DNA from: Prolixibacteraceae bacterium UBA6029
GTDB lineage: Bacteria; Bacteroidota; Bacteroidia; Bacteroidales; Prolixibacteraceae
Assembly: GCA_002429385.1 (NCBI GenBank)
Contig: DIZL01000048.1
Location: forward strand, 800-64,799
Direction: 5' to 3'
Length of the DNA stretch: 64,000 bases
In this document: in pieces, positions 1 through 64,000 of the stretch
Numbering within the stretch: position 1 is the first letter of the stretch
Layout of the letters: every line of letters begins with the position of its first letter
Position numbers and translations under genes: made by a program
Notes under the pieces: model-generated
Databases searched by the model: none
What the model saw: the letters and a program-made list of their open reading frames with translations, nothing else
Told to the model about the DNA's origin: nothing

Positions 1-1622
1 CCGATGTGCATGGAAATGTTTCAACTGCAACTGCCGTTGTAACCGTTGAAGATCATGTTGCCCCTGTTGCAATTGCACAGAATGTCACGATCCAGCTAAA
101 TGCTTCCGGTGCAGCTTCGATTACCGCTGTTCAGATTAACAATGGCTCGACCGATGCTTGTGGTATTGCTTCACTGGTATTGGATAAAACTACATTCGAT
201 TGTTCAAATGTGGGTGCCAACACCGTTATCCTGACAGTAACCGATAATCACAACAACGTTTCGACAGTTTCAGCAACAGTAACCGTTCAGGATAATATCG
301 CTCCTAAACTGACTGTTCCTGCAAACATTGTTCGACTCAACGATGCCGGTGTTTGCGGTGCCGTGTTGAACATTGGCTTGGCAGTCGCTACCGATAATTG
401 CAGTGTGGCTTCTGTAACCAGTAACGCTCCTGCCTTCTTCCCTGTTGGCATCACTACCATTACCTGGACTGCCGTTGATGTGAACGGAAATTCAACAACC
501 GGAACACAGACCGTGGAAATCACAAACAATGCTCCTGTTATTAGCGGACTCACTGTTTCGCCACTCGTGAAACTTGGAGATGCCACCGTTGCTGCTGCAA
601 ATCATGCCGACAACAACCTGGTTTCTGCAACCTGGAGCTGGGGCGATGGTTCGTCAACTACCGGAGTCATTGCCGGAACACACTTATCAGGAAATCATTT
701 CTACAGCCAGACCGGTCTTTACGATGTGACCCTGACCATTATGGATGCTTGTGGTAAAACCGACACTGAAGTATATAGTTACGTGGTCATTTACAATCCT
801 TGCGACGGGTTCATTACCGGAGGCGGTTTAATCTCAACTACCAGTGGATCTTATGCTGGACAGCCAACGCTGACGGATAGATCAGAATATGAATTCGAAG
901 CCCAATACAAAAAAGGAGATGTCGTTCCTTCCGGAGAATTTCAATTCCAATTGAAAACTTCCAGCTTTAAAGTAGAATCATCTTCATTAGATTGGTTGAT
1001 GGTCAACAATGACCAGGCAATACTGAAAGGTTCGGCTACCGTAAACGGACAAAGCGGTTATCGCTTTATCGCCTCCATGATTGACGGCAATATCGTGGTT
1101 AAAAACGGAACCGATTACCTGAGACTGATTGTTTGGGATAATGCAGGAAATGTACTGTATGACAACCAAAGCGGTAATTTGGATAATGCAAGAGCTTCCA
1201 ATCCAATTTATGAAGGACAAATTGTGATTCATAAGTCCAAAAAGGGAAATTGTTACGATTATGAGGAAGAAGTCGTGGATAAAGCAGCCGATGTATCATC
1301 CGGAGATGGCACCAAGAGCGGAAGCGTAAGCGTCGCCCTGGTCCCTGTTCAGATCGAAATGACTGTCTATCCAAACCCGGTTGTTGATGGTACAGTAAAC
1401 ATATCCATCGAAAATTTTGGCAACACAAAGGCTAAAGTGGATCTGACCAGCCTAACCGGACAATCGGTTTATTCCATTCCAAGTGTGACCTTCGCAGCTG
1501 GAAATGCAAAAATCGACTTTAAACAAGCTAATCTGAAATCAGGTAATTACCTGTTGCGTGTTTCAGAAATTGGTGGTTCAAGAGTTGGTGTGAAACAAAT
1601 CATCGTTTCAAGCAAAAATTAA
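1..1622 (+). CDS. T9SS-sorted surface protein with Ig-like/HYR and PKD repeats (5' partial)
   Basis: Track ORF 6..1622 stays open to the window edge. HYR-like repeat (ATDNCSVASVTSN...ITWTAVDVNGN), PKD signature WSWGDGSS, and a C-terminal T9SS sorting domain (TVYPNPVVDGTVNISI...SGNYLLRV). Confidence 0.8.
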   Translation, partial: DVHGNVSTATAVVTVEDHVAPVAIAQNVTIQLNASGAASITAVQINNGSTDACGIASLVLDKTTFDCSNVGANTVILTVTDNHNNVSTVSATVTVQDNIAPKLTVPANIVRLNDAGVCGAVLNIGLAVATDNCSVASVTSNAPAFFPVGITTITWTAVDVNGNSTTGTQTVEITNNAPVISGLTVSPLVKLGDATVAAANHADNNLVSATWSWGDGSSTTGVIAGTHLSGNHFYSQTGLYDVTLTIMDACGKTDTEVYSYVVIYNPCDGFITGGGLISTTSGSYAGQPTLTDRSEYEFEAQYKKGDVVPSGEFQFQLKTSSFKVESSSLDWLMVNNDQAILKGSATVNGQSGYRFIASMIDGNIVVKNGTDYLRLIVWDNAGNVLYDNQSGNLDNARASNPIYEGQIVIHKSKKGNCYDYEEEVVDKAADVSSGDGTKSGSVSVALVPVQIEMTVYPNPVVDGTVNISIENFGNTKAKVDLTSLTGQSVYSIPSVTFAAGNAKIDFKQANLKSGNYLLRVSEIGGSRVGVKQIIVSSKN

Positions 1623-1644
1623 AACATCCGAAGTTCCTGCTTTC

Positions 1645-1677
1645 AAAGCCGCCTCAAGCAATTGGGGCGGCTTTTTT
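1645..1677 (+). terminator. Rho-independent terminator after the T9SS surface protein gene
   Basis: Stem aaagccgcc (1645-1653) pairs with ggcggcttt (1666-1674) and runs into a T6 tract. It lies 23 nt after the stop codon. Confidence 0.75.
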
Positions 1678-1850
1678 AATGGAGAAAGTCCAATATTATT
1701 AAAACTAAATCAGTCTTTTGATCAGACCAACCCTTGTTTTCTTATTTTTGCTACATAAATGTGATCTGGAGATATATTTCCAGATTATAGGCAAATACTG
1801 ATAACCTGATTGTTTTTTCAGGGAAAAATTAACAAACACTGCTTTAAACA

Positions 1851-3899
1851 ATGAGTTTTCTTTTTCCAGCTTTTCTTTTTGCACTATTTTCACTGTCAAT
1901 ACCGGTAATTATTCATCTATTTAATTTCAAACGGTATAAGACTCTCTATTTCAGTAATGTTTCGCTATTAAAACGTATCAAACAGGAATCGAAAAAGAAA
2001 TCTCAGCTTAAACAACTATTAATATTAATTGCCCGATTATTGGCGATTACTTCCCTGGTTATTGCATTCAGCCGTCCATATATACCCCTTACAAAGAAAA
2101 CATCCAGTGCAGCACAGCAAGTTGTGGCGATCTATATTGATAACACCTTCAGCATGAAAGCTGAAAGTGAAAAAGGCCCGCTGTTGGAACAGGCAAAATT
2201 AAAGGCTATTGAAATTGCCAATTCGTATAGGGTCGGAACCCAGTTTCTGATAATTACAAGTGATTTCTTACCCGAACATGAGTTTTTACTCAATAAGGAA
2301 CAGTTTATTCAACAAATAGCCGCGATAAAAGAGAGTCCTCTTTCTCCAAAATTATCAAATGTTTATTCTCAGGCAATACGGACAATTTCAGCTTCAGTAA
2401 AAAGGGCTGATAAAACGATCTATATATTATCTGATTTTCAGAAAAACAGTACAGATATTGAATCGATAAAACCCGACTCATCCGTATGGACCTATTTATT
2501 TCCTTTTAAAGCCGCAAAGACAAACAATTTACTGATTGACTCCTGTTGGTTTGAAGTACCCATACGGAAAATAGGACAGCCTGAAAAGCTTTTTGTCAGG
2601 ATTAAGAACTTATCGAACCAGGCCTACCAGAATATTCCGATCCGTTTAACAATTAACGATTCTCTAAAGGCCATTACAAACATCAACATTAGCGGGCAGG
2701 AGGTATCGACACAGGAACTGAATTACACCAATAATTCGGAAGGTATACAGCTTTGCAAAGTTGAACTCGATGATTATCCGATAATCTATGACAATTCATA
2801 TTATTTGAGCTACCACGTTCGGGGAAAACTAAATGCTCTTGGAATTTCAAACCCATTGAACGACGGTTCAACTTACCTGAAATCCTTGTTCGCCAATGAT
2901 GAATTGGTAAGTTACAACGAGTATCCCGAAAATAACATACAGATTTCACAGCTTAAAAACTTTCAGTGTATATTTCTGATTAATAATCAAAAGATTAGCT
3001 CAGGATTAAAAAGTGAATTGACTTCCTTTGTTGAACAGGGAGGTTCATTAGTCATTTTTCCTGACCGATTGGCGAACTATGAGGACTACAATGCTTTGCT
3101 TAATGCACTTAACGGGAAAACTTATGCCGGATATGATACTTTATCGCTTAGTATCTCGGAGATTAATTACGACAATGAATTGTACCGGGAAGTATTCAAA
3201 AAGAAGGAAGATGAAGCCGATCTGCCAGTAATTAAAGGGTCGGTGAATTTTACCGATCAAATGCAGAGATCAGAAATCACTCTCTTAAAGTTTCGCAATG
3301 GTAAAAGTGCTTTAAATACACATTCCTTCGGAGACGGAACTGTTTATACCTTTGCTTTTCCACTTGACAAAAAGAATTTCAATTTCATCAGGCATGTCAT
3401 TTTTGTACCTACGATCTACAACATGGTTTTAAACAGCGGGGACAAACAGAAATATGCTTATTCGATCGATAACGAAGAACCAATTTATCTAAATCAAAAC
3501 CAAAATCCAGGCGAATTAAAGGTCGTTAATTTAAAGACAAAAGACGAATTTCTGACCAACATCCGTAGGATAGGATCTGGTAAAAAACAACTCATCCTGG
3601 ATGAATTACCTAAGCAAGCGGGACATTATCTGGTAAAGGACGGAAGCCAAACAATTCAATCCATTTCGTATAATTTCTCCCGAAGAGAGTCTGTACCTGA
3701 ATTTTATTCTGAAGAAGATCTTCAGAATAAAATTCAATCCAGTAAATTCAAACAATTTCAGCTTATAAAATCTTCAGAGATCACTTTTAGCGAAACAATA
3801 AAAGAACTTAACAATGGCCGACAATTATGGAAATATTTCATTATTCTGGCAATCCTGTTTCTTTTTTGTGAGATAGCAGTTATCCGGTTTTGGAAATAG
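1851..3899 (+). CDS. BatA-N (N-terminal double-transmembrane, TIGR02226-like) domain membrane protein
   Basis: 682-aa ORF. The N-terminus MSFLFPAFLFALFSLSIPVIIHLFNFKR... followed by a second TM helix is the typical aerotolerance-regulator N-terminal domain. There is also a C-terminal TM helix. Family assigned from memory. Confidence 0.6.
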   Translation: MSFLFPAFLFALFSLSIPVIIHLFNFKRYKTLYFSNVSLLKRIKQESKKKSQLKQLLILIARLLAITSLVIAFSRPYIPLTKKTSSAAQQVVAIYIDNTFSMKAESEKGPLLEQAKLKAIEIANSYRVGTQFLIITSDFLPEHEFLLNKEQFIQQIAAIKESPLSPKLSNVYSQAIRTISASVKRADKTIYILSDFQKNSTDIESIKPDSSVWTYLFPFKAAKTNNLLIDSCWFEVPIRKIGQPEKLFVRIKNLSNQAYQNIPIRLTINDSLKAITNINISGQEVSTQELNYTNNSEGIQLCKVELDDYPIIYDNSYYLSYHVRGKLNALGISNPLNDGSTYLKSLFANDELVSYNEYPENNIQISQLKNFQCIFLINNQKISSGLKSELTSFVEQGGSLVIFPDRLANYEDYNALLNALNGKTYAGYDTLSLSISEINYDNELYREVFKKKEDEADLPVIKGSVNFTDQMQRSEITLLKFRNGKSALNTHSFGDGTVYTFAFPLDKKNFNFIRHVIFVPTIYNMVLNSGDKQKYAYSIDNEEPIYLNQNQNPGELKVVNLKTKDEFLTNIRRIGSGKKQLILDELPKQAGHYLVKDGSQTIQSISYNFSRRESVPEFYSEEDLQNKIQSSKFKQFQLIKSSEITFSETIKELNNGRQLWKYFIILAILFLFCEIAVIRFWK

Positions 3900-4098
3900 G
3901 AAAAAACAGCAGATAAATCACTTCAAATCAGATAAGCACATGGATGTGAATCAGATTTATCTGAGAGATTCACTCTATGCTTTACTAAACTCATTATTCG
4001 ATAAGTAATCAGACAAACACGAATAGCAGACAAAAATCATTTGATGGTAATTAGAATATACCTAATTCTGTAGCTCAATAACTAAAAACAGTATACCA

Positions 4099-5322
4099 AT
4101 GAATGCATTAAGTCCTAAAGATTATATGGATCGTGAAGCCCGTTATGGTGCACACAATTACCATCCACTTCCAGTCGTTCTCGAACGTGGTGAAGGTGTT
4201 TATGTATGGGATGTCGAAGGTAAAAAATATTTTGATTTTCTGTCAGCATATTCTGCTGTAAATCAAGGACATTGTCATCCAAAGATTGTTCAGGCGATGA
4301 TAGATCAGGCACAAAAACTGGCGCTGACCTCCAGGGCTTTTTACAATGATGTTTTGGGCGAATGGGAAGAATACATGACCAAATTGTTTGGTTACGATAA
4401 AATGTTACCAATGAATTCAGGAGCAGAAGCGGATGAAACTGCTTTAAAACTGATCCGAAAATGGGCATACAAGGTAAAGGGGATTCCAAAAGGCGAGGCT
4501 AAGATCATTGTCTGTAACGGCAACTTTCACGGCCGTACCATTACCATTATATCAATGTCGTCTGATCCTGAATCGTACAATGATTACGGACCATACACCC
4601 CGGGGTTTATCAATATTCCATATAACGATGTGAAAGCTCTTGAAAAAGCACTCGAAGATCCGAATGCGGCAGGATTACTGGTTGAACCGATTCAGGCCGA
4701 GGCAGGTGTTTATGTTCCTGAAGATGGGTATTTGCGCAAAGCATTTGATCTGTGCAAAAAACACAATGTTCTTTTCGTTGCCGATGAAGTTCAGACCGGA
4801 CTTGCCCGAACAGGTAAAATGCTCGCCTGTGATCATGAAAACGTCAGACCGGATATTTTGGTACTTGGAAAGGCCATTTCAGGAGGAATGTTGCCCGTTT
4901 CATGCGTTCTGGCCGACAATGAAATAATGCTGACCATTAAACCAGGAGAACATGGATCGACTTACGGAGGAAACCCCATCGCTGCAAAAGTGGCCATTGC
5001 TGCACTTGACGTTATCAAGGATGAGAATCTGGCAGAGAATGCGGAGAATATGGGAAAAATATTCAGGAAACGATTAGAATCAATCGATTCTGATCTGATT
5101 GAAATTGTTCGGGGAAAAGGATTACTGAATGCTGTTGTAATTAATTCAGTCAATGGCATTACAGCCTGGGATGTTTGTTTAGCATTAAAAAACAATGGAT
5201 TACTGGCTAAACCTACTCATGAACATATCATCCGTTTTACACCCCCACTCATTATCAATGAAGAACAAATCAGTATTGCGCTTGATATCATCGAAAAGAC
5301 TTTTGCTGAATTAGGCAAATAG
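4099..5322 (+). CDS. rocD: ornithine--oxo-acid aminotransferase
   Basis: 407-aa class-III aminotransferase. The N-terminal block [49 protein letters not shown] is typical of OAT. Confidence 0.88.
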
Positions 5323-5364
5323 ATATTTTAATCCTAAGCTGATCCAATAGTCAGCACATGACAT

Positions 5365-5428
5365 GAAAGCAATAGACGGCAATTTTACATTAAAATATGC
5401 CATTTATTGCTTTCTTTTATTTATTTTG
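5365..5428 (+). terminator. Hairpin plus T-rich tail downstream of rocD
   Basis: gaaagcaata (5365-5374) pairs with tattgctttc (5405-5414), with an inner ggca/tgcc pairing, followed by ttttatttatttt. Confidence 0.6.
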
Positions 5429-5561
5429 AAAACATATTGAAAACATTACTGATTTTTTATCAATAAAGAGTAACTTTTTCATAATATTAAGGTTTATATA
5501 AATAGATCTGATCGTATTCAAACTTAACCTGTTTGTGAGGATTTTAAAACTATAATTATCC

Positions 5562-8500
5562 ATGGCAGCTATTCGGGAAAAAATTGTGAAGACGGTGGCA
5601 GCTGTACTTTTAGTAGTGATACTGATCGCTTTGGCAGGATTCGCTTTACTATATTTCGAAGCTCAGAGTTATTTAAATAAAAATCTCTCGGAATTAGTTG
5701 ATAAAAAATCAAAGGGAAAGTATGAACTGACTTTTGAGAATCTCGCATTTAATATTAAACAATGGGGAATTGAAATCAACCAGGTTTCATTTCATCCGTC
5801 TGACTCCATCACAAAAACGTTTGACAATACCAAATCAAATAAACAATTTTATTCATTTTCCTCACCAAGCATTCGCATAAGCGGAATCAAACTGCTTCAG
5901 TTGATTTTGGAGAAAAAATTGGAACTCGGAGAAATCCTCATTAGTCAGCCTGAACTGATCATTCACGGCAAACAAAACGGTTCTGATGATCAGAAAGACA
6001 ATCTCATAACCCTTATCCAGGAATTAAAACCACTTGTGACCAAATCGTTCAAATCAATAAAAATTGATAAGATTGAATTATCGAACGCGAGCTTTGACTT
6101 TTATAAACTATTGGGTGACACCCGAAAATTAGCCAATGCCGAAAATATTACCTTCGGAATACTGAATTTTTATACAGATTCTTTGCTGTTACCTGATCCC
6201 AATCGTTTGTTTAACACAGATGACATTTATCTGCGAATGCAAAACTATCAAAATAAGCTTGCTGACAGCATTCACTCGCTAAGTGCAGAGTTTGTTACCT
6301 ATTCGCTGAAACATTCACAGATTGAAGCAAAAAACGTCGAATTAAAGCCAATTAACCAACGGATAACAGAAAAAGCCCGATATCAGATCTTTGTTCCAAC
6401 TGCAAAAATAACCAGTAGCCATATCAAAGAATTCTACCGCAACAATTCGATCCCAATTGATTCTGTCATCTTAAAAGATGCGAAGATCAGTTACTGGCCT
6501 GGCGAAAAACTTGTAAACGTAAAAATGGAACCTGTTGATCAATTCAATCTGTATGATTTAATCAAGAATGAGTTATCGAATATCAGCATTCGGAATTTTA
6601 AATTACAAAATGCCGAATTATTGCTTTTCAAATCTCAGACTGATCTGACAAACCAACAGGAATTAAAGAAAATAAATATCAAGTTGGAAGATTTTCTTCT
6701 CGACTCTGTTTCGTTACTGGATACAAGCAGAATCTTTTATTCAAAACACATCGATTTTTCTGCTTCAGATTATGAACTGATTCTTGGCGATAACATTCAC
6801 CGGATCAAAGCCGGATTCCTTAAACTATCGACTCAAAAAAACTCGGTCCTTGTTAAAAACATTCAGATATTCCCTTTACAAACCAAAAAAAACACCAGCC
6901 TCCCTAAAAATACCATCGAGGCCAATTGTGATAGTATAAGACTCGATCAGTTTAATTTCAAAAAAGCCTTTCATGATAAAAGGTTTGTATTTCAACACAT
7001 TAACTTATTTAATCCTCAAGTCAAACTTACCCAAAATCAAATTGATAAAAAAGATACCACATCTGAAAATCCAAGTTTCATTTATAATCTGATCTCTAAA
7101 TATGTAAAAGGTGTATATTCAAAACAGGTAACTATTCAGAAGGGAAAAATTCAATTACTGAACAAAACCGGTGTTATACAGACTGGCAACATTGAGTCAG
7201 CCATAAGATTGCAGCTGGGCGAATTTGCATTGGATGAAATCAGTGTAAAGAGAACTGACCGTTTGTTTTATGCAAACCAGATAGAACTGAATTTCAGTGA
7301 TTATCAGATGCAGCTTGTTGATCAGCTACATAAACTAACCATTGGCAATTTGTCTATTTCAACCAGAAAGAGAGAGGCTCTGCTTCAAAATCTGCATCTT
7401 TTCCCTGTTGCTAAAGAAAACATAGAAAGTTTGCTTAAACAGTATAATCGTAATGAATTATATGAGTTTACAATTCCAGAACTATCTTTGTTAAATGCAG
7501 ATTTTCATCAGGCATTTTTCAACAAAAAACTAGCTATGGATACCTTAAGTATAAAATCACCTCAAATATATTATGAGAATTTCGCCCTGCTGAAACAATC
7601 AAAGCCTAAGGTTGAATTTGACGATCTTTTTGAACTTTTATCAAATTACCTGGATGAAATAAAAATTGGGAATGTGGTAATCCCGGATGGCACGATCAAG
7701 CTGATTAATCATAGCCGAAAAGGCAAAACGATCTCTCTCGACAATAAATTTAGCCTTGCTCTGGAAAATACATTGATTAACAAAGAACAATTTGATCAAA
7801 AAAGGCTGCTTTTTTCTGAATTTGTTGACTTTTCTGTCCGCGACCACCTGATCCGCCTTTCGGATAATGTTCATGTAATAAGGGCAGGTGAAGTCGGCTT
7901 TTCAACCCGCCGCAAAGAGGTATTTGTCATCAATGCCCGAATGTATCCTGAAACAAACAGTCTGGATTTTTCCAATATTAAATGGAATATTCAGCTGACG
8001 GTTCCTGAGTTGAGAATCAAAGGCATAAATATTGAAGAATTTTACTTCGACCATAAAATTGATGCCGATAATCTGCTGATAAGCTCTCCTGAGATCAAGA
8101 TCTATCAAAAGCAAAAAGGAACCGATATGAAGGATTTAAAAGAAGTCACGTTTCCTTTGCCAAAAGAGATTGAATCTATTGCGATTCGAAAGTTCAGTCT
8201 GACTGATGGTTCGTTGAAAATCTTTTCCGAATTGGGGATAAAACCTTTCCTGTTGGTCCAGTCTGACCTTAAAATGGACGCTCAGAATATCCTCATTTTA
8301 AAAAATACGGAAGAAGCAAGACCCGAATTTAAAAGTGGCGATTATACAGGTAAACTGCTCCAGTTTACTTTTACCCCCAAGGATAAGAACCAGCTATTCA
8401 GTATCGATGAGTTGTCTTTTTCAACCCTCGAGAGAAGAATCCTGGCCAGTAATCTTGTCGTAAAACCTATCACGAAGAATGCGGGTAAAGATCAGTTCGA

Positions 8501-9851
8501 GCTACATATTCCATCACTTGCCATGAATGGTTTTGACATGGATAAAGCCTATCAGAAGGACCAGTTTACCTTTGAATCGATTGTAACCGAAAAACCTTCT
8601 TTCAAATTATATAATAATGAAAAAGACTCGTCAAAATTCAATCCGTTCAAGATAAATCTATATGCTCACTTTGAAAGTTTTGCCGATGTTTTTTCTACCA
8701 AAATACTTAACGTTCGGGATGCTGATATTGCTGTCTTCAAAAGCGGACAAAAGAAATTCCAGGAAATTGTGACATTTAATCTGACGAATGTTCGGATAGA
8801 TAAGAATCCTTCTCAGGGTTTCTTGCATTCCGATGATTTTTCCTTCAAAATTCCAAACATTAAACGTCAGGAAAAGCTCTACCATTATAGTATCGCTGAA
8901 ACTTCATATTCATCAAAAAACAATCGCTTTTCGGCTAAAGATATTCGGGTAATTCCCAATTTTAGTAAAGAAATCTTTCAGAAACAGGTTGGATTTCAGT
9001 CTGACTATTATTCAGGGAATATTGACTCCATCTGTATTGAGAAGCCAAACATTAAACGATGGTTTGACATGAATGAACTAACGGGTAAATATCTCACAAT
9101 TAATGGCTTGGATTTAAACATTTACCGTGACAAACAACTGCCATTCGATGAAAGCAGAAAGCCTAAAATGATTCAGGACATGATTAAATCATCGAAATAC
9201 AAATTTGCTCTTGATTCTTTCAAAATTGAGAACTCAAAAATAACATATACCGAACAACCCGCATCAGGCGATGATGAGGGCAAAATCGGATTCACAAATA
9301 TTGGCGCCCGATTAATGCCTTTTACCAACATGAAAACGGCCAGTGGCATAATCCCCGATTTTAGCTTAAATGGCAGGGCAACAATTCTGGATTCATGCCA
9401 TTTAAAGGTCAATATGAATTACGAAATGAATAATCCCGACAATCGGTTCACGGTAAACGGAAGTCTAAGCCCGTTCAACATGCATATCCTGAATCCGGTA
9501 TTGGAACCGCTATCCATGGTCTCCATACGTTCGGGCCATGTGGACAGTTTCGATTTTTCCTTTACAGCCAATAAAACCAGCGCCACTGGCGACTTATTGT
9601 TTGGATACAAAGAACTTCGGATTTCTGTTCTTGAAACAAAAAACGGGAATACCAGGGAAGCCAAATTTGCCAGTTTCCTTGCAAACAGTTTGTTGGTTCG
9701 GAATAAAAATCCACGAGGAAAAGAGTTGCTTCCTGAAGCCATCAGTTTCCAACGGGATCAAAAACACTCCATGTTGAACTATTGGTGGAAATCAATATTC
9801 AGTGGTGTCCGCAATACACTGGGATTTAAGGAAAAACAAGAACAGGATTAA
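5562..9851 (+). CDS. Very large N-terminally membrane-anchored protein, AsmA/TamB-like (function uncertain)
   Basis: 1429-aa uninterrupted ORF with a single N-terminal TM helix (VAAVLLVVILIALAGFALLYF) and a long repetitive beta-rich body. The family call rests on architecture only. Confidence 0.45.
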   Translation: MAAIREKIVKTVAAVLLVVILIALAGFALLYFEAQSYLNKNLSELVDKKSKGKYELTFENLAFNIKQWGIEINQVSFHPSDSITKTFDNTKSNKQFYSFSSPSIRISGIKLLQLILEKKLELGEILISQPELIIHGKQNGSDDQKDNLITLIQELKPLVTKSFKSIKIDKIELSNASFDFYKLLGDTRKLANAENITFGILNFYTDSLLLPDPNRLFNTDDIYLRMQNYQNKLADSIHSLSAEFVTYSLKHSQIEAKNVELKPINQRITEKARYQIFVPTAKITSSHIKEFYRNNSIPIDSVILKDAKISYWPGEKLVNVKMEPVDQFNLYDLIKNELSNISIRNFKLQNAELLLFKSQTDLTNQQELKKINIKLEDFLLDSVSLLDTSRIFYSKHIDFSASDYELILGDNIHRIKAGFLKLSTQKNSVLVKNIQIFPLQTKKNTSLPKNTIEANCDSIRLDQFNFKKAFHDKRFVFQHINLFNPQVKLTQNQIDKKDTTSENPSFIYNLISKYVKGVYSKQVTIQKGKIQLLNKTGVIQTGNIESAIRLQLGEFALDEISVKRTDRLFYANQIELNFSDYQMQLVDQLHKLTIGNLSISTRKREALLQNLHLFPVAKENIESLLKQYNRNELYEFTIPELSLLNADFHQAFFNKKLAMDTLSIKSPQIYYENFALLKQSKPKVEFDDLFELLSNYLDEIKIGNVVIPDGTIKLINHSRKGKTISLDNKFSLALENTLINKEQFDQKRLLFSEFVDFSVRDHLIRLSDNVHVIRAGEVGFSTRRKEVFVINARMYPETNSLDFSNIKWNIQLTVPELRIKGINIEEFYFDHKIDADNLLISSPEIKIYQKQKGTDMKDLKEVTFPLPKEIESIAIRKFSLTDGSLKIFSELGIKPFLLVQSDLKMDAQNILILKNTEEARPEFKSGDYTGKLLQFTFTPKDKNQLFSIDELSFSTLERRILASNLVVKPITKNAGKDQFELHIPSLAMNGFDMDKAYQKDQFTFESIVTEKPSFKLYNNEKDSSKFNPFKINLYAHFESFADVFSTKILNVRDADIAVFKSGQKKFQEIVTFNLTNVRIDKNPSQGFLHSDDFSFKIPNIKRQEKLYHYSIAETSYSSKNNRFSAKDIRVIPNFSKEIFQKQVGFQSDYYSGNIDSICIEKPNIKRWFDMNELTGKYLTINGLDLNIYRDKQLPFDESRKPKMIQDMIKSSKYKFALDSFKIENSKITYTEQPASGDDEGKIGFTNIGARLMPFTNMKTASGIIPDFSLNGRATILDSCHLKVNMNYEMNNPDNRFTVNGSLSPFNMHILNPVLEPLSMVSIRSGHVDSFDFSFTANKTSATGDLLFGYKELRISVLETKNGNTREAKFASFLANSLLVRNKNPRGKELLPEAISFQRDQKHSMLNYWWKSIFSGVRNTLGFKEKQEQD

Positions 9852-9863
9852 TACCAATAAAAA

Positions 9864-9883
9864 ACCTCGCCGGTTGACGAGGT
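9864..9883. terminator. Bidirectional hairpin between convergent genes
   Basis: acctcg (9864-9869) pairs with cgaggt (9878-9883) across an 8-nt loop. An A-run lies upstream (a T-run on the minus strand) and tatatttta lies downstream. Confidence 0.55.
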
Positions 9884-9890
9884 CTATATT

Positions 9891-11099
9891 TTACAGATTC
9901 AACTTCTTTCGTATGTTCTTCGGTATGGCATCTTTATTCACCATGATCGAAGTTGTTTTGAATTCCACGTAGGGTTTTGAAGCATAAAAGAAACCATCAT
10001 AATCGTTATACTTGCCCCAGGAGTTCTTTACTTTGTAATAGATATTACCAATCTGATCTTTAGCTGTTCCACAGATCACCATTCCATGGTCGTCAGTAGT
10101 TTGGTAATCATCAAAATCAATTTGCCGAAGCTCCTGTGTAATTACCTTTTCAGGGCCAGGTTTGCTAAGTTTGTACAAATCCTCATTTTTTTCCTTCTCA
10201 CTCATTTTTTCCCATTTGGTGATTTCAGCGTCAGTCATATTTGCCTTATCAACCACAGGAACTACTGCAACACCTTTTTGTGAAGTAGAGAATCCTTTTT
10301 CACTCACATCGGCAGCCCATGCAACGGTATAACCAGTATTGACCGAATTATCAATGATCTCTTCCATCTCGTTCAACGGAACATTATACACCTCATCCCA
10401 CGCCCAGTTGTCAGGAACTTCGATGATAAATTTCTCGTAGAACGGATGATGTGTATAAGAAGAAATTTCAACATAATCGTCCATATTCAGTCCTACATAC
10501 TCTTTGGCAAAACTCTTCGGTGTATATTCTTTATCCTGATATTTAAAGGTTTCAGGAAGTTTTCCAAGATAGGTATCCAGAGTTCCTTCTATCACATCAT
10601 GCCAGGCTGTTGTAAGCTTCTTGTTCGGATTATCGACTACTGCTTTTACTTCATCCAAAAGAATCCGGTCCATCTCTCCATGGACATGTTTCTCTTCACC
10701 GTAATTTAATCCGTTATATACTTCATCGGGCACAATACCGTAATTCCGGATTGCATTGGTGACATCATGAAAAGCGCCGCCTCCGCCAAAATTTAAACTG
10801 CCATGCATCCTGACATATTTATACGCTTTATCAGAATAGGCATGATGAACAACAAACATTTCAGATAAATCGACTGAAGGTTTTCCCAACCGAAGCATTT
10901 CGGCTTCCAGAAAACCCAAACCTGAAAACGACCAACAGGTGCCTGAACGATACTGATCTTTAACTGATGTACAGGGAATATCCTTTATTGCAGTGAATTG
11001 ATAAGCTTTTTCCTTCTCAGCTTCCTTTTTTTCCTGAGCAGAAACAACAAAAGAGGCCATCACCACTACTGCCAGGAAAAGATTTCTTAATTTATACAT
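9891..11099 (-). CDS. pepC: aminopeptidase C / bleomycin-hydrolase-type C1B cysteine peptidase
   Basis: 402 aa with a signal peptide. The papain-type active-site context is QYRSGTCWSFSGLGFLE. Confidence 0.82.
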   Translation of the reverse strand: MYKLRNLFLAVVVMASFVVSAQEKKEAEKEKAYQFTAIKDIPCTSVKDQYRSGTCWSFSGLGFLEAEMLRLGKPSVDLSEMFVVHHAYSDKAYKYVRMHGSLNFGGGGAFHDVTNAIRNYGIVPDEVYNGLNYGEEKHVHGEMDRILLDEVKAVVDNPNKKLTTAWHDVIEGTLDTYLGKLPETFKYQDKEYTPKSFAKEYVGLNMDDYVEISSYTHHPFYEKFIIEVPDNWAWDEVYNVPLNEMEEIIDNSVNTGYTVAWAADVSEKGFSTSQKGVAVVPVVDKANMTDAEITKWEKMSEKEKNEDLYKLSKPGPEKVITQELRQIDFDDYQTTDDHGMVICGTAKDQIGNIYYKVKNSWGKYNDYDGFFYASKPYVEFKTTSIMVNKDAIPKNIRKKLNL

Positions 11100-11136
11100 A
11101 CAAATTTCTTAACATTAAACATTTCATTAACGTGGC

Positions 11137-11144
11137 CAAAGATA
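11137..11144 (-). promoter_or_regulatory. Bacteroidota -7 box (TATCTTTG) upstream of pepC
   Basis: The minus strand reads aatatttgTATCTTTGgcc. It lies 37 nt upstream of the ATG. Confidence 0.5.
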
Positions 11145-11425
11145 CAAATATTAATAAGCAAGACTCATCAGATGCACAATAATTCAGCCAGATACTTACA
11201 TTTCAGACTGTTGTACGCATGAAACTATAAAACTTCTTATAATCTGAAATCTAATACCTTCCATTAATTAATTCATACTGAATTAAGATGAAGTTCACAA
11301 AAACATGTTATAAAACAAGTTATTTACTGAAATTGGAACAACTAAATTTCAAATACAAATACTCAAATCTTCCTTGTAAACTGCCGAAATGATGAAACTT
11401 TTCTAACTTTATCGTTTAGATTTAA

Positions 11426-12301
11426 TTGCACCGTATGAAATTTAATTCAGTGATACTATTACTGATCCTTACGACAATCTGGAACACCCCTGTCGTTCGG
11501 TCACAGGTTATACTGAAAAACTGTATTTTTCAAGATGAAGACAAACATCTGGTAGAAAAAAAATTAAACAGTTTTTCTCAGGAAATTAATAAGCCTATTG
11601 CTGACCTCGTAGCCGACATCGGTTTTTCATTTCTTGGAACTCCTTACGTTGCAGCAACTCTTGAAAACGGGCTTGAAGAAAAACTTGTAATTAACCTTCG
11701 TGAACTGGACTGTACCACATTTGCCGAAACTTGCCTGGCCCTGGCACGAACGGTTAAATCAGGGAAGACTGATTTTGAATCGTTTGCCGCTCAACTTGAA
11801 CAAATAAGGTACCGGGATGGGATTCGAAATCAATATCCTTCACGCCTGCACTATTTCAGCGAATGGATTCACAATAATGCCGAAAAGAAAATCATCAGTG
11901 AAGAGCCAAATCTCACTGGCGTAAAGCTTATTAAACCTATAAATTTCATGAGTGAACATCCCGGAGATTATCCTGTGCTGAAAGCTCATCCTGAATTGAT
12001 ACCATCAATAGCTATTCAGGAAAAGAAACTTTCGTCCAGGGAAATTTATTACTTCCCCAAAAACAATCCCGGCAATCTGCTTAAATCATTGCACCACGGG
12101 GACATTATCGGCTTGACTTCTGGCATTGAAGGAATCGATATCAATCACGTCGGCATCGTTATCCGTAAAGGCAACGGGTTTCATCTGTTGCATGCTTCAC
12201 TGAGCGGTGAAAAAGTAGTCTTATCGGATGGTCCCATTACTGATTTTATACGACCTGAATCAAAGAATAGCGGAATTATGATTGCACGACCGATTTTCTA
12301 A
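11426..12301 (+). CDS. DUF1460-family (amidase-like) secreted protein
   Basis: 291 aa with a signal peptide. The LDCTTFAETCLALAR block is typical of DUF1460 as I recall it. Confidence 0.55.
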   Translation: MHRMKFNSVILLLILTTIWNTPVVRSQVILKNCIFQDEDKHLVEKKLNSFSQEINKPIADLVADIGFSFLGTPYVAATLENGLEEKLVINLRELDCTTFAETCLALARTVKSGKTDFESFAAQLEQIRYRDGIRNQYPSRLHYFSEWIHNNAEKKIISEEPNLTGVKLIKPINFMSEHPGDYPVLKAHPELIPSIAIQEKKLSSREIYYFPKNNPGNLLKSLHHGDIIGLTSGIEGIDINHVGIVIRKGNGFHLLHASLSGEKVVLSDGPITDFIRPESKNSGIMIARPIF

Positions 12302-12347
12302 TCCTCACCTTTGGATTTGCCAAATAATTTGTATCTTTAGGTTTCAA

Positions 12348-12527
12348 ATGAGTTCAAGCCAAAGTCTGACGATACGATTCAGAAATGAACTCCCTGACTT
12401 CGGACACCAATTTTATATTCCTCAAAATCTACTTCAGGAAAACCATAAACAGGCTTTCGAGCTACACGGAAGGGTTCTGGGTAGGGATTGCGTCGTGTTT
12501 CCTTCGGATGAATTAATCTATGATTGA
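12348..12527 (+). CDS. Candidate 59-aa protein of unknown family (coding status unproven)
   Basis: ATG..TGA frame conserved in length and phase with 45167..45346(-), with 33/59 identical residues. A TATCTTTA box lies 8 nt upstream of the ATG. The last 13 codons lie in the conserved core around the palindrome. Confidence 0.4.
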   Translation: MSSSQSLTIRFRNELPDFGHQFYIPQNLLQENHKQAFELHGRVLGRDCVVFPSDELIYD

Positions 12528-12579
12528 TTTGCAACTGTACAAAGATCGCGATTTTAGTACTGTTGCAGATCAGTCATAG
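12518..12579. repeat. 62-bp imperfect palindrome (23-bp arms, 16-nt loop), copy A
   Basis: Arm ctatgattgatttgcaactgtac, loop aaagatcgcgatttta, arm gtactgttgcagatcagtcatag. 20/23 arm positions pair. Flanked by ttccttcgg (12500-12508) and ccgaaggaa (12590-12598). Confidence 0.85.
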
Positions 12580-12796
12580 TACAGATATACCGAAGGAATA
12601 CCCTCTCAAACCCCTCCCTGAATACTCTGGGATTCCTTCGATCAGTTACTTTAATGGATGGACTAATCGTAAAAAGACCTATTGAAAAAGAATCCAGGGG
12701 AGCAGCTCTTCAGGGGATAATGCGACCCCTGCATATTTAATCCGCAATTTATTCTCCTTTTTTATAAGCTATTTCCTTGAAAGAGGTCGTTTTTGT

Positions 12797-12804
12797 TAAT
12801 TTTG
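12797..12804 (+). promoter_or_regulatory. -7 box TAATTTTG upstream of the acyltransferase gene
   Basis: Exact TAnnTTTG motif 24 nt before ATG 12829. It lies downstream of the TTG used by the ORF track. Confidence 0.5.
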
Positions 12805-12828
12805 CAGCTTTCCAACATCAAATACGGC

Positions 12829-13719
12829 ATGGAATCATTGGTTGATCGTTTTATTGTTGTCTTATGCAAATTGACTGCACGACTACCTTTTTGGGTGATC
12901 TTCGGACTGGCAGACATTTTCTATTTTGTAATCTTTTATGTGATCAGGTATCGTCGGGATATCGTTCATGAGAATCTGACACGGTCGTTCCCTGAGAAAA
13001 GTAAGGAAGAAATCAGGAAAATAGAGAAGAAGTTTTACCATCATTTAAGCGATATTGGTCTGGAGACGATCAAATATAGTCGTATGACCGAGAAGCAAAT
13101 CGATGACCGATTGAAAGTTCATAATCTTGACCTCTATGAGGAATATTACCAACAGGGGAAAAGCATTATCGTGCTTGGCATGCACCACAACAATTGGGAA
13201 TGGAGCGGATCGTTGCAAAGGTTTATTAAAGCGCAGTTTTTGGTTGTTTACAATCCCACACGAAAAAATAAAGCCTTTGAAAGATTTCTTCTCGATACAC
13301 GTGAACGTTTTGGAGCCCTTTCTATTCCTGTAAATCATTCTGTGCGAACAGCGCTGGAGTTTAATCATGCTGAAAGACCGGGAAGCCTGATGCTTGCTGC
13401 TGATCAGACTCCAATAGCCAATTCACAATTCTGGACGATTTTCCTGAATCAGGAGACAGCTTTCTTCCCTGGACCAATGAAAATCGCCATAAAGACCAAT
13501 CAGCCAGTCATTATGCACCATACCCGCAAAATCGGTCGAGGACGCTATGAAGTATTCCATTATAAACTGGTTGAAAACCCCGCCGAGGTAAAACCTGAAG
13601 AAATCCTGATGGCTTACGTCCGAAAACTGGAAGAGATAATCAGGGCTGAACCCGAATATTGGTTATGGTCGCATCGTCGCTGGAAACATAAGAGGCCAGA
13701 ACATATTCCACTTCAGTAA
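12829..13719 (+). CDS. Lipid A biosynthesis (LpxL/HtrB-family) lauroyl/late acyltransferase
   Basis: Track ORF 12793..13719. N-terminal TM helix, HX4E acyltransferase motif (MHHNNWEW), and a typical C-terminal EYWLWSHRRWK. I prefer the start at ATG 12829. Confidence 0.75.
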   Translation: MESLVDRFIVVLCKLTARLPFWVIFGLADIFYFVIFYVIRYRRDIVHENLTRSFPEKSKEEIRKIEKKFYHHLSDIGLETIKYSRMTEKQIDDRLKVHNLDLYEEYYQQGKSIIVLGMHHNNWEWSGSLQRFIKAQFLVVYNPTRKNKAFERFLLDTRERFGALSIPVNHSVRTALEFNHAERPGSLMLAADQTPIANSQFWTIFLNQETAFFPGPMKIAIKTNQPVIMHHTRKIGRGRYEVFHYKLVENPAEVKPEEILMAYVRKLEEIIRAEPEYWLWSHRRWKHKRPEHIPLQ

Positions 13720-13730
13720 TTACAACTCCT

Positions 13731-16241
13731 TTACATGGGGTCTACATCCGCATAAACAATCAAATTGCTGTTGTTTGGCTGTGATTTGGTATGATTGATG
13801 ATCTCCATGATCTTCGATTTTGCCTCTTGAATCTTGCCATCACGGGGAATTTTAATCAGTATTTCTTTCTGAAACCACATTTGGATTCTCCCTACCACTG
13901 GATATTCAGGGCCAAGGACATTACGGTTAAAGTGAACTTTAAAAGCAGTAGCAAGGTGCTGTGCTGCCAGATCAAGCCGGTCTTTATTCTTGTTTTTCAC
14001 AACAATCTTAATTAGCCTGTAGTACGGCGGATAACGGAACATCTTCCTTTCAGCCATTTGCCTGCTAAAGAGGCGGTAGTAATCGTTTGCTATCACATCC
14101 TGAATGACTGGATGATTGGGTTGACTGGTCTGAACAACCACTTTTCCACGATTATTCTTACGCCCTGCCCTACCGCTCACCTGCATAATGAGTTGGAAAC
14201 TTCGCTCGTAGGAACGGAAGTCAGGATAATTCAATAGATTGTCCGCATTCAAAACCCCCACTACTCTGACATGGTCAAAATCAAGGCCTTTGGTTACCAT
14301 TTGAGTACCAACAAGGATATCAATTTTGCCGGTTTCAAACTTCCATATCAATTGTTCATAGGCTCTTTTTGCCCGTGTGGTATCCAGATCCATCCGTGCA
14401 ATCCGCGCCTCAGGGAAAAGAAGCTGAATCTCTTCTTCTATCTTTTCGGTGCCAAAGCCACGTGTTTTTATCTCAGTCGATCCACATTCACCACATTTGG
14501 TAACCATAGAAGTGGTGTTTCCACAATAATGACAGATCAGGCTTGATTTATTTTTGTGGTAGGTAAGACTCACATCGCAATATTTGCATTTGGGAATCCA
14601 GCCACAGGTTGTACACTGAACAAATGGGGCGAATCCGCGGCGATTTTGGAAAAGGATGACCTGCTCCTTATTTGCCAATGCCGATGTGATTTCATCATAA
14701 AGTTCAGGAGTAAAAACCGATCTCATCAGCTTGCGCTTGTATGCCTCCTGGGTATTCCCTGTAATAAGTTCAGGCATTTCAATCCCCAGAAACCGCTCAT
14801 TCAGATTAACCAGTCCGTATTTATTGCTGCGGGCGTTGAAATACGTTTCATAGGATGGCGTTGCAGAACCCAGCAAAACCTTCGCCCCATGTATATTTCC
14901 CATCAGGATAGCCATATCACGGGCATTGTACCGGGGAGCAGGATCCATCTGCTTGTAAGAATTCTCGTGTTCTTCATCTACTATGATCAGACCCAGATCT
15001 TTGAACGGTAGAAAGATTGCCGAACGCGCGCCGAGAATAACCTTGTATTGCTGTCCCGTTTTACCAGTTGCTTCATTCAGAACGTTAAACCAGATTTCCA
15101 CCCTTTCAGCATCATTAAATTTAGAATGATATATTCCCGCTAAATCACCAAAAGCTGTTTTCAGTCGGGTGATGATCTGAGTGGTCAGCCCAATTTCAGG
15201 TACAAGATATAAGACCTGCTTCCCAAGTTTTAACTGCTCTTCAATCAGCCTTATGTAGATTTCTGTTTTGCCACTCGAAGTTACTCCATTCAGCAACACG
15301 GTTTGATGAATTTCAAACTGTTTCAATATATCGTCATATGCAGTTTGCTGAGGCAGTGTTAGCTCTTTGATCAGCAAATCATCATTTTGTAACCTTTCAA
15401 TTCTCCCGGTTTCTTTCTGAAACAATTCCAGGATATGCTTTTCTTCAAGACCTTTCAACGCAGTATCTGTAGCATCAGCAAGTTCGAGTAAATCTTTCTT
15501 ACTCATTTCAGTCTGACTTGAATCCCCAAACATCGTTTCAGCCAGGAATATCTTCAGGAGTTGTTCCTGTTTTTTTGCCTTGCTGAGCGAATTGAGTACC
15601 GTATTCAGCTTTTCTTCTGAATTGTATTCCTGATTGAGCCTCACATAGCTGACAACTCTGGGTTTATAGCTTTCGCGAAGCTGCTCCTCAATGATTACGG
15701 CATTTTTCTCGAGAAGCAATTTAAGGATGGCAAAAGAGGATTGTTGTCCCAAAAACCGGTTTAAATCCTGCACACTGGCCGTTTTACGACTCTCGAGCAA
15801 CAGAATGACAAGATTTTCCTTTTCGCTTAAATTATCAGGTAGATTAGTTTCAGTATTAAGGCTTATTTTAGTCTGACTCTCCAGTTTCAGACCTGAAGGC
15901 AAAGCCGCTTTAAATACTTCACCCATGGAGCAGCAATAGTAATTGGCTATCCACTCCCAAAGTTGGAGTTGTTTCTCTCCCAGGATAGGTTCTTCATCCA
16001 GAATTGCTTCAATATCCTTGATCTCAAAATCGCCGGTGGGCTGGTTTTGGTGCAACTTATATACCAATGCCGAAAAGAACTTCCGTTTGCCAAATTGAAC
16101 GATCACACGAATGCCGGTTCTGATCTTCATCTGGAAAGCTACAGGTACCCTATAGGTAAAGTGATAATCCAGTGGCAAAGGCAGTATTACATCGGCGAAG
16201 AGCAATTCTTCATTCATAACCGCAACGATGTTTTGTGACAC
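13731..16241 (-). CDS. priA: primosomal replication-restart helicase PriA
   Basis: 836 aa. Walker A GVTSSGKTE, DEEH box (IVDEEHENSYKQ), and a Cys-rich zinc-binding insert (CTTCGW..CKYC..CHYCG..CGECG). Confidence 0.9.
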   Translation of the reverse strand: MSQNIVAVMNEELLFADVILPLPLDYHFTYRVPVAFQMKIRTGIRVIVQFGKRKFFSALVYKLHQNQPTGDFEIKDIEAILDEEPILGEKQLQLWEWIANYYCCSMGEVFKAALPSGLKLESQTKISLNTETNLPDNLSEKENLVILLLESRKTASVQDLNRFLGQQSSFAILKLLLEKNAVIIEEQLRESYKPRVVSYVRLNQEYNSEEKLNTVLNSLSKAKKQEQLLKIFLAETMFGDSSQTEMSKKDLLELADATDTALKGLEEKHILELFQKETGRIERLQNDDLLIKELTLPQQTAYDDILKQFEIHQTVLLNGVTSSGKTEIYIRLIEEQLKLGKQVLYLVPEIGLTTQIITRLKTAFGDLAGIYHSKFNDAERVEIWFNVLNEATGKTGQQYKVILGARSAIFLPFKDLGLIIVDEEHENSYKQMDPAPRYNARDMAILMGNIHGAKVLLGSATPSYETYFNARSNKYGLVNLNERFLGIEMPELITGNTQEAYKRKLMRSVFTPELYDEITSALANKEQVILFQNRRGFAPFVQCTTCGWIPKCKYCDVSLTYHKNKSSLICHYCGNTTSMVTKCGECGSTEIKTRGFGTEKIEEEIQLLFPEARIARMDLDTTRAKRAYEQLIWKFETGKIDILVGTQMVTKGLDFDHVRVVGVLNADNLLNYPDFRSYERSFQLIMQVSGRAGRKNNRGKVVVQTSQPNHPVIQDVIANDYYRLFSRQMAERKMFRYPPYYRLIKIVVKNKNKDRLDLAAQHLATAFKVHFNRNVLGPEYPVVGRIQMWFQKEILIKIPRDGKIQEAKSKIMEIINHTKSQPNNSNLIVYADVDPM

Positions 16242-17267
16242 TCAAATATTAAGTAGCTTTTGGATATCTAATAAATTGGTATCAATGGAATGATTCAGTT
16301 TAACAGCTTTATTGAAGGGGACGTGTACAATCTTTTCATTATCCAGCCCTATCATAATACTCTTTTGGTCATCAAGCAAGGCATCAACTGCGGCAACACC
16401 CATTTTGGTTGCGTTCACCCGGTCTTTGGCCGTTGGGCTTCCTCCCCTCTGAATATGTCCCAATATTGAGACACGAACATCCAGATCAGGATGTTCTTTT
16501 CTTACTTCCTCGGCAATCTTAATAGCACCACCGGCTTCATCACCTTCGGCAACCATAATGATTCCACTGGTTTCCTTATTCTTATAACCCTTATCCAGGA
16601 ATTTCTTTAATTGATTAAAGTCCCCTTTTGCTTCAGGAATCAGGATAACCTCAGCACCACAGGCAATACCACTATTCAGGGCCAATAATCCTGCCTCACG
16701 ACCCATCACTTCGACAAAGAAAATCCTTCCGTGCGAGCGGGCTGTATCCTTGATCTTATCCACGGCTTCAACTACAGTATTCAGGGCAGTATCATAACCG
16801 ATGGTATAGTCAGTTCCGTAAATATCATTATCAATGGTACCGGGTATTCCGATAAACGGAAAATCATATTCCTGTGAGAACACCAGTGCGCCCGTAAAGG
16901 TGCCATCACCTCCGATTGCCACCACAGCATCAATTTCAGCTTTTCTCAAATGCTGGTAAGCCTTTTCACGACCTTCAGAGGTTCTGAACTCGCTGCTTCG
17001 TGCTGTTTTCAGCACAGTCCCGCCAAGCTGAAGGATACCGCTTACATCCGTCGATTTTAGATTAATAAAGTCGCCTTCAATCATTCCCTGGTATCCACGA
17101 CGGATACCTACCACTTTTAACTTATTCGCAATAGCAGCGCGGGTTACTGCCCGAATGGCTGCATTCATGCCTGGTGCGTCACCCCCTGAGGTAAATACAC
17201 CTATCTTCTGTAATTTCTTTCGCTTTGGTGAATGCTCTGAACTTATATTATCTATAACCATAGTCAT
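16242..17267 (-). CDS. pfkA: ATP-dependent 6-phosphofructokinase
   Basis: GVFTSGGDAPGMNAAIRAV, IGGDGT and MGREAG motifs. The gene abuts priA with no spacer. Confidence 0.9.
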   Translation of the reverse strand: MTMVIDNISSEHSPKRKKLQKIGVFTSGGDAPGMNAAIRAVTRAAIANKLKVVGIRRGYQGMIEGDFINLKSTDVSGILQLGGTVLKTARSSEFRTSEGREKAYQHLRKAEIDAVVAIGGDGTFTGALVFSQEYDFPFIGIPGTIDNDIYGTDYTIGYDTALNTVVEAVDKIKDTARSHGRIFFVEVMGREAGLLALNSGIACGAEVILIPEAKGDFNQLKKFLDKGYKNKETSGIIMVAEGDEAGGAIKIAEEVRKEHPDLDVRVSILGHIQRGGSPTAKDRVNATKMGVAAVDALLDDQKSIMIGLDNEKIVHVPFNKAVKLNHSIDTNLLDIQKLLNI

Positions 17268-17361
17268 ATCCTTTTACTTTTGAGAATCCGTTCAAAGTAA
17301 GTCAAAGTATTTCGAACAAAAACAATTGTCTGTTAAATACAAGCTGAAGATTAATGTTGAC

Positions 17362-18216
17362 TTAAAACTCTTTGATCTTTTCGCCCACCTGATCCATCAG
17401 CCATTGCGGAGTGGAGGTTGCCCCGCAAATCCCTACGGTTTCAACCCCTTTAAACCAATCTGCCTGAACATCTTCGGGAGAGGAAACAAAATAGCTGTGC
17501 TCATTCTGTTTCTTGCATACATCGAATAAAACCTGTGCATTGGAACTGTTATGGCCCCCTACGAAAATGATCCGTTCAAAACGAACGGCGAACCGTTGCA
17601 AATGGGAAACACGGTTCGAAACCTGACGGCAAATGGTATCGTGAGCCTCTACCCGACCGCCTTGTGCCTGATTCTGTATATTCTTTGTTAATTCTTTGAA
17701 ATCATCTACCGATTTGGTGGTTTGTGAAAAAACAATCACCGGTCGCGAAGGATCTATCTTTTTATAATCCTCAGGCTGTTCAATAATCAAGACCGAATCG
17801 TCTGTCTGACCTGCCAGACCATCCACTTCGGCATGTCCGAGGTGACCAAAGATCACAAGCTGACCATTTTCATTTTGCATAGTTTCAGCTGCTTTCTTTA
17901 CCCGTTGCTGTAATTTCAAAACCACAGGGCATGTGGCATCAACTAGGGTGATGTTGTTTTTTTGTGCATATTCATAAGTCGAAGGTGGTTCACCGTGAGC
18001 CCGTATCAATACCTTACAATCTTTTAGCTGGAAGTATTCCTTATGCCCTATCGTTTTTAATCCCATATCCTGAAGTCGCTTAACCTCCAGTTCGTTGTGC
18101 ACAATATGACCCAGAGAATAGAGCATATCTTCTGTTTCAAGCATCTTTTCAGCTTTACCAATGGCATTCACTACCCCAAAGCAAAACCCCGATTTCTGGT
18201 CAATTTCTATAATCAC
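17362..18216 (-). CDS. ispH: 4-hydroxy-3-methylbut-2-enyl diphosphate reductase
   Basis: 284 aa of LytB/IspH type. Conserved Cys contexts SGFCFGV and ATCPVV. Confidence 0.88.
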   Translation of the reverse strand: MIIEIDQKSGFCFGVVNAIGKAEKMLETEDMLYSLGHIVHNELEVKRLQDMGLKTIGHKEYFQLKDCKVLIRAHGEPPSTYEYAQKNNITLVDATCPVVLKLQQRVKKAAETMQNENGQLVIFGHLGHAEVDGLAGQTDDSVLIIEQPEDYKKIDPSRPVIVFSQTTKSVDDFKELTKNIQNQAQGGRVEAHDTICRQVSNRVSHLQRFAVRFERIIFVGGHNSSNAQVLFDVCKKQNEHSYFVSSPEDVQADWFKGVETVGICGATSTPQWLMDQVGEKIKEF

Positions 18217-18287
18217 TTGTCAATTCCTGTTATTTGTACCATCAAATAAACGAACATAAAATACACTACCCTCATATCAGCAAGCAG

Positions 18288-19025
18288 CTACCTGGAACCT
18301 GGAACCTGGAATTTGGAACTTGTTCCCTCCAATTTCTCCTCCACATTTCTGATCACCCATTCCATTTGTTCTTCACGGGTCATATCACTGTTATCCAACA
18401 CCAATGCATCATCGGCTTTCCGAAGAGGACTGGCTTTACGGGTCGAATCAATACGATCACGCTCCATAATATTTTGAAGAATCTCATCAAATGAAACATT
18501 TTCGCCCTTTGACTTAAGCTCATCAAAACGTCGTTTGGCGCGTATTTCAGTAGATGCTGTTACAAACAGTTTAAACTCAGCGTCAGGAAAGACTACGGTC
18601 CCAATATCGCGGCCATCCATAACGATGCCTTTATTTCGACCCATTTCCTGCTGAAAGCGAACCATAGCCTTACGAACTTCAGCAATAGTAGCCACTGGGC
18701 TCACGTTTTGTGATACGGTTAACTGCCTGATTTCTTCTTCCACATTTTCACCGTTCAGAAACGTATCACTCCTTTGCCGTTCAGGGTTGTACCTGAAATC
18801 AATTCTTATTTCAGGCAGCGCCCCGATTAATTCTTCCCGCTTCACTTCACCGTCAATAATCAGGTTGTGACGTAAGGCATACAACGTGACAGCGCGGTAC
18901 ATTGCACCACTATCAATAAATATATATCCGAAACGGACAGCTACAGCTTTTGCAATCGTACTCTTTCCACATGACGAATGCCCGTCGATGGCAATAATTA
19001 TCTGGTGATCAATCATTCTTTTCAT
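18288..19025 (-). CDS. cmk: cytidylate kinase
   Basis: P-loop [16 protein letters not shown]. The C-terminal ~10 residues (SKFQVPGSR) are encoded by the heptamer repeat at 18291..18318. Confidence 0.88.
18291..18318. repeat. Tandem heptamer repeat (CCTGGAA x3 plus TTTGGAA)
   Basis: Read directly as cctggaa cctggaa cctggaa tttggaa. It overlaps the 3' end of cmk. Confidence 0.8.
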
Positions 19026-19035
19026 TTGTTTGTGA

Positions 19036-19043
19036 CAAAGATA
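19036..19043 (-). promoter_or_regulatory. -7 box TATCTTTG upstream of cmk
   Basis: The minus strand reads ttTATCTTTGtcac, 10 nt before the first ATG. This implies a near-leaderless mRNA or use of the second ATG. Confidence 0.5.
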
Positions 19044-19125
19044 AAGTAATTATGCTTTCCCGTGTAATTTACACAAATTTGCAGCAACCAATAGGATTAT
19101 TACAACGCTACAAAATTCGTAAACG

Positions 19126-22100
19126 ATGCAAAAATTATCTTTCAAACTGCTGGCTCTGATCATTATGGGATTTACTTTCTGTCAACGAGTGGCCGCTCAG
19201 GACGAAGCCCGGCTGATGCGTTTCCCTGATATCAATAAAAACATGGTTGCTTTCGTGTATGCGGGCGACATCTGGACCGTTGACTCCAACGGAGGTGAAG
19301 CAAGACGTCTGACCTCTCATTCAGGGCTGGAACTTTTTCCAAAGATATCACCTGACAGCAAATGGATTGCCTTTTCGGGCGAATATTCAGGAAGCAGGCA
19401 GATTTTTGTAATACCTTCAACTGGTGGGACTCCCAGACAATTGACGTTCTACAATTCTGTAGGAATGATGCCACCACGTGGAGGGTTCGACGATGTGCCG
19501 CTCGACTGGACCTCGGACAGTAAAAACATACTGATCCGTGCGAACCGCACTCCTTTTGGTGACCGAAACGGTAAATATTACCTGGTAAGCCTGGATGGCG
19601 GACTGGAGAAACCACTGCCTATCGTCAACGGAGGGTTTGCCAAATTCTCACCTGACAATAAAAAAATCTGTTTCACACCAATCGATCGTGAATTTCGAAC
19701 CTGGAAACGTTACAAGGGTGGACGTGCATCCGATTTATGGGTCTATGATCTCGAAAACCAAACCTCAGAACAGATTACTGACTTCAAGGGCACGGATCAA
19801 CTTCCAACCTGGTTTGGCGAGAACATCTATTTTGCCTCCGACCGTGACCTGAAGCTAAACATTTATCAATACAATACCAAAACTAAAGCCTTGAAACAAA
19901 TGACCACACATGCTGATTTTGATTGCATGTGGCCTTCAGGCGAAAACGGGCAAATGGTTTATGAGAATGGCGGATACCTTTATAAACTGAATCTGCTAAC
20001 AGGTAAAGAAGAAAAACTGAATGTCAGTATTCATTTTGATAACCCCAATATCGTTCCCTATTATAAAAACGTAAAGGATTTTATACAGAGCTTTGAAATT
20101 TCACCTACAGGCAAACGAGCGCTGATATCGGCCAGGGGAGATATCTTCTCTATCCCTGCCGAAAACGGACCAACCTATAATCTGACCAATACGCAAGGCG
20201 TTCGGGAAATCTACCCCCGCTGGTCGCCTGATGGTAAATACATTTCTTACTATTCTGATGCTTCGGGCGAATATGAAATCTACCTGCTCGAAAACAAGAA
20301 AGGCGCAACACCTCGTCAACTTACCACTGGATCGTCTGCCTGGAAATATGATGCAGAATGGTCGCCCAACAGTAAAAAACTGCTTTATTTCGACCGTACA
20401 CTGCAACTTAAACTGGTGGATATTGAAACAGGAAAGACAACCATAGTCGCTCATGCCGACCGCAGTGAGATTCATTCCTATGTATTCTCTCCTGATTCGA
20501 AATGGATTGCCTATGACAAAGAAGGCGGGAATGGATTGGGCGCGATATGGGTCTATAACCTTGAAACCGCGCAGAACACTCAGTTGACCGATGCTTCATT
20601 TAATGATGGCTCGGCTGTGTTCTCAAAAGATGGTAAATACATCTATTTCGTTTCTGACCGGGACTTCAACCTCGACTTTTCAAGTTTCGAATTTAATTAC
20701 GTGTACAACAAATCGGCCAGGATTTATGCAATGGCGTTGAAAGCCGATTGCCCTAAATTATTCAGGGATAAAAACGATATAGAACCAATAAGGGAAGCCG
20801 AAAAGACCAGGGAAGAACCGAAGAAGGATAAAAAAGGAAAGAAGGAAGAAAAAGCGGCAACTAAAGACTCAATTAACGTACAGATAGACTTTGAAGGAAT
20901 CAATTCCAGGATCACCGCTTTTCCATTAAATGCTGGCATTTATAACAATCTGATGGCTGTTGATGGTGGCATCATGTACATCAGTGAAGGTTCTCTCCAC
21001 AAATATACGATCGAAGACAAGAAGGATGAAGAAGTGATTGACAAAGCAGGACAGGCTGTATTGAGTGCTGATGGAAAAATGATGATTTATCGCTCAGGCA
21101 AAGATTTTGGGATTACCAAACTTACTGCAGGACAGAAATCAGGCGCAGGAAAACTGAATCTTGAGGATATGGTCATGAAGATTGATCCGAAGAAAGAATG
21201 GGCTCAGATCTACACTGACGGATGGCGCATCTTCCGTGACTATTTCTATGAAAGTAATATGCATGGAGTCGACTGGAAAGGCATCAGGGAACGATACAAT
21301 CCGTTGGTTCAGTATGTCAGTCACCGCGCTGACCTGGATTATATCCTGGGTGAAATCATTGCTGAAACCAACACTGGTCACTGTTACGACGACTGGGGCG
21401 ATTTTGAACACGTAAAACGGGTAGATACCGGCTTACTGGGTGCAGAGTTAACGACAGACCAAGCCTCAGGCAAATATAAGATTTCTAAAATATATGCCGG
21501 TGAGAACTGGAACGAATCCCGTCGCTCGCCACTCACAGAGCAGGGGGTAAATGTTAAGGAAGGTGATTATCTGATCGCAATCAACGGAACAGAACTGAAT
21601 GGTTCCATGAATCCTTACGAGCTGCTCGAAAACACGGTTGGGAAGACAGCCGAACTGACAGTCAATTCGAAGCCAGAAACGTCTGGTGCAAAAACCTATA
21701 CGATCAGACCCATAGCCAGTGAACTGGAATTATTGAACCTGAACTGGGTGATGGAACGACGCAAGATGGTTGACAAGCTCTCAGGAGGAAAAATCGGCTA
21801 TATTTACGTACCAAACACTTCTACCGACGGGAACCGTGAGCTCTACCGAGGTATGTACGAGTATAACGAAAAAGACGCCCTGATCATTGACGACAGGTAC
21901 AATGGAGGTGGTTTTATCCCCGATGTGATGACCAACCTGCTCGAACGCAAAACACTCAGCTATTGGCAGCGTAACGGATTGTCGGCCATGAAAACCCCCG
22001 GGATTGCGCATAACGGTCCCAAAGTCATGCTTACAAATGGTTATTCTTCCTCAGGTGGTGATGCATTCCCCTATTATTTCCGAAAGAAAGGTCTTGGAAC

Positions 22101-22410
22101 AATAATCGGAACACGCACCTGGGGCGGATTGGTGGGTATGTCTGGCAATGCCGGTTTAGTGGACGGAGGATACATTTCTGTTCCGCAGTTTGGAATCTAT
22201 GACGAAAACGAACAATGGATCATTGAAGGGGTCGGCGTTTCTCCCGATATCGAAGTGGTTGACCGTCCCGAACAACTGGCCAAAGGAATTGATCCCTGCA
22301 TTGAAAAAGCTGTGGAAGTATTGCTGAAACAACTACAGGATAATCCTGTTAAAAAAGTAAATGCCCCTGCTCCACCCGACCGTTCCAAATGGAATGAACA
22401 AATGAAGTGA
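19126..22410 (+). CDS. Tricorn-protease-like S41 peptidase (beta-propellers, PDZ, S41 domain)
   Basis: 1094 aa with a signal peptide. TolB/WD40-like repeats (SPDSKWIAF, SPDGKYISY, SPDSKWIAY), a PDZ region, and a C-terminal S41 block GKIGYIYVPNTSTDG. Confidence 0.8.
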   Translation: MQKLSFKLLALIIMGFTFCQRVAAQDEARLMRFPDINKNMVAFVYAGDIWTVDSNGGEARRLTSHSGLELFPKISPDSKWIAFSGEYSGSRQIFVIPSTGGTPRQLTFYNSVGMMPPRGGFDDVPLDWTSDSKNILIRANRTPFGDRNGKYYLVSLDGGLEKPLPIVNGGFAKFSPDNKKICFTPIDREFRTWKRYKGGRASDLWVYDLENQTSEQITDFKGTDQLPTWFGENIYFASDRDLKLNIYQYNTKTKALKQMTTHADFDCMWPSGENGQMVYENGGYLYKLNLLTGKEEKLNVSIHFDNPNIVPYYKNVKDFIQSFEISPTGKRALISARGDIFSIPAENGPTYNLTNTQGVREIYPRWSPDGKYISYYSDASGEYEIYLLENKKGATPRQLTTGSSAWKYDAEWSPNSKKLLYFDRTLQLKLVDIETGKTTIVAHADRSEIHSYVFSPDSKWIAYDKEGGNGLGAIWVYNLETAQNTQLTDASFNDGSAVFSKDGKYIYFVSDRDFNLDFSSFEFNYVYNKSARIYAMALKADCPKLFRDKNDIEPIREAEKTREEPKKDKKGKKEEKAATKDSINVQIDFEGINSRITAFPLNAGIYNNLMAVDGGIMYISEGSLHKYTIEDKKDEEVIDKAGQAVLSADGKMMIYRSGKDFGITKLTAGQKSGAGKLNLEDMVMKIDPKKEWAQIYTDGWRIFRDYFYESNMHGVDWKGIRERYNPLVQYVSHRADLDYILGEIIAETNTGHCYDDWGDFEHVKRVDTGLLGAELTTDQASGKYKISKIYAGENWNESRRSPLTEQGVNVKEGDYLIAINGTELNGSMNPYELLENTVGKTAELTVNSKPETSGAKTYTIRPIASELELLNLNWVMERRKMVDKLSGGKIGYIYVPNTSTDGNRELYRGMYEYNEKDALIIDDRYNGGGFIPDVMTNLLERKTLSYWQRNGLSAMKTPGIAHNGPKVMLTNGYSSSGGDAFPYYFRKKGLGTIIGTRTWGGLVGMSGNAGLVDGGYISVPQFGIYDENEQWIIEGVGVSPDIEVVDRPEQLAKGIDPCIEKAVEVLLKQLQDNPVKKVNAPAPPDRSKWNEQMK

Positions 22411-22418
22411 TGCATCGG

Positions 22419-22868
22419 TCATTTTAACCTCACATATTTTTCAATGGTGTAATTACTTTTGTCCACATGCCACATATCATTTACAGGCCAGGTTTGCATC
22501 AGCGTATCGCCCTTGATTTCGATTAACATTTTTGGATGTGTCCCTAACCATTGTTTATTGGTATGATAATCGATCGTTTCGATGTATTGTGATCCTTCCA
22601 AAGTATAAGTTCCGCCGCCAAAATTATCGATCTGTCTGTCATTGACTTTAAACCGGCCAGCGAAGACAAAATGCTCATCGGACCATACTTTAATCTGAGA
22701 TCCGTTGACATTTTTACCCATATACCGGCCTATAACCGTATCTTTTGCAAATGATTTGTAATAAACCAGGCTCCACGCCCCGGCAATTTTCCGATGCTGC
22801 TTTTCATTGGGGTTACAACTCAAAAAGATGATTGAAATAATCAGTCCTGCAAGTAGTGATAGTTTCAT
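22419..22868 (-). CDS. Small lipoprotein, lipocalin-like fold suspected
   Basis: 149 aa. Lipobox IFLSC followed by a beta-rich sequence. No confident family. Confidence 0.45.
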   Translation of the reverse strand: MKLSLLAGLIISIIFLSCNPNEKQHRKIAGAWSLVYYKSFAKDTVIGRYMGKNVNGSQIKVWSDEHFVFAGRFKVNDRQIDNFGGGTYTLEGSQYIETIDYHTNKQWLGTHPKMLIEIKGDTLMQTWPVNDMWHVDKSNYTIEKYVRLK

Positions 22869-23042
22869 AACTTAAGTTTTTGGTGATTGATTTTAGCTTA
22901 TCTTTTTACATTGTATAGTACGTTTTATTGTATCGAAAGTTGTCTTTTATGCCCATATGAAGCAAAGAAAATATTATTCCCATTTAGATGGAATTAACTA
23001 TCAATGGCTGAGGGATTCAGATGAAATACAATGTTTCTTTTC

Positions 23043-23136
23043 TGCCACAAAGACTCAAAGGATCAAAGGTTCACGAAGAATATAACAAGAAGGGGCGATA
23101 CTTGGTGTCACTTAGTGTCTTTGAGTCTTTGTGGCA
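23043..23136. repeat. REP/MITE-like intergenic palindrome (TGCCACAAAGAC... family)
   Basis: Perfect 18-bp inverted repeat tgccacaaagactcaaag (23043-23060) and ctttgagtctttgtggca (23119-23136). It shares the 14-mer acttagtgtctttg with the element at 41198..41294. Confidence 0.75.
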
Positions 23137-23256
23137 ATTTTCAGTAAAAGGAAAGACTTCTTTAGCAAAAAAAACAGGTAACGCATTTCCTCGCTACCTG
23201 TTTGTATATTTTGTAAAAACAACTCTTTTTGTCTGAACCGACTAACTCATGACTGA

Positions 23257-26200
23257 TTATTTGGATACAGTCACTTTAGTGGTCAATTTGCCTACCCTGA
23301 CCAGGTAAATGCCGTTCTTCAGCGATGATACATCGACGATTGCGTCACCGTTGAAATCGAGCCTGATTTGTTTCACCAGTTGCCCTATCGAAGAATAGAT
23401 TTCACCCGATACATTGGATTCACCGCTTAGGCTGATCCTGAGTTGATCGCTTGCAGGATTGGGGTAAACGGTGAACTTCGGAGCATTCGAAATTGCAGGA
23501 ACACCCGTCATATCATTTACAGGTATAACCTTCCAGTATTCGCCAAAATGGTTATCAACATCGTAACGGGTCAGCGTGATGCCTTGTTGCGCATTCTGAG
23601 GCACCGGCCATGGCGCTTTATTGTTGTAGATCACCTGATCGATGACCTTGCCGTATTTATTCACCAGTTGTATTTTTTCCCCTTCATCGGCCAGATGTCC
23701 GCTTTCCCATTGATACGGAACAAGATTCTTGCTGCTCCAGAACACCGAAGAGGCATTGGAAGTGATAAATATTTTCTCCTTCGCCCCGATTACTGTTCCA
23801 GTAGGGAACAGATAGGCAACACCCGAGGCAAATTGGCAACTATCCAGATGAATGGGCATATCCGCCGGATTATACAAACCAATAAATTCAAGATCTTCAG
23901 CAGTGGGGTCAGTAACGTAGGCAATATCGCTGATCATGACCGAAAGCGGGAGCGCAGGCAACTTCAGATTGGCGCCTATCGTTCCGTTGGTTGCTGCCCC
24001 AATAAGCGGTGATCCCGACAATAGTGAGAAGTCGTAGATGGCCGCATTCATAAACAATGGATTTACATTCAGGTTATTTTTCCCCGCAGGCAAAAGCTCC
24101 GTATCGTCCGATGAATTGGATATACTCAGAGATGAAAATTCATCGCTGAAATAGCCCAGTTCATAGGAGTTTGAAAGTATGGTATTGGTTACAACCAGAT
24201 TCGACCCTGCATCGCCCGGATGCTTTTGATAATTGGCCAGTGCGTAAAAGTTTCCATAATAGCTGCAATGATCGATATATACACTGCTCGAATCTTTCAT
24301 CCCTGCTCCCATTCCGCAGTTGATAAAAACTGAATTGGTTATTTTAGCCGACGACTGCTGCCCGATCGATACCCCTTTATCCTGGAAGTTATACACCACA
24401 ATACCGTCGATGATCACATTCTTGGCGTGATCACCCAGATCGACCGCATCGGAGTTAAACCCGTCCATATCGTGAAAATAACTATTCCTGACTGTGGCGC
24501 TGCCTTCCGACATTTCACCAAAATCGAGGGCGTCACAATCGACTCCCGGATTACCGATAAATTCACAGTTCGAGATTAATATCTTGCCCCTTTTGATGTT
24601 GATTTCGTCACAGCCTGCATAATCAGAATGTATCCGGCTGTTGGTAACCGTTGTCTGACAATTATACACGTTAATCGGGTTCTTATGGTTGTTCACAATG
24701 GTTATACTGTCGATTATGACTGTCGATCCTGAAACTGCAATCGCGGCAATGTCACGTACCGGGTTTGGCCCTTCCGAAGCATTTTCAATGATTACATGCT
24801 TAAACCATACCGTATCACTGGCATTCTTAATGCTAAAATTTCCCCATTTCTGATTTACACTCTGGGGATTGCTCCTGAAAATCACCGGTTCAGCTTTGGT
24901 TCCAATCGCCTTAACCGGCCCGAGCGACGAGATGGAAACCCCGTCCGAGATCCAGAGTTCTACTCCCGGTTCGATAATCAGTTTCCCTGCTGAAGTGATA
25001 TTCACGTTTTCAGGAACCAGGTAAGGCGAGCAGCTCTTGTGAAGAGTCATGACAGTCGTTATTTCAGCTGGAAGGATACATTTCCCTTCACTTTCAAAGA
25101 CCGCTGTAATATTCACTGCCGATTGCGTGCTAACCACCAGTTCATTGGCTGTAGATTGATAACCACCTGAACCGTTCAGTGAGGCCGACAATTCCAAGTC
25201 AAAGCTCACATCACTGCTGTTGGCGGCTGACTGGTGAACTTCAACGGCAATCGTGTTATTGCCCTCTGCCAGCGATTCAGCCCCTATCGTGAAGGTATTG
25301 AAGGCTGACTCATCAGCCCCTGCAATGGCTGTTGATGCCAGTGTTCCGAAACTGATAGTCCCTGCGGGCATATTGTAACGCTGGATCTCCGTATCGTTCA
25401 GGTAAATCACTGCCCCGTCATCACATTTAAGCAACAGGGTCAGACCGCTTACTTTCTGTTTGTTTTTCACCACAAAGCTTGTCCTGAAATACGATGAGAT
25501 ATATTTGTTGTTGGCATCACTGCCAAAGCCAATCACCGTTTTTTCATCCCCGTCGCCATAGCCCAGCTCTGCCGGTCCCGATTTCCAGCCTGTGTCGGTG
25601 AAATCTGCATTCCTCCACGAGATTCCCAAATCGACGCCCGTATCCGAATATTTCCATGTACTTTGTCTTGGAATAAAGAGTGTATCGCTGTTCGTCTTCC
25701 ATCCCATGAACTTATACCCGTCTTTGGCTTCTGCGCTTAACTTGATGGATTCACCTTTGGGATAACCCCCTGCACACACGTCAACGGGTATTTTCAGCCC
25801 GTTAAAGGTCAAAACCCCCGCCTGGACAGGGAAGGTTGTTACCGATACAGCAACAGGAGCCTGAAAGCCGTAATTGGTTAAATCGTTTAGGATAATACCC
25901 GGCCTGGCCTGTGCAAAGGTCCTTAGCTTTTCAACTTCCGAATACCAGTAATCCATCGACGAAATGGCATAGATACTGCTGTAGTTGCCTGTTCCCCTGG
26001 TCCCTGCCCAGCGGGCGATGTGATTGGGCATTTCGGCCTCGATGGTTGTCTGATGGTCGTCAATCTGGGCAATCATCCTCGTGGGATTGAAGGTTGTAAA
26101 CAGCAGGTCCGAAAGCTTCCTTCCAAACAGTTTTTTATAATCCGTATTTTTCATCAAATCCCTGAACGGCCAGCCATCCTCATTCAGATAGAAGCTGATC

Positions 26201-27822
26201 ATCTGGTTATTGGCTCCAAAGAAACCACGGTCAAAATCCATGAGTATCCATTTCCATTTGCCCGAATCCTTGGCTTTCCATTTCATCAGGTTGTGACCAA
26301 TCGAATTATTGCCGCTGTAAACTTCGGTACTAACCATCTCGGTAAATTCGTTAATGTCCATCTGTGCAGCTACCGCGTCGTAGTTCGCCTGATTCGACAA
26401 ATCCTTTGCAGTCAGGGAAAGAAAAAAGTCATTCGCCTTGAAATCTCCCGTTTCGGCGTAATGCCCCGCATCGGTCTCTTCAATCATATCGAATGTTCCG
26501 GCGGCAAGGCCATGGTTTCCAACGATATAATCCTCGTCTATTTTCTCGCGGATGTTGTGTACACCCATATATTGTCCGTTGATATAAACCACAGAGGCCC
26601 TGAAACCCATGTTGTCGAGACTGGTATTATAGACTGCCGCTGTCTGGATCATGCCATCCCTGAACATGGTATTGCCCCAGTCGCTTCCCGAAGCCCTGAG
26701 CGAAAAGGTTTTATACACTTTGCGGGGTTTATCAAAGATGAGCGGATAGTCGATCTTGGCCGTCCCGTATTCTTTTCTGAAGTTAATGCCCAGCATTTTT
26801 TCAGGTAATTGCCAGGAGTATAGACCCGTTGATTTGGCCCCACCCCTTAAATCGAAAGCAGCCCCTGTCCTGCCGTCATTCTCATAAAGCTCGATATTAA
26901 TAGGGATTTCCCAATCGGGCTTTACCGTATGTACCGCGTAAATGCCCTTCACCGGATCCCAGAAATTCAAGGGATCTGAAGTCACACAGACGATCGGCAG
27001 CTTATTGATTTTATTTCCGGTATCAATAAGGTAAGTGTTCGTTGTTATCGGCCCCAGAATCTGGCCTGCTTTATGAATCCTTGCCCTGACCACCGTATTT
27101 TTATCAATGATGATCGGCCCGTCTGCCAGGAACGACTGCTCATTGGGCTCCGTACCGTCGAGCGTGTAGCGGACATCACCCCCAAAGATCGATTTGATGG
27201 TGAGCGAAACTGAACCGTGGTAAACACCCCCTGAGGATGAAAAACCAGGATCACTCTTTACAATATCCGAATACCCCGTTGTAATGTTTGATGTGCCGGG
27301 TGTGGGCTGTGTAAATAAGACCCAGTCACTGCTACCGTCGGGTTTTCGCCCCATAGAGATATTCGGATCAGGGACCCCCAGCAAGGTCGAATCGAGTACG
27401 GATATTGAACCAGCGCCATAGTTCGAGAGATCTGTCGTTTGAACCCCATACCTCACCGAATCGATCAGCGCCCCCGATGGGTTCGCAAGGCCGACCTGTT
27501 CACCCGAGGCCGAGAGCGCAAAACTGGTATGGTTGGCCGAATCTTTATCGTCAGCCCAGAACAGGGCAAATCCTTTGGCGGCAATGGTCATTTTGTTTAT
27601 TTTCCATTTCTGAGGCTTCTTCAGGTTGTCCGTCAGGAAATAGCCATCCAGAATGACGGGCGAAGTGCCGCTATTATACAATTCGATCCAGTCGGCGCTC
27701 TGCTTATAATCAGGGTCCAGGATGGTTGACGTGTTCGAGGCCATAAATTCGTTGATGTATACCTGGCCATAGGAAGCCACAGAGACAAACAGAAGCAGTA
27801 TTGAAATCTTTAATCGGTTCAT
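23257..27822 (-). CDS. CotH-kinase-family protein with two lamin-tail domains, a beta-helix region and a T9SS sorting domain
   Basis: 1521 aa. N-terminal LTD (YINEFMASNTS...DWIELYNSG), a chitobiase-C-like block (VRYTLDGTEP), a CotH core, and right-handed beta-helix-like repeats. A second LTD (LEFIGLYNPADMPIHLD) and a T9SS CTD (TVYPNPASDQLRISL...NGIYLVRV) follow. Confidence 0.75.
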   Translation of the reverse strand: MNRLKISILLLFVSVASYGQVYINEFMASNTSTILDPDYKQSADWIELYNSGTSPVILDGYFLTDNLKKPQKWKINKMTIAAKGFALFWADDKDSANHTSFALSASGEQVGLANPSGALIDSVRYGVQTTDLSNYGAGSISVLDSTLLGVPDPNISMGRKPDGSSDWVLFTQPTPGTSNITTGYSDIVKSDPGFSSSGGVYHGSVSLTIKSIFGGDVRYTLDGTEPNEQSFLADGPIIIDKNTVVRARIHKAGQILGPITTNTYLIDTGNKINKLPIVCVTSDPLNFWDPVKGIYAVHTVKPDWEIPINIELYENDGRTGAAFDLRGGAKSTGLYSWQLPEKMLGINFRKEYGTAKIDYPLIFDKPRKVYKTFSLRASGSDWGNTMFRDGMIQTAAVYNTSLDNMGFRASVVYINGQYMGVHNIREKIDEDYIVGNHGLAAGTFDMIEETDAGHYAETGDFKANDFFLSLTAKDLSNQANYDAVAAQMDINEFTEMVSTEVYSGNNSIGHNLMKWKAKDSGKWKWILMDFDRGFFGANNQMISFYLNEDGWPFRDLMKNTDYKKLFGRKLSDLLFTTFNPTRMIAQIDDHQTTIEAEMPNHIARWAGTRGTGNYSSIYAISSMDYWYSEVEKLRTFAQARPGIILNDLTNYGFQAPVAVSVTTFPVQAGVLTFNGLKIPVDVCAGGYPKGESIKLSAEAKDGYKFMGWKTNSDTLFIPRQSTWKYSDTGVDLGISWRNADFTDTGWKSGPAELGYGDGDEKTVIGFGSDANNKYISSYFRTSFVVKNKQKVSGLTLLLKCDDGAVIYLNDTEIQRYNMPAGTISFGTLASTAIAGADESAFNTFTIGAESLAEGNNTIAVEVHQSAANSSDVSFDLELSASLNGSGGYQSTANELVVSTQSAVNITAVFESEGKCILPAEITTVMTLHKSCSPYLVPENVNITSAGKLIIEPGVELWISDGVSISSLGPVKAIGTKAEPVIFRSNPQSVNQKWGNFSIKNASDTVWFKHVIIENASEGPNPVRDIAAIAVSGSTVIIDSITIVNNHKNPINVYNCQTTVTNSRIHSDYAGCDEINIKRGKILISNCEFIGNPGVDCDALDFGEMSEGSATVRNSYFHDMDGFNSDAVDLGDHAKNVIIDGIVVYNFQDKGVSIGQQSSAKITNSVFINCGMGAGMKDSSSVYIDHCSYYGNFYALANYQKHPGDAGSNLVVTNTILSNSYELGYFSDEFSSLSISNSSDDTELLPAGKNNLNVNPLFMNAAIYDFSLLSGSPLIGAATNGTIGANLKLPALPLSVMISDIAYVTDPTAEDLEFIGLYNPADMPIHLDSCQFASGVAYLFPTGTVIGAKEKIFITSNASSVFWSSKNLVPYQWESGHLADEGEKIQLVNKYGKVIDQVIYNNKAPWPVPQNAQQGITLTRYDVDNHFGEYWKVIPVNDMTGVPAISNAPKFTVYPNPASDQLRISLSGESNVSGEIYSSIGQLVKQIRLDFNGDAIVDVSSLKNGIYLVRVGKLTTKVTVSK

Positions 27823-28083
27823 GTCAGTAGGTTTTTTTCAGAAACAACATAAGAGCTTTTACCGCAGACATCGTTTTTCGTTATGGTGTTTGTGGCGCAA
27901 GGTACAAAATATCAGTGAACTTACGGCTGATTCATGCTATTGTTTGACAACCAACCTTCAATTTTCCCTTGGTGATGTACAGGGTTGCACTTTGGCCTTA
28001 ATGATTTAAAAGGATCCTCCTCACTGATTGGCTTAATTGGCAATTAATCCTGTCCATTTCCTTATTGATTGCCTCGGGATCGG

Positions 28084-28230
28084 GAGGGTATCCCTTGGGT
28101 ATTCCTTCTCTATATTTGTACTATGATTGATCTATAACTGTACAAAAATTCGTATCTTTGTATAGATAGAGATCAATCATAGTTTAATCATTGAAAAGGG
28201 ATACCCAAGGAATACCCAAGGGATACCCTC
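28084..28230. repeat. 147-bp palindromic element with perfect 24-bp terminal inverted repeats (copy B of the palindrome family)
   Basis: IR-L gagggtatcccttgggtattcctt (28084-28107) is the exact reverse complement of IR-R (28207-28230). The inner 62-bp palindrome is 28121..28182. The 78-bp core has 67/78 identity to the 45.1-kb copy by manual alignment. Confidence 0.9.
28153..28160 (+). promoter_or_regulatory. -7 box TATCTTTG facing the DUF6266-like gene (a second box TATATTTG lies at 28111..28118)
   Basis: Exact TAnnTTTG motif. The 13-mer tatctttgtatag is identical to 32009..32021 upstream of the paralog. Confidence 0.55.
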
Positions 28231-28258
28231 TGTAGTATTAACTTAACACGAATTAATT

Positions 28259-28897
28259 ATGGCACGAATGAAAAGAAACATCGGTGATCTGGTCTCAGGA
28301 CGGATCGGAAACGTGGTATTTTACACACGGAATGGAGTTAACTATGTACGTGCAGCCCCTGATCGGAAAAAAGATTCCTGGTCTCCGCAGCAGTTGTTGC
28401 ACCGCCAGCGGTTTAGCAAGGCCAGTTATTTATGGAGCCAGCTGAAAAAGACAAAAGTAGCCCCTATCTGGAATTTAGCAGCCGAGCGTATGAATGGGTA
28501 TGCATTGTTTATGAAAGCCAATATGCCAGCCTATGCCTTGGACGGAAGTATTATTGACCCCAGGATGCTGAAGATTTCGACGGGCAAACTGCATTTGCCT
28601 ATGGATTTTGAAGCAGCAAGGGAGTCCATTGGAAGCACTTTGATTGCGGTTAGCTGGAAAAATGACCCCAATATGAAGGGCAAACGCCTGGAGGATGAAT
28701 TAATGGCCGTAAGCGCTGCCGATGGACATTACTCTGCCCTGACTCCTACGGGACTGCTGAGAAGCGCCCAAAACGGCTCATTTACCCTGCCTGTGAAGCC
28801 AGCAGATGCAACGCATATTTACCTGTTCTTTGCCTCTAACGATGGATTGGACTATACGGAGAGTGTATGTGTTGAGATTGGGAGCCGCGGTTTTTAA
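28259..28897 (+). CDS. DUF6266-like protein (Bacteroidota-restricted, function unknown)
   Basis: 212 aa with no signal peptide. The N-terminal G-x-x-G-N-V-V...G..YVR...Q...R.RF pattern is shared with the paralog at 32093. The DUF6266 name is assigned from memory. Confidence 0.55.
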   Translation: MARMKRNIGDLVSGRIGNVVFYTRNGVNYVRAAPDRKKDSWSPQQLLHRQRFSKASYLWSQLKKTKVAPIWNLAAERMNGYALFMKANMPAYALDGSIIDPRMLKISTGKLHLPMDFEAARESIGSTLIAVSWKNDPNMKGKRLEDELMAVSAADGHYSALTPTGLLRSAQNGSFTLPVKPADATHIYLFFASNDGLDYTESVCVEIGSRGF

Positions 28898-29274
28898 CCG
28901 TGTACAGTTATAAAAAGCGATTAAAAATCACTGGTCCCGTTTGTTGTCAGCATGTCCGAATCCAAATAATGAAATCAAAGAACTAATTTCAGCCCAACAA
29001 GGCATGGGAAATGGCTACTAATTCATTATCTTTAGTATTTACTACGAATGTCGTCTATTGTAACAGCGGACAAACCAAAACCATTTTGCAATGAAAGCAA
29101 GAATTTATCAGGCAGTCTTGAAAGCCGCACATAACGAACTGCTCAGGTTATCAACACCCAAAGCAGCATAATGACTAAAACAATGCGTAACATGAGTTAT
29201 TATTAACACTTTCACTTGTTGAAAACTTTAATTAATATATTTTCAATCTTCAGAATGTCTTCAGAATTACATTC

Positions 29275-29282
29275 TACTTTTG
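29275..29282 (+). promoter_or_regulatory. -7 box TACTTTTG upstream of the OMP gene
   Basis: Exact TAnnTTTG motif 16 nt before ATG 29299. An A9 tract lies in the short leader. Confidence 0.5.
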
Positions 29283-29298
29283 CACAAAAAAAAATAAG

Positions 29299-31749
29299 AT
29301 GTTTAAAAATTTAATTCTATCAATAGTTTTATTCTTACTGAGTTGTAATTATCTGTATAGTCAAAACAAAATCAAGATCACAGGTATTGTAATTGATGCC
29401 CTTCAGAAAACCCCGGTTGAGTATTGCAGTGTAGCTTTAATAGACCAGCAAACCGGGAAAATCATCGATGGAGTCATTAGTAATGCAAAAGGAGCATTTG
29501 CTTTAGTTGTCCAAAAACCAGGTATTTATAAAATAAAGGCAGACTTCATTTCTTACCATCCATACCTTAAAGATAGCATTCGGATAGATAAAACCGACCT
29601 TAACATAGGTACTTTGCTTTTGCAACCGGCTGCTATTAATATGAATGAAGTGACTGTTACGGGGACTAAAGCTGCGATCGAAAATCATATTGATAAAATG
29701 GTCTACAACCCGGGCAATGACCTTACTGCCCAGGGGGGCGTTGCGATTGATATTCTAAAAAAAGTACCCATGGTCAGCGTAGATATTAATGGGAACATAG
29801 AATTGATGGGTAGCAGCAGTATCCGCTTTCTGATTAATGGTAAGCCATCGAGTTTATTTGGTGCAAGCATAACTGATGCCTTACAGTCAATTCCTGCCGA
29901 CCAGATCAAAGATATTGAAGTAATCACCAGCCCTGGTGCGAAGTATGATGCTACAGGAACCGGAGGGATCATCAATATCATATTAAAAGATAATCAGGTC
30001 CAGGGAATTAATAGTAGTGTGAATCTCACTGTCGGTACTCGTCGTGAAAACGGATCGTACACTTTAAATGCCCGTAAGGGTAATTTTGGAGTTGGTGTAT
30101 TTCTGAATGGAAACAGGCAGTTTAATACGATAACTAAAAACACCAGTAACCGGCAGTCATATAATGCTGCTAAAGATACGATCAACCAACTTTACCAGCA
30201 TGGAGAAAACCCTTATACGAGGAGCGGTTACCGGTCGGGGATAAATTTCAACTGGAGTATTACTAAAAAAGACGAGCTGACTGCTGGTTTTAACTATAAT
30301 CATTTTGAAAACCATGGAACCGGAATAACCAATCAGGATCAGCAAACCTTATTGTCAACGGGCAACGTTTTAGCAGATTTATTGACCGACAGGGCTTCTG
30401 ACAGCAGGATGAGCGCCAATTCCACTGACTGGAGCCTGAGTTACAAAAAAACATTTAATAAGAAAGATCAGGAATTAGACGTGTTGTATAATTCAAGTAA
30501 CGGAAATAATTTGAATAATGCCTCACAAACCACCACCTATCTGAGTGGCGGCCGTCAATCATCAGGCTTGCGCAGTAATAACCCCGGCCAGGATCATCAA
30601 TCCGAACTATCGCTTGATTATACACAGCCTGTCATCGAAGGTTTTACAATTGAAACAGGGGGAAAGTTTATTGTGCAGGATATCAGCAACAGCGTATTAA
30701 CCGATACTTTGCTTACGAATGGGCTTTATGCCCGAAACAATGGCCAGACCTATAGTTTTAATTACAAACGCAGTATATATGCCGCTTATCTTTCAACATC
30801 CTTTTCTTTTTTTCATGATTTTCTGATTGGGAAAGCAGGTTTACGCTATGAGCGAACCAATACTTCTGCTGATTTTGCAGGAACTTCGATTCCAGGTTAT
30901 AATACTTTTGCTCCTTCATTTACGGTTCAGCATAAAATAGGTAAGACTCAATTTTTCAAATTTGCCTACAGCTATCGTATAGAAAGACCTGACTATGGTG
31001 ATCTTAATCCATTTTTCAATATAAGTGATCCACATAATATTAGCACGGGTAATCCCTTAGTGAAGCCAGAGATTGGGCATAATTATGAACTGGGCTATAA
31101 TAAGACGTTCGAAAAAGGAGGAAATATATATTTTGCAGGATCTTACCGTTATAATACTGATGATATGCAGTCTTTAACCACTTTCTATAAAACTCTTCCC
31201 GTTAATGGAACCGATTATAATGATGTTGCATTAACAACCAGATATAACATTGGTTCACAAACAAGCATTGGGGCCAACATTTTTGGGTCGGTGCCTGTAA
31301 CCAAAAAACTGAACCTACGTTCGAATATACAACTTGGAGAGCGGACAAATACCAACCCCGGTATGCCCAGCGTTAGCGGGTTCTCCTATCGTGCCAATTT
31401 AAATGCGAGCTACGAGTTGCCACATGATCTCGCATTCGAGGTTTTTGGCAACTACAATTCATCACAAAAGAATATTCAAAGTACCCGTCCTGCCTTTTTC
31501 TTCTATAACCTGGCAATACGGAAACAATTTCTGAATAAAAATGCCAGTATTGGTTTAACCGCTACAAATCCATTCGGGATGTATATTACTCAAAGGTCTG
31601 CATCGTATGGATCAAATTTTTATCAGTCAAACATAAGGTTGATACCATTCCAGTCATTTGGAATTACACTCAGTTATAAATTGGGCAAGTTGGAATTTAA
31701 AAAGGATGCCAAAGATGAAAACAATAATCCTCAACAACCGGATTTATAA
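29299..31749 (+). CDS. Outer-membrane beta-barrel protein (CarboxypepD_reg N-domain plus OMP_b-brl_3/TonB-receptor-like barrel)
   Basis: 816 aa with a signal peptide. N-terminal ITGIVIDALQKTPVEYCSVALID, a plug-like region (ILKKVPMVSVDINGNIELMGSS..RFLINGKPS), and a long alternating beta pattern to the C-terminus. Confidence 0.72.
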   Translation: MFKNLILSIVLFLLSCNYLYSQNKIKITGIVIDALQKTPVEYCSVALIDQQTGKIIDGVISNAKGAFALVVQKPGIYKIKADFISYHPYLKDSIRIDKTDLNIGTLLLQPAAINMNEVTVTGTKAAIENHIDKMVYNPGNDLTAQGGVAIDILKKVPMVSVDINGNIELMGSSSIRFLINGKPSSLFGASITDALQSIPADQIKDIEVITSPGAKYDATGTGGIINIILKDNQVQGINSSVNLTVGTRRENGSYTLNARKGNFGVGVFLNGNRQFNTITKNTSNRQSYNAAKDTINQLYQHGENPYTRSGYRSGINFNWSITKKDELTAGFNYNHFENHGTGITNQDQQTLLSTGNVLADLLTDRASDSRMSANSTDWSLSYKKTFNKKDQELDVLYNSSNGNNLNNASQTTTYLSGGRQSSGLRSNNPGQDHQSELSLDYTQPVIEGFTIETGGKFIVQDISNSVLTDTLLTNGLYARNNGQTYSFNYKRSIYAAYLSTSFSFFHDFLIGKAGLRYERTNTSADFAGTSIPGYNTFAPSFTVQHKIGKTQFFKFAYSYRIERPDYGDLNPFFNISDPHNISTGNPLVKPEIGHNYELGYNKTFEKGGNIYFAGSYRYNTDDMQSLTTFYKTLPVNGTDYNDVALTTRYNIGSQTSIGANIFGSVPVTKKLNLRSNIQLGERTNTNPGMPSVSGFSYRANLNASYELPHDLAFEVFGNYNSSQKNIQSTRPAFFFYNLAIRKQFLNKNASIGLTATNPFGMYITQRSASYGSNFYQSNIRLIPFQSFGITLSYKLGKLEFKKDAKDENNNPQQPDL

Positions 31750-32008
31750 TTAATGCACATTGAGAACTAAATGCTTTGCTATTTGCTACTGAATAACATC
31801 TTTTGACGCATTAATTTAATAAATAGCATTAAGTTATCCCTTTTTCATTCATCCAATAGAAATCTTACTTTAAAAAGACTTCAGAGTTTCACGAATCCTA
31901 ATTACCTGACATTCAATACTTCCCCAAGGCATTAAAAAATAGTCTGTGCAAAACACTGCAAATAGATGCATTACACACTGACTATCAATTATTTAGTTGT
32001 ATATTTAT

Positions 32009-32016
32009 TATCTTTG
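32009..32016 (+). promoter_or_regulatory. -7 box TATCTTTG upstream of the second DUF6266-like gene
   Basis: Same tatctttgtatag 13-mer as at 28153, 76 nt before ATG 32093. Confidence 0.5.
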
Positions 32017-32092
32017 TATAGCGAATGATAAAGAAGGAATAACTCGCGTAAAGTCCAACCGAGTCGGAGCACAAACAATTAAAATTACTATC

Positions 32093-32734
32093 ATGAGTAC
32101 TATCAAACAGGGTATCTTAGGTGGCTTCTCCGGTAAAACCGGGACAGTCATCGGAAGCAGCTGAAAAGGCATCGCTGTTATGCGTGGAATAGCCCCCAGC
32201 ATTGCACAACCCAATACAGAAGCACAGCTCAATCAAAGGGCCAGGTTTTCTGTAGTGGGCAAGTTCTTACGTCCTCTTATTCCCTTTCTGCGGATAGGGT
32301 TTAGAAGCCAGGCAGTAAAAATGTCGGGTTTTAATGCGGCTATGTCGTACAACCTGGAGAATGCCCTTACTGGTACTTACCCAGCTTACGACATCGACTT
32401 CTCAAAAGCGCTGGTCAGCCAGGGTTCCCTTCCGGGGGCTTTAAACCCTGAAGTCACCTCCTCAACGGCAGGCGAAATCGGGTACACCTGGGAAGATAAT
32501 TCAGACGACACCAACGCCTCTGAAAACGACAAGGTCTTGCTGGTAGTGTATAACCCGGTTAAGAAAAGAGCGGTTACGGTAGTAGGTGGAAATACCCGCA
32601 TCGGTGGCAGTCAGTCCATCACTCTTCCTTCCAACTTCTCAGGCGACGAAGTTCAGTGCTACATTTCCTTCGGAACGGCTACTCAGTCGGTTGTCTCCAA
32701 CAGCGAGTTCGCAGGCGGGATAATCGTATCGTAG
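32093..32734 (+). pseudogene. DUF6266-like paralog interrupted by an in-frame TGA at 32162..32164
   Basis: ATG 32093 opens MSTIKQGILGGFSGKTGTVIGSS*KGIAVMRGIAPS..., in the same frame as track ORF 32180..32734. The N-terminus aligns to 28259..28897, and the stop aligns to Arg24 (CGG) of that paralog. Confidence 0.55.
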
Positions 32735-32903
32735 TCGGAAAAGAAAACTACCTCTCTTTAAAAAACCGTTCTCTGATTGGGGGCAGTTTTTCAGGATTAA
32801 AAAAAGCGTTCTTTGACATATTGGGAAAATACGAAATAGAAAAGAGGAGAAGGTAATTACCGTTGGTTTTGACAAGGTAACCCCTTTCTGTTTTTTCTTA
32901 CTT

Positions 32904-35900
32904 TCAGTTATGAATATCCACACTGCCAGTCCGCTTCAAAATACCCCAGGCAGCCAGTTCGCCCTTGATGGCCCTCAGGTAACCTTTCACCAAAACGTAC
33001 CATAACAGTTGCCGGTAGAGTATACGTTGCAGAAACAGGTTAAAACCATCGCGCAGGCTAAGCTTTTCACCGTCGAGCCGGAAGGCTATGGCCGAAATCG
33101 CCAGGTCAAGCGCATAATAGGCAAAATAGAGGATTACAAGTATGCCTGCTTTGGGCATGAAAAACGAGAACAGCAGGGTAATATCAACCAAAGGCGCCAG
33201 CAAAGGGAGTATGAGCTGGAACACCAGCATATTGGGCAGTACGATCCATCCCAGGTTGGGAGTTTTGCGTACAAACAGCCTGTCATGATGTTTCCAGAAG
33301 GACTGCATAATACCGAATGTCCAGCGGAAGCGCTGTTTTAACAGCATCTTCAATGTCTCGGGCGCTTCGGTAAAAGCCTGTGCCCGGTTACAGGATTGCA
33401 CTTTATAACCTTCACGCAGCAGTCGTAAGGTAAGGTCACAATCTTCGGCCAGCGTGTCGGTGGTAAACAGTCCCACCTTTTCAACCGCATCGCGCCGGAA
33501 GGCTCCAATGGCGCCGGGAATAACCATAATGGCATTCACATACGAATAAGCCCTCCGGTCGAAATTCTGGCTGGTAATGTATTCAATCGACTGCCAGCGG
33601 GTCAAAAGATTCATGCGGTTGCCCACTTTGACGTTTCCGGCCACAGCAGCCACCTTCGGATCAGAAAAATAATCGACCATAAGCGAAACGGCATCTGTTT
33701 TTAATACCGTATCGGCATCAATACATACGAGGATGTCTCCCGTAGCATAAGCTATTCCGTAATTCAGGGCTGAAGCTTTTCCACCATTGGGTTTGGTAAG
33801 AACTTTCACCCTGGGGTGATCACCATAAAGGGCCAGAATATTCGCATAGGTGTTATCCTTCGATCCGTCATCCACAAAAATGATTTCAAAATCAGGATAA
33901 TCAGTCAGAAGAAGATTTTCAACCGTCTTGGGAGCAGTAATTTCCTCGTTATAGCCAGGAACGATAATACTTACTTTATTGGTAGGCTGAGGAATAATCG
34001 TGGCATAATGCCTTTTGGAATCCCTGTATTGACGGATAGCCAGTACAGCAAGGCTTAGAATCTTAAGCAGCGAAAGTACCAGGGCCAGAAGGAAAATCGT
34101 TGAGATGATCCGGTTAAAATAATAGGTTACACTAAAGACCGTTGCATCGGCAGTTTCAAGATACCGGTAGAAAGGTTCTTTGGGCGGCGGCATGACATCA
34201 TCGCGCTTTTTATGGATAAGCGAGGCCAGACTGATAAACTCGTAGCCCTTCGACCTGTAGTATTCGATGATGCGCGGCAAAGCCTTGATCGTCTCCTCTC
34301 GGTTACCGCCTGCATCATGCAGAAGCATAATATTTCCCAGTCCCTGCTGCTGGATGGCACGCTGAACGATGGTATCTGCGGATACCCCAACCTGCCAGTC
34401 ATTCGGGTCGATGGATGAACCGATGGTCAGGTACCCTTCGTTCTTCGCAATAGATATTGGCCTGATTTGCAGCGCGACTGTCGGTTCAGCATCGGTATTG
34501 TATGGCGGTCTGAAGAGTATGGTGGCATGGCCTGTGATACTTTCGATGATGTAACCGGTCGTACGCAGTTCAATCTTCAGACGGTCGTCCGAAGCCAGTT
34601 CCAGGTTGGGATGCAAAAAGGTGTGATTGCCAATTTCATGCCCTTCGTTGTATATCCGGCGCACCAGGGGCAGGTTTTGCTCAGCATTGATACCTGTGAT
34701 AAAGAATACGGCCGGCACTTTATATTTGGCAAGGATGTCGAGGATTCTCGGGGTGTACCGTTCGTCAGGACCATCATCAAAAGTCAGTACAATCTTTTTC
34801 GTAGCTTCACCTGCTTTATTGATGACATAGCTGGTCGGCAGGCTCAGGTATTCTTCTTCGGCAATCAGCTTGTCTTTCGGATCGTATTCAATTTTCAGGC
34901 TTCCTCCATGCGGAGTGGTAAGAATATTCAGCACCTCTCCTGCCCCAACATAATCGACACCATACGAAGACGGGGCGTTAGAAATACTTTCGGGATCGAA
35001 ATTCTTTTCAGCAAGCCCGCCCGCAGAAAGATCATGGTCGAAGAACTGCCAGATACGATGATCTTCAGAGCCTAAAAACCAAACCGCCACTCCCGAGGTC
35101 TGAAAATCGGCAGCTGCACGCATGGCATTGAAGGCCGTTGCCGCATCGGCGAAATACACCTGGTGAGGCTGATCGTTTTCGTCATTATACGTGTAATTCA
35201 GGTTATAGGTGTTGTTGTCGAAGATCACTTTGGCATTTTTCTCCAGGGCCGTTGAAATGGCTTCCTGGTAAGTAACATCATCGCCCTGAAATCCGGCAGT
35301 CCAATCGTAACCGAAAGCTGCAAGACACAGAATAACCTTATCCGAAGGAATCTCTTTGCACAATTGATCCAGGGCTGATTCGACCCAGTATTGCGCGGCA
35401 ACAGGACCGGCCGTGGAGGTTGAATTATGCTGATCATAGCCCATCAGGAAAAGAAAATCATTGTATTTAGCCAGTTCTACAGGGTTGTAATCTTCATTAA
35501 AAGGAACAATATCCTGGGTGACGAGATACCCTTTTTCGTGAAGCTTTTGGTACATTTCTTTTTGAAAGAGAATCATGTACTCATCCGTCGTTTCATTCAT
35601 TTCTTCAAAGTCGATATTCACCCCGTTGAACTTATACTGATCAAGAATTGCGAGGAGATTATCTATCAGCCGGATACGACCAACCGGTGAAGTAATGATC
35701 TGGTGTACATTATTCCCATTCCAGACATTGTTGAAATTGTTTGTAAGCATGGGAACGACAGCCATGTGATTCTTCCTCATAATTTCCAGGGCAGAATTAT
35801 CAATATCGACGGCTATTTTACCGGTTGAATCCTGAACAAACAACCATTCAGGAAGCACCATATTAATCTTTGAGGCATTCTGTATCAGTGAATATTTGGA

Positions 35901-36275
35901 TTGTATATCCCAGTTGACATAGAATGCAGCACGGACGGGTTTATACTTTCGTATTTCTCCCGGAAGTATCTTGTTCTTTTTATAAAAGTCATGCCCTGTA
36001 TGCGTCCTGGCTTCTCTGGCCAGTTCCATAAACTTGTTTATTTCAGCCAGTTCGATATCTTTGCTCTTGAACTTCTCACTATCCTTTTGCGAAAGGACAA
36101 GATGTTCGCGTAAGGTGGGCAACCGAAAAACCTGCCGGTGAAATAGCGAGACCAAAATTGATGTGATTGCAATCACCAATATGACGGCAATGATTTTTAC
36201 TAACCATTTAAACCTCTTCCACCGTGAAGGGTTTTGCGAATAAAATACCGGTCTGTCAGTTGGATTTGTACTCAT
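32904..36275 (-). CDS. Triple-fusion membrane enzyme: GH18-like domain, CE4 polysaccharide deacetylase, and processive family-2 glycosyltransferase (PgaC/IcaA-like)
   Basis: 1123 aa with an N-terminal TM. GH18-like block with NGVNIDFEE (aa ~115-405). NodB motifs TFDDGPDERYT and HEIGNHTFLH (aa ~495-685). GT2 motifs VDDGSKDNT, CIDADT and QRFRWTFG (aa ~767-990). C-terminal TM helices. Confidence 0.8.
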   Translation of the reverse strand: MSTNPTDRPVFYSQNPSRWKRFKWLVKIIAVILVIAITSILVSLFHRQVFRLPTLREHLVLSQKDSEKFKSKDIELAEINKFMELAREARTHTGHDFYKKNKILPGEIRKYKPVRAAFYVNWDIQSKYSLIQNASKINMVLPEWLFVQDSTGKIAVDIDNSALEIMRKNHMAVVPMLTNNFNNVWNGNNVHQIITSPVGRIRLIDNLLAILDQYKFNGVNIDFEEMNETTDEYMILFQKEMYQKLHEKGYLVTQDIVPFNEDYNPVELAKYNDFLFLMGYDQHNSTSTAGPVAAQYWVESALDQLCKEIPSDKVILCLAAFGYDWTAGFQGDDVTYQEAISTALEKNAKVIFDNNTYNLNYTYNDENDQPHQVYFADAATAFNAMRAAADFQTSGVAVWFLGSEDHRIWQFFDHDLSAGGLAEKNFDPESISNAPSSYGVDYVGAGEVLNILTTPHGGSLKIEYDPKDKLIAEEEYLSLPTSYVINKAGEATKKIVLTFDDGPDERYTPRILDILAKYKVPAVFFITGINAEQNLPLVRRIYNEGHEIGNHTFLHPNLELASDDRLKIELRTTGYIIESITGHATILFRPPYNTDAEPTVALQIRPISIAKNEGYLTIGSSIDPNDWQVGVSADTIVQRAIQQQGLGNIMLLHDAGGNREETIKALPRIIEYYRSKGYEFISLASLIHKKRDDVMPPPKEPFYRYLETADATVFSVTYYFNRIISTIFLLALVLSLLKILSLAVLAIRQYRDSKRHYATIIPQPTNKVSIIVPGYNEEITAPKTVENLLLTDYPDFEIIFVDDGSKDNTYANILALYGDHPRVKVLTKPNGGKASALNYGIAYATGDILVCIDADTVLKTDAVSLMVDYFSDPKVAAVAGNVKVGNRMNLLTRWQSIEYITSQNFDRRAYSYVNAIMVIPGAIGAFRRDAVEKVGLFTTDTLAEDCDLTLRLLREGYKVQSCNRAQAFTEAPETLKMLLKQRFRWTFGIMQSFWKHHDRLFVRKTPNLGWIVLPNMLVFQLILPLLAPLVDITLLFSFFMPKAGILVILYFAYYALDLAISAIAFRLDGEKLSLRDGFNLFLQRILYRQLLWYVLVKGYLRAIKGELAAWGILKRTGSVDIHN

Positions 36276-36338
36276 GAAAAGTGAATTATTAAGCTGTCCG
36301 TTATTTTCTGCAACTTATAGCCATTAGAAAACAACTCA

Positions 36339-36346
36339 CAAAAATA
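36339..36346 (-). promoter_or_regulatory. -7 box TATTTTTG upstream of the triple-fusion gene
   Basis: The minus strand reads atgTATTTTTGtgag, about 63 nt before the ATG. Confidence 0.45.
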
Positions 36347-36486
36347 CATAAAATAATCTGGTCATGGGCGCCATGAATGGGAAAGAGAAAAGAGGAAGAA
36401 GAAAAAAGGATACAGGAGAACGGAATAAGGACAAGACCGATCACAAATCACAGCGATCACTTCTCCATGCTCCGTTCTCCATGCCC

Positions 36487-38400
36487 CTAAAGCCTTTTCG
36501 CAGTGGGTTCATTCCTCAAATATTTATGAATGACCTCAGTCAACTTGGCTCTGCGGATTGGTTTTGAGAGGTAATCATCACATCCTGACTCCAGTACCCT
36601 TTCCCGTTCCGTACTTAAGGCAAAAGCGGTTTGGGCAATAATGACTACCTCTTTATTGAATTTTCGGATTTGCCGGGTAGCCTCATAACCATCCATCTCA
36701 GGCATCCTGATGTCCATCAGTACCAGGTCGATATCAGGGTTATTCCGACAGACATCAACAGCTTCAATTCCTGTTCTCACTCTTAAAAGTTCTTTGCAAT
36801 ACTTCTCCACAGAGAGAATGATCAGCATTTCAGAAAATTCATCATCCTCGGCGACCAATATCTTCAATTTCCTGGCGTGGACATCTTCTTCTTCTTCAGT
36901 TGCACCTGAATCTTTTATTTCCATTTCATCCAGCGGATCAACCTTAAGAGGAATGGTGAAATAAAATTCCGAACCTTTCCCAGGTTCACTTAACACCCGC
37001 ATTTTACCCCCCAATAGTTCAACATATGCTTTGGAAATAGATAAGCCCAACCCTGCACCTTCATACACCCTATTCAGAAAATCACTCCCTTTCCTGAATC
37101 GATCAAAAATGTAAATCAGCTGATCAGAACGGATCCCAACACCTGAATCCTTTACGTAAAATTCAACTTCGACAGGTTCGCCTGATTGTTGGCCTGTTAC
37201 GATCCGTCCATCGCCTTTACTCTGATCGGCATAGACATAATTACACCCTAATTCAATAAAGCCTGTATGCGTAAATTTAATAGCATTTTTAACCAGGTTG
37301 GTAAGTATGGCATACACTTTTTCACGATCGGTATGTGTTTTTGTTTTATTCTCAGGCAAACGATCAACCAGGAATATCTGCAATCCTTTTTGTTCCACTT
37401 CAGGTTTGAAGAAGGAATAAATATAGTTAAGCTGTTTGCTCAAATTAGTTTCAGTACTGGAAACGGTCATTTGGCCTGATTCAATTTTTGAAATATCAAG
37501 AATATCGTTGATGATATTAAGCAGACGATTACCGCTCCTTTCAATAATAGAGATATATCGTTGTCTTTTTTCCTCTGGCAAATCAGAGGGCTTCAGCAGT
37601 TCGGCAAAACCCAGTATTCCATTCATCGGTGTTCTGATCTCATGACTCATATTTGAAAGAAAGGCTGTCTTTAACCGATCGCTTTCTTCTGCTTTTTCCT
37701 TTGCTGCAATTAACTCTGCAGCACGTTTTTCTTTCTCCCTGATCTGTGTGACGAGTTCATTGTTGGCAACAATCAAGTGAGTAATACGCATTTCTTTCTC
37801 CCTGTTTTGAGCCTCAATCACCTTGTTTTTTTCAATAAGGTTGAGCTCTGCCAGCTTAAGATCAGTAATATCAACACCAATAACTAAGCAATTTTCACCG
37901 CTATCGGTAATGATGGCAGAAAGGTAAACATAAATCGGAGGGTTGCTCCTGGTTGACAGGGTCACCTCGCAGGTTTCCCTTGCAGAACTTCTGAATGTGT
38001 TTTTGAGAAAATGATTGAAGGTCGTTTTTACATCATCGGAGATATAATATCCTAACGGATGGTTTATTAACGCTGATCTTTCTTTTCCCAGCATCTGCGA
38101 TCCATATAGGTTTAAATCCAGAATAGTACCTTCTCTGGAAAGTTTAAAATAAACTGAGGGTGCAAAATCGTATAGCTCAGCATATTTTTCATCTGCCAGT
38201 TCTGCAGCACGTTCTTTCGCCAGTGCCAGTTCCTGGTTCTGTAATTCGAGTTCAATCTGATATACTTCAAGCTCATGGATGATTTTAAACACGTCAGCTT
38301 CAGAATGAGGTGAACCTGGCATTGATGGTTTCCTTTTCAGCAACTCCATTGCCCTGTTTCGCAGGCTGGAGTATTCCGAAGTTTTATCTATATTCTTCAT
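36487..38400 (-). CDS. Hybrid sensor histidine kinase/response regulator (coiled-coil, PAS, HisKA, HATPase, REC)
   Basis: 637 aa. H-box [14 protein letters not shown], ATPase G-boxes ([14 protein letters not shown]), and receiver KILVAEDD...[14 protein letters not shown]...SKP. Confidence 0.85.
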   Translation of the reverse strand: [637 protein letters not shown]

Positions 38401-38650
38401 GATTTAATTTTCAGGAGCAACTCAATGTGAGTTTATTACAACTAAAGTTACGAAATATTTTATAGATGTGCATTATCGGAATTATATATTTGACCGAAAA
38501 CTTCAAGTCTGAAAATGAGACCAGGGTGCAAACTCAGCTTACGCTTTTAAAGAAACAGCTATAGTCAGGAATGTTTCTGTCAAAACAGGTTGTAATTATT
38601 CACTAAAAACCGATACTTGTCTGTATATAAAACTAAATAATCATTCAACA

Positions 38651-39868
38651 ATGAAGCATTTTCCTGTCCTCCTGTTTGCACTTTTTCTCTTTTCCTGTGC
38701 TCCTAAACCTGAGACTGTGAGTCAATGGCGCGGTCCAAACCGCAGCGGTGTTTACAATGAAACCGGATTGCTGACTGAGTGGCCTGCCGAAGGTCCAAAA
38801 CTTCTCTGGGCGTTAGACTCTACCGGTAATGGGTTCGGTTCTCCGGTGCTGACCGAAGATCAACTCTTTATTAACGGGGAAAAAGACAGTACAGGATATC
38901 TGTATGCATATAACCTTAAGGGAAAAATCATGTGGAAATCGGTCTATGGGAAAGAATGGATGAAAAACTTCCCCGGTTCACGATCAACGCCAACGGTGGT
39001 AGGAGACCTTGTATACGTATGCTCAGGAATGGGCGACATTGCCTGTTTCGATAAAAATACCGGTACAAAAAAATGGTCACTCAACATGGTAAAGGGCCTT
39101 AAAGGTATCGATAACATGTTTGGCTATGCCGAATCGTTGCTCGTTAATGGTGATTTGGTGTATTGTCAGCCGGGGGGAATAGAGAACAACGTAGTCGCCC
39201 TGAACCGTTTCACAGGTAAAACAGTGTGGACTCAAAAAGCAGTTGGCCAGCTGGAAGCATACAATTCACCGATTATCGTTAAAAGAGGTAAGCTTGATCT
39301 GTTGCTGACCTTTTCAGAAGATTGTTTCCTTGGTCTTAATGGACAGACCGGTAAACTCTTATGGACACAACCCCAGGATACTGCCGGAAACCTGCATGGG
39401 AATATCCCTGTTGTGGATGGAAATGATTTAATTTATACCGAAGGCGATGGTAACCGTACTGTAAAGAATAAACTTGCTGAGGATGGGAGCTCTATCACCG
39501 AAGTGATGCGAAACCCATGGTTCGATAACATTATGGGTGGTGTTGTGAAAATCGGAGATAAGATCTACGGTACATCCCATCGTCAAATGTACCTGAAATG
39601 CCTGGATATGAAATCAGGATTGGTCACCGATTCACTGAAAATGTTCAGGGGAAGTACCATTGCAGCCAATGGAATGCTGTATGTATTTACCGAAAAAGGA
39701 GATGTTAACCTGGTGAAACCAAACCCTTCAGGGATGCAGTTGGTCAGTACGTTTAAAATTACCAAAGGAACCAAAGAATTCTTTACTCATCCTGTTATAC
39801 ACGACGGGGTGCTTTATGTCCGGCATGGGCAGGCGCTGATGGCCTATTCGATTAAAAAAGAAGCTTAA
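38651..39868 (+). CDS. PQQ-like/BamB-like beta-propeller lipoprotein
   Basis: 405 aa. Lipobox LFSC and repeated W-x-propeller blades (KIMWKS, KKWSLN, KTVWTQ, KLLWTQ). Confidence 0.68.
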   Translation: MKHFPVLLFALFLFSCAPKPETVSQWRGPNRSGVYNETGLLTEWPAEGPKLLWALDSTGNGFGSPVLTEDQLFINGEKDSTGYLYAYNLKGKIMWKSVYGKEWMKNFPGSRSTPTVVGDLVYVCSGMGDIACFDKNTGTKKWSLNMVKGLKGIDNMFGYAESLLVNGDLVYCQPGGIENNVVALNRFTGKTVWTQKAVGQLEAYNSPIIVKRGKLDLLLTFSEDCFLGLNGQTGKLLWTQPQDTAGNLHGNIPVVDGNDLIYTEGDGNRTVKNKLAEDGSSITEVMRNPWFDNIMGGVVKIGDKIYGTSHRQMYLKCLDMKSGLVTDSLKMFRGSTIAANGMLYVFTEKGDVNLVKPNPSGMQLVSTFKITKGTKEFFTHPVIHDGVLYVRHGQALMAYSIKKEA

Positions 39869-39883
39869 ATAAAAATCCCATGA

Positions 39884-40025
39884 CCGTTCACTAAAGCGGA
39901 ACGGCAAAGGATAGGGCTATAATGACCATCGGAGCATTATCCTTTGCCGTCTGGCTTTAGCCGACGGACCATATATTAAAATTAAAAATAGAAATCCTCC
40001 AAGGTTATAAACACTTTGGAGGATT
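39884..40025 (+). terminator. Cluster of four hairpins downstream of the propeller gene
   Basis: ccgttc/gaacgg (39884-39903). acggcaaaggata/tatcctttgccgt (39901-39950). ccgtc..gacgg (39947-39967). aatcctccaa/ttggaggatt (39993-40025). Confidence 0.5.
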
Positions 40026-40192
40026 TGTTGTAAATTGACATTCTTTTAAAATATTCGCATCTTTTAAAATATAATTCTGCCTCATTCGTCTACCCCATTA
40101 TAAGCTGTACAATTGGATTATCCGAAAGAAACAGGTCGGTATACATACCTTGCTTTTCAGAATTAATTCATTTGACGTTCAATACAAACAAT

Positions 40193-40810
40193 ATGACAGG
40201 AATTGAGGTTTTAGAACTGACTGACGAATCGTCTGTTCAGTTGATAAAAACAACAGTGAAGGAAAGACCACATATAGCTGAGATCATCCGGAATTACGGA
40301 TCACGTTTAAGCGGGTTCATACAGAAACGCGTGCGAAACAGTGAAGATGCGGAAGATATCCTTCAGGAAGTATACTATCAACTGGCCAATGCTGATCGTT
40401 TACTAAAACCTATTGACCAGATGGCTGCATGGCTTTTTACAGTGGCCCGTAACCGGATTACCGATCTCTACCGAAAAAATAAAGCAGAATCGATGCCCGA
40501 ATACCTGGCCGAAACAGAAGACAATAACCACTTCGCAGAACTGAGCCATCTGATGTTCGACAATGGAACAACGCCCGAGGACAATTATCTGCGTTCGATG
40601 GTGTGGATCGAACTCGAAAAAGCATTGAATGAGCTTCCTGAAGAACAGCGAAAGGTATTTGAGCTTACAGAGATGGAAGGTCTTTCATTCAAGACAATTT
40701 CCGAACAAACAGGAGTTCCCGTCAATACGCTCATTTCCCGCAAGCGTTATGCAGTATTGATTCTGCGCGAACGTCTTCAGCTTATTTATGACGAATTAAT
40801 AAACTTTTAA
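40193..40810 (+). CDS. ECF-type RNA polymerase sigma-70 factor
   Basis: Region 2 (EDILQEVYYQL...WLFTVARNRITDLYR) and region 4 (EQRKVFELTEMEGLSFKTISEQTGVPVNTLISRKRYA). ATG 40193 is preferred over the track's TTG 40172. Confidence 0.85.
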   Translation: MTGIEVLELTDESSVQLIKTTVKERPHIAEIIRNYGSRLSGFIQKRVRNSEDAEDILQEVYYQLANADRLLKPIDQMAAWLFTVARNRITDLYRKNKAESMPEYLAETEDNNHFAELSHLMFDNGTTPEDNYLRSMVWIELEKALNELPEEQRKVFELTEMEGLSFKTISEQTGVPVNTLISRKRYAVLILRERLQLIYDELINF

Positions 40811-40822
40811 ATAATAGAAAAC

Positions 40823-41173
40823 ATGAGAACAACTTTTAGAAGAAGGTGGTATTTATTTATACCCCTCATAGCCGTAGCCTTTGTGGCTTTTGGGTTCCTT
40901 ACGATGAATTTGTGGAATTGGCTGATGCCATTGCTTTTCCATTTGCCTGAAATTACCTTTTGGCAAACCATTGGGCTGATGATTCTTTCCCGGCTCATTC
41001 TGGGAGGATTTGGAGGTCATGGTCGTGGTCATGGTCACCATTGCCGGAGAGACATGCACGAAAAATGGGAAAATATGACACCAGAGGATCGTGAGAAGTT
41101 TCGCGAACATATTCATGTGCACCGTCCACCATGGGGACATAGGTATTCGGAAGAAGGAAAAGTAAAAGAATAA
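40823..41173 (+). CDS. Small two-TM membrane protein with a His/Gly-rich tail (possible anti-sigma or metal-sensing partner)
   Basis: 116 aa starting 12 nt after the sigma gene. It has two hydrophobic helices, then GGHGRGHGHHCRRDMHEKWENMTPEDREKFREHIHVHRPPWGH (LTxxQ/CpxP-like MTPEDREKF). Confidence 0.55.
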   Translation: MRTTFRRRWYLFIPLIAVAFVAFGFLTMNLWNWLMPLLFHLPEITFWQTIGLMILSRLILGGFGGHGRGHGHHCRRDMHEKWENMTPEDREKFREHIHVHRPPWGHRYSEEGKVKE

Positions 41174-41197
41174 TGAGGTAAGTCCGAATACTCTTTT

Positions 41198-41294
41198 CTT
41201 GCCACTAAGACACCAAGACATTAAGTCTCACCAAAGCTTCATATTCAGATAATAGGTTTGGTGAGACTTAGTGTCTTTGTGTTTTAGTGGCAAG
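41198..41294. repeat. REP/MITE-like palindrome (38-bp arms, 35/38 paired)
   Basis: cttgccactaagacaccaagacattaagtctcaccaaa (41198-41235) pairs with tttggtgagacttagtgtctttgtgttttagtggcaag (41257-41294). Same word family as 23043..23136. Confidence 0.8.
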
Positions 41295-41428
41295 AAACAG
41301 ACTTATCAGAATCTCAAAATTAAGGATATCTGAAACTGCACCCTTAAAATAAATATATAATTTTAAGAGTAGGTTCTAAACACTTTTGCAGTTTCTTTGT
41401 AGTTAGTAATTCCAAGTATAATCGAAGA

Positions 41429-43177
41429 ATGAGTAATTCAATCCATCAGAAAGAGCCGGGAAAGCAATCCAAGCCAAATGTGTTTAGTTTACTGAAGCCA
41501 TACCGGGGAATGATTACATTCCTGGTAATTTTTGCCCTGCTCAGTAACGGAGTCAATTTATTGCTGCCGAAAATCATATCCAGAGCCATAGATGCATTTA
41601 CTGCCGGACATTTTGTATTCAGGACCGTGGTGCTTGAGTTTTCCGTGGCCGCTTTTGTCATTTTCTTCTTCACCTATCTTCAAAGCATTGTGCAGACCTT
41701 TGCATCCGAGAAAGTCGCCCGCGACCTAAGAACGCGCTTATCAGACAAAATATCGCGGCAAAGTTACACCTACATCCTTAAGACCAATCCGTCAAAACTG
41801 CTGACTAACCTTACTTCGGATATCGATTCCATAAAGATGTTTGTATCCATGGCCGTAGTCACCATCTTTTCGTCCATATTTATGATTGTCGGTACCTCTG
41901 TATTGCTGATCAGGATCAACTACAAACTGGCCGTTCCGATTATTGCAATTATACCCATCATTGGAGGTACCTTTTTTATTGTACTCAAGAAAGTGCGCGT
42001 CTTATTCAAACGAAGCCGTGAGGTCATCGATTGGCTCAACAAGGTTATCAACGAAAGCATCATGGGTTCTGCCATTATCCGTGTACTCAATGCACAGCAA
42101 GCAGAATACCATAAATTCATGGAAGCCAACACTGAAGCCCGAAACCTTGGCTTAGGCATTCTGCGTCTGTTTGCAGCGCTTATCCCAATCGTCACCTTTA
42201 CTGCCAATCTGGGGATGCTGGTGATTCTTATGCTGGGTGGTCATTTTGTAATTACCGGGAGCATGTCGCTCGGTGATTTTGCAGCCTTCAACAGTTACCT
42301 GGCTTTACTTATTTTCCCAATATTGATGATCGGGTTTATGAGCAATATCATTGCCATGGCCTCTGCATCCTATGCCCGCATCAATGAGGTGCTTGAGGCT
42401 CCTGAAATCATTGAAACAGGGACAGTGAAAGCATCGCTTCATGGAAACATCGAACTCATCAATGTTTCTCTTTCGTATGGTGACAAGCCAATTTTAAAAG
42501 ACATTTCCTTCTCAGTAAAAGGTGGAACGCAGGTCGCCATTATTGGGCCCACCGCTGCCGGAAAGAGTCAGTTGCTCAACCTGCTTACCGATCTGGTAAA
42601 ACATGATCAGGGAACCATCCTGTTCGATGGTCGTGACATTGAATCTTACGACAAGGAATCGTTTCGCAGCCAAATAGGATTTGTACTTCAGGATAGCGTT
42701 ATCTTTAATATGAGCCTTCGCGAAAATATTGCTTTCAGCGATAAAGTAACTGACGAATCACTCGAAAAAGCGATCAATACTGCCGAACTGAGAGACTTTG
42801 TCGATTCACTCCCCGATAAACTGAACACCATTGTTTCTGAACGTGGCACAAGCCTTTCAGGAGGACAAAAGCAACGAATCATGCTGGCCCGTGCGCTGGC
42901 TATAAATCCCAAAATAGTATTGCTTGATGACTTTACTGCCCGTGTCGATCGTGAAACAGAGAAAAAGATCCTTTCCAATCTCGAAATGAATTATCCTGAC
43001 CTTACTTTGCTGTCGATTACTCAGAATATAGCTTCGGTAAAGCATTTTGAACAGATTATTTTACTCATGGAAGGCGAAGTTATTGCGACAGGAACACACC
43101 GGGAGTTAATGGAAACCTGTACGGAGTATGTACAGATCGAAAATTCACAACGAAGTACAAGTCACTATGAACTATAA
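41429..43177 (+). CDS. ABC transporter permease/ATPase (type I exporter half-transporter)
   Basis: 582 aa with a 6-TM domain. Walker A GPTAAGKSQ, signature LSGGQKQR, Walker B VLLDD. Confidence 0.85.
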   Translation: MSNSIHQKEPGKQSKPNVFSLLKPYRGMITFLVIFALLSNGVNLLLPKIISRAIDAFTAGHFVFRTVVLEFSVAAFVIFFFTYLQSIVQTFASEKVARDLRTRLSDKISRQSYTYILKTNPSKLLTNLTSDIDSIKMFVSMAVVTIFSSIFMIVGTSVLLIRINYKLAVPIIAIIPIIGGTFFIVLKKVRVLFKRSREVIDWLNKVINESIMGSAIIRVLNAQQAEYHKFMEANTEARNLGLGILRLFAALIPIVTFTANLGMLVILMLGGHFVITGSMSLGDFAAFNSYLALLIFPILMIGFMSNIIAMASASYARINEVLEAPEIIETGTVKASLHGNIELINVSLSYGDKPILKDISFSVKGGTQVAIIGPTAAGKSQLLNLLTDLVKHDQGTILFDGRDIESYDKESFRSQIGFVLQDSVIFNMSLRENIAFSDKVTDESLEKAINTAELRDFVDSLPDKLNTIVSERGTSLSGGQKQRIMLARALAINPKIVLLDDFTARVDRETEKKILSNLEMNYPDLTLLSITQNIASVKHFEQIILLMEGEVIATGTHRELMETCTEYVQIENSQRSTSHYEL

Positions 43178-44930
43178 TCTGAACGAAACTGCCAGCAAAA
43201 CAGAGCAGAAAAAATCAACCCTTGCCGCGCTTACAAAACTGCTCGGATTGATTAAGGAAGAAAAGCGGACACTCATTATTGCCATGATTATTATCCTGAT
43301 CAATGCCGGATTGAGCCTGCTTGGTCCCTTCCTGATCGGGCATACCATAGATACCTATATTCAATCGAAGCAATACCATGGAGTAATCCTGTTTTCAGGC
43401 ATTCTGCTGTGTATGTACATCACCGTTTTTATCACCAATTATCTTCAGATCACCCTGATGGGCGGTGTCGGACAACGTATGCTATATAGTTTGCGCAATG
43501 CTGTTTTTAATAAACTGCAGATCCTGCCCGTTGACTTCTTCAATCAGAATAAAGCAGGCGATCTCATCTCGCGCATCAACAACGACACGGATAAGCTGAA
43601 CCAGTTTTTCTCCCAATCGCTCATGCAGTTTATAAGCAGCATCTTCACCATGCTGGGCGCCGGTATTTTTCTTTTGAGTATTAATCCTGAACTGGGTGCT
43701 GCGGCTCTTTTGCCGGCTCTGGTTATCTGGATATTTACCAAATCCATCTCACCCTGGGTAAAAGGCAAGAATGCCGCCAATCTGAAAAGCGTGGGTGGAT
43801 TGAGCGCTGAAATTCAGGAAAGCCTGAACAACTTTAAAGTGATTGTTGCATTCAACCGGCGTGATTACTTCCGCAAACGCTTTGGCGAGGCCAATCAGAA
43901 GAACTATGCCACTTCGGTAAGCGCCGGATTGGCCAATAATATCTTTACACCAGTCTATGGACTTTCGTCGAATATTGGTCAACTGATCGTTCTGGCATTT
44001 GGTATATATCTCATTACGACCGGACAGTTCACCATTGGTTTACTCATCGGATTCTTAGCCTATATCTATAGTTTTTATCAACCCTTGCGACAGCTTGCTG
44101 CGCTCTGGGCCAGTTTCCAGGTTGCGATGGCAGGCTGGGATCGTATTTCACAGATACTTTCACTTGACACCAACCTGTTGGTTATTGAAGATCAAAAAAC
44201 AGATTCCTCGTCTGCCTATCTTTCTTTTCGGGATGTGTCGTTCACTTATCCTAACGGGAAAGAAGTCCTGCATCATGTTAGTTTTGACCTTGAACGCGGA
44301 AAGACCTATGCCTTTGTAGGGCCAACCGGCGGCGGTAAAACCACAACTGCATCTCTTATAGCCCGTTTATATGATGCATCTACAGGAACTGTTTTACTGG
44401 ACGGGAAGGATATCCGCACCTATCATCCTGAAGAACGGACCGCTAAGATCGGCTTTATCCTTCAGGAACCGTTTTTGTTTTCAGGAACCGTTCGCGACAA
44501 TATTCTGTATGGAAATCCCGAATACAGGAATTTATCGAACGATGAGCTTGCTGAGGTTATAAAAGAATCAGGGCTTGAAAGCCTGCTTGTTCGTTTTGAT
44601 GAAGGACTTGAATCGAAGGTTCAAACTTCGGGTGACAGTATCAGCCTGGGGCAGAAACAGTTGATTGCCTTTATGAGGTCGGTGCTTCGCAAACCTCAAC
44701 TGCTCATTCTCGATGAAGCTACCGCCAATATCGACACGATCACCGAACAACTGCTTGAAAGTATCCTGCAAAAATTACCGTCATCGACTACGCGCGTCAT
44801 TATTGCCCATCGGTTGAATACCATTGAAAATGCGGATGAAATCTTCTTTGTCAACTCAGGGGAAGTCATTCCCGCCGGATCACTCCAGGATGCTGTAAAC
44901 CTGCTTTTACACGGAAAAAGAGAAAGCTGA
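43167..44930 (+). CDS. ABC transporter permease/ATPase (heterodimer partner)
   Basis: Walker A GPTGGGKTT, signature SLGQKQ, Walker B LILDEATA. ATG 43167 overlaps the upstream stop by 11 nt. The track start is 43128. Confidence 0.85.
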   Translation: MNYNLNETASKTEQKKSTLAALTKLLGLIKEEKRTLIIAMIIILINAGLSLLGPFLIGHTIDTYIQSKQYHGVILFSGILLCMYITVFITNYLQITLMGGVGQRMLYSLRNAVFNKLQILPVDFFNQNKAGDLISRINNDTDKLNQFFSQSLMQFISSIFTMLGAGIFLLSINPELGAAALLPALVIWIFTKSISPWVKGKNAANLKSVGGLSAEIQESLNNFKVIVAFNRRDYFRKRFGEANQKNYATSVSAGLANNIFTPVYGLSSNIGQLIVLAFGIYLITTGQFTIGLLIGFLAYIYSFYQPLRQLAALWASFQVAMAGWDRISQILSLDTNLLVIEDQKTDSSSAYLSFRDVSFTYPNGKEVLHHVSFDLERGKTYAFVGPTGGGKTTTASLIARLYDASTGTVLLDGKDIRTYHPEERTAKIGFILQEPFLFSGTVRDNILYGNPEYRNLSNDELAEVIKESGLESLLVRFDEGLESKVQTSGDSISLGQKQLIAFMRSVLRKPQLLILDEATANIDTITEQLLESILQKLPSSTTRVIIAHRLNTIENADEIFFVNSGEVIPAGSLQDAVNLLLHGKRES

Positions 44931-45114
44931 AATCAAAATTACTGTTTCACAAACCATTTATCTGATTACAAGATAAACTACAATCCTGAAGAGTCCTAAT
45001 TGTTCAGAAATTGCGAAAGAGATATCCCACAAAGTGCCTGATCGGAGAAATATAGTCTTAACCAAGGTCGGGTTTGGATAGGGATTGAGAGGGTATTCCT
45101 TCGGTATATTTGTA

Positions 45115-45176
45115 CTATGACTGATCTATAACTGTACTAAAATTGCGATCTTTGTACAGTTGCAAATCAATCATAG
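45115..45176. repeat. 62-bp imperfect palindrome, copy D
   Basis: Arm ctatgactgatctataactgtac, loop taaaattgcgatcttt, arm gtacagttgcaaatcaatcatag. aactgtac/gtacagtt pair perfectly next to the loop. Confidence 0.85.
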
Positions 45177-45346
45177 ATTAATTGATCCGAAGCAAACACG
45201 ACGCAATCCCCTTTCGGATACTTTCCGTGTAGTTCGAAATCAGGTTTAATGGTTTCCTGAAGAATATTTGAATGGAGAGAGAATTGGTTTTCGGAGTCAA
45301 TAAGATCATTTTTATATCGTATCGTCTGACCCTGGAGTGAACTCAT
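45167..45346 (-). CDS. Candidate 59-aa protein, paralog of 12348..12527 (coding status unproven)
   Basis: MSSLQGQTIRYKNDLIDSENQFSLHSNILQETIKPDFELHGKYPKGDCVVFASDQLIYD. Not in the ORF track (<60 aa). A TATCTTTA box (45355..45362, minus strand) lies 8 nt upstream of the ATG. Confidence 0.4.
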   Translation of the reverse strand: MSSLQGQTIRYKNDLIDSENQFSLHSNILQETIKPDFELHGKYPKGDCVVFASDQLIYD

Positions 45347-45700
45347 CTGAGTTTTAAAGATACAAATATTTAGGCAAAGGATATTTCTTCTGAAAATTAG
45401 CAGAAAATAAAAACATTAAAATGAGGAAAATATATACTGCTGCACTTGTTGATAGTTACTGAAAAAAAATCCACGAATATTATTTGTTATTTTCCTTTAA
45501 CTAACAGGCAAAATAATTCATTGTGAAAGAATTATTTTACAAAAAAAACGCTATTTTCTTCAAAATATTTTGTATATTTATAGAGTAATGACACCCTGAA
45601 ATCGTCATTTAAAATGCACACCTGTGACGTTTTCGATTCTTAATTCTTCCGCATACGTCGAACACCAAGTCGGCTTTCGTTTTTGATTAAAGAGTATCAC

Positions 45701-48193
45701 ATGAAATCCACACTTGAAATTCAAATCTCAACCAATGATCTTTTAAACAACATTGAGTTTAGCGACATTTTTAATCTGGAAGATATCCAACACCTACAGG
45801 ATTTGTTTGCCGATGCAAATGGAGTAGCATCCATCATTACTCATGTTGACGGCACTCCGATAACCAATCCAAGTAATTTCTGCCGGTTGTGTCGTGACAT
45901 TATCCGCAGTACTGAAAAAGGATTTATAAACTGTATGAAATCCGATGCCGCGCTTGGACTGAAAAATTCTTCAGGTCCGGTTATGCACCAATGCCTGAAT
46001 GGCGGGCTGTGGGATTCAGGTGCCCGGATAACTGTTGGCGCAAAGCATATTGCCAACTGGATCATCGGGCAGGTGCGCAATGAAGAACTTGATATTCATC
46101 GTATGATAACCTATGCCGATGAAATCGGGGTTAACCGGGAAGTTTTTCTCGATGCCCTGAACGAAGTTCCTGTGATGTCGGTTGAGCAACTTGGCAAGTT
46201 ATCGAAAATGTTGTTTTTGGTTGCCAACGAACATTCTGAAAGAGCATATAACAATTGGCTGCTGAAAGCACAAATTGCCGAACGGGAAAAAACCAGGGTT
46301 TTATTGGAAGAATCGGAGAACAGATTTCAGGTCTTATTTAATATAGCTCCATTTGGATATCAATCACTGGACTTTGATGGTCATTTTATTGAAGTCAATC
46401 AGTCATGGATAAATACTTTGGGATATACTCAGGAGGAAGTAACCGGCAAATGGTTTGGTGACTTTCTTTCACCGGCCAGTCGTGAGGAATTCCATAAGCG
46501 ATTCCAGGTTTTCAAAGCAGAAGGTAAGATTCACAGTGAATTTGAGATGATTCATAAGAATGGGAGAAAGCTTGATATTGCTTTCGAAGGGAAAATTGGA
46601 AATGATTTGAATGGAAAATTTAAACGAACGCACTGCATATTACAAGACATTACGGAGAGCAAACGGGAAGAAAAGAGGATCAGTGAGAGCGAAAAAATGC
46701 TGCGCGAGGCCCAGCACCTGGCCCAAATGGGAAGTTGGGACTGGACAATAGCAACTGACACGGTGAAATGGTCGGAAGAACTTTATCGCATCAACGGGCG
46801 CAATCCAGATTCAGCGGCACCTTCATTCTCCGAAATGTCATCTTATTTTATGCCCGAAAGTTGGAAACGGCTGAGCGAGACAGTCGCCAAGGCAGTTCAG
46901 AATGGAGAACCTTATGAGCTGGAACTCGAAATAGTGCTTCCGGATGGCACAACCAAATCTACATCAGCACGGGGCGAAGCAGATTGTGATGCCAACGGCA
47001 AAATCACAGGACTTCAAGGTACAGTTCAGGATATTACCCAACGGAAACGAGTGGAGGATGAACTTAAACGTAAAAACGAAGAGTTGGTTAAACTCAATTC
47101 CGACAAAGATCGCTTTATGTCCATCCTTGGACACGATCTGAAAAGTCCGTTTAATTCCATTCTGGGCTTTCTGGAAATCTTATCCGCCAATATTCGTGAA
47201 TATGATCTGGACACCATAGAAAGTCAGATTAGTATCGTTGAAACTTCAGCAAAGCGTGTTTTTTCTTTATTGGAAGACCTTTTACTGTGGTCAAGATCAC
47301 AATCCGGCCAATTGCCCTATGAACCGCAAAGACAGAATCTCACAGCTATTTGTCAGGACATCCTGTCGGACATGAAATTAATTGCTGACACAAAAAACAT
47401 CATCATCAGTGATTCTGTTTCGGATGAAATAGCTGTCTATGCTGATACGGATATGTTAAAAACGGTCTTACGAAACCTGATTTCCAATGCTATAAAATAC
47501 AGTAATGCGGGAGGTCAAATCGAGATAAACACCAGGCAGATAGGATCGGAAACAACAATTTCGGTTTCAGACACCGGTGTTGGGATGGCGCCGGAAGTGG
47601 CCAGCCATCTCTTTGAAATCTCACAAATCCATTCAACCAAAGGGACTGCAAACGAAACAGGAACCGGATTAGGATTATTACTATGTAAGGAATTTGTGGC
47701 AAAACATGGTGGCAATATCTGGGTTGAGAGTGAAGTTGGTAAAGGTTCAACCTTTTATTTTAGTATTTCTTCAAATTTTGAACCGAAAGAACAAAACATC
47801 GTAGGAAATAGGAAAAAAGAAGAGAATCAGCCGAAAAAACTGAATATCTTAATAGCCGATGACGACGATGCTTCGGAACAACTTCTAACAATAGCAATGG
47901 AGAAATTTGGAGGGGAGGTTTTAAAGGCAAAAACAGGGATTGATGCCGTTGAAGTCTGTCTGGATAATCCCGACGTTGATTTAGTACTAATGGATATTCA
48001 AATGCCGGTAATGAACGGATATGAAGCTACCCGGCAAATCAGGTTGTTTAATAAAAAGGTGATTATCATTGCCGAAACAGCGTTTGGGTATGCCGAAAGC
48101 AAAGAAGAGGCATTGAAGGCTGGATGTAATGATTATCTTCAAAAACCTATAAAGCGAAAAAAATTAATAGAAATGGTGGAGAAATATTTCTAA
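45701..48193 (+). CDS. Hybrid sensor histidine kinase/response regulator with an N-terminal PocR-type sensory domain and PAS domains
   Basis: PocR-like block (LQDLFADANGVASIITHVDGTPITNPSNFCRLCRDIIR), two PAS regions, H-box GHDLKSPFNSILGF, HATPase, and receiver DLVLMDIQMPVMNG. ATG 45701 is preferred over TTG 45683. Confidence 0.8.
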   Translation: MKSTLEIQISTNDLLNNIEFSDIFNLEDIQHLQDLFADANGVASIITHVDGTPITNPSNFCRLCRDIIRSTEKGFINCMKSDAALGLKNSSGPVMHQCLNGGLWDSGARITVGAKHIANWIIGQVRNEELDIHRMITYADEIGVNREVFLDALNEVPVMSVEQLGKLSKMLFLVANEHSERAYNNWLLKAQIAEREKTRVLLEESENRFQVLFNIAPFGYQSLDFDGHFIEVNQSWINTLGYTQEEVTGKWFGDFLSPASREEFHKRFQVFKAEGKIHSEFEMIHKNGRKLDIAFEGKIGNDLNGKFKRTHCILQDITESKREEKRISESEKMLREAQHLAQMGSWDWTIATDTVKWSEELYRINGRNPDSAAPSFSEMSSYFMPESWKRLSETVAKAVQNGEPYELELEIVLPDGTTKSTSARGEADCDANGKITGLQGTVQDITQRKRVEDELKRKNEELVKLNSDKDRFMSILGHDLKSPFNSILGFLEILSANIREYDLDTIESQISIVETSAKRVFSLLEDLLLWSRSQSGQLPYEPQRQNLTAICQDILSDMKLIADTKNIIISDSVSDEIAVYADTDMLKTVLRNLISNAIKYSNAGGQIEINTRQIGSETTISVSDTGVGMAPEVASHLFEISQIHSTKGTANETGTGLGLLLCKEFVAKHGGNIWVESEVGKGSTFYFSISSNFEPKEQNIVGNRKKEENQPKKLNILIADDDDASEQLLTIAMEKFGGEVLKAKTGIDAVEVCLDNPDVDLVLMDIQMPVMNGYEATRQIRLFNKKVIIIAETAFGYAESKEEALKAGCNDYLQKPIKRKKLIEMVEKYF

Positions 48194-48301
48194 GATCAGG
48201 TGTAAATGAAGACTCAGATTAAGCGACTATATATAAAAGTGGCTAAACAATGATTTCCAACTTTAACCGTTTACATTAATATTTGCTCCTAAATTCATAT
48301 T

Positions 48302-48811
48302 ATGAAATCAATCTATTTTCTGGCAATAATACTGTTAATGGCTCTTACAGGATATACCCAGGGAACAGATATGGCTATTGGAGTCCGGGCAGGACTTTCC
48401 TCCGGATTTGAATATCGTGTTTTTGCGGACGACAATATTTCATATAAAGGATTGCTTTCAACACGGTTAAATGGACAGGGTTTACAGTTAACCGGTTTGA
48501 AGGAATATCATGTTCATGATGTTTTTGATATTGGCGAAGATTTGTCGTTTGTATATGGTTTTGGCGCCCATGGAGGTTTCGAATCATGGTATGTTTATGA
48601 TAGCAATGTTAATTTTCCCGAAATCATATACCGACATCGGAAATCAGGGCCAATTGCCGGGCTTGATGGTCTTGCTGCATTGGAATATACCATTCCTCAA
48701 ATGCCATTCGTGGTTGGTATTGAGGTAAAACCCTATTTCAACCTCTTCGGGGAAAATTTTATTCAACTACAACCATTTGATTTCGCCTTCACTGTAAAAT
48801 ATACTTTCTGA
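48302..48811 (+). CDS. Small outer-membrane beta-barrel protein (hypothetical)
   Basis: 169 aa with a signal peptide, an alternating beta pattern and the C-terminal aromatic FTVKYTF. Confidence 0.5.
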   Translation: MKSIYFLAIILLMALTGYTQGTDMAIGVRAGLSSGFEYRVFADDNISYKGLLSTRLNGQGLQLTGLKEYHVHDVFDIGEDLSFVYGFGAHGGFESWYVYDSNVNFPEIIYRHRKSGPIAGLDGLAALEYTIPQMPFVVGIEVKPYFNLFGENFIQLQPFDFAFTVKYTF

Positions 48812-48883
48812 TTCATAGTGTGATTTAAAGCTTAAGTGAAAGGCTTACGACGAACCGAAATTTTTTATCTTCCCAAATAAGCT

Positions 48884-48891
48884 TACTTTTG
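48884..48891 (+). promoter_or_regulatory. -7 box TACTTTTG upstream of the DMT transporter gene
   Basis: Exact TAnnTTTG motif 20 nt before ATG 48912. Confidence 0.5.
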
Positions 48892-48911
48892 CGGCTCATT
48901 AATAGATAAAA

Positions 48912-49829
48912 ATGAGGAATAAATCCTGGCTTCCCACAGGAGCTGCTATTTTGTCGATGATATTCTGGAGCTTTTCATTTGTCTGGGTCAAAATTGTGTA
49001 TGAAGCATATGGCCCGCTTACGACTATTTTCTTCAGGCTGATTATCTCTTCAGGATTAATGCTGATTTTCACTATACTTTCAAAGAAACTTCAAAAGATA
49101 GTTCCGGGTGATCTGAAACTTTTCATTATACTGGCATTATTCGAACCCTTCCTTTATTTTATGGGTGAAAGTTATGGATTAAAATATGTTTCATCAACTG
49201 TTGCCTCTGTCATTGTTGCGACCATCCCCCTCTTTTCACCTATTGCAGCCTGGTATCTTTATAAGGAAAAACTCAGCCGAACAAACCTGATTGGCCTGAT
49301 TATTACCTTTCTGGGGGTTAGCCTGGTTGTCCTCGACAATTCGTTCAATTTTACTGCCTCACCCCTGGGTGTCTCTCTTGAATTCCTTGCAGTTGCCGGA
49401 GCCATTGGTTATGCCAGCGTACTTAAAGGTATTTCGCACCGATACAATACATTCACCATTATTACCTATCAAAACATTATTGGAGCAATACTTTTTCTTC
49501 CTTTCTGGCTTGGATTTGAATTTCGGGATTTCACCCAGGTGGCCTTTAATCCAAGGTCGTTTGGTGCAATCGTTAAACTGGCCATCTTCGCTTCAACATT
49601 TTCATTCATCCTTTTCACATATAGTGTGCGCAATCTGGGCATTAATAAATCCAATATATTTATAAACATCATACCGGTATTTGTCGCCATCTTTGCCTAC
49701 CTGATCCTGGGAGACCAACTGAATCTTCATCAGATGATCGGAATTGCCGTGGTCATTTCCGGTTTGTTTTTAGCTCAAATCAATTGGAAAAGGAAAAAGA
49801 AGTTGCCCCTCCCTATCTATCAGGCCTGA
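48912..49829 (+). CDS. DMT-superfamily (EamA-type) transporter
   Basis: 305 aa with ~10 predicted TM helices in two EamA-like halves. Confidence 0.78.
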   Translation: MRNKSWLPTGAAILSMIFWSFSFVWVKIVYEAYGPLTTIFFRLIISSGLMLIFTILSKKLQKIVPGDLKLFIILALFEPFLYFMGESYGLKYVSSTVASVIVATIPLFSPIAAWYLYKEKLSRTNLIGLIITFLGVSLVVLDNSFNFTASPLGVSLEFLAVAGAIGYASVLKGISHRYNTFTIITYQNIIGAILFLPFWLGFEFRDFTQVAFNPRSFGAIVKLAIFASTFSFILFTYSVRNLGINKSNIFINIIPVFVAIFAYLILGDQLNLHQMIGIAVVISGLFLAQINWKRKKKLPLPIYQA

Positions 49830-49968
49830 AATTCTGGTTGAAAAGATGGAATAGCTCCTGCTTTCCGAAAGAATTCATTAAAGAAAAAGGAATAAAATTA
49901 ACCTTTCATCCACATGTTTGTTTATAAAAAGTCAAGATAGTATTTTACTGTTTATATCTTTAAGAACT

Positions 49969-50289
49969 GTGACCATAAGATGTCGAAATAATTTTGTTCC
50001 GCTGGTTTTTATTCACCTGTTGTTGCTGGCTTATCCGCTTGTAAGCAAGATAAGTCATGTACATCACTATGCAAAAATCCATCATGTATCATCAGGCGAG
50101 ACTTCGTTTGAAGAGCATGAAGAATCTTGTGCAGTATGCAATTTCGAATTTTACAGTTTTATTGGTTCTAATCCAATCACTGCAATCGTATATCTACAAA
50201 GCAACCCTATTTTCAACTCCCCCGAACCGGAATTTCATTATCGTCAGATTATACATTATTACTCACTTCGGGCGCCTCCTGCAGTATAA
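49969..50289 (+). CDS. Small His/Cys-containing membrane-anchored protein upstream of a TonB-dependent receptor (hypothetical)
   Basis: Track ORF 49918..50289 (TTG). The in-frame GTG 49969 gives MTIRCRNNFVPLVFIHLLLLAYPLV... (signal/anchor-like), then HVHHYAKIHHVSS...EEHEESCAVCNFEF. The start is uncertain. Confidence 0.4.
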   Translation: MTIRCRNNFVPLVFIHLLLLAYPLVSKISHVHHYAKIHHVSSGETSFEEHEESCAVCNFEFYSFIGSNPITAIVYLQSNPIFNSPEPEFHYRQIIHYYSLRAPPAV

Positions 50290-50420
50290 TTTCCAGTTTC
50301 CTTTCTTTTTATAAATCAATCCTGTAAAAAGAATTACTTACAGATCTGCAATTCAAATCTATTAATTTCAGGCAACATGAATTGAATTGACATCAATTCC
50401 TATATCATAAAAACATTCTT

Positions 50421-52868
50421 ATGCGAGTACAAATTATATTACTTACAGGAAGCTTACTTCTTACTATATCGTCCGTTTTTGCAAATCCTAATGCTGTTTT
50501 ATCCAACGCACATTTAAGCGGAAAAGTTACAGATATAAAGACAGGTGAATCGTTACCTGGGGTCACATTATACTTTCCTATATTGAAAGCAGGTGCAGTA
50601 ACCAAATCTGACGGAACTTACTTTATCGATAAACTCCCGGCTGCAAAGCTTCTTATTCAGGTCAACTTTATCGGGTATAAAATGCTGTCCAGGGAACTTG
50701 ATCTGGCAGTAACTCATATTATTGATTTTAGGTTGGAAGAGTCAGCCACTGAGATTAGTGAAGTAGTTGTAACGGGTCATTCGGATGGAATGGAGCCTAA
50801 CCAGACTCCATCTCCTATTGCAATTGTTCCTCTCACTCAACTGTTGCAAAATTCAGCTACCAATATTATTGATGCCCTTTCGAAGGTACCGGGCATATCG
50901 CAGGTGACCTCAGGTGTTGGAATTTCAAAACCCGTCATTCGGGGAATGGGTTATAACCGGGTTGTTGTCGTCAATGATGGAGTGAGACAGGAAGGTCAGC
51001 AATGGGGAGATGAACATGGGATTGAAATCGATGAAAACACCGTTAGTCATGTTGATATTTTAAAAGGGCCTGCCAGTCTGGCATATGGTTCGGATGCCAT
51101 GGCCGGTGTAATCAACATGATTTCAGCACCAACACTGCCCGAAGGATCGGTTAAGGGAAACATCACAAGTAATTACCAGACCAACAATGGATTGATTGCC
51201 TGGTCGGCTGATCTGGCCGGTAATAAAAACGGATTCATCTGGGATGCACGATTCAGTAACAAAATGGCACATGACTATCAAAACAGGTATGATGGATATG
51301 TTTATAATTCAGGTTTTCGGGAGAATGCAATCAACACAACACTTGGAATTAACCGAAGTTGGGGATTTTCACACCTCCACATTAGCTCATATTCTCTTGA
51401 ACCGGGAATTGTGGAAGGAGTTCGTGATTCGCTTACAGGAAAATTTCTAAAGACAACATTCAATAACAATGGGTCTCCCATCAGTCAACTTGCTACTTCA
51501 TCCGACTTTCTTTCTTATCAGCCAAACGCTCCGTTTCAGAAAATCAATCATTACAAAGCGGTTTGGAATAACAATTTATTCATTGGTAAGGGCAACCTCG
51601 AAGGGACTATCGGATTTCAGCAAAATCGCCGCAAGGAATTCCCAACACCTAACCAATATGGACTTTTCTTTTTGATGAATACCATTAATTATGACTTCAA
51701 ATACAATTTTCCTGAGATAAATAATTGGAAACTTATAACCGGAGTAAATGGCATGTGGCAACAATCACAAAACAAAGGCACTGAATTCCTGGTACCTTCC
51801 TATCATTTGTTTGATGTGGGTGCATTTGTTATTGCATCAAAAAAAGTCGGTAAACTTGATTTCAGTGGTGGCATTCGTTATGACAGAAGATCAGAAACAG
51901 GTGATGCACTTTATCTGAATGCAAACAATATACCTGTTTCTGCTATCGAACCGGGTGCAATCAAGCGTTTCGATTCATTTGACAAATCCTTTAATGGAAT
52001 CTCAGGAAGTGTAGGAGTAACCTACCAGATTACCGAATCCATCTTCACCAAGTTGAATATTTCTCGTGGTTTTCGCGCACCAAACATTGCAGAATTAGGA
52101 TCGAACGGGGTACATGAAGGCACTCAGCGATATGAAATTGGCAATCCTGCATTGAAATCGGAAAACAGCCTGCAACTGGATTATGCGCTTGGTTTAAATA
52201 CCACTCATGTTTCGGCCGAAATGGATTTATTTACCAATACGGTTAATCATTTCATTTTCAGCAAAAAGATTGATATATCTTCAAATACTAATCCTCAATT
52301 TGATAACCTTCCGGTATTTAAGTTTGGTGATGACAATGCTCATTTCTATGGTGGCGAATTTCAACTTGATATACATCCGCATCCTTTGGACTGGATTCAT
52401 TTTGAAAACACATTTTCCTATGTGATGGGAACACTTGATAATCAGCCTGCAAATGCACATTATTTACCATTTATACCAGCTCCCCATTGGATGTCAGACC
52501 TTAAAATTGAAATCAACACACTGAAACAATATTTATCAAATGCATACGTGAAATTCGGAATTGACAAAACATGGGAGCAAAACCATATTTATGCTGCTTT
52601 CAATACTGAAACATCAACCCCTGGTTATACTTTATTGGATATGGGTGCCGGGACAGATTTTGTTTACAGAAAGAAAACTGCATTTTCATTGTATATTTCA
52701 GTCAACAATCTTACTGATGTCGCCTACCAAAGCCATCTCAGTCGCCTTAAATATACCGGCATGGATTATGCCACAGGAAGAACAGGTATCTACAACCAGG
52801 GTCGGAATATAAGTTTCAAGCTATTAATTCCGATAGATATTGCCAGTTATAAGGGTAATGAGAACTAA
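50421..52868 (+). CDS. TonB-dependent receptor with a CarboxypepD_reg N-domain
   Basis: 815 aa. GKVTDIKTGESLPGVTLYF, plug (ALSKVPGISQV..GISKPVIRGMGYNRVVVVNDGVRQEGQQWGDEHG), and barrel to the C-terminus. Confidence 0.85.
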   Translation: MRVQIILLTGSLLLTISSVFANPNAVLSNAHLSGKVTDIKTGESLPGVTLYFPILKAGAVTKSDGTYFIDKLPAAKLLIQVNFIGYKMLSRELDLAVTHIIDFRLEESATEISEVVVTGHSDGMEPNQTPSPIAIVPLTQLLQNSATNIIDALSKVPGISQVTSGVGISKPVIRGMGYNRVVVVNDGVRQEGQQWGDEHGIEIDENTVSHVDILKGPASLAYGSDAMAGVINMISAPTLPEGSVKGNITSNYQTNNGLIAWSADLAGNKNGFIWDARFSNKMAHDYQNRYDGYVYNSGFRENAINTTLGINRSWGFSHLHISSYSLEPGIVEGVRDSLTGKFLKTTFNNNGSPISQLATSSDFLSYQPNAPFQKINHYKAVWNNNLFIGKGNLEGTIGFQQNRRKEFPTPNQYGLFFLMNTINYDFKYNFPEINNWKLITGVNGMWQQSQNKGTEFLVPSYHLFDVGAFVIASKKVGKLDFSGGIRYDRRSETGDALYLNANNIPVSAIEPGAIKRFDSFDKSFNGISGSVGVTYQITESIFTKLNISRGFRAPNIAELGSNGVHEGTQRYEIGNPALKSENSLQLDYALGLNTTHVSAEMDLFTNTVNHFIFSKKIDISSNTNPQFDNLPVFKFGDDNAHFYGGEFQLDIHPHPLDWIHFENTFSYVMGTLDNQPANAHYLPFIPAPHWMSDLKIEINTLKQYLSNAYVKFGIDKTWEQNHIYAAFNTETSTPGYTLLDMGAGTDFVYRKKTAFSLYISVNNLTDVAYQSHLSRLKYTGMDYATGRTGIYNQGRNISFKLLIPIDIASYKGNEN

Positions 52869-52943
52869 GTAGAAACACTGACCTGTTTAAAACTTCTCTG
52901 TGTTAATTTATGAGGTAATCAGTTTTTGATAACAATTAACACC

Positions 52944-52951
52944 TAAATTTG
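52944..52951 (+). promoter_or_regulatory. -7 box TAAATTTG upstream of the ykgJ-like/rimK pair
   Basis: Exact TAnnTTTG motif about 80 nt before ATG 53033. Confidence 0.4.
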
Positions 52952-53032
52952 CCAGAGTAATTAAATGGTTCTATAAGCCTGATCACATTTACTATTGTCC
53001 GGACAGAACCAATCAAAACAGAAATAACACAA

Positions 53033-53533
53033 ATGGATTTCATCCCATACAACAGGCCTGAAAAATTGAAGGAATTCAGCAACAACCGAAAGCAGGATTT
53101 CACGTTGCTCTTCAAAAAGCTGAAAGCAAAAAAGCCGAAGAACCTGGACGATGTGTTTCATGAGTTACACAATGAAGCCTTTGATCAGTTTGATTGCCTG
53201 ACATGTGCCAATTGCTGCTCAAGCATCAGCCCGGTTATTACCGAAAAAGACCTTGAGCGGCTTGCTAAAAGCGTGAAGATGAAAACCGTTGATTTTGTGG
53301 CACAGTATTTATACATCGATGAAGACCATGATTACGTTTTTAAACAAACACCTTGTCCTTTCCTGATGCCCGACAATTATTGCATGGTTTACGAAGACCG
53401 CCCAAGGGCTTGTCGTGAATATCCGCATACAGACCGTAAACGAATGTATCAGATATTAAACCTGACGCATAAAAACTGTGAGATTTGCCCTGTAGTATTT
53501 AGCATTACTGAAGAGTTGGTCAAGAAATATTAA
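53033..53533 (+). CDS. YkgJ-family (UPF0153) cysteine-cluster protein
   Basis: 166 aa. CLTCANCCS and later PCPFL..C..Y..RP..CREYP motifs. Confidence 0.72.
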   Translation: MDFIPYNRPEKLKEFSNNRKQDFTLLFKKLKAKKPKNLDDVFHELHNEAFDQFDCLTCANCCSSISPVITEKDLERLAKSVKMKTVDFVAQYLYIDEDHDYVFKQTPCPFLMPDNYCMVYEDRPRACREYPHTDRKRMYQILNLTHKNCEICPVVFSITEELVKKY

Positions 53534-53545
53534 AAAATTAGAATA

Positions 53546-54973
53546 ATGGAATTAAAAGAACATATAATTATAGGAGGGGCTGAATGGTGTGCTTTCCCGA
53601 ATTTGAATATTCCCGCTATTAAAGCGCGGGTAGATTCAGGAGCCAAAACGTCTTCAATTCATGCCAGTAACATCCAAAAGATAAATAAAAAGGGCGAGAA
53701 ATGGGTTAGCTTTGAAGTACATCCCATCCAGGATACCCGACGAATTACTCTGCGGTGTGAAGCCAAAGTCATTGCGCAAAGAATTGTCAAAAGCTCGAGC
53801 GGAATATCAGAAAAGAGGTACGTCATCCAATCATTGATGAAAATAGGCAATTACCAATGGAGTATAGAATTAACACTTGCCAACCGTGATTCGATGGGGT
53901 TTTGCATGCTGCTTGGACGTGAAGCCATGGAAAACCGTGTATTTGTTGATCCGGCCAATAGCTTCCTGCTTGGTAATTATTCCGAAGAAAAGATTGATGA
54001 ATTGTATCAACACATCAAGGATATCCGAAGTGGGTTGAGAATCGGCGTATTGGCAAGTAATCCTAAACTATACAGCAACCAACGCATCATGGAAGCCGGG
54101 AAAGAGCGTGGTCACGAAATGATCTTCCTGAATGTTGATCAATGTTACATGAAGCTTGATTCGACTAATCCTGAAGTCAGATACCGGGGAGGCAGTAGTC
54201 TAAATAACCTTGATGCCATCATCCCCCGAATAAAACCCAACCTTACTTTTTACAGTTGTGCTTTAATCAGGCAATTTGATTCTCTTGGTATCTTTTGTGC
54301 CAACTCCTGGGAATCAATCAGCAAATCGCGTGACAAACTATATTCATCACAGTTATTTTCACAGAATGGGATTCAGATACCCATAACTGGCTTTGCAAAA
54401 TCGCCACTCGACACCTCCGATCTGATCAACATGGTTAAAGGAGCACCACTGGTTATTAAGTTACTCGAAGGAACGCAAGGAAAAGGAGTGGTACTGGCTG
54501 AAAACACAAAGGCAGCAGAGAGTGTAATAAACGCTTTTAAGAGCCTTCATGCCAATATATTGGTTCAGGAGTTCATTAAGGAAGCCGCAGGTAAAGACAT
54601 TCGCTGTTTTGTGATTGATGGCAAAGTGGTGGCGTCCATTCAACGTGAAGCAGTAAAAGGAGAATTCAGGGCCAATCTGCATCAGGGGGGCAAGGCTTCG
54701 GTAATAAAGATAACGGCTGAAGAGAAAAAACTGGCAGTGAAAGCCGCCAAAGTACTTGGCCTGCATATCGCCGGTGTAGATATTATACGTTCCAACAGAG
54801 GACCACTCGTTCTTGAAGTGAACTCTTCACCCGGGTTGGAAGGCATTGAAAAAGCCACAGGGAAAGATATTGCCGCCTTGATGATTACTTCAATCGAAAG
54901 GCAACTTGGCTGGCAGCGCGAACTTATAATACGGTTACCTGAAAATGAAATTATCCTTCAGGAGACTCATTAA
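53546..54973 (+). CDS. rimK: RimK-type ATP-grasp ligase fused to an N-terminal retropepsin-like (ATP-dependent zinc protease, DUF785-like) domain
   Basis: 475 aa. The N-terminal domain contains GAEWCAFPNLNIPAIKARVDSGAKTSSIHA. The C-terminal ATP-grasp contains PLVIKLLEGTQGKGVVL...ANLHQGG...GVDIIRSNRGPLVLEVNSSPGL. Confidence 0.78.
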   Translation: MELKEHIIIGGAEWCAFPNLNIPAIKARVDSGAKTSSIHASNIQKINKKGEKWVSFEVHPIQDTRRITLRCEAKVIAQRIVKSSSGISEKRYVIQSLMKIGNYQWSIELTLANRDSMGFCMLLGREAMENRVFVDPANSFLLGNYSEEKIDELYQHIKDIRSGLRIGVLASNPKLYSNQRIMEAGKERGHEMIFLNVDQCYMKLDSTNPEVRYRGGSSLNNLDAIIPRIKPNLTFYSCALIRQFDSLGIFCANSWESISKSRDKLYSSQLFSQNGIQIPITGFAKSPLDTSDLINMVKGAPLVIKLLEGTQGKGVVLAENTKAAESVINAFKSLHANILVQEFIKEAAGKDIRCFVIDGKVVASIQREAVKGEFRANLHQGGKASVIKITAEEKKLAVKAAKVLGLHIAGVDIIRSNRGPLVLEVNSSPGLEGIEKATGKDIAALMITSIERQLGWQRELIIRLPENEIILQETH

Positions 54974-55033
54974 ACTAAGGTTAACAAGGAGCTCAGACCT
55001 AATTGCTTGTTAGGTTGTTCAAAAGCCTTTTCT

Positions 55034-55041
55034 TATTTTTG
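55034..55041 (+). promoter_or_regulatory. -7 box TATTTTTG upstream of tpiA
   Basis: Exact TAnnTTTG motif 36 nt before ATG 55078. Confidence 0.5.
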
Positions 55042-55077
55042 GGAGAAATTTCAAAAAACTATTAAAACCAATTGATA

Positions 55078-55836
55078 ATGAGAAAGAAAATTGTTGCCGG
55101 TAACTGGAAATGCAATACAACCGTACAGGAAGGTGTTGAACTCGCAAAATCAGTAAATGAATTAGTAGCTAAATCAGGTGTTAAAAATGTAGTCGTCGTT
55201 CTTGGAACTCCATTTACCCATCTTACCAGTATTGTTGCTGTTGTTGATATCAAACTCGTTGGTGTTGCCGCACAAAATTGTGCAGCTGAGGCCAAAGGCG
55301 CTTTCACCGGAGAAGTTTCGGCTTCAATGGTTAAATCAACCGGAGCGGAATATGTGATTCTAGGTCATTCTGAACGTCGCGAATATTATGGCGAAACAAG
55401 CGAAACACTCAATAAAAAAGTTGCACTGGCACTGTCAAATAACCTAACTCCAATTTATTGCTGTGGCGAAGCTTTAGCTATCCGTGAGGCTAACGAACAA
55501 AATGCCTACGTTAAAACACAACTTGAAGAAACAGTTTTCAACCTCAGCCCTGAAGATTTCTCGAAATTGGCCATTGCTTACGAACCAATCTGGGCAATCG
55601 GAACTGGTGTAACAGCTTCAACCGCTCAGGCACAGGAAATGTTGGCTTATATCCGTGGTTTAATTTCCAACAAATTTGGTAAAGCTATAGCTGAAGAAAC
55701 CTCGATTCTTTACGGTGGCAGCTGTAACGCTAAAAATGCCCCTGAATTATTTGCTCAGGCAGATATCGATGGTGGATTAATTGGTGGCGCTTCACTGAAA
55801 GCTGAAGATTTCCTGGGAATAATCACTGCATACTAA
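55078..55836 (+). CDS. tpiA: triose-phosphate isomerase
   Basis: [16 protein letters not shown] and [11 protein letters not shown] motifs. ATG 55078 is preferred over TTG 55072. Confidence 0.9.
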
Positions 55837-55842
55837 TCAAGA

Positions 55843-56005
55843 AAAAAGGAATAAGGGAAAAGGAATAACTAATACATGGTGACTTATTCCTAAACAAAAT
55901 ACGAAGGCTATTCGGCAACGGATGGCCTTTTTTAGTTACATTTGAACTTTACTTTATTGCCAATTACCAATAACTTTTTCCTTATTCCTTTTTCCTTATT
56001 TCACT
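55843..56005. repeat. Low-complexity AGGAATAAGG/CCTTATTCC word repeats with embedded hairpins
   Basis: aaaaaggaataagggaaaaggaataac on the left and tttttccttattcctttttccttatttc on the right. aggaataa/ttattcct hairpin at 55861-55891. aaggc..gcctttttt terminator-like hairpin at about 55903-55933. Confidence 0.6.
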
Positions 56006-56012
56006 TTTCTAT

Positions 56013-56846
56013 ATGAATTACACAAAAATCAGCTTTAAACTAAATCCTGACAATCAGGAAAATCGCGAAATATTGATCGCAGTGCTTTCTGACCTTGCAT
56101 TCGAGAGTTTTGATGAATCAGAGGACTTCGTTATGGGTTACGTTCCAGGAGAATCAGTAAATCTTCAGGAGATTAAGGATATAACTACTGCCCTGCCCTT
56201 TTCAGTCGATACAGATAATGAAGTGATTCCCGATCAGAACTGGAATGAAGTGTGGGAAAAGAACTACTTTAAACCTTTACTCATTGGCAATCGCTGTCTG
56301 GTTCGGGCACCTTTTCATACTGAATATGAGCCTGCTGAATTTGAGTTGGTTATCGAACCAAAAATGGCCTTCGGAACCGGTAACCATGAAACCACCACTC
56401 TTGTTGCTGAACAAATACTGAAGATGGAACTCGAAGGCAAAACGGTTCTCGACATGGGTTGTGGAACAGGGATTCTGGGGATGCTGGCTTCTCTCAAAGG
56501 AGCAAAAAGCGTTACAGCTATCGATATCGATACCTGGTCATTTGAAAGCACCGTTGAAAACTCACGTTTGAACAATATTTTCAATATTGAAGCCAAACTG
56601 GGAGATGCCGGTTTGCTTGGGGCTGAAACTTATGAAATTATATTTGCCAACATACAGAAAAACGTAATTATTAAAGATTTGCCTGCCTATGAAAAAGTAT
56701 TGCAATCAGGAGGCAATATCTATCTGAGTGGATTCTACGCTCAGGATATGCCTGATATAAAAAGGAAGGCTGAATCGCTGGGTCTCATCGAAACCGGATA
56801 TCAGGAAAAGAATAACTGGGTAGTCTATTCTTTTAAAAAACCCTAA
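56013..56846 (+). CDS. prmA: ribosomal protein L11 methyltransferase
   Basis: 277 aa. FGTGNHETT and SAM-binding VLDMGCGTGILG. Confidence 0.85.
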   Translation: MNYTKISFKLNPDNQENREILIAVLSDLAFESFDESEDFVMGYVPGESVNLQEIKDITTALPFSVDTDNEVIPDQNWNEVWEKNYFKPLLIGNRCLVRAPFHTEYEPAEFELVIEPKMAFGTGNHETTTLVAEQILKMELEGKTVLDMGCGTGILGMLASLKGAKSVTAIDIDTWSFESTVENSRLNNIFNIEAKLGDAGLLGAETYEIIFANIQKNVIIKDLPAYEKVLQSGGNIYLSGFYAQDMPDIKRKAESLGLIETGYQEKNNWVVYSFKKP

Positions 56847-56926
56847 ATACAGAACATGAGATCACTGGTCCTATCAGCCATTTAAACCGTATCGACCTGA
56901 CAGAACTCCGCTACCTGCTTTTTAAT

Positions 56927-56981
56927 GAAGCCAGAAGGCTGGAAATAGGCAATAACGGGACGCAATCTATCTTCCGGCTTC
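56927..56981. terminator. Hairpin between convergent prmA and the GH5 gene
   Basis: gaagccagaag (56927-56937) pairs with cttccggcttc (56971-56981) at 10/11 positions, with a large loop. Confidence 0.4.
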
Positions 56982-56989
56982 AGAATTGA

Positions 56990-58156
56990 TTAGTGTTTCT
57001 TCAATAAATCAAGCATCTTTCGATCTAACTTATGTCCGTGCCAATCTTCGTATTGGACATCTTTCCTTCCTGAATCCAATACACCGAAGTCACCTCTGAA
57101 ATTCCATAAAGCATAACCAATCTGGTTTTCAGTCAAAATATCCAGTACATCGCCAAACCAGGCCAGGAACACTTCATGCGGGGTTTCCTTCCAACACCCA
57201 CATTCACCGCAATGAACACCAATACCTTGTTTTACCAGTTCAATCCATGGTTGATATAATTCTTCCAGGTTCTTCTTGCTAAACGATTTACCATCAATTA
57301 CTCCCGGCCAAACGGGTTTAGGTGCATCATCAGGATTTTTAAATACCCACGGTGCACGGTAATGAGAAATATAATGAGGGAAATAACCACGACAGCTTTG
57401 CGCGATATTCTGGTCGGTAATTTCCTTAATTACATTGGAACCACCACTATTTCCGTCAGCTATGACCAAATGGTCAGGATTCGATTTGCGTATGGCACTA
57501 GCCGCAGCTATAGCGACTTTCCGATATACAGCGCCCGGAACGGCAGAAGTTTTAGAGAACTGATCGTTCATAACTTCTTTCATAAGCGGTTCGTTCACCA
57601 GGTCAAAGCTTATCTTTTTCGATGAAACAGTAGCAAACCGTTTTCCCCACATTTCCCAGTGGTAACAAAAAGCATCCAGGGCTTCCTGATCTTTCCAAAG
57701 ATTGTAAGGCTCATGAAACCCTGCGTTGATGCAATAGCCCGGTGCCCTGTGTAAATTAATACTGACATGCAAACCAGCCTCCTGTGCTGAAAAGACCAAT
57801 TCCTGAATCTGATCGACCACTTTTTCATTGATGTTCAGTATATCAGCCGGAGTGACATTCTTCTCAGGATCGAAATTGATATATCTGGGATAAGCCATTG
57901 GAAGCCTTACGAAATCGAAGCCCCAGTCTACCATCCATTTAAAATCGTCTTTTGTCGACTTTGACCGGTCATTTCCTTTGGGTGGAAAAGCCCCGAAATA
58001 ATCGAGCAGGTTAAAACCACGCCAGCGTGGAAGGGCATTTTTCACAGTAGGTTGAAATGTATTACCAAAAGCAAGGTTACCTGTCAACGCTGTAGCTGCA
58101 GTAATAAGCCCTGTTGTTTTGATAAATGATCGGCGGTTAATGTGTTGGTTTTCCAT
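56990..58156 (-). CDS. Glycoside hydrolase family 5 (cellulase/mannanase-type) with a Tat signal
   Basis: 388 aa. Twin-arginine signal NRRSFIKTTGLITAATA and acid/base motif FDLVNEP. Confidence 0.78.
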   Translation of the reverse strand: MENQHINRRSFIKTTGLITAATALTGNLAFGNTFQPTVKNALPRWRGFNLLDYFGAFPPKGNDRSKSTKDDFKWMVDWGFDFVRLPMAYPRYINFDPEKNVTPADILNINEKVVDQIQELVFSAQEAGLHVSINLHRAPGYCINAGFHEPYNLWKDQEALDAFCYHWEMWGKRFATVSSKKISFDLVNEPLMKEVMNDQFSKTSAVPGAVYRKVAIAAASAIRKSNPDHLVIADGNSGGSNVIKEITDQNIAQSCRGYFPHYISHYRAPWVFKNPDDAPKPVWPGVIDGKSFSKKNLEELYQPWIELVKQGIGVHCGECGCWKETPHEVFLAWFGDVLDILTENQIGYALWNFRGDFGVLDSGRKDVQYEDWHGHKLDRKMLDLLKKH

Positions 58157-58318
58157 AGGTTTTTTAGGTTAATTTGATCCATTTTCATAAGGGAACAATA
58201 GTACTTGATGCGAAGATAATACAAACCCGCATATCCTGATGATTTGTTATTCGATTAATTTCTGAATTTCATTCCTCAATCAGTTATAAAGTTTTCTCTT
58301 TAATCTGCTTTCAAAAAG

Positions 58319-58326
58319 TATATTTG
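58319..58326 (+). promoter_or_regulatory. -7 box TATATTTG upstream of the yhcH-like gene
   Basis: Exact TAnnTTTG motif about 57 nt before ATG 58384. Confidence 0.45.
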
Positions 58327-58383
58327 TAGGAAATTATCAAATCAGTTGATTCTTACCATTATATAACAGCTTAAATTTACCAT

Positions 58384-58833
58384 ATGATTCTTGATAAACT
58401 TGAAAATACGGATTTCTATTCCGGGATCAGCAACAACCTTACCAGGGGATTTGAATACCTGAAATCCACAGACCTGGCAACACTGGAGCCTGGCCGGCAT
58501 GAGATAGACGGGGATGAAGTCTTTGCTCTTGTAAGCGAATACAACACAAAAGATCACCTCGAATGCTGGCCTGAAGCTCACCAAACCTATACCGACATTC
58601 AATACATCATCTCGGGAAGGGAAGCCATTGGTTTTGTGACCCTAAAAAACCAGCTTATTGTCTCCGAATTTGATCCTGCAAAAGACATTACGTTTTATTC
58701 AGCAGATACTTCTCCCCTGATTCTTGAAGCGGGCATGTTTGCGGTCTTTTTCCCACAGGATGTTCATTGTCCGTGCATGCAGATTGACGGAGCTGTAAAA
58801 GTGAAGAAGGTTGTCGTGAAAGTAAAACTATAG
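58384..58833 (+). CDS. YhcH/YjgK/YiaL-family (DUF386, EbgC-like) protein
   Basis: 149 aa. MILDKLEN...GRHEIDGDEVFALVSEY.TK.....EAH..Y.DIQYIISG is typical of the family. Confidence 0.78.
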   Translation: MILDKLENTDFYSGISNNLTRGFEYLKSTDLATLEPGRHEIDGDEVFALVSEYNTKDHLECWPEAHQTYTDIQYIISGREAIGFVTLKNQLIVSEFDPAKDITFYSADTSPLILEAGMFAVFFPQDVHCPCMQIDGAVKVKKVVVKVKL

Positions 58834-59305
58834 TCATTTGTCATTGGGAAAAAGGAAAAGGGAAAAGGGATAATGGACGAGACAGATCACTTTTGGATTT
58901 ACGAAGCAACCTTCATTTTACAGCGCCGGTTTTTTTATTGCATTCTTTCGCTGTTCTCGCGATGAACGGTTAATGAACGGACTGTTTTTTATTTATACTC
59001 TGATATGAATCTGTCCTATCGGAAAAGTCAGGGGAAAGGGTATAAATACCTTGGAAACAACCACATCAATGGCTATCGGACCGGAAAGTGACTTTTGCAA
59101 AACTCCGTTTAATTCCTGATTTGAACTTGTATTTCGGATATCCGAAAACAACCATAATACCTGAAGGCGATTTAGCTGGAAGGTCCCATTTCTGTTTTAG
59201 CTTTTTAGCGCCATATTGAATGGTGGAATGATTGCCATATGATGGTTTTTTTTGTATAAATTTAAACAGTTTTTTTACGATAACCTAAACCACAAAATTG
59301 CATTT

Positions 59306-60274
59306 ATGAATCATTCATTATTTATCCTGAAAGTCATTCTCCCATTCCTGTTTTTTAGTCTGGAAATATCGGCTCAGGTCCGTTATAAAGATGAAATTAC
59401 CGATTCTGTCAGGGTCGAAACTTCTACCTATGCATTTAAGGACGGCCATTCCCTCGACATGGATGTCTATTTCCCTGCATTTGATAATGATACCAAAAGA
59501 GCCTTGATTTTCTATGTGCATGGTGGTGGCTTTGCAGGAGGCCAGCGTAACGAGCCCGGCATTCAGGTGTTTTGTAAAAAACTGGCCCGGCATGGTTATG
59601 TCGTGTCTTCCATCTCCTACCGCCTGACCCGTCAGGGAACCAAGACCGAATTTGGGTGTGACTGCCCCGCTGTGGATAAACTGAATACATTCAACAAAGC
59701 CGTTGAAGATCTTCAGGATGCCACTTTTTTCATGATAAAGAACCGGGATAAAATGGGGATAGACCCTCAGAAAATCATACTCTCGGGAAGCAGTGCAGGT
59801 GCAGAAACCGTTTTGAATGCCGCTTACCAGCCCCCTTATTGCTATGGGCTTGATAGTGGTCCTGTATCCTATGCCGGGGTTATTTCGATGGCTGGTGCAG
59901 TGACCGATACCTCACGAATCTTCAAAGAATCGGCAATACCCTCCTTGCTTTTTCATGGAACCTGCGACAACCTGGTTCCATACGCATCTGCTCCTCACCG
60001 CTATTGTAAGGAATCTGAACCTGGTTATCTAATCATACATGGTTCATATACCATTGCACAGAAACTAAAGAAACTTGGAACCCCGTATTGGCTGTACACC
60101 TATTGTAATGCGGCACACGAGATAGCAGGCAAACCCATGACTGCCAACCTGAACGAGATCATTGATTTCTGCTATTCCTATGTGATAAATAAAGGAACTG
60201 AACAAAAGACGACAGTCATGAAATCTGAAAACAAATCGTGTCAATACCAATCGTTTAACTTTTGTGAAGAATGA
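59306..60274 (+). CDS. Alpha/beta-hydrolase esterase/lipase
   Basis: Signal peptide, oxyanion VHGGGFAGG, nucleophile elbow GSSAGA. ATG 59306 is preferred over TTG 59252. Confidence 0.75.
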   Translation: MNHSLFILKVILPFLFFSLEISAQVRYKDEITDSVRVETSTYAFKDGHSLDMDVYFPAFDNDTKRALIFYVHGGGFAGGQRNEPGIQVFCKKLARHGYVVSSISYRLTRQGTKTEFGCDCPAVDKLNTFNKAVEDLQDATFFMIKNRDKMGIDPQKIILSGSSAGAETVLNAAYQPPYCYGLDSGPVSYAGVISMAGAVTDTSRIFKESAIPSLLFHGTCDNLVPYASAPHRYCKESEPGYLIIHGSYTIAQKLKKLGTPYWLYTYCNAAHEIAGKPMTANLNEIIDFCYSYVINKGTEQKTTVMKSENKSCQYQSFNFCEE

Positions 60275-60934
60275 AACAACTCTTTTCCCCTGTGTTCTTA
60301 ATCTTGCTGAACATTACATTCTGTCAGGCCCAGCAAACAGAAATCCAGTACCTGTCAGGAACAGGAAGCGATCATATGGTAAACTGGGATTTTAAAGGTA
60401 AAATGGACCATTCAATCATCGGGATGGCTTAAACTGGAGGTATTGTACAAGGCTCCCAAGGAGAATAAATTCATGGACATCAGTTTCGATTATCCTGAAG
60501 ATCAGGTTTTGGGAGTGTGCTGGATGGGCTATGGCCCTTACCGCGTATGGAAAAACCGCATGAAGGGAAACATGCTCAACGTTTGGAGCAAAGCTTACAA
60601 CAACACCATTACCGGCGAAAAGGATTGGATTTATCCCGAATTCAAAGGGTATCACCGTAATTTTTACTGGGCAACTATTCAGTCAAAGGAACAGGATTTT
60701 ACTGTTGTTTGTCCCGATGAAGATGTTTTCCTGCGCCTGTTCACTCCTCAGAAACCTGCAGGAGCTTATAATGACAACACATCTCCTGAATTTCCGTCCG
60801 GGAACATCTCTTTCCTATACGGCATCAATCCTATAGGTACAAAATTCACCAAGCCTGGAACGATGGGGCCAATGAGCCAGCCTAACCTGTTTCTGTATGA
60901 AAAAAACCTGACGCTTTATTTCAATTTTCAATAG
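60271..60934 (+). pseudogene. Remnant of a large glycoside hydrolase (GH2-like by recollection): signal peptide and first ~42 aa joined out of frame to the last ~175 aa
   Basis: ATG 60271 overlaps the esterase stop (ATGA) and gives MKQLFSPVFLILLNITFCQAQQTEIQYLSGTGSDHMVNWDFK..., stopping at 60430-60432. A +1 frame opens at 60383 and continues as track ORF 60443..60934 (LGVCWMGYGPYRVWKNR...). The catalytic core is absent. Confidence 0.45.
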
Positions 60935-60935
60935 T

Positions 60936-61042
60936 CATGGTTGTATTGGTTGTAATGGTTTATAGGGTTGTCAGTTGTCATTCAATAGTCATTTAATGGG
61001 ATGATACAACAATGACAACAACGACAACAATGACAACCCATG
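60936..61042. repeat. Imperfect palindrome built from GTTGT/ACAAC words
   Basis: catggttgtattggttgtaatggtttatagggttgtcagttgtcatt ... atgatacaacaatgacaacaacgacaacaatgacaacccatg. Confidence 0.6.
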
Positions 61043-61157
61043 CCCCCCAATGTCCATGCATGCTTTAAAATAAATACGCACAAATACTTACAACAGAATA
61101 CGATTTTACGCTGAACAAGATGAGCGTTTGAAAAACTACTTTCGTGTTGTTATTACC

Positions 61158-61877
61158 ATGAACCCCAAAATGGAAATCTATCAGGAACTTGCCAAAGATA
61201 TCCGGTTAGCAGAAGGCCTGAAATCATGCATGAATTGCGGAGTTTGCACGGCCATCTGTCCTGCTGCAGAATTTTACGACTACGACCCAAGGATAATTGC
61301 CGGCATTATACAATCCAAGGATGAAAAACGAATAGAAGAACTCCTGAAAAGTGATGTGATCTGGTATTGCGGCGAATGTATGTCGTGCAAGACCCGCTGC
61401 CCGCGTGGTAATTGCGTTGGACTTATTATCATGGCTTTAAGATCACTTTCACAGGAACTGGGCTACTTTGCCGAATCAGAAAAAGGAAGGCAGCAATTGG
61501 CCATTAAACGGGTTGTGGGCGAGAATATCGTCTTTAGGGGATACTGTGTACTTCCTGAGAACCTGGTGCCGGAAATGCACCCTGAACAAGGTCCTGTGGG
61601 CGAATGGATATTCGGGAACAAAGAAGAAGTTTATGAGCGTGTCGGAGCCAATTACAATGGCGAGGGTGAAGGGGCGCTGCGCAAAATCCCACAGGAATCG
61701 CTGGATGAAATATACAGGATTTTTGAACTGACCGGCGGATTAGACCGATTTGACAAGATTGAATATTTTTCGAAAGAGAAAGCCAAAAGCATGGGATTTA
61801 CTGACATCAAAGAAGAATATCCTGACTATGTTTCTCACATATTCACCACGAACAACGGCAAACATAACAGGCAATAA
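61158..61877 (+). CDS. HdrC-like 4Fe-4S dicluster protein
   Basis: CMNCGVCTAICP and CGECMSCKTRCP motifs. ATG 61158 is preferred over TTG 61128. Confidence 0.72.
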   Translation: MNPKMEIYQELAKDIRLAEGLKSCMNCGVCTAICPAAEFYDYDPRIIAGIIQSKDEKRIEELLKSDVIWYCGECMSCKTRCPRGNCVGLIIMALRSLSQELGYFAESEKGRQQLAIKRVVGENIVFRGYCVLPENLVPEMHPEQGPVGEWIFGNKEEVYERVGANYNGEGEGALRKIPQESLDEIYRIFELTGGLDRFDKIEYFSKEKAKSMGFTDIKEEYPDYVSHIFTTNNGKHNRQ

Positions 61878-62941
61878 TGAAAAAAGAAGGCAAAATACAA
61901 GTCTGGCAGGATTATCAAAAGGAAATAGCCGACGATCATTATTTCTATGTTCGCAGTTGTATCCGTCAGAACTTTTTCCCGGGATCAGAACAAACTTTTC
62001 TGAAAATATTACGAAAAGAATTGGGCAAGGATATATATGAAAATCCGCATCACACCAGTTGTTCCGGGATCGGCTACCATTCGGATATTGTTCCCTTCGA
62101 CACTATCCAAACCATTGTCGCACGTCAGTTTGCCTTAATGACAGAAGCCGGCTATCAAAACATTGCCGTTTCGTGCATCACCTCGTTTGGGATCTATAAC
62201 GAAATCATCGAAACCTGGAAAGAGTATCCGGCAGAATTGGAAAAGGTTCGGAATTTTCTGAAAAAAGCTACGGGGCGCGAATTTGAAGTACCTCAGAATG
62301 TGGCCCATGCCAGCGACATCGTGTACAAATTCAGGGAGGATATTGCGACTCATGGGAAATTTAGGCTTATCAATCACAAAACAGGTAAACCCTTAAAAGT
62401 TGTCGAACACATAGGTTGTCATTATTCGAAAATGTTCCCTTGTAAAGGTGTCGGAGGGGCTGAATTTCCTTACGTACTGGCCGGAATGATCGAAGCATGG
62501 GGAGGTGAAGTGATCGATTATCCTGAACGGCGCCATTGCTGCGGATTCGGGTTCAGACAATACCTCATCATGTCGAATCGTGGTTATTCAGTATCCAATT
62601 CAAGGAAGAAATTTGAGTCCATGGAGCCTTACAAACCCGATTTTATTGTCAGTAACTGTCCCGGATGCCCTATGTTTCTGGATCGCTGGCAATATGTGAT
62701 TGAAGAGATGGAAGGCAAAACATTCGGACCAGACGGACAGGGAATACCGGTACTGACTTACGAAGAAATGGCAGGATTGGTTCTTGGTTATAATCCATGG
62801 GATATGGGCATGCAGATGCACCAGACCAATGTTGAGCCACTGTTAGACAAAATGGGGATTCAGTACGATCCTGAGTTAAAATATGCGAACAAAGAGGGAA
62901 AACAAATCGGACATCCGACCATGGTGCGATGCGGATGCTAA
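61877..62941 (+). CDS. HdrB-like CCG-domain protein
   Basis: 354 aa with CCG motifs (RRHCCGFGFRQ, SNCPGCPMFLD). The start overlaps the hdrC-like stop (TAATG). Confidence 0.72.
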   Translation: MKKEGKIQVWQDYQKEIADDHYFYVRSCIRQNFFPGSEQTFLKILRKELGKDIYENPHHTSCSGIGYHSDIVPFDTIQTIVARQFALMTEAGYQNIAVSCITSFGIYNEIIETWKEYPAELEKVRNFLKKATGREFEVPQNVAHASDIVYKFREDIATHGKFRLINHKTGKPLKVVEHIGCHYSKMFPCKGVGGAEFPYVLAGMIEAWGGEVIDYPERRHCCGFGFRQYLIMSNRGYSVSNSRKKFESMEPYKPDFIVSNCPGCPMFLDRWQYVIEEMEGKTFGPDGQGIPVLTYEEMAGLVLGYNPWDMGMQMHQTNVEPLLDKMGIQYDPELKYANKEGKQIGHPTMVRCGC

Positions 62942-63031
62942 TTTTTACAGACTCAGCAGGAGAATAATGTTGTGAGTTACGAGATATCAGTTACGATTAA
63001 TATCAAACGCAACCCGAAGCCCGCAAACCTG

Positions 63032-63059
63032 GAACTTTGAACTTTGAACTTTGAACTTA
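63032..63059. repeat. Tandem heptamer repeat (GAACTTT x3 plus GAACTTA)
   Basis: Read directly. It lies immediately upstream of the HdrA-like start and is followed by an A8 run. Confidence 0.8.
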
Positions 63060-63070
63060 AAAAAAACTGC

Positions 63071-64000
63071 TTGAAACATATTGTAATCATAGGGGGCGGA
63101 ATAGCCGGGATTGAAACAGCCAGCGCTTTAACTGATGCAGGACATTGGGTAACCCTGATAGAAAAAGATGCCCAAATTGGCGGTAAACTGAACAACTGGT
63201 CGAATCTTTTTCCAAACTTCACTCCTGTTGAAAAGATTACTGATGAGCTTAAGGAGAAGTGTCGACGTAAAGATTTTTCAATACTCACGAATACTGAAGT
63301 CAATTCAGTTCTTCGAAACAAGGATAAATTCAGCATTAATACATCCGATAATCAGCAGCTGGAAGCTGACGCCATAGTTGTGGCCACAGGCTATGAATTG
63401 TTTGATGCCCGTCGTAAAGAGGAATACGGTTACAAGATTTATGATCATGTTATCACATCGGCTGATCTGGAACAATTGTTTAAATCGGGAGAAAAACTTA
63501 CTGTAGCTGCCGGAAAGATTCCCAAACGCATTGCTTTTGTTCATTGTGTAGGCTCACGCGATGAAAAATCAGGCAATCATTATTGCTCAAAAGTATGCTG
63601 CATTACAGGTGTAAAACAGGCTATCGAACTCAAAAAACATTTACCTGATGCTGAAATATTTTGCTTTTACATGGATTTGCGCATGTATGGCAAACATTTC
63701 GAAGAGCTATACCGTGAAGCTCAGGAAAAATATGACATACAGTTTATCCGCGGACGGTTGTCTGAAGCATCGGAGAAGATCGACAAAAGTCTGCTCATTA
63801 AAGCTGAAGATACTCTTTCGGGACGGCCCCTCAAAATGAATGTGGATTTACTGGTACTTCTTATTGGGATGGAAGCGGGAAAAGGAACAGCTGCGGCTGC
63901 AACAAGTTGCAGTATAGGCTGTGAAGAATCAGGTTTTCTCCAGACTGCCGACTCATTTTTACAGTCCAATATTTCAATGCAGGATGGTATTTTTCTGGCA
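63071..64000 (+). CDS. HdrA-like FAD-dependent oxidoreductase (3' partial, not in the supplied ORF track)
   Basis: My own translation is (TTG)KHIVIIGGGIAGIETASALTDAGHWVTLIEKDAQIGGKL...AFVHCVGSRDEKSGNHYCSKVCCITGVKQA.... It is open for 310 codons to the window end. The start (TTG 63071 or 63044) is uncertain. Confidence 0.75.
   Translation, partial: MKHIVIIGGGIAGIETASALTDAGHWVTLIEKDAQIGGKLNNWSNLFPNFTPVEKITDELKEKCRRKDFSILTNTEVNSVLRNKDKFSINTSDNQQLEADAIVVATGYELFDARRKEEYGYKIYDHVITSADLEQLFKSGEKLTVAAGKIPKRIAFVHCVGSRDEKSGNHYCSKVCCITGVKQAIELKKHLPDAEIFCFYMDLRMYGKHFEELYREAQEKYDIQFIRGRLSEASEKIDKSLLIKAEDTLSGRPLKMNVDLLVLLIGMEAGKGTAAAATSCSIGCEESGFLQTADSFLQSNISMQDGIFLA

Follow-up and report, generated by a model that had tools for sequence, protein, structure and literature searches.

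A small non-coding repeat inserted between genes of uncultured Prolixibacteraceae, with a palindrome shared with the promoter regions of multicopy DUF6266 genes

Is the structured segment in the spacer between an AmiA-like gene and an lpxL-like gene, found again in inverted orientation elsewhere in the same contig, a small gene or a non-coding repeat, and where does it come from? To answer this we analysed 64,000 nt of contig DIZL01000048.1 from Prolixibacteraceae bacterium UBA6029 (hereafter the window), in which a preliminary description had pointed out two inverted copies of a module with a promoter-like box, a 59-codon frame and a long palindrome. The inverted copies were recovered by the repeat search, which matched 12316-12613 with the reverse complement of 45081-45378 over 298 nt (82% identity; 32,467 nt apart), and pairwise alignment gave 258 nt with zero indels from the ATG to the CCCTC box of both copies (12348-12605 and 45346-45089). 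As described, both keep the same ATG, the same TGA and 59 open codons, with 33 of 59 residues identical and 41 of 180 nucleotides different over the ORF. The identity is very uneven along the unit, about 73-75% in the ORF part and about 95% in the palindrome, and a 20-mer of the palindrome occurs in the window only at copies 1 and 2, while the chance expectation is 0. The dispersed, structured character of the module, its long palindrome and the unrelated gene contexts of its copies were all borne out; both copies are genuine and represent a small repeat, non-coding and inserted between genes.

The unit turned out to be longer than first proposed. A C-rich tail and a conserved block continue it on the 3' side, reaching about 12668 (copy 1) and about 45025 (copy 2). 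Judging from spacer lengths in relatives, the whole inserted element of copy 1 covers 12305..12737 (plus strand, 433 nt). On the same strand it comprises a variable 5' extension (12305..12431), which holds the TATCTTTA box at 12332-12339 and the ATG at 12348, a conserved pre-palindrome core (12432..12485; alignment A4) with an invariant TTTCGA and a small hairpin, an imperfect palindrome (12486..12611; axis 12548/12549) delimited by folding and by the ungapped alignment A6, and the C-rich tail CCCTCTCAAACCCCTCCC with the conserved 3' block ATTCCTTCGATCAG..ACTTT..GGAT..TCG (12600..12668). In the small hairpin CTTTCG (12454-12459) pairs with CGGAAG (12467-12472), for which RNAalifold reported one compensatory change, in the module at locus L026. 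The palindrome has outer arms at 12486-12507 and 12590-12611, a 10+10-nt internal loop and an inner 62-nt hairpin at 12518-12579. Copy 2, at an ABC exporter/PocR kinase locus, occupies 45025..45380 on the minus strand, with its TATCTTTA box at 45362-45355, the ORF at 45346-45167, outer arms at 45208-45187 and 45104-45083, the inner hairpin at 45176-45115 and the 3' block reaching to about 45025. The tail and 3' block are common to all module copies, with nhmmer E-values from 2e-8 to 5e-2.

The spacer between the AmiA-like and lpxL-like genes measures 527 nt in the window. In the orthologous locus L044, which also contains the element, it has 445 nt, while it is 71-83 nt in three relatives (L045, L046 and L047) that lack the element at the same intergenic site. 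Copy 1 came by insertion, directly 3' of the stop codon of the upstream gene. It is flanked by direct repeats of TAATCC on the plus strand, the left one (12299..12304) including the TAA stop of the AmiA-like gene and the right one at 12738..12743; the hexamer is also present on both sides of the insert in L044, and the three empty sites have one stretch equivalent to it. TAATCC is a candidate target-site duplication seen at a single insertion event, the window and L044 sharing descent. Block 12745-12790 was also considered as a part of the repeat and was rejected, the empty sites showing it as the native lpxL-like promoter region.

The element resembles a MITE in its short length, its non-coding nature and its dispersal, and in that relatives include both filled and empty sites. 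Its ends (12305... and ...12737) are not complementary to each other, either in the window or in L044, and the palindrome is internal. No transposase-bearing relative was found, and the only gene-bearing relative is a DUF6266 unit, described below, which has no transposase-like match. Since there are no terminal inverted repeats and no mobilising enzyme was identified, the element departs from the textbook MITE. The preliminary description had named an ordinary MITE, present in hundreds of copies, as an alternative; this does not agree with a copy number that appears low (2 copies in 119 kb of this genome). Integron attC sites, retron msr/msd and IS200/IS605-type ends were considered and set aside, as their core motifs appear to be absent and the element presumably has no adjoining reverse transcriptase or TnpA/TnpB.

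Nine modules were obtained from DNA searches and two further loci through ORF calls (L054-L057, counted as one locus, and L058), and all of them adjoin unrelated genes. Six are long copies with the 5' extension, namely copies 1 and 2, L014, L026, L054 and L058. In L044, L024, L022 and L004 the extension is absent or replaced, and these copies enter the profile at positions 89, 54, 99 and 77, respectively. The palindrome pattern had 0 matches in GTDB representative genomes and 0 in IMG/VR, and DUF6266 together with the element had no match in phage or plasmid collections. The family is probably a small set of dispersed repeats of about 350-430 bp, confined to one lineage of uncultured Prolixibacteraceae. 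This poorly studied host lineage belongs to uncultured freshwater Bacteroidota, in which the repeat family was previously undescribed; the source habitats are the Trout Bog Lake hypolimnion and those of related JGI samples.

On balance we lean towards reading the module as a non-coding repeat of the ERIC/Correia kind, which would act via its long hairpin or its repeated 11-nt boxes. ERIC/IRU (127 bp) is likewise a non-coding, imperfect intergenic palindrome found in either orientation at low to moderate copy number, likewise conserved between species, with an incidental ORF and with larger variants formed by internal or extra sequence. The module itself is an intergenic imperfect palindrome, present in both orientations and conserved between species. 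An effect of the ERIC RNA hairpin on the stability of neighbouring mRNA has been proposed (PMC2229807). The module differs from ERIC in being three times longer, in its internal palindrome with conserved non-palindromic flanks on both sides, in having neither short terminal inverted repeats nor TA ends, in its phylum, and in that its palindrome is common to the promoter of a multicopy protein gene. Correia/CREE/NEMIS elements of Neisseria are small dispersed insertions with filled and empty sites, promoter-like boxes, a protein-binding site and long hairpins affecting adjacent genes (PMC2649163, PMC2229807). Correia elements have 24-26-bp terminal inverted repeats, TA duplications and hundreds of copies, whereas for the module no terminal inverted repeats were found, the flanking repeat is a mere 6-bp candidate, and copies are few. 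Besides, YPAL/RU-2 of Yersinia is a 168 bp palindromic repeat with a 56-aa ORF that is open in the consensus (PMC2229807); it has no sequence relation to the module and serves as a precedent for an ORF as a by-product of a repeat, although YPAL ORFs are often fused to neighbouring genes and such fusion is not seen in the modules. Small palindromic repeats with promoters and incidental ORFs affect mRNA stability (PMC2229807, PMC2649163).

Copy 1 had been presented as one of two, while a third member of the palindrome family, which lacks the ORF, was found by the repeat search and alignment A6 at 28070..28232 (plus strand), in the promoter/operator-like region of a DUF6266 gene (28259..28897, plus strand; 212 aa; Pfam PF19781), the usual partner of the palindrome. 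In this region GGGTATCCC boxes are repeated with an 11-nt period along each arm, and a perfect Bacteroidota -7 box, TATCTTTG (28153-28160), is located at the centre and directed to the gene. There are at least four DUF6266 paralogues in this genome, which are 84-91% identical and have unrelated flanks. The module palindrome is homologous to the palindromic promoter region upstream of every DUF6266 copy, with a T-to-G change of the central -7 box in most modules. The core palindrome of the module is borrowed from the promoter region of this multicopy gene. For the other parts of the module, a decayed opposite-strand DUF6266 gene was tried as the source of the 5' part and showed no similarity, and derivation of the 3' block from the upstream flank of DUF6266 units was plausible by eye and unsupported by nhmmer. 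A promoter between inverted repeats is also the arrangement of Bacteroidales invertible promoters (PMC9723704, PMC7366714), from which these palindromes differ by a unique centre of only about 6-16 nt and by arms that are arrays of 11-nt boxes. An inverton was rejected because polarity is constant: the 29 aligned palindromes of A6 and those of three further paralogues share the same polarity to their flanks, with no sign of inversion.

Compared with shuffled sequences, the palindromes of copies 1 and 2 and of L054 fold with z-scores of -4.7, -4.4 and -7.6, respectively, and the palindrome of L058 is decayed (z = -1.1). Pair counts were based on A6 (29 palindromes, ungapped). The inner helix is 89% paired, and in the outer helix both sides have changed at 13 of 22 pairs. 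As a hint at the strand, the ratio of G.U to A.C pairs on the given strand is 29:9 in the modules and 49:61 in the DUF6266-linked copies, the module excess being weak, as it comes from related copies and from 14 columns vs 6. A second hint is that the module is co-oriented with the next gene at 6 of 7 independent loci (P ~0.06), and the palindrome centre lies 279-364 nt upstream of the start codon of that gene. Folding energy over all palindromes showed no consistent strand preference. Rfam 15 gave 0 matches in the whole window at the gathering threshold and only chance-level matches at 12200-12800 with E <= 10, and terminator scans were negative.

The rival explanation that survives best, though we rate it as rather unlikely, places the function at the DNA level: the 11-nt boxes would bind a sequence-specific factor controlling DUF6266 promoters, possibly DUF6266 itself, and the modules would be extra, gene-less platforms that titrate this factor or bring neighbouring promoters under its control. 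In its favour, 18 of 19 gene-linked palindromes have a perfect TAnnTTTG at the exact centre, directed to the gene, as have three additional paralogues of this genome; gains and losses of boxes are matched between the arms, and the DUF6266-linked copies lack a G.U strand bias. Distant DUF6266 homologues (43-57% identity) keep the architecture with other boxes (AGTACT-type, AAGGTTAC-type and TATCTGTGTA-type), the centre being TATCTTTG or TATATTTG in L038-L040. AlphaFold2 models DUF6266 (pLDDT 83) as three helices and an Ig/Fn3-like domain with a basic N-terminus, which could suit this role, but the model matches Fn3/Ig-like sandwiches only and no DNA-binding fold was recognised. Searches with DUF6266 gave no PHROG match and only weak PDB sequence matches (E >= 0.0017), to designer beta-propeller proteins; no partner gene is conserved downstream, where the neighbours vary, and we found no mention of DUF6266 in the literature. 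Besides the lack of a recognised DNA-binding fold, it counts against this explanation that the left-arm boxes are degenerate in copies 1 and 2 and that the conservation of the pre-palindrome stretch and the 3' block would be left unexplained. A protein-binding DNA site accounts for the 11-nt periodicity, and for the part that the palindrome plays as DNA at DUF6266 genes, no less well than an RNA hairpin does. With about 11 bp per turn in A-form RNA as well, the periodicity does not decide between a DNA and an RNA role.

The promoter-like box leads to another explanation. Part of what had been proposed for it stood, as TAnnTTTA is found 8 nt before the ATG position in all six full-length copies (TATCTTTA in 5 copies, TAACTTTA in 1), while the fit to the -7/-33 consensus is partial. 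In Bacteroidota sigma-A promoters, the consensus places TAnnTTTG, the -7 box, at -12 to -5 and a TTTG around -33 (PMC9723704, PMC7366714). The module box agrees with TAnnTTTG at 5 of 6 specified positions, the final G being A in every copy, and the only TTTG common to the module copies is 12 nt upstream of the box, not 19-21. The DUF6266-linked palindromes carry the perfect central -7 box, and the modules the TAnnTTTA in their 5' part. In the long forms, a stand-alone sRNA gene might be transcribed from this box over about 300 nt, and its product would have one arm antisense to the 5' leaders of DUF6266 mRNAs and regulate that gene family in trans. We regard this as unlikely. The fixed distance of the box in all six long copies, the polarity of the module opposite to DUF6266 genes, the G.U bias for the given strand and the left arm of L014, which by direct reading is complementary to the predicted DUF6266 leader over at least 29 of 30 nt, speak for such an RNA; yet 4 of the 9 DNA-found copies have no box, including the conserved orthologues L044 and L024, the terminator scans and Rfam were empty as noted above, the 5' half has no predicted conserved structure, and the arms would be locked inside their own hairpin. 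Moreover, the element is palindromic, so complementarity to the leaders arises in either orientation, which counts against the sRNA.

The 59-codon ORF of copy 1 (12348..12527, plus strand) had been taken as a conserved peptide, an interpretation that finds no support in view of broken frames, which the preliminary description itself regarded as incompatible with a peptide, no codon-position bias and dN/dS of about 1. Stops occur in two of the four full-length copies found by DNA search: L014 has ATG changed to ATT and three in-frame stops, and L026 has an in-frame stop at codon 41. For the orthologues, L024 (of copy 2) is frameshifted by a 1-nt insertion, contains a TGA in frame and loses homology inside the ORF at window position 45313, and in L044 (of copy 1) the box is missing together with the ATG and the beginning of the frame; the start region is also missing in L022 and L004. 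Differences at codon positions 1/2/3 number 13/18/10 between copies 1 and 2, and 18/17/13, 14/15/14 and 21/23/21 in other pairs. Second positions change as often as third ones, there is no third-position excess, and dN/dS ranges from 0.43 to 1.45 across the six copies. In these comparisons the frame gives no sign of selection as a protein.

A leaderless small-protein gene, with a 59-aa peptide functional at least in the long-form copies, is very improbable and already largely refuted. What it can claim is that the frame is open in 4 of the 6 long copies (copies 1 and 2, L054 and L058) with shared ATG and stop, that ATG, open frame and stop would all survive 41 random substitutions, as in copy 2, with P = 0.05, that the box 8 nt upstream suits a near-leaderless mRNA, and that L058 keeps the frame despite its decayed palindrome. 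Besides, a phmmer search yielded 5 short ORF calls that are similar to the peptide (47, 52, 59, 59 and 98 aa; E from 2e-9 to 4e-4), but all 5 sit on other module copies with varying starts and stops, and database ORFs are found because they are open, which is also how L054 and L058 were reached. Gene calling in the two source assemblies passed over the ORF, 17% of shuffles of the 433-nt element contain an ATG-ORF of 59 aa or more, and the best-conserved "C-terminus" is merely the left arm of the palindrome. The peptide has no homologue in the word-indexed protein search and no relative in Pfam, PHROG or PDB. The frame is most likely an accident.

Although not kept as a protein, the element has, by the orthologue comparisons, been kept under constraint since its insertion, including the symmetry of its arms. 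Generally, orthologous module cores are 70-85% identical, compared with 54-62% at four-fold degenerate sites of flanking genes. For copy 1 and L044, a 306-nt core aligns with zero indels; identity is 72-85% in the core (72% in its pre-palindrome part) and 70% at the 3' end, whereas four-fold sites in the two flanking genes are 54% identical. For copy 2 and L024, which is 86% identical to the window over 45313-41000, the module is about 75-85% identical, as estimated by eye over its whole length and not per segment, compared with 62% at four-fold sites, and two matched 11-nt indels are found, one on each arm. A functionless selfish or decaying repeat, held similar only by recent spread and gene conversion, would agree with the variable 5' end, the truncated, orphan and decayed members of the family (L058, L010, L017 and L030) and the synteny breaks at elements (L024 vs the window; L048 vs L049), but it is the least credible explanation, given this orthologue identity and the indel-free 306 nt despite saturated synonymous sites, and gene conversion does not explain a conservation that covers locus-unique parts.

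Under the preferred reading as an ERIC/Correia-like non-coding repeat, each module has, from 5' to 3', an optional extension with the TAnnTTTA box, a conserved stretch of about 55-95 nt, the imperfect palindrome (about 125-150 bp), in which 11-nt G-rich and C-rich boxes surround the 62-nt hairpin, a C-rich tail and the 3' block. By analogy with ERIC or Correia elements it would act in cis. Long forms would be transcribed on the given strand from the box that they carry, or else transcription would come by read-through from a neighbour, and the RNA would fold into a hairpin of about 130-150 nt, about 280-360 nt ahead of the co-oriented gene, which may change the processing, stability or read-through of adjoining transcripts. 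The repeated boxes may also bind a factor acting at DUF6266 promoters.

It is possible as well, though we give it little credence, that DUF6266 genes, each with its palindromic promoter/operator, are self-contained units of at least 1 kb present in several copies, and that the modules are gene-less satellites of this unit. The 11-nt box sequence varies together with the protein between lineages, which suggests that the protein may recognise its own palindrome. If true, these would be an autonomous/non-autonomous pair, mobile or self-regulating, without a recognisable transposase, or alternatively a regulon of their own, in which the non-coding members exert feedback on the DUF6266 family.

In conclusion, the 59-codon frame should not be annotated as a gene, as some pipelines have already done in other assemblies. 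What is new in comparison with ERIC and Correia elements is that the hairpin is also that of the DUF6266 promoter, which belongs to a multicopy gene without an assigned function. The -7 box at the exact centre of lineage-specific arrays of 11-nt boxes provides a lead to the control of DUF6266 promoters, and the same lead could show both what DUF6266 does and how a promoter palindrome was reused as a portable, selected non-coding element.

The preliminary description had reported two inverted copies of a dispersed module, and a repeat search of the window recovered them as arms of 298 nt with 82% complementarity (12316-12613 and 45081-45378). In the pairwise alignment, the stretch from the ATG to the CCCTC box is indeed free of indels and 258 nt long in each copy, TATCTTTA lies 8 nt upstream of the ATG in both, and a 59-codon frame is open in both, with 33 of 59 residues identical and 41 of 180 nucleotides differing. 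The identity between the two copies is uneven, about 73-75% in the ORF part and about 95% in the 3' part, which forms a long hairpin (-87.1 kcal/mol, z = -4.7, and -73.3 kcal/mol, z = -4.4, in the two copies). Nothing relevant at the module was found in Rfam. The repeat is genuine, as is its structure, and both are larger than had been described.

Aligning all module copies gave the anatomy in five parts. A variable 5' extension with TAnnTTTA is carried by six long copies (copy 1, copy 2, L014, L026, L054 and L058), and is missing or replaced in L044 and L024, the orthologues of copies 1 and 2, and in L022 and L004. Next come a conserved pre-palindrome stretch, in which TTTCGA is invariant and a small hairpin is present, then the palindrome itself, a C-rich tail, and a 3' block, ATT(C/T)C.TC.GATCAG..ACTTT.

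Orthologues of the lpxL-like gene were compared at the spacer that separates it from the AmiA-like gene, and this spacer turned out to be 527 nt in the window, 445 nt in L044 (lpxL identity to the window: 97% for the protein, about 84% for the DNA) and 71-83 nt in L045, L046 and L047, relatives with an empty site. The insert of copy 1 spans 12305-12737 (433 nt) with TAATCC on each side, the left one including the stop codon of the AmiA-like gene; it has no terminal inverted repeats, and the native promoter is kept beyond it (TAATTTTG at 12797). The comparison shows that copy 1 arrived by insertion. The module seems to have a low copy number: the 64-kb window has two, and a further 55 kb of the same genome has none.

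A third relative, matched to both copies by the repeat search, lies at 28074-28232 and is a near-perfect palindrome without the ORF part. It belongs to a unit at 28020-28965, in which the palindrome (28070-28232) stands 27 nt upstream of a DUF6266 gene (28259-28897, forward strand) followed by a 3' region (about 28898-28965). A scan for the core of the palindrome in public metagenome contigs gave 31 loci; in about 20 the palindrome stands in front of a DUF6266 gene, in 7 it lies within a module like the two window copies, and a few are orphan palindromes. Palindrome and gene share 80-88% nucleotide identity between copies while the flanks are unrelated. Every named relative is a Prolixibacteraceae MAG with three or more DUF6266 copies. 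The source genome is MAG GCA_002427965.1, which is also represented by JGI metagenome 3300013427, and it has at least four paralogues, with the palindrome at every one. The DUF6266 gene and its upstream palindrome together form a unit of 1 kb or more that is present in multiple copies.

Several other features accompany this unit. Many database copies are on contigs of about 1 kb, as assembly-breaking repeats would give. Most copies have G-rich 8-mers and two small hairpins (CCGCGGTTTTTAACCGCGG and GCGATTAAAAATCGC) 3' of the stop, and short tandem repeats of variable number (AATTCGTGTAATTGTATTCAATCGT / ACGAATTACACGAATT type) occur between palindrome and ATG (L005, L006, L015, L019) or after the stop (L015, L018, L019, L029). 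In several paralogous loci, ORF6N- or RhuM-domain genes follow DUF6266, and then Abi_2, HTH_17 and a type I restriction HsdR-like gene (contexts of ORF6N/RhuM type at L050/L051:10751-12908, L052:10726-20624, L012:4042-4389 and downstream of DUF6266 in L019); such neighbourhoods are typical of mobile or defence islands, and the window copy has no such neighbour. Besides, the window contains an unrelated palindrome at 41195-41297 (44-nt arms, 91% complementary, 15 nt apart), with boxes like TAAGACAC/CAAGACAT, about 130 nt upstream of an ABC exporter gene starting at 41429, and without a copy in any fetched locus. A 189-nt inverted repeat (36621-36809 and 47898-48086, 71% complementary) lies inside large ORFs, 36487-38400 on the reverse strand and the PocR-type histidine kinase at 45683-48193, and most likely represents paralogous domains, not a repeat element.

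At the exact centre of the palindrome, 18 of 19 gene-linked copies and three more paralogues have a perfect Bacteroidota -7 box directed toward the gene (TATCTTTG or TATATTTG; consensus TAnnTTTG, -12 to -5; PMC9723704, PMC7366714), and each arm is an array of 11-nt boxes (GGGTATCCCTT). Gene-linked palindromes of this kind resemble a promoter with operators. Distant homologues (43-57% identity) keep this layout with boxes of other types, AGTACT-, AAGGTTAC- and TATCTGTGTA-like, in inverted arrays of about 11-nt boxes (L034:2900-2985, L036:2769-2932, and upstream of DUF6266 in L038-L041), and TAnnTTTG is perfect at the centre in L038, L039 and L040. The box sequences are lineage-specific and appear to co-vary with the DUF6266 protein. 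In the structure model of this protein (pLDDT 83), a basic N-terminus and three helices accompany an Fn3/Ig-like sandwich, and no enzyme or transposase fold was recognised; DUF6266 has no mention in the searchable literature and no match in phage and plasmid collections.

By sequence, the module is demonstrably related to this putative promoter palindrome. The 29 palindromes align without gaps about a single axis, with the inner helix 89% paired and the outer helix 67% paired, both sides having changed in 13 of 22 pairs. The module polarity is opposite to that of the DUF6266 gene, and its central box is GATCTTTG or GGTCTTTG in 5 of 7 modules. An altered central box is associated with gene loss (Fisher P = 5e-4), which may reflect a single ancestral change because the copies are related.

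Between the window and L044, the module aligns over 306 nt without an indel, and its core is 72% identical in the pre-palindrome, 85% in the palindrome, 79% in the tail and 3' block and 70% at the 3' end, against 54% at four-fold sites of both flanking genes. The copy 2 region is 86% identical to L024 across 4343 nt; the module is roughly 75-85% identical, judged by eye and not tallied per segment, against 62% at four-fold sites. Two 11-nt indels, one per arm, indicate that a box was gained or lost symmetrically. The 5' extension is unconserved in both pairs: 34 unrelated nt replace it in L044, and the homology of L024 stops at window position 45313, within the ORF. As judged from these alignments, the element is evidently under constraint, with the symmetry of the arms maintained. 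Between L048 and L049 (ahead of the DUF6266 gene at 10001) and between the window and L024 (position 45313 against L024:2374), the synteny of these closely related contigs ends precisely where the palindrome or module lies, so these repeats may be sites of genome rearrangement.

We infer the mode of action from several hints that point to RNA of the given strand: the ratio of G.U to A.C pairs is 29:9 among modules and 49:61 where the palindrome is gene-linked, the box is conserved among long forms, and in 6 of 7 independent loci the module points the same way as the gene that follows. The start codon of that gene comes 279-364 nt after the palindrome centre, and no terminator was found between the element and the gene. 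These hints fit an ERIC/Correia-like element (PMC2229807, PMC2649163), as which the module may act in cis through RNA from the given strand. A DNA operator or decoy would fit about as well, since the palindrome arms carry 11-nt boxes, it seems clear that the same palindrome acts at the level of DNA at DUF6266 genes, and short forms without the box are yet conserved. The folding energies of all palindromes do not favour either strand consistently.

A conserved functional peptide, as had been proposed for the 59-codon ORF, is not supported, given broken frames, even codon-position changes and dN/dS of 0.43-1.45 (six long copies). The frame is not intact in other copies: L014 reads ISSCQSLT and then two successive stops, L026 has a stop at codon 41, L024 has a frameshift and a stop, and the start is absent from L044, L022 and L004. 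Differences between the window copies are spread evenly over codon positions (13/18/10), and gene callers left the ORF uncalled in both source assemblies. An ATG-ORF of at least 59 aa is present in 17% of element shuffles, and a copy would retain ATG, open frame and stop after 41 random substitutions with P = 0.05. An exhaustive phmmer search returned five peptide-like short ORF calls (47, 52, 59, 59 and 98 aa; best E-value 2e-9), all on further module copies (L054-L058), with variable ends and again no coding signature; their presence in the database is due only to their open frames. In L058 the frame is kept despite a decayed palindrome, and translation therefore retains a low probability. 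Palindromic repeats are known to contain incidental ORFs (PMC2229807). The results show the module to be a non-coding repeat.

In conclusion, the module is a new variant within a known class, the small palindromic intergenic repeats, and is unusual among them in having no terminal inverted repeats and in having its core in common with the putative promoter of a multicopy gene family.

Follow-up and report, generated by a model that had tools for sequence, protein, structure and literature searches.

Directly upstream of an uncharacterised gene of the DUF6266 family lies a 147-bp palindrome (28084-28230, here called B) whose outermost 24 nucleotides are perfectly matched, and the question raised by this locus is whether such a structure is the body of a small transposon, an invertible switch, an RNA hairpin or part of the control region of the gene that follows it. 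The window, that is, the whole stretch of 64,000 nucleotides that was analysed, belongs to a 206-kb contig of JGI metagenome 3300013427 and encodes proteins whose named relatives are found in Prolixibacteraceae MAGs (Bacteroidota), and the T9SS sorting domains present in some of them are consistent with Bacteroidota. The sequence of B was confirmed to the base, and a profile search of the window returned exactly three copies of the palindrome, A, B and C. No tRNA was found in the window. The parts of B are as follows.

28084-28107, plus strand: left outer arm, GAGGGTATCCCTTGGGTATTCCTT, with two GGGTATYCCTT units (starting at 28086 and 28097), pairing with 28207-28230
28086-28151, plus strand: left half of B, six 11-nt units in register, in order GGGTATCCCTT, GGGTATTCCTT, CTCTATATTTG, TACTATGATTG, ATCTATAACTG and TACAAAAATTC
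28121-28182, no strand assigned: inner palindrome and conserved core of the family, arms 28121-28143 and 28160-28182
28152-28228, minus strand: right half of B, seven 11-nt units in inverted orientation
28196-28230, plus strand: right outer arm, with three AAGGRATACCC units (starting at 28196, 28207 and 28218), the last 24 nt being the partner of 28084-28107

The first-pass annotation of this DNA had described a perfect 24-bp terminal inverted repeat built from GGGTATYCCTT units, two on the left and three on the right, and both descriptions were confirmed. The segments 28084-28107 and 28207-28230 are exact reverse complements with no extension of the match beyond them, and for the unit, allowing at most one mismatch, the window has 9 matches, a number that none of 100 shuffled sequences reached and that compares with an expectation of 1.95. 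The annotation had also placed between these ends a 62-bp palindrome with 23-bp arms and a 16-nt loop. Its coordinates and its loop (28144-28159) were correct, but the arms are imperfect, with 20 of 23 positions complementary. The manual count of 67 matches in 78 positions, with no indel, between the core of B and the copy at 45.1 kb (C) was reproduced, and the copy at 12.5 kb (A, on the opposite strand) matches the same core at 62 of 78 positions.

The terminal units, at ~11 bp or one helical turn each, had further been likened to iterons or operators. This likeness holds and reaches well past the ends, since the 11-nt periodicity spans the whole element and not the termini alone. A lag of 11 gives the strongest autocorrelation in B (0.51-0.58, with the 95th percentile of shuffles at 0.38-0.46), reaching 0.58 in the left half (shuffle 95th percentile 0.46) and 0.53 in the right half. 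B is an inverted array, with six and seven 11-nt units, degenerate in sequence (nnnTATnnnnn), on the two sides of a 16-nt centre.

The three copies in the window do not exhaust the family, as the first-pass annotation had allowed that they might. A gapped core pattern identified 86 stretches in JGI metagenomes, with the spacing between anchors always exactly 45 nt, and after removal of duplicates no fewer than 82 distinct members of the family are known from public metagenomes. The copies share a 66-nt core in strict register; apart from positions that the search pattern itself dictated, little or no variation is seen in TATA at -6 to -3, TGATCT, AAAAT, ATCTT and TTAA. Between 19 and 22 exact-core copies were found within single metagenomes and several contigs carried two to four; 81 of the 82 copies are intergenic. 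Exact-pattern scans of 185,579 reference genomes returned no copy, a search that would have missed diverged relatives because 21-28 exact bases were needed, and nhmmer found no further degenerate copies in 765 kb of sequence. Related palindromes upstream of DUF6266 genes are present in Prolixibacteraceae MAGs, and as far as public data show the family is confined to an uncultured lineage of the Prolixibacteraceae. A phage or plasmid origin was rejected: viral contigs contained no copy in the exact-pattern scan, the plasmid collection contained none by BLAST, and DUF6266 has no match in PHROG. An integron attC site was likewise set aside on inspection by eye, as there is no integrase, the palindrome stands before the ORF instead of after it, and housekeeping genes surround the scattered copies.

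The family also shows what the perfect ends of B represent. Across copies the outer GGGTATYCCTT unit is present in one to four repeats, and the longest stretch of perfect outer repeat, measured per copy, is 8 nt at the median, with the 24 nt of B being the maximum among 77 copies. When the outer arms of a copy were compared with each other and with those of other copies, the values were 9.8 and 8.5, respectively (p = 0.017 overall), a difference that is not significant within subtypes. The perfect ends of B arise because a unit common to the family is tandemly repeated in both arms, a local accident, and they therefore give no evidence that the arms are kept matched. Thus the proposal that the inverted repeat is actively maintained finds no support, and a 147-bp unit bounded by maintained terminal repeats is not the pattern of the family, in which no conserved terminal inverted repeats define the ends.

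The copies fall into two subtypes. Class ii comprises 24 copies, including B, and is marked by TTTAAT after the core; 50-130 nt further on, ATGGCACGAATGAAA... marks the start of a DUF6266-family gene. Class i comprises 58 copies, including A and C, and has ATTAAT after the core together with longer conserved non-coding surroundings, spanning roughly -290 to +240 relative to the core, with greater extents in some subfamilies. For the 33 class i copies whose two neighbouring genes are known, the neighbours are divergent in 15, tandem in 16 and convergent in 2. The features that distinguish B from the class i copies are a putative promoter box and the gene that the box faces.

28153-28161, plus strand: predicted -7 promoter box TATCTTTGT, matching TAnnTTTGY and lying 106 nt ahead of the ATG of the DUF6266 gene that it faces
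28259-28897, plus strand: DUF6266-family gene (212 aa), forming with the element a unit of ~0.8 kb found in unrelated contexts
32009-32017, plus strand: TATCTTTGT box again, 86 nt ahead of the second DUF6266 paralogue, with no palindrome

In Bacteroidota the -7 promoter consensus is TAnnTTTGY (PMC8748976). A TAnnTTTG sequence occurs at one fixed position of the core in 20 of the 24 class ii copies, compared with 1 of the 58 class i copies, and in all 18 assembled class ii loci the element faces the gene in a single orientation. In B the box, recognised by its motif, is central, so that the units are phased with the DNA helical repeat around a predicted promoter, as is expected of iterons and operators; no clear -33 TTTG is seen at the usual spacing from 28153-28161. 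Neither the box nor the constant link to a downstream DUF6266 gene had figured in the first reading of this sequence.

The same arrangement recurs far from the window. In the DUF6266 homologues of loci L090, L091 and L099, which are 56-60% identical, TATCTTTGT stands exactly 73 nt before the ATG, again central in a palindrome, whose loop (CTAAAAT...TATCTTTGTAT) is conserved and whose arm sequences are different. The 11-nt inverted arrays of homologues that are 45-49% identical have quite different units, namely ATCTGTGTAnT (L094) and TATAATTCGA (L096). Autocorrelation peaks at a lag of 11 in B and C as well as in the regions upstream of the L090, L091, L094 and L096 genes; upstream of the L099 gene this lag ties for the top, at a value (0.43) below the shuffle 95th percentile. 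Box-bearing palindromes ahead of homologues only 56-60% identical mean that the palindrome is ancestral to the DUF6266 upstream region, and that with its box it is an old feature of these regions, not a recent insertion before this particular gene.

The gene and the element form one unit. When the window was compared by BLAST with 11 other DUF6266 loci, homology extended only from ~28076 to ~28880, with unrelated flanks on either side, and the neighbours of DUF6266 genes vary between loci. Many DUF6266 homologues lie on contigs of ~1 kb, suggesting that the repeated unit breaks assemblies.

Several further features of the DUF6266 loci were recorded. At 28885-28934, at or just past the DUF6266 stop codon, are two small terminator-like hairpins (CCGCGG-TTTTTAA-CCGTG and AGCGATT-AAAA-ATCACT) that are common to about half of the related units. 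Short repeats of ~8-11 nt of the ACGAATTA or CGAATT type occur in the leaders of DUF6266 genes (L006, L007, L041 and L049) and also after the DUF6266 stop (L041, L047, L049, L080 and L096:3625-3670); at B a single ACACGAATTAA is kept at ~28250. The second DUF6266 paralogue of the window, at 32095-32734 on the plus strand, is a canonical member of the family (Pfam E = 2e-60 for the residues from 32180 on) and has an in-frame TGA at 32161-32163 where its relatives have Trp, so that it is either a pseudogene or affected by a sequencing error. The two DUF6266 genes flank an OMP_b-brl_3/TonB-like gene (29299-31749). Tandem DUF6266-family paralogues occupy L096:3001-3624 and L096:4071-4712, with the 11-nt inverted array before the first only.

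Two other stretches are notable. In L064, where the palindrome is present with no DUF6266 gene after it, ~35 nt at the promoter side of a CotH gene (orthologous to window 27938-27969) are duplicated at 960-992 and 2397-2436, and the duplication brackets a 1.4-kb insert with two small ORFs whose N-termini resemble signal peptides. The 141 bp at 29062-29202 are ~95% identical to L049:1-130 and L086:1032-1172, far above the similarity of their surroundings, with a TATCTTTAG box ahead at ~29029 and a 26-codon ORF at 29091-29171; there is no Rfam match, the stretch folds no better than shuffled sequence, and a small gene and a further repeat are both conceivable.

The other two copies of the window differ from B in their surroundings as well as in lacking the box.

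12305-12785, minus strand: copy A, class i, without promoter box, shared module at 12484-12614, extra left and right non-coding modules filling the whole intergenic space; outer limits approximate
44950-45390, plus strand: copy C, class i, without promoter box, shared module at 45081-45210; outer limits approximate, and the right module may reach ~45520

Looking for empty sites in relatives had been suggested for this element, and one was found at copy A. The order of the peptidase C1, AmiA-like and acyltransferase genes is kept in L102, L103 and L104, whose acyltransferases are 90%, 84% and 83% identical to that of the window, and the spacer between the AmiA-like and acyltransferase genes is 71-83 bp in these relatives compared with 527 bp in the window. 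The site in the relatives is a genuine empty site, and copy A is therefore polymorphic for presence and absence at a syntenic position. The acyltransferase promoter region (GTTTTTGTTAATTTTGCAG) is the only part of the spacer that can be aligned among the relatives; the remaining intergenic DNA is not alignable at these distances (83-90% protein identity) and no target-site duplication is readable at the junctions. A and C are versions of the palindrome without the promoter box, carried in non-coding elements of ~0.5 kb that were probably inserted within the lineage.

Copies A and C also overlap two predicted genes of 59 aa, 12351-12527 (plus strand) and 45167-45346 (minus strand), which were rejected as genes because the frame is broken in most copies; both are repeat artefacts. 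Each ORF terminates within the palindrome, and public collections list one of them as a protein. No protein family corresponds to the ORF: among 5.8 billion proteins a word-indexed search retrieved nothing besides the ORF itself, and the only hits of a profile search over 1.84 billion proteins were short spurious ORFs belonging to other copies, together with two unrelated repeat proteins.

The box in class ii copies and the constant orientation ahead of DUF6266 genes argue that B is most likely the promoter and operator of 28259-28897. With moderate confidence, we take B to provide the DUF6266 gene with its promoter and operator, forming with it a multi-copy unit that has dispersed, promoter-less derivatives. 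In this arrangement the -7 box in the centre and right arm of B would drive 28259-28897, with transcription starting inside the right arm, and the helically phased units on both sides would control the promoter at the level of DNA. The 11-nt units may be sites for a DNA-binding protein, or the array may form a supercoil-sensitive cruciform, and the palindrome, with or without its gene, would have spread to many sites. The helical phasing, together with a unit sequence that is specific to each lineage, points to an action on DNA through either protein binding or cruciform extrusion.

A comparable layout is known from plasmids, in which iteron and inverted-repeat operators of rep genes consist of short, helically phased, inverted units that overlap the promoter of the adjacent gene. 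B has all of these traits over a putative promoter of its adjacent gene. In contrast to plasmid rep operators, the family described here is chromosomal and present in dozens of copies, its gene product lacks a winged-helix Rep fold, and the plasmid collection holds no match.

The alternative that survives best is that B is a non-autonomous transposon, a MITE of the Correia/ERIC type that landed upstream of the DUF6266 gene and whose 24-bp terminal inverted repeats are recognised by a transposase encoded elsewhere. Correia (CREE/NEMIS) and ERIC/IRU elements of Proteobacteria are dispersed, intergenic, imperfect palindromes of 100-150 bp, some of which provide promoters or fold in transcripts, and Correia elements have conserved 26-bp terminal inverted repeats and a TA duplication. 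The present family resembles them in its size, imperfect palindromy and dispersal among intergenic sites, with three non-coding copies in 64 kb of one genome, and the confinement to one lineage, the empty site at copy A and the perfect 24-nt ends of B are all compatible with transposition. To this extent the Correia/ERIC analogy of the first-pass annotation stands. It fails at the ends of the element: the terminal repeats are unconserved, with B at the extreme of a distribution in which own arms match no better than cross-copy arms within a subtype, a target-site duplication could not be shown, and the internal 11-nt periodicity sets the family apart from Correia elements. Furthermore, the boundaries of the family are graded and mosaic, not sharp, and the candidate in which class i would be a giant palindrome or an element bounded by terminal inverted repeats was rejected, as the left module compared with the reverse-complemented right module was shuffle-like in 25 of 26 copies. 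The annotation had noted no transposase in the window, and no transposase or recombinase domain was found among 38 window ORFs checked against Pfam. Finally, the palindromes that precede DUF6266 homologues only 56-60% identical show the palindrome to be ancestral rather than recently inserted. We consider an origin of B as a MITE unlikely.

Two groups of repeats help to place the family more precisely. REP/BIME sequences are mobilised by RAYT transposases. Like the present family they are high-copy extragenic palindromes in a mosaic, modular arrangement, and in both cases the DNA is presumed to be bound by proteins. In one account (PMC3733652), the REP unit is a palindrome of 20-40 bp with a conserved GTAG or CGTC head, whereas the palindrome here is 62-147 bp long, is made from 11-nt units and has no such head. 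There is also no Y1 transposase in the window, although an IS200-like Y1 transposase gene (PF01797) lies at L099:5166-5627, 1.5 kb downstream of the DUF6266 gene of that locus.

The closest described analogue in Bacteroidota is BrickBuilt of Porphyromonas gingivalis, a MITE-like repeat with 19 copies that are always intergenic and that contain short tandem units, leader and tail modules and promoter elements (PMC4596501). The two share a host phylum, restriction to a species or lineage, multiple copies, intergenic location, short units and promoter elements, which in the present family are predicted. By its description, BrickBuilt consists of 23-nt units in direct tandem with small inverted-repeat ends (PMC4596501), whereas in B two inverted 11-nt arrays make up a 147-bp palindrome, the ends are not conserved and one subtype is linked to DUF6266 genes.

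A different possibility is that the palindrome acts as RNA, with the long hairpin serving as a leader, a small RNA, an RNase III target, a stabiliser or a terminator. Folding of the element as single-stranded DNA and as RNA, a check proposed with the first annotation, yielded one long hairpin on either strand (-42.9 kcal/mol as DNA, -76.1 and -75.1 kcal/mol as RNA), with z of about -11 to -13 (about -12 on both strands) and none of 200 shuffles as stable. Over the whole family, 85.9% of cells in the inner stem are paired, compared with 27-39% in slid controls, and compensatory changes occur in 8 of 29 pairs. Cells altered in both partners number 82, where shuffles give 49.8 +/- 5.1 (0 of 500 as high); this covariation is supportive and not proof because the copies are related to each other. 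Such changes in the arms are unlike what a simple protein-site model predicts and fit either a single-stranded DNA or RNA hairpin or homogenisation between arms. Mismatches are asymmetric between strands, with 214 A.C against 79 G.T, which reflects a few fixed positions; an excess of A.C over G.T would favour RNA of the minus strand, in which G.U pairs would form. Together, the compensatory changes and the A.C excess leave a hairpin-based or RNA role alive.

Other observations argue against RNA as the working form. No Rfam family matched the window at gathering thresholds, and permissive searches gave only generic plant-miRNA hairpin models, at 43 bits or fewer against thresholds of at least 100. 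Since the predicted start lies in the right arm, mRNA of the DUF6266 subtype would not contain the left arm, and the leader that remains folds like shuffled sequence (z -0.19). The direct 11-nt periodicity within the arms has no RNA rationale, and RNAalifold recovered the inner stem only. A terminator was rejected, as the hairpin is not followed by a U-tract and convergent genes flank just 2 of 33 class i copies. Overall, we regard action as RNA as improbable.

It is also conceivable that DUF6266 itself binds the 11-bp arrays (GGGTATCCC or GTACTAT array DNA), either as an autoregulator or as a new mobilisation protein, with the class i copies as its non-coding derivatives. DUF6266 is the sole gene co-inherited with the array, the sequence of the unit changes with the DUF6266 lineage, the N-terminus of the protein is basic and many homologues sit on contigs of ~1 kb. 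At its N-terminus the AlphaFold model of the protein (pLDDT 82) has a basic beta-hairpin, then three helices, and its C-terminal half is an FN3/Ig-like sandwich. Searches by fold gave only FN3/Ig-like beta-sandwich matches, with no HTH or other DNA-binding, nuclease or transposase fold, and DUF6266 was accordingly rejected as a transposase or regulator on structural grounds. A sequence profile against the PDB gave nothing meaningful, there was no match in NCBIfam or PADLOC, and no literature on the family was found. Moreover, host lineages differ along with DUF6266 lineages, so that the co-variation of unit and protein is confounded, and downstream of the gene the window has no inverted copy of the array that would close the unit. 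There is thus a slim chance that DUF6266 and its array form a self-regulating or self-mobilising unit of ~0.8-1 kb whose palindrome has been copied to dozens of intergenic sites. If that were true, DUF6266 would be a novel type of protein that binds DNA arrays, and a dispersed repeat derived from a promoter could wire neighbouring genes to the same DUF6266 factor.

Least probable of all is that an invertase flips the 99-bp segment between the 24-bp repeats to switch DUF6266 on and off, for although B resembles the invertons of Bacteroidales, in which inverted repeats surround a TAnnTTTGY promoter segment upstream of the regulated gene (PMC8748976), in having perfect repeats around a short box-bearing segment directly before a gene, it differs from them in its single orientation at 18 of 18 assembled class ii loci, in the absence of any recombinase domain among the 38 window ORFs where the invertons of PMC8748976 adjoin their invertase, in flanking repeats that are short and imperfect in most related copies, and in a segment that is itself palindromic, so that inversion would change little.

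What is unusual about the element, a dispersed palindromic intergenic repeat, is its seeming origin in, and its association with, the control region of genes from an uncharacterised family. The repeat accounts for spurious small ORF calls in public databases and probably accounts for assembly breaks around DUF6266 genes. If B is the promoter and operator region of its gene, the promoter box within helically phased inverted repeats would be the first concrete handle on DUF6266, and the change of unit sequence with gene lineage would make a linked DNA-binding factor directly testable. The family would also represent a dispersed repeat of Bacteroidota that seemingly arose from the control region of a gene, not from the ends of a transposon, which bears on how intergenic repeats originate.
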